From the IMG/VR virus record IMGVR_UViG_3300025858_001097: a stretch of 13,554 bases of DNA; one strand, 5' to 3'. Shown piece by piece: positions 1-13,554 of the stretch (position 1 is its first letter; each line of letters opens with the position of its first letter). Origin of the DNA: a virus. Its lineage: Duplodnaviria > Heunggongvirae > Uroviricota > Caudoviricetes. The notes below the pieces were generated by a model. That model was given only the letters and a program-made list of their open reading frames with translations, was not told the DNA's origin and did not search any database. Both the position numbers and the translations under genes were made by a program.

Positions 1-120
1 TCATACCACAATCCCACACCCTACTGGGACTACTGTTCCAGTACCTGTGCCCGTGCCGCGTCTCATCGCTGCGGGGGCGGTCGGTGTGAAGTTTGCTGAT
101 ATGTTTGAATTAAATAACAT
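1..120 (-). CDS. 39-aa small peptide MLFNSNISANFTPTAPAAMRRGTGTGTGTVVPVGCGIVV (not in ORF track)
   Basis: ATG at 120-118, open to TGA at 3-1; AGGAG Shine-Dalgarno at 134-130, 9 nt upstream; the Gly-Thr x4 repeat uses varied synonymous codons (ggc acg ggc aca ggt act gga aca). Confidence 0.6.
   Translation of the reverse strand: MLFNSNISANFTPTAPAAMRRGTGTGTGTVVPVGCGIVV
15..88. other. GC-rich segment foldable into a three-way junction, overlapping the 39-aa ORF
   Basis: CACACC 15-20 / GGTGTG 83-88; TACTGG 22-27 / CCAGTA 38-43; GCCC 49-52 / GGGC 75-78; CCGC 56-59 / GCGG 71-74. 55 of bases 1-90 are G/C by hand count in an otherwise AT-rich window. Confidence 0.3.
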
Positions 121-146
121 TTTTAATATCTCCTATTTGTATTAGA

Positions 147-170
147 TATATATTTTGGAAAAAAAGTCAA
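147..170 (-). promoter_or_regulatory. Candidate promoter of the 39-aa ORF (TTGACT 170-165; AATATATA 154-147)
   Basis: Minus strand reads TTGACTttttttccaaAATATATAtctaat, 26 nt upstream of the ATG; the -10 match is imperfect. Confidence 0.3.
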
Positions 171-195
171 TTTTTTCCATTTTTGATTGATATTA

Positions 196-203
196 CAAAA
201 TTA
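196..203 (-). promoter_or_regulatory. Bacteroidota-type -7 element TAATTTTG(TA)
   Basis: Exact TAnnTTTG match in the 121-243 intergenic gap, facing the 39-aa ORF; no TTTG -33 element at 19-21 nt. Confidence 0.4.
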
Positions 204-243
204 CAACAAAGTTTTAAATTAAAAAAATTATTTCGTAGTTTTT

Positions 244-449
244 TTATAAATTAACTTGTATGTATAACGCATATGACACCAATGCACTTATTAAAAAAAT
301 CAAAAAAGTAGAAATATAGAACATTATTCTAACAAATTTTGTCATACCATTAAACGGGTTGTTCGGTCTTTTTCTTGCAAATATTAAAATTGTAAAAAAA
401 AAATGAACGCGAACCACATTAATACAGCTGTTGCAATTGACCATCCCAT
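244..449 (-). CDS. Small two-helix membrane protein, apparently frameshifted in an A10 tract (394-403)
   Basis: ATG at 449 gives MGWSIATAVLMWFAFIFF then stops after LQF; one extra base in the tract joins it to TILIFARKRPNNPFNGMTKFVRIMFYISTFLIFLISALVSYALYIQVNL (68 aa, two hydrophobic helices). The track N-terminus MVNCNSCINVVRVH looks spurious. Confidence 0.55.
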
Positions 450-470
450 ATTTAATATTTATTTAATTAT

Positions 471-746
471 TTAATTTTTCTGAATTTTAATTTCAAATCT
501 AGTCCAGACAATCCAACCATCAACGACTTTATGATTAATATCTATTTCAAAATTTATTGGAATATTGTTTTCATGTAAAAAATTCCAAATTAAATCATGC
601 ATTCTTTTTAGATCACCATCCACGATTAAATTACCTTCTACATACATTTTATGTTCGCAAGAACAAGTTGTATTGAATCCATTATCTCGTAAAAGTTTAA
701 CAACATCACGAATTCCTTCTTCTATATTTTCATCATACCAATTCAA
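471..746 (-). CDS. Phage hypothetical protein, 91 aa
   Basis: Packed in the minus-strand run; NIEEGIRDVVKLLRDNGFNTTCSCEH resembles the I(D/E)xxIxxxVxxLxxxGxxTxxSCxGH motif recurrent in phage hypotheticals. Confidence 0.75.
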   Translation of the reverse strand: MNWYDENIEEGIRDVVKLLRDNGFNTTCSCEHKMYVEGNLIVDGDLKRMHDLIWNFLHENNIPINFEIDINHKVVDGWIVWTRFEIKIQKN

Positions 747-770
747 CTCTCAATAATTTTATTTTTCTAA

Positions 771-1070
771 TTATTTATTTATTGTATCTATTTTAATAAC
801 ATTGAAATATCTTATATTAGATATAAATGTTTCATAAGATCCTACTCCTTGACCTTTATTCCACACGACGCATCTCAGATCTCCATTTTCCTGTTCTAAT
901 TTAACGTTAGTTACTTTGCAAAAATCATGTTGAATTGTGTCAGTTTCTCCATTAGAAAATGTAACAGATAACGTATATTTAATGTCATATACTGGAGTAT
1001 TATCCATAGAACCACAACCTGTTATAATTAGAAACGCAATTATAAAAATAAAAGCAAATATTTTTCCCAT
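771..1070 (-). CDS. Predicted lipoprotein, 99 aa (start revised to ATG 1070)
   Basis: MGKIFAFIFIIAFLIITG-C: basic N-region, hydrophobic H-region, ITGC lipobox; ATG lies 1 nt after the upstream TAA (1074-1072). Confidence 0.75.
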   Translation of the reverse strand: MGKIFAFIFIIAFLIITGCGSMDNTPVYDIKYTLSVTFSNGETDTIQHDFCKVTNVKLEQENGDLRCVVWNKGQGVGSYETFISNIRYFNVIKIDTINK

Positions 1071-1071
1071 A

Positions 1072-1350
1072 TTATCTGTTATAAAAATCGTAAATATTTT
1101 CCTTTTTAAAATGAACAACTTCATCTATATCCAAATCCACCATAACAAGAGCGTCAGATACTCTTCCAGTCATATCATCTCCATTGACTTCTGTAACAAT
1201 TACATGAAATCTTTCTTTATTATTAGCGCAAATCTTAACTACATCTCCAATTTTAATAGTATCAAGTTCTTCTTGACAAGGAGCCCAGAAAGTTTCAGGA
1301 TGATTTTCGTGCATCTTTTGTGCATCAACAAAAAATATATCTTTTTTCAT
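1072..1350 (-). CDS. DUF2314/YegJ-like small beta-barrel protein, 92 aa (start revised to ATG 1350)
   Basis: ETFWAP..EE...IKIGDVVKI..ERFHV.VTE..GD..TGRV...L......V.F....IY pattern; the track start at 1365 is a TTG. Confidence 0.6.
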   Translation of the reverse strand: MKKDIFFVDAQKMHENHPETFWAPCQEELDTIKIGDVVKICANNKERFHVIVTEVNGDDMTGRVSDALVMVDLDIDEVVHFKKENIYDFYNR

Positions 1351-1401
1351 CTTCACGATCTCCAATCTTTTTCATTTCCACATACGACAATGTGTGTCAT
1401 T

Positions 1402-1752
1402 TTAATCTACTTTTTTAAGATTCAACTTATATCCTTTATTGCCTTGTTTCTTTGCAGTAAATTTCTTAGATTTCTTTACTTTAAATTTATTTGCAAGACC
1501 TGTAATTGACATCACGTCTCCCTTATGTGGCTTAGCGTTTGGTCCGAAAAGATCTTTAAAATCCTGTCTTTCTATGATAACTTTCATACTATCACATTCG
1601 TCAGTAAGCTTACTTTCATTTATTTTGATATTGATAGTATTCTCACTAAAGACTTTATCCACGTGTTCACTCAATGTTTCTACTTTTTCAACTTGTGGTT
1701 CTTCTTTCACTGCAGCTTCATAAATAGCTTCCTTAATTACTAAATTTTTCAT
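1402..1752 (-). CDS. Hypothetical protein, 116 aa
   Basis: ATG after an A-rich leader, TAA stop; C-half PHKGDVMSITG..FKVK suggests a small beta-barrel; function not assignable. Confidence 0.75.
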   Translation of the reverse strand: MKNLVIKEAIYEAAVKEEPQVEKVETLSEHVDKVFSENTINIKINESKLTDECDSMKVIIERQDFKDLFGPNAKPHKGDVMSITGLANKFKVKKSKKFTAKKQGNKGYKLNLKKVD

Positions 1753-1832
1753 GTTTTAAATTTTTAATTGTTTTATAAATTATAGATTGATTTTTATAGT
1801 TTGTTTTCAAAACATCCAAACTTGTTTTTCAT

Positions 1833-2081
1833 TTAGAATTCTGTTAATTTTGGATATCCGTGATTATCGTTTTCAATGGCTTTTCTTATCCAACGCATTA
1901 AGGTAATGGCTTTATAAGTTGGATTAAAATACATATTCTTGTGCTCAATAGGATCGGTTGAATCCATTTCCAATTGATATGTTGTATCGCCGACCTTGAT
2001 CAAATAAACAACTATTCCATTACAAACGTGACTGAAATTGGCGGTAGTTCCTTTAACTATCTCCTTTAAAGTGTGTTTCAT
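1833..2081 (-). CDS. Phage hypothetical protein, 82 aa
   Basis: TLKEIVKG...YQL...KAITLMRWIRKAI resembles a small family I recall from large phages; ATGA overlap with the upstream 46-aa ORF. Confidence 0.8.
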   Translation of the reverse strand: MKHTLKEIVKGTTANFSHVCNGIVVYLIKVGDTTYQLEMDSTDPIEHKNMYFNPTYKAITLMRWIRKAIENDNHGYPKLTEF

Positions 2082-2218
2082 CTTCTACTTTTAATTTTCT
2101 TTTTTTTGGGTTTTGGTGTTGGTTTTGGTTTTGGGTTGGATGCATATTCATACAATAAAGCTCCAACTAGAAAAACGGATCCAGCGATTAAAATCTTTTC
2201 TAAAAAAGATGTTTTCAT
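2078..2218 (-). CDS. 46-aa single-pass membrane peptide with Pro/Lys-rich tail (not in ORF track)
   Basis: MKTSFLEKILIAGSVFLVGALLYEYASNPKPKPTPKPKKKKIKSRR*; TGA at 2080-2078 overlaps the next ATG (ATGA coupling). Confidence 0.75.
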   Translation of the reverse strand: MKTSFLEKILIAGSVFLVGALLYEYASNPKPKPTPKPKKKKIKSRR

Positions 2219-2230
2219 GATCTATGTTTT

Positions 2231-2255
2231 AAAAGGGAGTCTTTTTGACCCCCTT
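2231..2255 (-). terminator. Probable intrinsic terminator after the vWA gene
   Basis: Minus strand AAGGGGGTC-aaaaa-GACTCCCTT-TT: 9-bp stem with one G.U pair (a mismatch on the plus strand), starting 3 nt after the stop; short U-tract. Confidence 0.55.
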
Positions 2256-2258
2256 GTT

Positions 2259-2909
2259 TTATGATCTGTTTTCTAAGTCTTTGTATTCTTTATTTAAATC
2301 TAATGAAGCGAAATCATCAGCAGATTTAGCCATTCTGTATTTAGTAGCATAATTACTAGCAGACATAAAAGCTGTGTTTACTCCCGGGGCATCAGCTGAC
2401 CATGTTACTGTATTAAATTTATTAATACCAATTTTTCCGCCTTCTGCCATAGCATCTTGATTAGCACCAAGATAGATGAAATTCCAACCTTTCTTTTCGC
2501 GTTTTGATATTTTTTCGAAAATTCCTGTTCTGTCGAAGTCTGTGCTTCTGTTTTCTTTTCCGTCTGTGAGAATAACAAAAAGAACTTTCTCGGGTTTTTC
2601 TTCCTCTGCGGTTTCTTTTAATTTTGATTTAAGCTGATCAATAGTATGACCAATAGCATCATAAAGACGAGTATAAGTAGTTGGTTTGTAACTAGTTTCA
2701 TCAAGCAATGGTAAATCTTGAATTGAGCGATTTTCGTAAACTTTTTCGATTTTTGTGTTGAATTTTACTAAAGTACAGTCAGCTAGACCTTCTACTTTCT
2801 TTTGTTCTCTAATAAAATTGTTGAATGCACCAATGGTGTCGCTCTTAATGTCGCCCATAGAACCGGATTCATCTAGGACAAATGCGATCCACGTCAAATT
2901 TTCTTTCAT
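2259..2909 (-). CDS. von Willebrand factor A (vWA) domain protein, 216 aa
   Basis: FVLDESGSM (DxSxS MIDAS), TRLYDAIG and VILTDGKEN motifs; AGGAGG Shine-Dalgarno at 2920-2915. Confidence 0.9.
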   Translation of the reverse strand: MKENLTWIAFVLDESGSMGDIKSDTIGAFNNFIREQKKVEGLADCTLVKFNTKIEKVYENRSIQDLPLLDETSYKPTTYTRLYDAIGHTIDQLKSKLKETAEEEKPEKVLFVILTDGKENRSTDFDRTGIFEKISKREKKGWNFIYLGANQDAMAEGGKIGINKFNTVTWSADAPGVNTAFMSASNYATKYRMAKSADDFASLDLNKEYKDLENRS

Positions 2910-2975
2910 TTTAACCTCCTTTTTTATTTTTTATTTCTGTAATATCAGTTTTTTCATTGCTCATCACAATTCTAA

Positions 2976-2995
2976 AGTGTTAACACTCAAAACTA
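2976..2995 (-). promoter_or_regulatory. TAGTTTTG (-7-like) abutting the 12-bp palindrome AGTGTTAACACT; candidate promoter/operator
   Basis: TAnnTTTG at 2995-2988 and a perfect palindrome at 2976-2987, upstream of the vWA gene. Confidence 0.35.
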
Positions 2996-3050
2996 ATATT
3001 GACCAAAAGTGCTATTATATATAAATATACTATCGGCCGTTGTTTTATTT

Positions 3051-3269
3051 TTATTTATAAATATATTCTATTTTTGAAATAAATATTTTTTTCCACCAAG
3101 GCAAATTATACCATTCCACAACCCTACTTTGTTGTAATATTATTCTATCTGTTATTCTATCCAGTTCGGGCCATTGGCCTCTCACGCTTTCAAGATAAGC
3201 TAATCCGTATAATGGTTCATTTTCCCAAATTTCTTCACCGTATGGATCTATTTCAGAATATTTGTTCAT
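3051..3269 (-). CDS. Hypothetical protein, 72 aa
   Basis: ATG 4 nt after the upstream TAA; N-terminal EIDPYGEEIWE and C-terminal LPWWKKIF. Confidence 0.7.
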   Translation of the reverse strand: MNKYSEIDPYGEEIWENEPLYGLAYLESVRGQWPELDRITDRIILQQSRVVEWYNLPWWKKIFISKIEYIYK

Positions 3270-3273
3270 TTTT

Positions 3274-3366
3274 TTACATTAAGAAATTATACACCACTGT
3301 TTCAACAGCAATAATAATCGCCGTAGTCATAAGAGCTGTTACTACAATAATATCCAATCTTTTCAT
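3274..3366 (-). CDS. 30-aa single-pass membrane peptide (not in ORF track)
   Basis: MKRLDIIVVTALMTTAIIIAVETVVYNFLM*; A-rich leader, first ORF after the 3445-3413 promoter, 4-nt gap to the next ORF. Confidence 0.6.
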   Translation of the reverse strand: MKRLDIIVVTALMTTAIIIAVETVVYNFLM

Positions 3367-3412
3367 TTTATATTTTTTTTTATTTGATTTTAGTTTAAAC
3401 TCTTTTGCCAAC

Positions 3413-3445
3413 TGCGAATATAAAAATAAAATTCCAAATAACAAA
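3413..3445 (-). promoter_or_regulatory. Bacteroidota-type sigma-A promoter TTTG-N19-TATATTCGCA
   Basis: TTTG at 3445-3442, 19-nt spacer, TATATTCG at 3422-3415 (one mismatch to TAnnTTTG); heads the minus-strand small-ORF run. Confidence 0.55.
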
Positions 3446-4264
3446 ATGATTACAAATAAAATTTATTATGGAGACTCAATGATATTGTCAAAAAATTTGC
3501 CAGACAATTACTTAGATTTAGTGATCACAAGTCCCCCATACTCTTCGATGAAAAGCTATGGTAAAAAAATAAATAATTTTTCTCCAAGAAACTACAACGA
3601 TTGGTTTTTGCCTCTAGCTAAAGAAATAAGTAGAAGTTTGAAACCCGCAGGGTCGTTCGTTCTAAATATAAACGATAAAGTTGTAAATGGCTTCAGGGAT
3701 TTATATGTATTCGAATTAGTCATTAGAATATGCCAGGAAACAGATCTCAGCCTATATGATAGATATATATGGCATAAAAAGAACGCTCGTCCAGGAAGTG
3801 GTGATAGACTTAATGACTGGATGGAATATATTTTTCATTTTTCCAAAACAACACAAATTAAAAATAGAGTAGATAGAGTCAGAGAGCCTTATGCTGAAAG
3901 CACTATAAAAAGATATAAATCTCCTGTTGCTTTTAATAAGAAAACTGATGATAATGGTATAACCAGCATTGGTGATAAAAAGATGGTTAAACAAAATCCA
4001 CTTGGTAAAAAACCATCTACTGTTATGAGATTTAATAATGCTGGTGTTTTAAAAGGCGGAACATCTGGAAAACATCCAGCTCCATTTCATCCAGATCTTC
4101 CAGAGTTTTTTATAAAATGGTTAACTGATGAAAATGATATAGTTCTAGATCCCTTCATGGGAAGTGGCACAACGGCAGAAGTTTGTAAGAAATTGAATCG
4201 TCAATATATTGGATTTGAATTAAATGAAAGTTATAAAGATCTTATAGAAGAAAGACTGTATTAA
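3446..4264 (+). CDS. Orphan beta-class amino-methyltransferase (N6_N4_Mtase family, probably m4C), 272 aa (start revised to ATG 3446)
   Basis: NKIYYGDS, LVITSPPY (motif IV) before VLDPFMGSGTT (motif I), HPAPF, YIGFELN; stop overlaps the convergent gene's stop in TTAA 4261-4264. Confidence 0.92.
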   Translation: MITNKIYYGDSMILSKNLPDNYLDLVITSPPYSSMKSYGKKINNFSPRNYNDWFLPLAKEISRSLKPAGSFVLNINDKVVNGFRDLYVFELVIRICQETDLSLYDRYIWHKKNARPGSGDRLNDWMEYIFHFSKTTQIKNRVDRVREPYAESTIKRYKSPVAFNKKTDDNGITSIGDKKMVKQNPLGKKPSTVMRFNNAGVLKGGTSGKHPAPFHPDLPEFFIKWLTDENDIVLDPFMGSGTTAEVCKKLNRQYIGFELNESYKDLIEERLY

Positions 4265-5925
4265 GAGTGTTTTTGAGTTCTTATAGAAGCGACAGATTGA
4301 ACATCATCGTTTTTTTCTCTTTTGATATCTTCTTCTTTTTGTTTTCTAATCCTTCTTAATTGTTTCACAGTGCGAAGTATCCACGGCGTTTCGGGATCAA
4401 CATAATTCACATCTTCTTCTATATCAGCCTCTTCCCACGCCAAATCTTTGGAAGAAGTTTCGTTTTTTTTTGAGTCACTGCTCTCAATCTGTTCTGGTTT
4501 AATTTCCTCTGTTATATTTTCTTCTATAATTGGTTCTTCTGGAGTTTCTTCAGTGTTGGGTTTCCTAATAAGAATATCTTGAATTTGTGGATCATCGACT
4601 GAAAATTCCAAATATGGAACCGCTTCAATTTCTTCATCTTTTTTGATACATATAATTTCACTTAGGTTGGCGTAATCTGGATTTAGTTCTTTTATCCCCA
4701 TTTCGTCGAATTGAATAAGAACTCTGTTTTTTTCTAAATCAGATTTTATTATTATTCCTTTACCGAAAGTATTATGATAAACTCTTAATCCTTCTATTAT
4801 GTTTGTTTTAATCAGTTCTACTTTTTCCTCTGTATAACCATCTGGACAATCTTTGAGTAAAGGTTCGTTTTTTTTTAAATCGATTTCTTCCGCTTGTTCT
4901 ATTTCTTCTTCTTGATCTTCCTCTTCTTTATATATTGGATGATATGTTGTGGTAGCCAAAAATTCTTTGACTGGCTCTTCTTTTATTGGCTCTTTAATTG
5001 ACTCTTCTTTAATTGGCTCTTTTTCTAGGACGGGCTCAATTTTTTCTATTTTATCTTCTTTTTTCTCTGTGTTTTTTTCTTTATCTTCTTTCTTTTCTTC
5101 TTCTTTCTCAAACGTAGTCAATCTATTTAAACCAATTAATAATCCTATTGATAATGGATCACAAACTAGAATGATCATCAAAGTGATCCAGTTGACAATT
5201 TTATCCATTGGAGCACCTGTTAAATCAGATATAAACTTATACGGTCCAATTTCTGTAGAAACATCGGAGTTCTTTAATTCCATTATTTTTATATCATAAT
5301 AAGCTATTGAATCATTTACAGATGATGTTTCTTTCATTTTACCTGTAATGTCTTCATTTAAAAATTTAATCTGTTCGTCTTGACTCGATATAGATGCTAA
5401 GTTTCTATCAGCAGCCGAAACTTGTCTTCTATTGTATAATGTATCCAATCTTCTTTCTTGGCCGCTTCTTAAATTTGTCAATTGTGTAATTCTATTATTA
5501 TCACTTTCTATCGCTTTATTTATTCTGTCTAATTGATCTACAAACAAAGCTTTGCGATTTTCCATAATTTTTATTTGAGAATCACGATATTCAACTTTAT
5601 TTGCGGTCTTTTGATAACTGCCCGTAAGATATCCATAAACACCTACGGATGTCAAAAACATAATAAACACTATACAAAAAGTAAAAAACCATTTAAACCA
5701 TCCTATACTTTTCCAAAATCTATATACATAAGAAACAACAACTATTTTAGCTACTTCCAAAACGCCAGCTAGTGCTGTTATTGTCCAGCCTGCAGCGTGA
5801 AAAAGACTTGATAGACCAAATATTGAATAGAAAGCTGCTATTCCTGATAGACCAAATACTACCACTGTGAGAGCTAAAACCCAAAACCAATTTTTATTTT
5901 TGAAATTATTTATATTAAAATGCAC
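4261..5925 (-). CDS. 4-TM coiled-coil membrane protein (DUF4407-like) with acidic tail and PcrA/UvrD C-terminal Tudor-like domain, 554 aa
   Basis: Three N-terminal hydrophobic helices (AAFYSIFGL, LEVAKIV, FLTSVGVYGYL), coiled coil, EIGPYKFI...ILVCDPLSIGLL fourth helix, then GLRVYHNTFGKGII...LIQFDEMGIKELNPDYANL; GTG start. Confidence 0.85.
   Translation of the reverse strand: MHFNINNFKNKNWFWVLALTVVVFGLSGIAAFYSIFGLSSLFHAAGWTITALAGVLEVAKIVVVSYVYRFWKSIGWFKWFFTFCIVFIMFLTSVGVYGYLTGSYQKTANKVEYRDSQIKIMENRKALFVDQLDRINKAIESDNNRITQLTNLRSGQERRLDTLYNRRQVSAADRNLASISSQDEQIKFLNEDITGKMKETSSVNDSIAYYDIKIMELKNSDVSTEIGPYKFISDLTGAPMDKIVNWITLMIILVCDPLSIGLLIGLNRLTTFEKEEEKKEDKEKNTEKKEDKIEKIEPVLEKEPIKEESIKEPIKEEPVKEFLATTTYHPIYKEEEDQEEEIEQAEEIDLKKNEPLLKDCPDGYTEEKVELIKTNIIEGLRVYHNTFGKGIIIKSDLEKNRVLIQFDEMGIKELNPDYANLSEIICIKKDEEIEAVPYLEFSVDDPQIQDILIRKPNTEETPEEPIIEENITEEIKPEQIESSDSKKNETSSKDLAWEEADIEEDVNYVDPETPWILRTVKQLRRIRKQKEEDIKREKNDDVQSVASIRTQKHS
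4963..5019 (-). repeat. In-frame degenerate 12-15-bp tandem repeat (EPIKE-ESIK-EPIKE-EPVKE)
   Basis: Plus-strand units ttctttgactggctc, ttcttttattggctc, tttaattgactc, ttctttaattggctc. Confidence 0.75.
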
Positions 5926-5977
5926 TCTAAAATTATTATTTTTTGAATATATATTAATTATAATAAATGATTTTTTG

Positions 5978-6002
5978 TAATTTATTGAGAATCATCACTT
6001 TC
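5978..6002. promoter_or_regulatory. Degenerate copy of the dyad TAA-N4-TTGA-N3-TCAA-N4-TTA
   Basis: TAA ttta TTGA gaa TCAt cact TTc, 12 of 14 dyad positions; overlaps the BFN stop codon. Confidence 0.3.
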
Positions 6003-6647
6003 CTTCTTTTTCTTTATAATTTCATCTCTAATTTCAGAAGCTTTTTCATATTCTTCTTCGTCGATGGCTTTCTGGAGAAGTTCGTTTAATTCCTTTAAAG
6101 TGAAACCGTGAAGTCTATCTTTATCAGCTACTACTTGTGTGCCTATTTGACCTCCCTTTTTTATATCATAATATTTTTTAACTATTTCATCTACTTTATC
6201 TAATACATTATCGTATATGTAAATTGGATAATTCATTCTAACTGATATGGCTAAAGCATCTGCTGTGCGAAGTTCTACTTTAAGTTTCTTTCCAACAAGA
6301 TGTGTGAATAATATATCGTTTTTAAAATCTGATATAAGAATCTCATTGAATTTCACATTTTTATCAGCAATAACTTTTTTTAAAACATCGTAAACTAAAG
6401 GAATTATTGGTAATACTTTTTCAACTTCAATAGCTATGGCTTGTGCTTCAAAATAATTAATTATCACAGGCACTTTCCTTTCTTTACCACCATCTTCACC
6501 CAAAATAACTATATAAAGAGTTTGATCTCCACTTTTTGTGTAGGATATACCAAGAATATCAAGCTTTATCTTTTTGTTTAGTTCGTTTTGATCTTTAATT
6601 AAAAGTTTTATTAATCTGTCTCTTATAGCCATAAGTATTTTTCTCAT
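5982..6647 (-). CDS. Bifunctional nuclease (DUF151/BFN) domain + C-terminal UvrB/UvrC (UVR) motif, 221 aa
   Basis: IKLDILGISY..S...YIVIL.E..G.ERKVPVII..FEAQAIAI, ELRTADALAISVR...PIY, and LKELNELLQKAIDEEEYEKASEIRDEI; GAGG upstream of the ATG. Confidence 0.85.
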   Translation of the reverse strand: MRKILMAIRDRLIKLLIKDQNELNKKIKLDILGISYTKSGDQTLYIVILGEDGGKERKVPVIINYFEAQAIAIEVEKVLPIIPLVYDVLKKVIADKNVKFNEILISDFKNDILFTHLVGKKLKVELRTADALAISVRMNYPIYIYDNVLDKVDEIVKKYYDIKKGGQIGTQVVADKDRLHGFTLKELNELLQKAIDEEEYEKASEIRDEIIKKKKESDDSQ

Positions 6648-6730
6648 CCCTCATTGTTTTTATATTTTAATAAACTTTTTGTTTTTATTTTTTAATATAT
6701 ATAAAAAAATAATAGACCCATATTCCTTTA

Positions 6731-9700
6731 ATGAAACCAATCGATATTATAACCAAGCAAATGCACACCATCAACGACGACAATCTTACTGTTTTGAGAG
6801 AAGCAAGGGATCTTTGGGGCGGAATGTTTGATTCGAAGAAGAAAGAGATTATCGCCAAAATGAAAAGTCTCGGAATTCAAGAGACTCATTTTATTGTAAA
6901 CAAGGATTATACTGTAGATACTACAAAAGATGTTATGATAATAACAAAGAAATTTGAAACTTGTCCTGTTGAGTTCAACGTGGCACATGGCAATTTTATA
7001 TGGCATTATGCCAGTCTAACAAGTATGAAGAATCTACCGAAAATAGTTAAAGGAAATTTTGTAATATCTAATAACAAAATTAAATCAATGCAAGATTCGC
7101 CAACAACAATAGTAGTAGGTCAATTCAATTGCACTGGAAACCCTTTAAAAAATTTAAAAGGAGGTCCTTTAAAAACTGGAGATTATATTGCTATGATGTG
7201 CGGATTAGAATCTTTGGAAGGATCTCCCGATGAAGTAAGTGGAAATTTCTTAGTTGGTAGTAATAATCTCACGTCACTCGAACACAGTCCAAACGTAGTT
7301 AAGGGTCTATATGATTGCAGCAACAACAAATTAAAAAGTTTGGATGGAATAACAGAAGGACTAAATAGAATAAAATCAGATGGTAATTTAGTAGATTTAA
7401 AATTAATTCCAAAATCAGAAAAGTCAGAAAAGAAAGAGGATAATCAACTCCATTTAGATTTTAATAAATGGAAAATTAAAGATAAAGTTGTTTATCATAA
7501 ACCTGGTAGTATATTTGACGAGATTAAAGGAATGATTAGAGATGTAGAAGATCCAACCGCAAAAACCCCTGAAACAAGATATCAAGTTTGGTTTAAGAAA
7601 AATGATAATCCATCGATTGAGAAAGATTTCTCAATTTTACATATAAAAGGAGAACATTTAAGAAAATGGGAAGAAGATTTTGAAATAAATGATCAAGTAA
7701 TTTATAGAAATTCTAAAAGTAAATATAATGGTTATAAAGGAGAGATAGTTACTATTGAAACTATGGGTGAAGAAAAATCTTATAAAGTTAAATTTGATTT
7801 CGAATATAATCCAGGTCTTGTAAATATTGTGAGTGATAAAAATAAAACAGCTGGAAACATAAGAGTAAAGGACATAAAAGGAGAAAATTTAGAGAAAATA
7901 AATTGGAAAGACAGCCCTTTTGCAGATATTATTGTAAGTGATGATGAAAAAATAAGAGTTGAAAAAGATCCTAAAAACAATTTTATTGTTGGTGAAAAAG
8001 CCTATTTTGCTGGAAGAACTGTTATATTGTTAAATCTAAAAACACCTTTAATATGGAATGTTGAATACGAATTTCCTTCAAAAGACGAAGATGAAATATT
8101 TGCAGTTCATTGTGATAATTTGACAAAAATTAAAAAACAAGACGAACCTGTTTGGAAAATTCTTGATCCAATTGTTTATCTTGATCCTAATGGACCTTAT
8201 GACAAATGTAAAGGTCTTATTAGTTATGTTAGTGGTAACGGTGGTGTTATAGATATTGATATATTAGATAAAAAAGGAAATCGAGTAGAATTAACAAATG
8301 TTGATCATAAAAAATTAGAAAAAGACATCACTCCTAAATCGGATAAGAAAAAGAAAAAATTTAAAGCAGGAGATAATATAATTTATTTATCGACGAGTGA
8401 AAATGATAAAAATAAAAGACTACATTTATGTAAAGGAAAAATATTTTGTTCTAATGTGGCTATTTCTCCTGATGGTAGAAAAGGAACTTATGATGTAAGA
8501 ATTATTGATAGAGATGGTAGAGAAGAAACTGTGTTTTGGGTAGGCCCCGAAAATCTTAAATCACAAGAAGATAAATTCGCTAAGGGCGATAAGATCATAT
8601 ATAATAAAAAAGATGACGAATATGACGGCAAAATAGGAACTGTCGTAGATGTAGATAAAGACAAATATATATTATCTTTAAATATAGATAAAGATCTTGT
8701 CACGATTTCAGCGGTAGATTCTGATAATTTGACTAAATATATAAAGCCATTTGAGGCTAGAGTGCATATAAACGATGAAGTAATTTATACAAGAGAAGAT
8801 AGTAAATATTTTGGATGCAACGGAATCGTTACATCATACGACGTTTCTGCTGATAAATTTTCAGTTGAAATAAAATCTAAAGACAATAGAGTTATTAAAA
8901 TTCAAACTAAAGATGAAAATCTTGAACTGATTCCTCCAAAAAAGGAATTTAAAAAGGGAGATAAAATAAGGTATATTAATAGTGAAAGCCCTCACGACGG
9001 TTTAATTGGTCAAGTGGAAGAAAAGAAAGCAAACGGTCAATATAGTATCAAATTGAAAAATTCTAGAGGTGATAAAATATATCTAACGACCAGCGCAGAT
9101 TTTCTTATTCTCCTAGAAGAATCTTCAGATGTTGAATCTGGAGAAATTAAATATGGAGATTATGTAAAATACACATTTCCAGGTAGTAAACATGACGGTA
9201 GAATAGGAATATTTCAAGGAACAAGAGAAAAAGATGGAGCGTGGATTGTTCAATTTGATGACGACATATCATATTTAAAACTTTATGTTGATCCTGGAAC
9301 TTTACATTTAACCAATGAAAGACCATCTAAAAAACCCATTGCGACTACAACACATACTCCACCGGCTACAACAACGAGAAAGAAAAAGAAAAAAGAAAAA
9401 CCAATACCAAGAAAGCCAGTTTTAGTTTATAATAGAAGAAATGTAGCCAAAAGAGCCTACAGACCTCCAACGACCGGAGCGACTGAAACAATAGAAGATC
9501 TAGAACCAATCGAATTCAGAATTGGAGACAAAATAAAAGTCACTAAAGAAGGAGAATATAAAGGACAAATAGGTGAAATAACGAGTACTTGGAAGGAGCA
9601 TGATGGAACTAAAAAATATTCCATTAGATTAAGTACGATGCCTTATTATAGATACGTCGTTGGTGGCTGTAGTGAAGATGAAATGGAGTTAGTTGATGGA

Positions 9701-10504
9701 GATGAAAATTCTAGTGAGTTAGAAGATGACGTAAAAGTTGGTGATAAAGTAATTATCAATAATTCTCAATTTGTCGTTAGTGGTTCGGAAGGAGTAATAG
9801 AAAGACTGCCTATTTCTACGGATATTCCATCGAACAGAAGATATGAAATATCTGTTAGTAATCTATCAATTTGGCTTACTAGAGATCAATTCAAAAAGAA
9901 AAAGGATGAAAAAGAAAAAATTGAATTTTCAAGAGGCGACAGTGTAAAAATTAAAAATACAGACATTAAAGGAAAAATATTAGGTAAATGGGTAGTAAAA
10001 GGAGTCACTAAATATTCCGTTAAAAAACCAAACGGATTGGTAGTATTTGGTGATAAACCAGGGCTTGTTGGAGGACTTAAAGCGGAAGAATTAGAAAAAA
10101 TTGATGATAGTGAGTTAGAAGATAAAAAAGAAAAAGAAGGTGAGTTTTTTCCAGGCGATAGAGTGAGAATAAAAGAAGATGGAAATGTTGGAACGATATT
10201 AGATAAATGGCCGTATAGTGGAAAGCTAAGATATTCTGTGAAAATGCCAGAAGGCGGACCAGTTATTTTCTCCACAAAATCAAGATCAGAATTATCACCG
10301 ACTGGTTTTTCTGCGGATGAATTAGAGAAATTACCGTACGATATAGAAGTTGGCGACATTTTCGTTAGTAAATCAAATAATAATATGAAATTACAAATTA
10401 TGGAAAAACACGACAACGATAGATATTTAGTAAAATATTTGAGTGATAATACTGAAAATGAAATAAGTGGAAGCACTATATACAAATGGTGGAGAAAAAA
10501 ATAA
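6731..10504 (+). CDS. 1257-aa modular protein: about 6 LRR-type 20-22-aa repeats + about 14 tandem SH3/KOW/Tudor-like beta-barrels
   Basis: LxSLxGxPxxVxGxFxxxxNx repeats (about 7016-7390); barrels starting F/W/I-x-x-G/N-D-x-V/I at WKIKD, FEIND, FIVGE, WKILD, FKAGD, FAKGD, VHIND, FKKGD, IKYGD, FRIGD, VKVGD, FSRGD, FFPGD, IEVGD. Confidence 0.9.
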   Translation: MKPIDIITKQMHTINDDNLTVLREARDLWGGMFDSKKKEIIAKMKSLGIQETHFIVNKDYTVDTTKDVMIITKKFETCPVEFNVAHGNFIWHYASLTSMKNLPKIVKGNFVISNNKIKSMQDSPTTIVVGQFNCTGNPLKNLKGGPLKTGDYIAMMCGLESLEGSPDEVSGNFLVGSNNLTSLEHSPNVVKGLYDCSNNKLKSLDGITEGLNRIKSDGNLVDLKLIPKSEKSEKKEDNQLHLDFNKWKIKDKVVYHKPGSIFDEIKGMIRDVEDPTAKTPETRYQVWFKKNDNPSIEKDFSILHIKGEHLRKWEEDFEINDQVIYRNSKSKYNGYKGEIVTIETMGEEKSYKVKFDFEYNPGLVNIVSDKNKTAGNIRVKDIKGENLEKINWKDSPFADIIVSDDEKIRVEKDPKNNFIVGEKAYFAGRTVILLNLKTPLIWNVEYEFPSKDEDEIFAVHCDNLTKIKKQDEPVWKILDPIVYLDPNGPYDKCKGLISYVSGNGGVIDIDILDKKGNRVELTNVDHKKLEKDITPKSDKKKKKFKAGDNIIYLSTSENDKNKRLHLCKGKIFCSNVAISPDGRKGTYDVRIIDRDGREETVFWVGPENLKSQEDKFAKGDKIIYNKKDDEYDGKIGTVVDVDKDKYILSLNIDKDLVTISAVDSDNLTKYIKPFEARVHINDEVIYTREDSKYFGCNGIVTSYDVSADKFSVEIKSKDNRVIKIQTKDENLELIPPKKEFKKGDKIRYINSESPHDGLIGQVEEKKANGQYSIKLKNSRGDKIYLTTSADFLILLEESSDVESGEIKYGDYVKYTFPGSKHDGRIGIFQGTREKDGAWIVQFDDDISYLKLYVDPGTLHLTNERPSKKPIATTTHTPPATTTRKKKKKEKPIPRKPVLVYNRRNVAKRAYRPPTTGATETIEDLEPIEFRIGDKIKVTKEGEYKGQIGEITSTWKEHDGTKKYSIRLSTMPYYRYVVGGCSEDEMELVDGDENSSELEDDVKVGDKVIINNSQFVVSGSEGVIERLPISTDIPSNRRYEISVSNLSIWLTRDQFKKKKDEKEKIEFSRGDSVKIKNTDIKGKILGKWVVKGVTKYSVKKPNGLVVFGDKPGLVGGLKAEELEKIDDSELEDKKEKEGEFFPGDRVRIKEDGNVGTILDKWPYSGKLRYSVKMPEGGPVIFSTKSRSELSPTGFSADELEKLPYDIEVGDIFVSKSNNNMKLQIMEKHDNDRYLVKYLSDNTENEISGSTIYKWWRKK

Positions 10505-10510
10505 TATAAT

Positions 10511-11425
10511 GTGATAACATTCGAAGAATTTCTTTTAGAATATAAAAAAGAAGATGTAGAATTATTAAATAAATTAGATGATTATTTCACTATTGGATTT
10601 GAAATAGAAATAGATTCAACCAAAGTAAAAGAATCATGGCCTTTATATCCATCAATAACAAATAGACTTTTATTTCAAAAATTCGAAAAAACTTTTCCAT
10701 CTCTTTATAAGAAATATAAAGATAGAATATCTCTACACTACGATGAGTCTGTGCCGAATGGAATAGAAATAGTAAATTCTACATTCGATAAAGAAACATA
10801 TCCACAAACCACTCCAAAACCATTTAATAGCTTAAAAGAAGGAATTGATTATATAAATACTTTTTTCGATGATTATGAAAATCAAAATTATTGGATATTT
10901 GATAATCACACTTCTATTCACATAAATATAGGAACTAAAAAATCTATGAAATGGAATGTGGTTAAAGGAATAATGATGTTATCCGATGAATTTGCTTTTA
11001 AAGGAATTGAGGATAGAAAAACATCAGGTTATTGTAAAAGTTTGAAAAACAAATTATCTATATTTTTAGAAAAATATTTTAAAAATCCTACACATTTTTG
11101 GAGAAAAGAAATTCTTTTGAATTCAAGCGAAACCAACATAGAAAAAATAGAAAGTGGAATAGTTAATATTCTTCTTCGTAGAGGATCTCTTATCAATAAA
11201 GGTTTGGATAGAACTTATGGCATAAATTTATCGAACATTTTAATGGAGGAAAATAAATATGTGGAATTTCGTCATGTTGGCGGACCTAACATTAACAGAG
11301 AAATGATAACAGATAAAATAAAATATTTTGCTTATGTTACATATTTGATGACAAGCGATTATAGACATAATGAATATGTAAGAAAGTTATTTAGTTTTAT
11401 AAATAAATGTAAAAATGGAAATTAA
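10511..11425 (+). CDS. Putative amidoligase (Amidoligase_2, COOH-NH2 ligase superfamily) with N-terminal T4-type capsid-targeting sequence, 304 aa
   Basis: FTIGFEIE, HYDESV..GIEIV, TSIHINIG, YCKS, RTYGIN, YVEFRH motifs in order; N-terminus MITFEEFLLE; GTG start 6 nt after the upstream stop. Confidence 0.85.
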   Translation: MITFEEFLLEYKKEDVELLNKLDDYFTIGFEIEIDSTKVKESWPLYPSITNRLLFQKFEKTFPSLYKKYKDRISLHYDESVPNGIEIVNSTFDKETYPQTTPKPFNSLKEGIDYINTFFDDYENQNYWIFDNHTSIHINIGTKKSMKWNVVKGIMMLSDEFAFKGIEDRKTSGYCKSLKNKLSIFLEKYFKNPTHFWRKEILLNSSETNIEKIESGIVNILLRRGSLINKGLDRTYGINLSNILMEENKYVEFRHVGGPNINREMITDKIKYFAYVTYLMTSDYRHNEYVRKLFSFINKCKNGN

Positions 11426-11437
11426 TATATAATTGAA

Positions 11438-12247
11438 ATGCCTAAAGAATTCAGAAATATTGACAAATTTTGTGAATGTTGCGGGAAACAATTAAAATTG
11501 AACAATTCTAGAGATATTCAACGAAAAAGATTTTGTAGTCGTGAATGTAACGGTTCTTCACAACTAAAAAGATTATGGAAGGATGAGAAATTTGCAACCA
11601 AAATAATATCATTATCATCTAAACCCAATCCAAGAAAAGCTAGTAAAAATTTCAAAATACCGGTTGTTAAATGTAATAATTGTGGAAAAGAAATAAGAAA
11701 AAGAATTGGTAAGAGTGGACTTGTTTATTGTAATAGAGGATGTTATGACATGTATAGAAAAAATAATATAGTTCCAAGAGAAGATAATAGGAAAAAAATG
11801 TTGCTTAAATGTGTAATATGTGATAAAGAATACGAAAAACATCCATCTACATCTAAAAACTCCAAATATTGTAGTGTTCAATGTCATAATATAGGAAATT
11901 ATTTAAATATGCCAAAAAAGGATACAAAAATTGAAAAAATAATAGATGACAATTTAAAAAAATTAAAAATTGAATATAAAAAACAAAAGCAGATATCTAA
12001 TAAAACTGTATCTGATTTCTTTATAGAACCAAACATACTAATATATGCCGATGGAGATTACTGGCATAATCTGATTAAAAACAAAGAGAAAGATATTATC
12101 ATCAACGATTATTTAAAAAATAATGGATACAAAGTTCTTAGATATACAGAGAATGATATCATCAATAATATAGAATTTGTTATGAATGATATAAAAAATA
12201 ATATTAAAATAAAATGCCAGCAGCCAGTCAGCAACAAAGAGGATTAA
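11438..12247 (+). CDS. Free-standing putative homing endonuclease: three Zn-finger modules + Vsr/DUF559-like PD-(D/E)xK nuclease, 269 aa
   Basis: CECC..FCSREC, CNNC..YCNRGC, CVIC..YCSVQC, then TKIEK..L....I.Y..Q...SDF....IYADGDYWH..KD....L...GYKVLRY.E.DI. Confidence 0.85.
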   Translation: MPKEFRNIDKFCECCGKQLKLNNSRDIQRKRFCSRECNGSSQLKRLWKDEKFATKIISLSSKPNPRKASKNFKIPVVKCNNCGKEIRKRIGKSGLVYCNRGCYDMYRKNNIVPREDNRKKMLLKCVICDKEYEKHPSTSKNSKYCSVQCHNIGNYLNMPKKDTKIEKIIDDNLKKLKIEYKKQKQISNKTVSDFFIEPNILIYADGDYWHNLIKNKEKDIIINDYLKNNGYKVLRYTENDIINNIEFVMNDIKNNIKIKCQQPVSNKED

Positions 12248-12732
12248 TATTCGGTAAAAGAAACCAATACGGATCCATAGAAAACACACCAAAAAAATGG
12301 AAATGGGTATGGGAAGAAGGATGGGAGAATAAAGGAAAACTCCCAAAATATAAAAAGAAGAAAAAGAAATTGAATGAAAGTAAAATCATTACTTTTACTC
12401 AAATGATAAACGAACTTTATTCTAAATTAAACGAAGGTTATTATGATGATATCAACGGATGGATTTCCACATCACAAAATAACTCTGGGTTTAAAGACAA
12501 CGATCAAGTGCAAACATCAGATGGTAAGTATAAAGGAACAGTTTACGATGTCATGGTTTCTCCAGATAAAAAGGATATTTGCGTAGTTGTCAAATGGACT
12601 AATGGAACAGTTACCAAATATGGTAGGATGGATAGAAATAAAGAACTTGGAAAAGATTGGGGTGATATAACTACAATAAAGAAATTGAATGAAAGTAAAA
12701 TTCTTACATTTAATGATATAATAGAAAGTTAA
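12214..12732 (+). CDS. 172-aa putative internal head protein: basic MPAAS-QQQR N-terminal peptide, SH3-like domain, two capsid-targeting/cleavage cassettes
   Basis: N-terminus resembles DUF3008-type MPAKSxxQQR starts; KLNESKIITFTQMINE and KLNESKILTFNDIIES flank FKDNDQVQTSDGKYKGTVYDV..VVVKW; followed by a terminator; overlaps the endonuclease gene by 34 nt. Confidence 0.8.
   Translation: MPAASQQQRGLIFGKRNQYGSIENTPKKWKWVWEEGWENKGKLPKYKKKKKKLNESKIITFTQMINELYSKLNEGYYDDINGWISTSQNNSGFKDNDQVQTSDGKYKGTVYDVMVSPDKKDICVVVKWTNGTVTKYGRMDRNKELGKDWGDITTIKKLNESKILTFNDIIES
12363..12701 (+). repeat. Perfect 24-bp direct repeat AAAGAAATTGAATGAAAGTAAAAT at 12363-12386 and 12678-12701
   Basis: Both copies read directly; 315-bp (105-codon) offset, same frame. 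Confidence 0.95.
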
Positions 12733-12733
12733 A

Positions 12734-12761
12734 AAAAAAGAGGTCAATCGACCTCTTTTTT
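12734..12761. terminator. Bidirectional intrinsic terminator between convergent genes
   Basis: AAAAAAGAGGTC-aatc-GACCTCTTTTTT perfect inverted repeat right after TAA 12732; overlaps the last codons of the minus-strand gene. Confidence 0.9.
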
Positions 12762-13028
12762 GTTTAAAACAAAACCTTTAATAACTATTCTATCTGGATT
12801 TTCCTTTTCACAAGGAAATTCTTTAACAGCTTTTAATATAGCACCGTTGATTTTAATATTTCTAGCTTCAACGTGTTTGATTCTAAATCCCAAGAAATAA
12901 GTAGTCTCATCTATATCAATCACATCAAATGGTTTGAATCCAACAGTTCTCCTTAAAGTAAAGTTAGAAACTTTTCCGCAGATTTTCTTGAAAAAGTTTT
13001 CTCCGAATATATTTTTTAAATTTTTCAT
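12744..13028 (-). CDS. Hypothetical protein, 94 aa
   Basis: ATG 24 nt downstream of a TATCTTTG element; ends inside the terminator hairpin; no family recognised. Confidence 0.65.
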   Translation of the reverse strand: MKNLKNIFGENFFKKICGKVSNFTLRRTVGFKPFDVIDIDETTYFLGFRIKHVEARNIKINGAILKAVKEFPCEKENPDRIVIKGFVLNKKEVD

Positions 13029-13052
13029 AGTTTTGCGTTTTTTTTTCTAATA

Positions 13053-13060
13053 CAAAGATA
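13053..13060 (-). promoter_or_regulatory. Bacteroidota-type -7 element TATCTTTG(TA)
   Basis: Exact TAnnTTTG match just upstream of ATG 13028; nearest upstream TTTG is 28 nt away, longer than the usual 19-21. Confidence 0.5.
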
Positions 13061-13098
13061 CGCTCGAAACTTCGAATAAAAAAATTTACAAAAAAAAT

Positions 13099-13123
13099 TA
13101 AAGAATTGAAAATCAATTGATTA
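13099..13123. promoter_or_regulatory. Perfect interrupted dyad TAA-N4-TTGA-N3-TCAA-N4-TTA; candidate protein-binding site
   Basis: TAA agaa TTGA aaa TCAA ttga TTA in the 13029-13197 gap; a further half-site TAAacaaTTGA at 13151-13161. Confidence 0.45.
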
Positions 13124-13197
13124 GTCTTTAATTATAAAAATATGAAAATATAAACAATTGATTTATAGACAATTGTTATTTAGAATCAATAAAAATT

Positions 13198-13554
13198 TCA
13201 GTAGTTCATTATAAGTAATTCAGTGCCTTTGGTTAGTGCCTTACCAGCCTTAGCCATCGCGGCTTTAGCGAAATCCTTCTGTTGCCAAGCGAATTCATTC
13301 TTTGGATACCAGACTTCTAATTCGTCAAAATAATAATAAGATAGCGAAAATTTTCCTTGCATTGATTTTAAGGTGTTTGCAAGACGCGAATGATCGTCTT
13401 TTCCAAAATCGTGTTTAGAATAATATTTTTCTGTTTTGTAATATGGTGGGTCGTTATAATTATAAGTCAATTTACCATCATATTTTTTTGTGCACTCTTC
13501 AAAATCGAGATTTTCTACATCTGTTATTTTATCAATATATTTTGTCCATTTTGG
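13198..13554 (-). CDS. 3' part of a Dam-like (D12-class, alpha) DNA adenine methyltransferase; 5' end lies outside the window
   Basis: Frame is open to the window edge: PKWTKYIDKITDVENLDFEECTKKYDGKLTYNYNDPPYY..DH..LA..L....KFSLSY..ELLIMNY; DPPY motif IV. Confidence 0.88.
   Translation of the reverse strand, partial: PKWTKYIDKITDVENLDFEECTKKYDGKLTYNYNDPPYYKTEKYYSKHDFGKDDHSRLANTLKSMQGKFSLSYYYFDELEVWYPKNEFAWQQKDFAKAAMAKAGKALTKGTELLIMNY

Follow-up and report, generated by a model that had tools for sequence, protein, structure and literature searches.

The 13,554-nucleotide stretch of DNA analysed here (the window; IMG/VR virus record IMGVR_UViG_3300025858_001097, a member of the Caudoviricetes) encodes a membrane protein that appears to carry a domain otherwise familiar from bacterial DNA repair. 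In bacteria, the PcrA/UvrD Tudor domain is the handle that recruits the universal repair and anti-recombination helicase to RNA polymerase (RNAP) and UvrB. We asked whether the phage protein indeed contains such a domain, on which side of the membrane it would lie, and which partner it might bind there.

Architecture of P0001 and the family of its membrane module

Positions 4261-5925 of the minus strand form one open reading frame with a GTG start, which encodes a protein of 554 aa, P0001. Its order is four transmembrane (TM) helices with a hairpin between TM3 and TM4, then the Tudor domain flanked by two acidic linkers, and last a basic C-terminus. The predicted features of the locus are as follows.

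4261..5925, minus strand: whole open reading frame of P0001, 554 aa, comprising membrane module, acidic tether, Tudor domain and acidic tail
5803..5889, minus strand: TM1, aa 13-41 (hydropathy and AF2 helix)
5719..5787, minus strand: TM2, aa 47-69 (hydropathy and AF2), in which E57 is nearly invariant and K60 invariant
5629..5700, minus strand: TM3, aa 76-99 (hydropathy and AF2), continuous with the first hairpin arm
5218..5628, minus strand: antiparallel helical hairpin, aa 100-236 (AF2, mean pLDDT 85.5)
5116..5208, minus strand: TM4, aa 240-270 (hydropathy and AF2), with the invariant D256-P257
4849..5115, minus strand: linker 1, aa 271-359, acidic, Lys/Glu/Pro-rich and disordered, with EPIKE-like repeats
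4636..4848, minus strand: extended Tudor module, aa 360-430 (profile searches and AF2/Foldseek)
4657..4791, minus strand: canonical PcrA/UvrD-type barrel, aa 379-423, inside the extended Tudor module
4261..4635, minus strand: linker 2 and basic C-terminal segment, aa 431-554, acidic and Pro-rich (...PWILRTVKQLRRIRKQK...), plus the stop codon
5982..6647, minus strand: BFN+UVR gene, 221 aa, upstream of P0001 in the same orientation, encoding a BFN (DUF151) domain plus a UVR motif

The first-pass annotation, made from the letters alone, had described three TM helices, a long coiled coil, a fourth TM helix and an acidic EPIKE linker, and this layout is borne out by hydropathy, by the AF2 model and by the sequence itself. 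In the model, TM3 is prolonged as a helix spanning aa 77-165, which is followed by a turn and a return helix (aa 169-218), giving about 65 residues per arm. Linker 1 includes EKEPIKEESIKEPIKEEPVKE and is coded by imperfect DNA repeats of 15-27 nt, and the short C-terminal peptides of family members vary by clade. Pfam and NCBIfam scans of the P0001 open reading frame detected no helicase domain.

The topology was assessed from positive-inside counts over 112 homologs, which gave 1.57 K/R for the N-terminus and 1.87 for loop 2 versus 0.66 for loop 1. These counts favour the N-in arrangement with a cytoplasmic Tudor domain that had been proposed earlier. With the positive-inside heuristic as the sole basis, an N-in/C-in topology would place the helical hairpin in the periplasm, and the tether and the Tudor domain in the cytoplasm.

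The 112 homologs of P0001 lie on contigs of metagenomic phages, the longest of them 711 kb; the identical protein occurs on contigs of at most 93 kb. In the nearest relative, the 735-kb Mahaphage LR756501, the ortholog is 51% identical. LR756501 has a single copy of the membrane module, which excludes a paralog in that genome. Judging from this relative, P0001 probably belongs to a Mahaphage-clade phage with a Bacteroidota host; phages of the LR756501 size class have been predicted to infect Bacteroidetes (PMC7162821). More distant homologs of the N-terminal module (24-32% identity over aa 16-270) were found in XacN1, RsoM2USA, SCTP-2, Xoo-sp13, the Pelagibacter phage Mosig, the Flavobacterium phage immuto and the Microcystis phage Mel-JY01. 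In all seven the counterpart is a hypothetical protein, and the matches stop at about aa 264-272, so that, unlike in P0001, none reaches a Tudor domain. The statement in the first-pass annotation that the TM/coiled-coil part is known from large T4-like phages without this domain thus holds for seven named T4-like or jumbo phages. On the evidence of these alignments, the 4-TM/hairpin module is found widely among T4-like and jumbo phages and constitutes an uncharacterised family. The E/K residues of TM2 and the D-P residues of TM4 are conserved over the metagenomic homologs aligned, among them charged residues inside TM helices (E57, K60 and D256).

Searches for a known counterpart of the N-terminal module returned little. 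Foldseek against the PDB gave nothing at E <= 0.001, and a wide VIA-align search of the PDB yielded generic antiparallel coiled-coil hairpins only, with a best Z of 13.2, which according to the tool is at or below the level that helical models can attain without any relationship; we therefore claim no specific fold relationship. PADLOC produced no match for P0001 or its neighbours. We regard matches of P0001 to NCBIfam SLATT (E 0.079) and to Pfam Tetraspanin (E 0.083) as noise, and attribute a PDB match to CdvA (E 0.0098) to coiled-coil bias.

A PcrA/UvrD-type Tudor domain and its docking surface

The segment GLRVYHNTFGKGIII...GIKELNPDYANL (aa 379-421, nt 4791-4663) lies where the first-pass annotation had placed a PcrA/UvrD C-terminal Tudor-like domain on the strength of its G.RV.H..FG.G.I signature. 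By itself, P0001 scored 17.8-19.1 bits (E 0.003-0.001) against Pfam PF21196, below the gathering cut-off of 23.9 bits, and the LR756501 ortholog scored 24.2 bits. A Pfam scan of 100 homolog tails gave 11 matches to PF21196 at E < 0.01 (best 2.7e-6) and otherwise low-complexity noise, nothing else. The NCBIfam uvrD model matched P0001 at E 1.7e-5, over the last 50 profile positions only. Furthermore, a profile built from 22 homologous segments retrieved six sequences from the PDB, all of them UvrD/PcrA C-terminal domains (CTDs), led by 7egt_B at E 1.1e-8 and followed by 7egs, 6yi2, 4c2t, 9dqs and 5dma.

The predicted structure agrees with the profile searches. AF2 modelled the Tudor segment with a pLDDT of 83.5 (core above 90). 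The strands span 22-25, 29-37, 42-47 and 51-55, with further strands on the flanks, and the model forms a five-stranded, strongly bent antiparallel beta-barrel that can be superposed on the solved CTDs. In the Foldseek search, a check that the annotation had proposed, UvrD/PcrA Tudor chains took all of the top seven ranks, with a TMt of 0.75-0.93 in six of them and 0.55 for the NMR model 6yi2. On 7egt_B, the CTD of T. thermophilus UvrD, the model superposed with a TMt of 0.93 and an rmsd of 0.8 Å. In 7egt_B the UvrD CTD is in complex with UvrB, and in 7egs_B with the RNAP lobe. Taken together, profile and modelled fold identify aa 379-423 as a PcrA/UvrD-type Tudor domain, as first proposed, with a sequence similarity to UvrD/PcrA CTDs that is well above chance.

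Other assignments fared poorly. P0001 had no match to the Tudor-like RID domain of CarD/TRCF (PF02559) at E up to 10, and Mfd reached only rank 50 in the Foldseek search with the Tudor model. Among the viral structures of BFVD, the Tudor model found uncharacterised small barrels only and no named viral counterpart, and no match to the Tudor profile was seen for the barrel repeats of a 1257-aa neighbouring protein. For the homolog P0048, the JGI name "HigA" was not reproduced.

P0001 thus has the fold of the PcrA/UvrD CTD (PF21196; 5DMA, 6YI2, 7EGS, 7EGT, 9DQS) in common with these helicases, together with the signature G.[RK]V.H..FG.G.I...I.F...G.K.L..[YF]A.L, and in both cases a long disordered linker carries the domain. 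The setting is different: in UvrD/PcrA the Tudor is C-terminal on an SF1 helicase, whereas in P0001 it sits inside the chain (aa 379-423 of 554), behind a membrane module. Also unlike the PcrA/UvrD CTD, the P0001 barrel is flanked by extra strands on its N-terminal (aa 364-370) and C-terminal (aa 422-428) sides. Other helicase-less contexts of PF21196 exist, in the form of multi-Tudor proteins and an FtsH-like fusion.

The interface residues on which a binding function would depend, namely a histidine, an aromatic residue, a lysine and a leucine, are all retained. H384, F387 and K412 do not vary among the 22 homologs, and L414 reaches a conservation of at least 90%; the four align with H681, W684, K712 and L714 of G. 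stearothermophilus PcrA, and K412 aligns also with K708 of E. coli UvrD. These PcrA positions were picked for mutagenesis, and K712A and L714A in PcrA and K708A in UvrD weaken the interaction with RNAP (PMC5397179). The aromatic position is F681 in E. coli UvrD, a phenylalanine as in P0001 (PMC7585439). One position departs from the helicases: PcrA/UvrD have an Arg or Trp after the key lysine (K-R-L, K-W-L), whereas the P0001 family has a nearly invariant Glu (K-E-L), a change that may alter specificity.

Distribution of the fusion and a conserved upstream gene

The survey of homologs for the fusion, which the first-pass annotation had called for, located the Tudor domain in 22 of the 112 homologs, all within a single subclade, and indicated that it was lost several times within the clade. 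By sequence comparison, the fusion of Tudor domain and membrane module is therefore conserved in a megaphage subclade, and its repeated loss means that the Tudor is dispensable for the core role of the membrane module. The domain itself is known; what is new, as read from sequence and model, is its natural fusion with a phage membrane module.

Directly upstream of P0001 lies the BFN+UVR gene (Pfam BFN_dom, E 1e-22; UVR, E 3e-7). This gene occupies the same place in 6/6 Tudor-bearing orthologs examined, versus 1/5 Tudor-less ones, and the adjacency is kept over protein identities of about 45-55% where other flanking genes differ. From its conserved position, the gene is an operon partner of Tudor-bearing P0001. 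The UVR motif is a module of the UvrB-UvrC contact, and both operon genes would thus hold UvrB-related contact modules. Strict coupling of BFN and Tudor was rejected, however, as the homolog P0034 keeps BFN+UVR upstream without having a Tudor domain. The adjacency tracks the type of locus, and shared ancestry can therefore explain it.

Candidate partners of a membrane-anchored Tudor domain

Since the docking surface is kept, the Tudor domain most likely binds a [VIL]-D-x-x-T-G-E-[VIL] beta-hairpin of a partner. The explanation that we favour, to which as a whole we assign a probability of about one half, is that this inner-membrane protein of a Mahaphage-clade phage presents its Tudor as a hook or decoy for TGE-hairpin proteins. 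The C-terminal acidic tether of one subclade would have acquired a PcrA/UvrD-type Tudor, which would keep its partner at the membrane while competing for it with the host UvrD/PcrA helicase; candidate partners are the host RNAP beta subunit, UvrB and the phage's own UvsX-like recombinase. We infer this binding and the tethering or decoy action, for which the overexpressed free PcrA CTD (Urrutia-Irazabal et al. 2021, PMC8318588) offers a parallel. Like P0001, it is a Tudor without a helicase. Able to sit on the TGE hairpin of RNAP or UvrB, it competes for RNAP with the helicase itself; in vivo it elevates R-loop levels, and in B. subtilis it is dominant-negative (PMC8318588). The free CTD is a soluble laboratory construct, whereas the P0001 Tudor is natural and phage-encoded, with a predicted membrane anchor.

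If the target is the host, the Tudor would bind RNAP beta (at the SI1/lobe hairpin) and/or UvrB. These partners would be drawn off the nucleoid, or recruitment of host UvrD would be blocked, disabling nucleotide excision repair and R-loop control; alternatively, RNAP would be brought to membrane-proximal phage DNA. For a PcrA/UvrD-type Tudor, no partners other than RNAP beta and UvrB have been established by experiment (PMC8318588, PMC5397179, PDB 7EGS/7EGT), and the retained interface, the dominant-negative effect of the free CTD and the UVR motif of the conserved upstream gene are in line with a host target. So is the presence of PF21196 in the Bacteroides thetaiotaomicron control genome, from which a cognate host system probably exists. 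However, the K-E-L change adjoins the key lysine, sister lineages have repeatedly lost the Tudor, and the window holds no pointer to transcription. The Bacteroidota promoter box TAnnTTTG had 21 matches versus 22.6 expected, and thus no enrichment, and sigma-70-like promoters and terminators occurred at chance level. We consider a host-directed decoy or tether possible, with the odds against it.

Another candidate is encoded by the phage. The strict motif occurs once in LR756501, in the UvsX-like recombinase (VVDKKTGEITY), against a chance expectation of about 0.04 occurrences in the proteome (our own estimate). It is present in strict form in 84 of the 120 closest UvsX homologs, with T, G and E at least 90% conserved. 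The Tudor could bind this recombinase via the conserved VDKxTGEIT hairpin, and either recombination-dependent replication would be anchored at the membrane (cf. phi29 p16.7) or UvsX filaments would be shielded from the anti-recombinase activity of host UvrD. As a partner, the UvsX-like recombinase is equally plausible as host RNAP or UvrB. T4 UvsX carries the near-form LDEETGEMI, and T4 is not known to have a P0001-type protein; the motif is ancestral and therefore did not co-evolve with the Tudor. In both strict and loosened form, the helicase-interaction motif had no match in all six frames of the window and L001.

Co-folding of UvsX with the Tudor gave weak support, with a score of 0.49 versus 0.00 for the best of three controls, a value from the range in which most passes are wrong. 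Of the 80 solved complexes used for calibration, 58 attained the mark, as did 2 of the 110 mismatched pairs; scores <=0.60 comprised only 7 of the 80 solved complexes plus both passing mismatches. The runs agreed in at least 100% of contacts, with a partner pLDDT of at least 79. The score may reflect likeness to the solved Tudor-hairpin complexes 7EGT/7EGS, and the UvsX that was co-folded came from the relative LR756501 and not from the window's genome. A search of the UvsX C-terminal fragment against the PDB was uninformative. Replication at the membrane is also hinted at by a weak PHROG match (phrog_6682, the GP16.7-like replication protein family, E 0.0019), which covers aa 85-166 in the TM/coiled-coil segment and is probably compositional. 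In concept, phi29 p16.7 is alike: a phage membrane anchor and a coiled coil carry a binding domain in the cytoplasm, by which a DNA transaction is brought to the membrane. Unlike P0001, however, p16.7 has a single TM helix and its C-terminal domain binds DNA, and it serves as an analogy only. On balance, a tether directed at the phage's own recombinase seems unlikely. Somewhat less likely still is a combined form, in which the megaphage Tudor hook gathers UvsX and recombination-dependent replication at the membrane and outcompetes host UvrD for RNAP, UvrB and UvsX. The genome in that reading would exceed 500 kb and be replicated recombination-dependently at the inner membrane.

A different location would call for a different partner. 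Were the tail periplasmic or surface-directed, the barrel might bind an envelope component and act in superinfection exclusion or another envelope function. C360 and C426 covary perfectly, being both present in 10 and both absent in 12 of the 22 homologs, and a disulfide between them, if formed, would point to a periplasmic tail; the conserved charged TM residues, which suggest an envelope or ion-related core role for the membrane module, would also suit it. Yet the two cysteines are not adjacent in the strand register of the AF2 model, and the pair is limited to one subclade. The positive-inside counts argue for N-in, C-in, and a tail of 284 aa, 28% D+E overall and without a later TM helix, is an unlikely export substrate. 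Moreover, all known partners of the PcrA/UvrD-type Tudor are cytoplasmic. A periplasmic tail thus appears improbable. Least credible is that the Tudor binds the co-encoded BFN+UVR protein in a membrane-anchored nuclease or adaptor complex, which the adjacency in Tudor-bearing orthologs would fit, but the TGE-type hairpin motif is absent from all window frames, P0034 has the gene and no Tudor, and common descent of the locus can account for the pairing.

Under the favoured explanation of a membrane-anchored hook or decoy, the helicase-less handle would point to a dominant-negative or relocalisation strategy of natural origin, whose possible targets are the host's transcription-repair coupling or the recombination machinery of the phage itself. 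The published "helicase interaction motif" is present in UvsX recombinases, T4 UvsX with its near-form among them, and could link host UvrD to phage recombination. If the combined form of the hook holds, the DxxTGE hairpin of T4-type UvsX would be a previously unrecognised docking site for the UvrD/PcrA Tudor. The hook or decoy would also provide a concrete, testable function for one member of a widespread and unannotated membrane family of T4-like and jumbo phages.

A PcrA/UvrD-type Tudor domain on a phage membrane protein

The target ORF of the window, whose product is P0001, was confirmed as Tudor-bearing. The ORF and the elements of its membrane module in the AF2 model are as follows.

4261-5925 (-): P0001 ORF, GTG start, 554 aa
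aa 13-41: TM1
aa 47-69: TM2
aa 77-165: TM3 and outgoing arm, one unbroken helix
aa 169-218: return helix, after a turn
aa 240-270: TM4, preceded by short helices

The nearest record to P0001 lies in a 735-kb "uncultured phage" (LR756501/LR756503), whose ortholog is 51% identical, Tudor included. This ortholog has an ATG start, and the two starts are consistent because the alignment runs from residue 11 of P0001 and residue 10 of the ortholog.

The first-pass annotation had assigned a PcrA/UvrD C-terminal Tudor to this protein. From the single sequence the evidence was marginal: P0001 alone matched Pfam PF21196 with E 0.003 and 17.8 bits (gathering cut-off 23.9), the NCBIfam uvrD model matched through its final 50 positions only (E 1.7e-5), and phmmer against the PDB returned UvrD CTDs at E ~1. 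It became strong once homologs were included. A profile of the Tudor segment from 22 family members retrieved six PDB sequences, each a UvrD/PcrA CTD, led by 7egt_B (E 1.1e-8), 7egs_B (8.7e-8) and 6yi2 (1.3e-7) and followed by 4c2t, 9dqs and 5dma. The AF2 model built from the same alignment reached a pLDDT of 83.5, with a core above 90, and adds a strand on either side of the barrel (aa 364-370 and 422-428). In a Foldseek search with this model, ranks 1-7 were all UvrD/PcrA Tudor chains, 7egt_B being first (TMt 0.93, rmsd 0.8 Å, 48 columns). Profile, model and structural matches thus uphold both the identity and the fold of the domain.

The architecture described around it, with three TM segments, a coiled coil, a fourth TM and an acidic linker, was likewise borne out. 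Hydropathy gave four TM segments in P0001 and almost all homologs, and AF2 modelling of aa 1-278 with 91 homologs as input (mean pLDDT 85.5) yielded elements that make up a four-TM bundle bearing an antiparallel helical hairpin of ~65 residues per arm. Polar positions within the TM helices (TM2, E57 and K60; TM4, D256-P257) are conserved without exception or nearly so, a hint of an ion- or polar-substrate-related core role for the membrane-module family. For the module, neither Foldseek nor VIA-align returned any specific relative by structure. Past TM4 the tail comprises an acidic, K/E/P-rich linker (aa 271-359; the underlying DNA consists of imperfect repeats), the Tudor, a second acidic/Pro-rich stretch and a basic C-terminal segment.

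Mean K/R counts over 112 homologs were 1.57 for the N-terminus (~5 residues), 0.66 for loop 1 and 1.87 for loop 2. By the positive-inside heuristic this favours the N-in orientation proposed earlier, in which the hairpin would be periplasmic and the tail and Tudor cytoplasmic, a location that we grade as likely. Two cysteines, C360 and C426, flank the Tudor (window about 4646-4848 (-)) and covary perfectly among the 22 homologs: 10 have both and 12 have neither, the pair being confined to a single subclade. They are not side by side in the AF2 strand register; the covariation could stem from a disulfide, from metal binding or from phylogenetic inertia.

Family evolution and gene neighbourhood

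The membrane module is common to all 112 homologs, whose contigs reach 711 kb, and 22 of these homologs carry the Tudor fusion. The module occurs once in LR756501 and stands alone in distant homologs from XacN1, RsoM2USA, SCTP-2, Xoo-sp13, Mosig, immuto and Mel-JY01, in line with the first-pass annotation, which placed the TM/coiled-coil part in large T4-like phages. In a quickly computed ML tree built on the module, every Tudor-bearing row falls within one 49-row clade (SH-aLRT 100) in which Tudor-less rows are nested, requiring at least five changes of state. Provisionally, this is most simply read as one acquisition of the Tudor and several later losses, or as swapping of modules. Tails of Tudor-less homologs are also acidic and disordered, yielded no other Pfam domain, and end in clade-specific short peptides. 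Examples among P0021-P0113 are ...IASV.GRINVAHFVPK, ...EKKTKLFQKIWRGKKII, ...RI.FTKDRKGRLL, ...GYRRGISL and ...GEYDPELL.DAER..IE, which by their sequence look like short linear docking motifs.

The neighbouring genes in the window are as follows.

3212-4264 (+): N6/N4 DNA methyltransferase, convergent with the target; the arrangement recurs in three related loci
5982-6647 (-): BFN/DUF151 domain plus UVR motif (BFN+UVR), 221 aa, directly upstream of the target on the same strand
6731-10504 (+): divergent repeat protein, 1257 aa, 47% identical to L001:4127-7171 of LR756501
11438-12247 (+): DUF559/homing-endonuclease-like gene (PADLOC HEase, E 1e-5)

Synteny with LR756501 spans the divergent repeat protein (47% identical), BFN+UVR (75% identical) and the target. 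BFN+UVR adjoins the target in 6/6 Tudor-bearing orthologs (window, LR756501, P0018, P0020, P0012 and P0007) but in only 1/5 Tudor-less ones (P0034); the other four (P0043, P0032, P0029 and P0026) lack the adjacent gene and have a T4 gp13-like gene nearby. The association is therefore conserved, not obligatory, and tracks locus type; BFN+UVR accompanies the Tudor-bearing gene as a conserved operon partner.

The 1257-aa neighbour begins with LRR-like repeats (GNF.I.NNK..S...SP..V.G.F.C.GN.L.NL.G), followed by at least seven repeats of ~60-70 aa (F..GD.[VI].Y....Y.G..G.I) resembling SH3/KOW-like small barrels. Its sole Pfam match was DUF5604 (E 0.0027), with an NCBIfam match to the RecD2 SH3 region (E 1e-4); the Tudor profile did not match the barrel repeats. 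On two related phage contigs, IS605 OrfB/TnpB (Cas12f-like) genes are inserted beside the membrane-protein gene (L008:2673-3884 (-) and L021:4819-6021 (+)).

Docking surface and candidate partners

The interface residues on which the earlier interpretation hinged are present. H384, F387 and K412 are invariant and L414 nearly so; their counterparts are PcrA H681, W684, K712 and L714, the residues picked for mutagenesis in PMC5397179, and UvrD K708 also aligned in this comparison. PcrA K712A, PcrA L714A and UvrD K708A weaken the RNAP interaction (PMC5397179). Of the four residues that form the "aromatic cage" of E. coli UvrD (PMC7585439), three have equivalents in H384, F387 and Y419. The fourth, W709, is a conserved Glu in the phage family, and this genuine departure could alter specificity.

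The partner motif of these Tudors, [VIL]-D-x-x-T-G-E-[VIL]-[VILT], forms a beta-hairpin whose tip is TGE. The motif sits in RpoB SI1 and UvrB, and its Glu touches the key Lys (PMC8318588). It was not found in any frame of the window. In LR756501 the core pattern occurs in frame three times, and the only strict occurrence, VVDKKTGEITY, is in the following gene.

L013:1245-2495 (-): UvsX-like recombinase of LR756501

The assignment follows from Pfam RecA (E 1.6e-13) and from a PDB profile search matching phage UvsX 9gbg (E 4e-48) and T4 UvsX 3io5 (E 6e-37). The strict motif is present in 84 of the 120 closest UvsX homologs (megaphage form VDKKTGEIT), with T, G and E each at least 90% conserved. 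Since T4 UvsX (L017:220-1395) has LDEETGEMI at aa 295-303, the hairpin is ancestral in UvsX and independent of the phage Tudor; judged from these motifs, it may serve UvrD-type Tudor domains as a docking site that has gone unrecognised. Co-folding of UvsX with the Tudor gave a median score of 0.49 (best of three controls, 0.00), a mark attained by 58/80 solved complexes and 2/110 mismatched pairs, with scores up to 0.60 taking in only 7/80 solved complexes plus both passing mismatches. Contact agreement between runs was at least 100% and partner pLDDT at least 79. The prediction weakly supports binding, and its score may reflect likeness instead, because Tudor-hairpin complexes (7EGT, 7EGS) are already solved.

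On the host side, genomes above 634 kb from the study behind LR756501 were placed in the Mahaphage clade, with Bacteroidetes as predicted hosts (PMC7162821). PF21196 was found in a Bacteroides thetaiotaomicron control genome, so a cognate host system plausibly exists. The window tested negative for Bacteroidota TAnnTTTG promoter boxes.

Helicase-less Tudors and the proposed role of P0001

When 1.84 billion representatives were searched with a profile, 3771 proteins matched at E <= 1e-3, among them canonical UvrD helicases, multi-Tudor proteins and an FtsH-like AAA+/M41 protease that bears Tudor repeats. The helicase-less PF21196 architectures were seen in metagenomic proteins P0129, P0125, P0126 and P0130: one form, of 1396 aa, combines FtsH-like AAA+/peptidase M41 with several N-terminal Tudor repeats, and the others have 4-6 tandem Tudor domains. 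LR756501 encodes two further proteins whose barrels are Tudor-like and related.

L010:1510-2934 (-): 474 aa, aminopeptidase-like N-terminus (HIDTAD...GADDKAG), C-terminal barrel, E 8e-12 to the Tudor profile
L011:1387-2139 (+): 250 aa, N-terminal barrel, E 5e-8; best Pfam match CarD_TRCF_RID

The Tudor is a portable domain, and its helicase-less use is thus not unique to P0001; the literature searched held no description of a membrane-anchored phage form.

Taken together, the first-pass interpretation holds in part. Its domain identity, its fold, its interface residues and a likely cytoplasmic location were upheld; that the phage Tudor would bind and sequester RNAP or UvrB is an inference. In the best-supported mechanism, P0001 would be anchored in the membrane and serve TGE-hairpin proteins as an adaptor or decoy. 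The candidate partners are RNAP/UvrB of the host, UvsX of the phage and the BFN+UVR protein encoded alongside. P0001 represents a known domain in a new architecture, on an uncharacterised phage membrane family.

Follow-up and report, generated by a model that had tools for sequence, protein, structure and literature searches.

Locus and Architecture of the Encoded Protein

The window, that is, the whole 13,554-nucleotide stretch of viral DNA that was analyzed, contains on its plus strand an ORF that is open throughout and encodes a 1257-aa protein of ~143 kDa with a pI of 8.0 (labelled P0001); an identical protein (P0002) occurs in the public collection. The protein consists of an LRR head, a series of 13-14 small beta-barrels of KOW/Tudor-like type, and a single highly basic peptide that is invariant, and its source is a huge Mahaphage-type bacteriophage of Bacteroidota. 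The features of the locus are as follows, in window coordinates:

6692..6701 (+): exact TTAATATATA box, putatively promoter-like, 30 nt upstream of the ATG
6731..10504 (+): whole ORF, 1257 aa, open frame
6731..6826 (+): N-terminal peptide, aa 1-32, predicted to be disordered or helical (pLDDT <50)
6827..7426 (+): helical cap and LRR solenoid, aa 33-232 (pLDDT >90; VIA and AFDB matches)
7460..9316 (+): core barrels U1-U9, aa 244-862 (hhalign, unit HMM, AlphaFold2 [AF2], Foldseek, and VIA)
9317..9376 (+): Thr/Pro-rich linker, aa 863-882, predicted to be disordered (pLDDT <50; alignment)
9377..9466 (+): invariant polybasic motif, aa 883-912 (conservation across homologs; net charge +13)
9506..10330 (+): variable C-terminal barrels U10-U13, aa 926-1200 (hhalign, unit HMM, and AF2)
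10337..10501 (+): U14, aa 1203-1257, a doubtful degenerate barrel (AF2; four strands)
10511..11425 (+): downstream 304-aa ORF, Amidoligase_2-like (ESM Atlas features only)

Parts of three types make up the protein: a capped LRR solenoid, a chain of barrels joined by short linkers, and a disordered polybasic peptide following U9. Relative to the closest homolog, the region of aa 1-32 carries a 22-aa insertion, as seen from an alignment comparing the N-termini.

Pfam and PHROG searches with the 1257-aa protein returned no family above the cut-off and no catalytic domain, with the PHROG matches being only to families of unknown function (best E 4.8e-4). Neither a named homolog nor a PDB relative was found for the protein as a whole, and VIA and Foldseek listed no solved chain with the full LRR-plus-barrel arrangement, apart from a weak match to InlB. 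A description of the LRR-barrel family was likewise not found in literature searches, and ESM Atlas features gave scores of at most 0.85, which were treated as leads only. The component folds are already known; for the architecture no precedent was found, and the statement in the initial annotation that no characterized protein of this architecture was known was borne out by the Pfam, PHROG, named-homolog, and PDB searches alike.

LRR Head and Barrel Units

From the sequence, about six LRR-like repeats of 20-22 aa had initially been proposed. This was confirmed: six repeats of 21-22 aa, of the form G.F.c..N.L.SL.G.P..V, were located at aa 84-211, preceded by a cap and one weaker repeat, and AlphaFold2 predicted aa 33-225 with a pLDDT of >90. 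The LRR model was aligned by VIA to the internalin InlC2 (4fho; Z 15.0, rmsd 3.4 Å over 185 residues), and also to InlA (Z 14.6) and to the substrate-binding LRR domains of SspH1 and IpaH (Z 13.9). AFDB clusters matching the head region carry LRR names, with identities of up to 33%. No curated LRR sequence model matched P0001, and LRR_4 was detected only in three homologs, at E 0.0025-0.5; the repeat is a divergent LRR variant. Residues N88, N115, N137, N178, N199, L142, L159, and L162 of the repeats are invariant in the alignment.

The barrel units start at aa 244, 314, 414, 472, 541, 613, 675, 737, and 803 (U1-U9), and then at aa 926, 998, 1063, 1136, and 1203 (U10-U14). U1-U9 are 55-79 aa long each, with linkers of no more than ~7 residues from U3 to U9. 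All-against-all comparison of the unit profiles with hhalign gave probabilities of 90-99% for most pairs within U1-U10, with U11-U13 joining the other units through U10 and U12, and the unit HMM detected 13 units in P0001 with independent E-values of 3e-17 to 4e-7. AlphaFold2 predicted five strands per unit and a 3-10 turn before the last strand, with pLDDT values of 80-90 for U1-U10 and a poor prediction for U11. For U14, hhalign and the unit HMM (E 5.3) revealed no resemblance in sequence to the remaining units, and it was predicted only by AlphaFold2 as a four-strand remnant with a pLDDT of ~60-83. The initial annotation had placed nine barrels at 7469-9325 and five at 9515-10501; both blocks match those delimited here, but the fourteenth unit is doubtful, and a count of 13 sure units plus one doubtful unit is more exact than one of 14.

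Structural comparison aligned U8 with the KOW domain of Aquifex NusG (Z 9.2, rmsd 1.2 Å, 26% identity), as it did U7 (Z 8.9). The barrel array matched the KOW arrays of Spt5 in Foldseek (E 3.7e-14), and the tandem Tudor domains of 53BP1 and SGF29 aligned with the barrels at Z ~8. The unit profile matched PsaE, L21e, uL24, and NusG, with uL24, NusG, and Spt5 at ~1e-3. The Pfam KOW model gave no match in P0001 and one in a homolog (E 3.7e-5), with KOW4 and KOW6_SPT5 at ~3e-3 to 5e-3, and a KOW-like signature, GD.V.Y...(Y/F/H).G..G.I, is readable in the units. By profile-profile comparison, the unit HMM, AlphaFold2, and the structure searches alike, the units are homologous SH3-like barrels of the KOW/Tudor type. 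The shared SH3/KOW/Tudor-like fold suspected at the outset was thereby upheld by AlphaFold and Foldseek, with no match to a known structural family emerging for the protein.

Two subtypes noted earlier, Y..S.(Y/H)DG..G in U6-U9 and GKIL.KW / YSVK.P.G in U12-U13, are visible in the sequence. A DNA-level tandem repeat was sought in the barrel gene and none remains, indicating that the barrel duplications are old, as was the initial view of individually diverged units. The ORFs of the window that look barrel-like by eye (4261-5925, 12214-12732, and 1072-1365) gave no significant match to the unit HMM.

Polybasic Motif

The stretch of aa 863-925 had initially been taken for a linker. It is indeed a disordered Thr-rich and polybasic stretch, but it holds the best-conserved segment of the family, which had been overlooked. 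This motif, KKKKKK..P.KPVLVYNRRNVARKAY / KKKKKE..P.PRKPVLVYNRRNVAKRAY at aa 883-912, carries a net charge of +13 in 30 residues and was predicted by AlphaFold2 to be disordered; across 19 homologs, residues K884-K886, P896, V899, N901, R902, and R903 do not vary, and the motif was detected in all full-length members of the family. With the barrels being neutral to acidic, the polybasic peptide is where the charge is concentrated. A single look-alike was found in the PDB, the basic DNA-contacting arm preceding the TOX HMG box; at E 0.094, it serves only as a lead.

A function as a shared targeting signal was rejected, since among the proteins of the 735-kb phage LR756501 the motif is carried by the ortholog only. 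Programmed slippage at the Lys run was also rejected, because the run consists of mixed AAA/AAG codons with no long homopolymer.

Family Distribution and Conservation

The family is small (~27 clusters among 1.84 billion representatives), and its named relatives are limited to huge uncultured phages, including that with the 735-kb genome (LR756501). It was present wherever a related contig was examined, and its gene is among the larger ones in these phages. No phage genomes are known to be larger than those of the Mahaphage type, whose proteins are almost wholly unstudied.

The order LRR-U1-U2-(U3)-U4..U9-motif-(0 to 5 extra units) is conserved in ~33 full-length relatives, with the units occupying orthologous positions across the family. 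No full-length member lacks the LRR, U8-U9, or the motif; some members have lost U1, U3, or U5-U7, and one carries multiple copies of a U4-like unit. Repeat number does vary among homologs, as the initial annotation suggested be checked, with 4 to 13 barrels per member, and 0-3 barrels follow the motif in homologs versus four or five in P0001. The short forms without U5-U7 (P0051 and P0052, from metagenome contigs) could be assembly or gene-call artifacts. Mean identity to homologs is highest for the motif (66%), followed by the LRR region (52%), U8 (51%), U7 (50%), and U9 (48%), with the other core barrels at 37-40% and the C-terminal barrels at 18-29%.

In the 735-kb phage, at least 13 further ORFs contain barrels of this type. 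Pfam searches with 10 other barrel ORFs of LR756501 and 17 remote matches revealed nothing informative about fusion partners, giving only weak DnaJ zinc-finger matches and KOW or SH3 models.

Gene Neighborhood

In addition to the TTAATATATA box preceding the barrel gene, further exact boxes were found at 5948-5957 (-) and 11422-11431 (+), closely preceding the start of a gene in both cases; these other boxes in the window precede an endonuclease gene and a membrane-protein gene. Syntenic neighbors are DNA-related in all six loci examined—a BFN nuclease plus UVR, and DNA methyltransferases—an observation that was counted for the tether model presented below.

The downstream 304-aa ORF is probably co-transcribed with the barrel gene, and its product is a possible candidate partner of the barrel protein. 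In ESM Atlas features, Amidoligase_2 appeared in 94 of the 100 nearest clusters (top score 0.95), and the protein has conserved G.E.E, E, H, and E.R motifs; the amidoligase assignment drew no Pfam match even at E <=10, and none in a PDB profile search. At L001, L003, and L007, an ORF of 285-303 aa, taken as the homolog of this neighbor, overlaps the end of the barrel gene by 4-14 nt, and neighbor homologs also occur on contigs equal in size to those with P0003, P0011, and P0016. At L005 and L006, the neighbor ORF is absent after the barrel gene; P0013 and P0019, beside which the neighbor is missing, retain the motif intact.

Proposed Function and Alternatives

The protein is tentatively proposed, with a probability of about 0.35, to be a non-enzymatic elongated adaptor that is specific to the Mahaphage-type phages of Bacteroidota and acts as a tether, its two ends constant and its barrel spacer variable in length. 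The LRR head would recognize a protein target, and the basic peptide together with the ever-present U8-U9 would anchor it to a polyanion, of which nucleic acid is the likeliest. The barrels between these ends would form a semi-rigid spacer whose length can be changed by evolution, and some of the middle barrels may contribute weak binding sites. The model follows the ranking of conservation, in which the motif, the LRR region, and U8, U7, and U9 stand above the other units. The notion of two constant ends and a variable middle reflects the universal presence of the LRR, U8-U9, and the motif, with middle units lost or multiplied. The charge of the motif, its predicted disorder, and the TOX-arm lead suggest the polyanion anchor, and the lack of a catalytic domain in Pfam or PHROGs points to a non-enzyme. 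Counting against the tether, barrel positions are 37-50% identical among orthologs, which is more than a pure spacer needs. It was also counted against the model that LRR and KOW/Tudor folds serve many unrelated functions. Beyond the architecture, we infer the whole of the model from predicted folds and conservation.

A virion-associated role is possible, though doubtful. The protein would either be packaged inside the capsid and ejected with the DNA, against which its basic peptide would lie, or sit outside as a decoration or fiber that touches the host surface with its variable C-terminal barrels. The combination of a conserved N-terminal part with a C-terminal part that evolves fast and varies in copy number is reminiscent of receptor-binding proteins, and the LRR plus SH3-like architecture is like that of the surface protein InlB; however, a trimerization element typical of fibers was not seen, no structural PHROG or Pfam family was matched, and the neighborhood is not a structural module. 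The upstream TTAATATATA box would fit this role, but it is not specific to structural genes, as it precedes the endonuclease and membrane-protein genes too. In internal head proteins of the T4 type, the capsid-targeting sequence comprises the N-terminal ~10 aa, ends in (L/I)xE, and is cleaved by a gp21-type protease. An [LIV]NE motif, which we take to resemble the T4 capsid-targeting and cleavage sites, occurs within the first 10 residues of about half of 32 family members, but not throughout the family: the only comparable site in P0001 is LRE at aa 22-24, and in several members the E is replaced by D, N, or K. When paralogs and a prohead protease were sought in the 735-kb relative LR756501, two sub-threshold matches to Peptidase_S77, the T4-type prohead protease, were obtained (24 bits versus a cut-off of 27). 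The basic motif occurs in no other protein of that phage, and is therefore not a common packaging signal.

The multivalent array suggested in the initial annotation, read as a sponge with each diversified barrel titrating a different host or defense protein, is unlikely. In its favor, the barrels are old and have diverged individually, and each position is conserved among orthologs; by their fold matches, KOW/Tudor barrels and LRRs are modules that typically bind proteins, and the recurrence of the barrel type in the additional ORFs of the 735-kb phage suggests that it serves generally as a binding module. The strongest constraint, however, falls on the LRR and the basic peptide rather than on the barrels, whose number ranges from 4 to 13 with positions U1, U3, and U5-U7 dispensable in some members. 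Less probable again is a NusG/Spt5-like factor whose KOW barrels would dock on components of the host machinery for transcription and translation, such as RNA polymerase, ribosomal protein S10, Rho, or rRNA, and divert that machinery to phage genes. U8 and U7 are structurally closest to the bacterial NusG KOW, the best array-level match is Spt5, and the unit profile matches ribosomal L21e and uL24 as well as NusG by sequence; many translation-related genes have also been reported in huge phages (PMC7162821), which was counted for this reading. The KOW fold is generic, however, and Pfam revealed no NGN domain in P0001 and four homologs (E <=1) or in 19 homologs (E <=0.01), nor any other NusG/Spt5 hallmark in any family member. 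A poly-KOW adaptor replacing NusG/Spt5, with U7-U9 and the basic arm clamping RNA polymerase, the ribosome, or nascent nucleic acid and the LRR recruiting a phage factor, is more improbable still; if it were true, the largest known phages would own a transcription-translation coupling device of adjustable length. Least likely, the protein would be an adaptor or substrate of the downstream amidoligase-like enzyme, offering its Lys run as an acceptor or bringing targets through its LRR and barrels. The overlapping genes, the contigs of matching size, and the Amidoligase_2-like features with conserved E, H, and R motifs argue for such a partnership, but the neighbor is missing beside P0013 and P0019, the amidoligase assignment is not borne out by sequence searches of Pfam and the PDB, and the whole region is syntenic among related phages, making adjacency weak evidence.

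If the tether model is true, the protein would clearly exemplify, in a virus, an adaptor of adjustable length made of KOW barrels. The three-part architecture is sharply defined and can be dissected experimentally, and a barrel ligand, once found, would annotate a set of megaphage orphan genes, namely the additional barrel ORFs of the 735-kb phage.

Comparison with Known Systems

Barrels of the same type occur in tandem in Gp579 of Bacillus phage G and the "putative L21e" of Pseudomonas phage ventosus, and in the metagenomic poly-KOW proteins P0056-P0060 and P0065; this group, all of it uncharacterized, has up to 12 units, without the LRR head and basic motif. In Mind bomb (MZM/REP), UBE2O (SH3-like arrays), and IpaH/SspH (LRRs), recognition modules stand beside a ligase; the neighbor of the phage protein is a putative amidoligase, but the phage protein itself has no E2 or E3 catalytic domain. 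With the tandem Tudor/Agenet readers 53BP1, SGF29, SETDB1, and AGDP3, a similar packing is predicted for U5+U6 (Z 8.1-8.2, rmsd 3.6-4.0 Å, ~107-116 residues), and triple and quadruple Tudor/Agenet arrays also match the phage barrels at the fold level. Unlike these readers, the phage protein has no chromatin context, and the sequence similarity is sub-threshold only (Tudor_5).

InlB of Listeria shares with the phage protein a cap, an LRR solenoid, tandem SH3-like barrels, and a strongly basic element attaching to a polyanion, the latter being a proposal for the phage protein. The overall match is weak (Foldseek to 1m9s, E 9.5e-4, rmsd >39 Å), with internalin LRRs being the best LRR matches. In contrast to InlB, the phage protein lacks GW modules and the GW dipeptide pattern, the inter-repeat domain, and the B-repeat, and, as read from the sequence, has no apparent signal peptide or hydrophobic N-terminal segment; its units of 55-79 aa, versus GW modules of ~80 aa, are KOW-type and mostly acidic or neutral, and its gene belongs to a phage that infects Gram-negative Bacteroidota. 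Spt5 (DSIF) and NusG resemble the phage protein in their tandem five-stranded KOW barrels, and the G-D-x-V-x-Y...aromatic-x-G-x-x-G-x-I signature fits the KOW motif. Relative to these factors, no NGN domain is listed for the phage protein, which has 13-14 barrels rather than 1-7 and, in addition, possesses an LRR head and the polybasic peptide.

Architecture of the barrel protein

The reading frame at 6731-10504 (+) is uninterrupted and encodes 1257 aa, with a three-part architecture built solely from domains and containing no catalytic module. In the AlphaFold2 model, the first 32 residues are poorly predicted, and aa 33-232 form a helical cap and solenoid with pLDDT >90; in the sequence, six repeats of 21-22 aa follow the pattern G.F.c..N.L.SL.G.P..V. 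An exhaustive structural comparison showed internalin LRR domains to be the top matches of this head (InlC2, Z 15.0, 3.4 Å over 185 residues; InlA, Z 14.6), with the substrate-binding LRRs of SspH1 and IpaH (Z 13.9) coming next. The matching AlphaFold-DB clusters consist of standalone bacterial LRR proteins at identities of 33% or less. None of the curated LRR sequence models scored above threshold, indicating that the LRR is a divergent variant. A standalone 211-aa relative of the head (about 37% identity) is encoded at 5887-6522 in Vibrio phage VB_VaC_SRILMA, amid small early-type genes and adjoining a DnaB-like helicase; four places in this record were matched by tblastn, so the LRR module forms a multi-copy family in this unrelated 196-kb phage.

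The remainder of the protein is divided as follows:

aa 244, 314, 414, 472, 541, 613, 675, 737 and 803: starts of barrel units U1-U9
aa 883-912: basic motif, between U9 and U10
aa 926, 998, 1063, 1136 and 1203: starts of barrel units U10-U14

These boundaries agree with the barrel coordinates of the initial annotation. When units were excised from the 19-member family alignment and their profiles compared all against all, most pairs within U1-U10 were linked at 90-99% probability and U11-U13 were tied in via U10 and U12, with U14 showing no link to any other unit. A unit HMM derived from 80 units detected 13 units in the protein, with E-values from 3e-17 to 4e-7. AlphaFold2 modeled each unit as five strands, the last of them preceded by a 3-10 turn (U14 with four strands only). 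No DNA-level repeat was found, so the duplications are ancient, as had been proposed.

The assignment of the units to SH3-like barrels of the KOW/Tudor kind, also proposed in the initial annotation, was borne out by structure and profile matches alike. Foldseek returned Spt5 multi-KOW arrays first (E 3.7e-14), followed by Mind bomb REP, Agenet x4, UBE2O, and kin17, and the matches also include the SETDB1 triple Tudor and InlB. In domain-level alignments, U8 was superimposed on the Aquifex NusG KOW domain (Z 9.2, 1.2 Å over 54 residues, 26% identity), U7 on that of Thermotoga NusG (Z 8.9), and U5 with U6 on the tandem Tudors of 53BP1 and SGF29 (Z 8.1-8.2). Furthermore, the unit profile matched the sequences of PsaE (6e-6), L21e (1.7e-5), and uL24, NusG, and Spt5 (about 1e-3), and homologs reached DUF1918, KOW, SH3_13, NdhS, and Tudor_5 near the Pfam threshold.

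A conserved basic motif between U9 and U10

The best-conserved piece of the protein lies between U9 and U10, in the stretch recorded as a linker in the initial annotation, which overlooked this element. It comprises a Thr-rich stretch, KKKKKK, a few acidic or Pro residues, and (R)KP-V-L-V-Y-N-R-R-N-V-A-R-K-A-Y. Although overall identity among the 19 homologs is only 27-73%, K884-K886, P896, V899, N901, R902, and R903 do not vary in any of them. The motif has the highest mean identity to the homologs (66%), followed by the LRR (52%), U7-U9 (48-51%), the remaining core barrels (37-40%), and the C-terminal barrels (18-29%). The motif carries a net charge of +13 in 30 residues and is disordered in the AlphaFold2 model, whereas the barrels range from neutral to acidic. 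The first half of the motif is similar to the basic arm in front of the TOX HMG box, at only E 0.094, and the motif profile run on the genome of LR756501, a 735-kb uncultured huge phage, found only the ortholog.

Family and distribution

A word-indexed search of 5.8 billion proteins yielded 19 relatives of 792-1257 aa, one of them an identical protein, on contigs of up to 735 kb, and a profile search run exhaustively on 1.84 billion cluster representatives yielded no more than 27 proteins at E <1e-30, with 179 at E <1e-3. Local HMMs located the LRR, barrels, and basic motif in every full-length member. Position-specific HMMs, one per barrel, revealed an orthologous order of LRR-U1-U2-(U3)-U4-U5-U6-U7-U8-U9-motif-(0 to 5 U10-like units), in which all members have U8-U9-motif, U1 or U3 is frequently missing, and U4-like units are multiplied in one member; two short forms (710 and 563 aa) are devoid of U5-U7. 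The family has two constant ends—the LRR on one side and U8-U9 with the basic peptide on the other—and the number of barrels between them varies. Members have 4 to 13 detected barrels in all, the protein described here being the longest member. It is not covered by any Pfam or PHROG family, no named homolog was obtained, and literature searches found no description of this family. Overall, this is a conserved, sharply defined orphan family of the largest phages.

The remote matches are other tandem-barrel proteins of up to 12 units, some of which match Pfam KOW models and none of which has an LRR or the basic motif. Six metagenomic examples (P0056-P0060 and P0065; 862-1330 aa) are giant proteins with 8-12 units, all except P0058 matching KOW and KOW4_SPT5 models in Pfam; they lack the LRR head and the basic motif, and no NGN domain is listed for them.

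In LR756501, the barrel HMM has 16 additional matches, spread over at least 13 other ORFs of 121-843 aa with 1-3 copies each, for example:

L010, 2095-3096 (-): barrel ORF
L010, 7519-8745 (+): barrel ORF
L015, 1987-2817 (-): barrel ORF
L012, 2452-4518 (-): barrel ORF

Pfam searches with ten of these ORFs gave no informative partner domain. A single small barrel module has multiplied across this lineage, within orphan genes.

Genomic context

The window is AT-rich (25-33% GC) and phage-like in gene content, encoding, besides the barrel protein:

VWA protein
3212-4264 (+): N6/N4 DNA methyltransferase
membrane coiled-coil protein
BFN nuclease with UVR motif
10511-11425 (+): 304-aa ORF, Amidoligase_2-like by ESM Atlas features alone
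11438-12247 (+): DUF559/HNH-type endonuclease
Dam-type methyltransferase fragment

A tblastn search with the 1257-aa ORF identified the uncultured huge phages LR756501 and LR756503 (735 kb; 45.8% identity over aa 22-940) as its closest named relatives. The 735-kb genome has been placed in the Mahaphage clade, for whose largest members Bacteroidetes hosts have been predicted (Al-Shayeb et al., 2020; PMC7162821). One homologous contig carries a gene with a T9SS sorting domain, consistent with such a host.

Synteny around the barrel gene is kept in all six loci examined. The BFN-UVR gene lies upstream in divergent orientation, and the next gene outward encodes a coiled-coil membrane protein of about 450-500 aa; downstream, a Dam methyltransferase gene is present wherever the contig reaches far enough. 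Exact TTAATATATA boxes are located at 5948-5957 (-), 6692-6701 (+), and 11422-11431 (+), 7-30 nt before gene starts; the second lies 30 nt 5′ of the barrel-gene start codon. The genes behind them differ in kind (membrane coiled-coil protein, barrel protein, and endonuclease, respectively), so the box is not specific to structural genes; the BFN gene has a copy with one mismatch at 6661-6670 (-).

The endonuclease gene, situated between the amidoligase-like ORF and a 172-aa ORF, looks like a mobile, homing-type insertion. No ORF of its Pfam family was called at the corresponding place in two related loci (L001 and L003), and one directly follows the barrel gene in another (L006). The N6/N4 methyltransferase ORF is listed at 350 aa with a hydrophobic N-terminal extension of 70-80 aa; homologs on related contigs have 271-273 aa, so that translation probably begins at an internal Met close to aa 79. 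One barrel-like stretch each occurs in the ORFs at 4261-5925 (-) and 12214-12732 (+), with sub-threshold Pfam matches to PcrA_UvrD_tudor (E 0.003) and PRC (E 0.003), respectively, and the unit HMM of the array matches neither.

For the 304-aa ORF, Amidoligase_2 was assigned in 94 of the 100 nearest ESM Atlas clusters (score 0.95), and Pfam and PDB sequence searches gave nothing. Its conserved motifs are G.E.E, E, H, and E.R, in the stretches YFTIGFEIE, GIEIV, TSIHINIG, and YVEFR. Its N-terminus, in which M1 and E10 do not vary across 17 homologs, looks like a T4 capsid-targeting sequence. A 285-303-aa ORF, taken as the homolog of the 304-aa ORF, comes after the barrel gene with an overlap of 4-14 nt in three of the five other loci and is missing next to the barrel proteins P0013 and P0019.

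Possible function

The protein may serve as a tether, a reading to which we assign a probability of roughly 35%. The LRR head would recognize a protein, the basic disordered peptide would bind a polyanion, most plausibly nucleic acid, and the barrels would act as a short-linkered spacer, possibly adding binding sites. Somewhat less probable is a role in the virion, as an internal protein that is ejected or as a decoration. Capsid targeting of the T4 type would be consistent with an N-terminal [LIV]NE motif, but the motif occurs in only about half of the family, and the T4-type prohead protease family is represented in the 735-kb relative only by sub-threshold Peptidase_S77 matches (24 bits against a cut-off of 27):

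LR756501, 73997-74341 (+): Peptidase_S77 (T4 gp21-type prohead protease) match
LR756501, 11386-11787 (-): Peptidase_S77 (T4 gp21-type prohead protease) match

One of the two lies inside an 811-aa open frame.

The multi-target sponge suggested as a possibility in the initial annotation, in which the barrel array would titrate several host or defence proteins, appears unlikely, and slightly more so a factor that acts, in the manner of NusG/Spt5, on the transcription-translation machinery. That the protein is a substrate or adaptor of the neighboring ligase seems improbable. Tethering remains the preferred, if tentative, reading.

Comparison with known systems

Two known systems resemble parts of this protein: like Spt5, it is built with a KOW array, and with InlB it has in common the arrangement of a capped LRR, SH3-like modules, and a basic element that serves attachment in InlB. 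It belongs to neither of the two families. NGN domain, signal peptide, and GW modules were not observed in it. We class the 1257-aa protein as a putative tandem SH3-like barrel adaptor.
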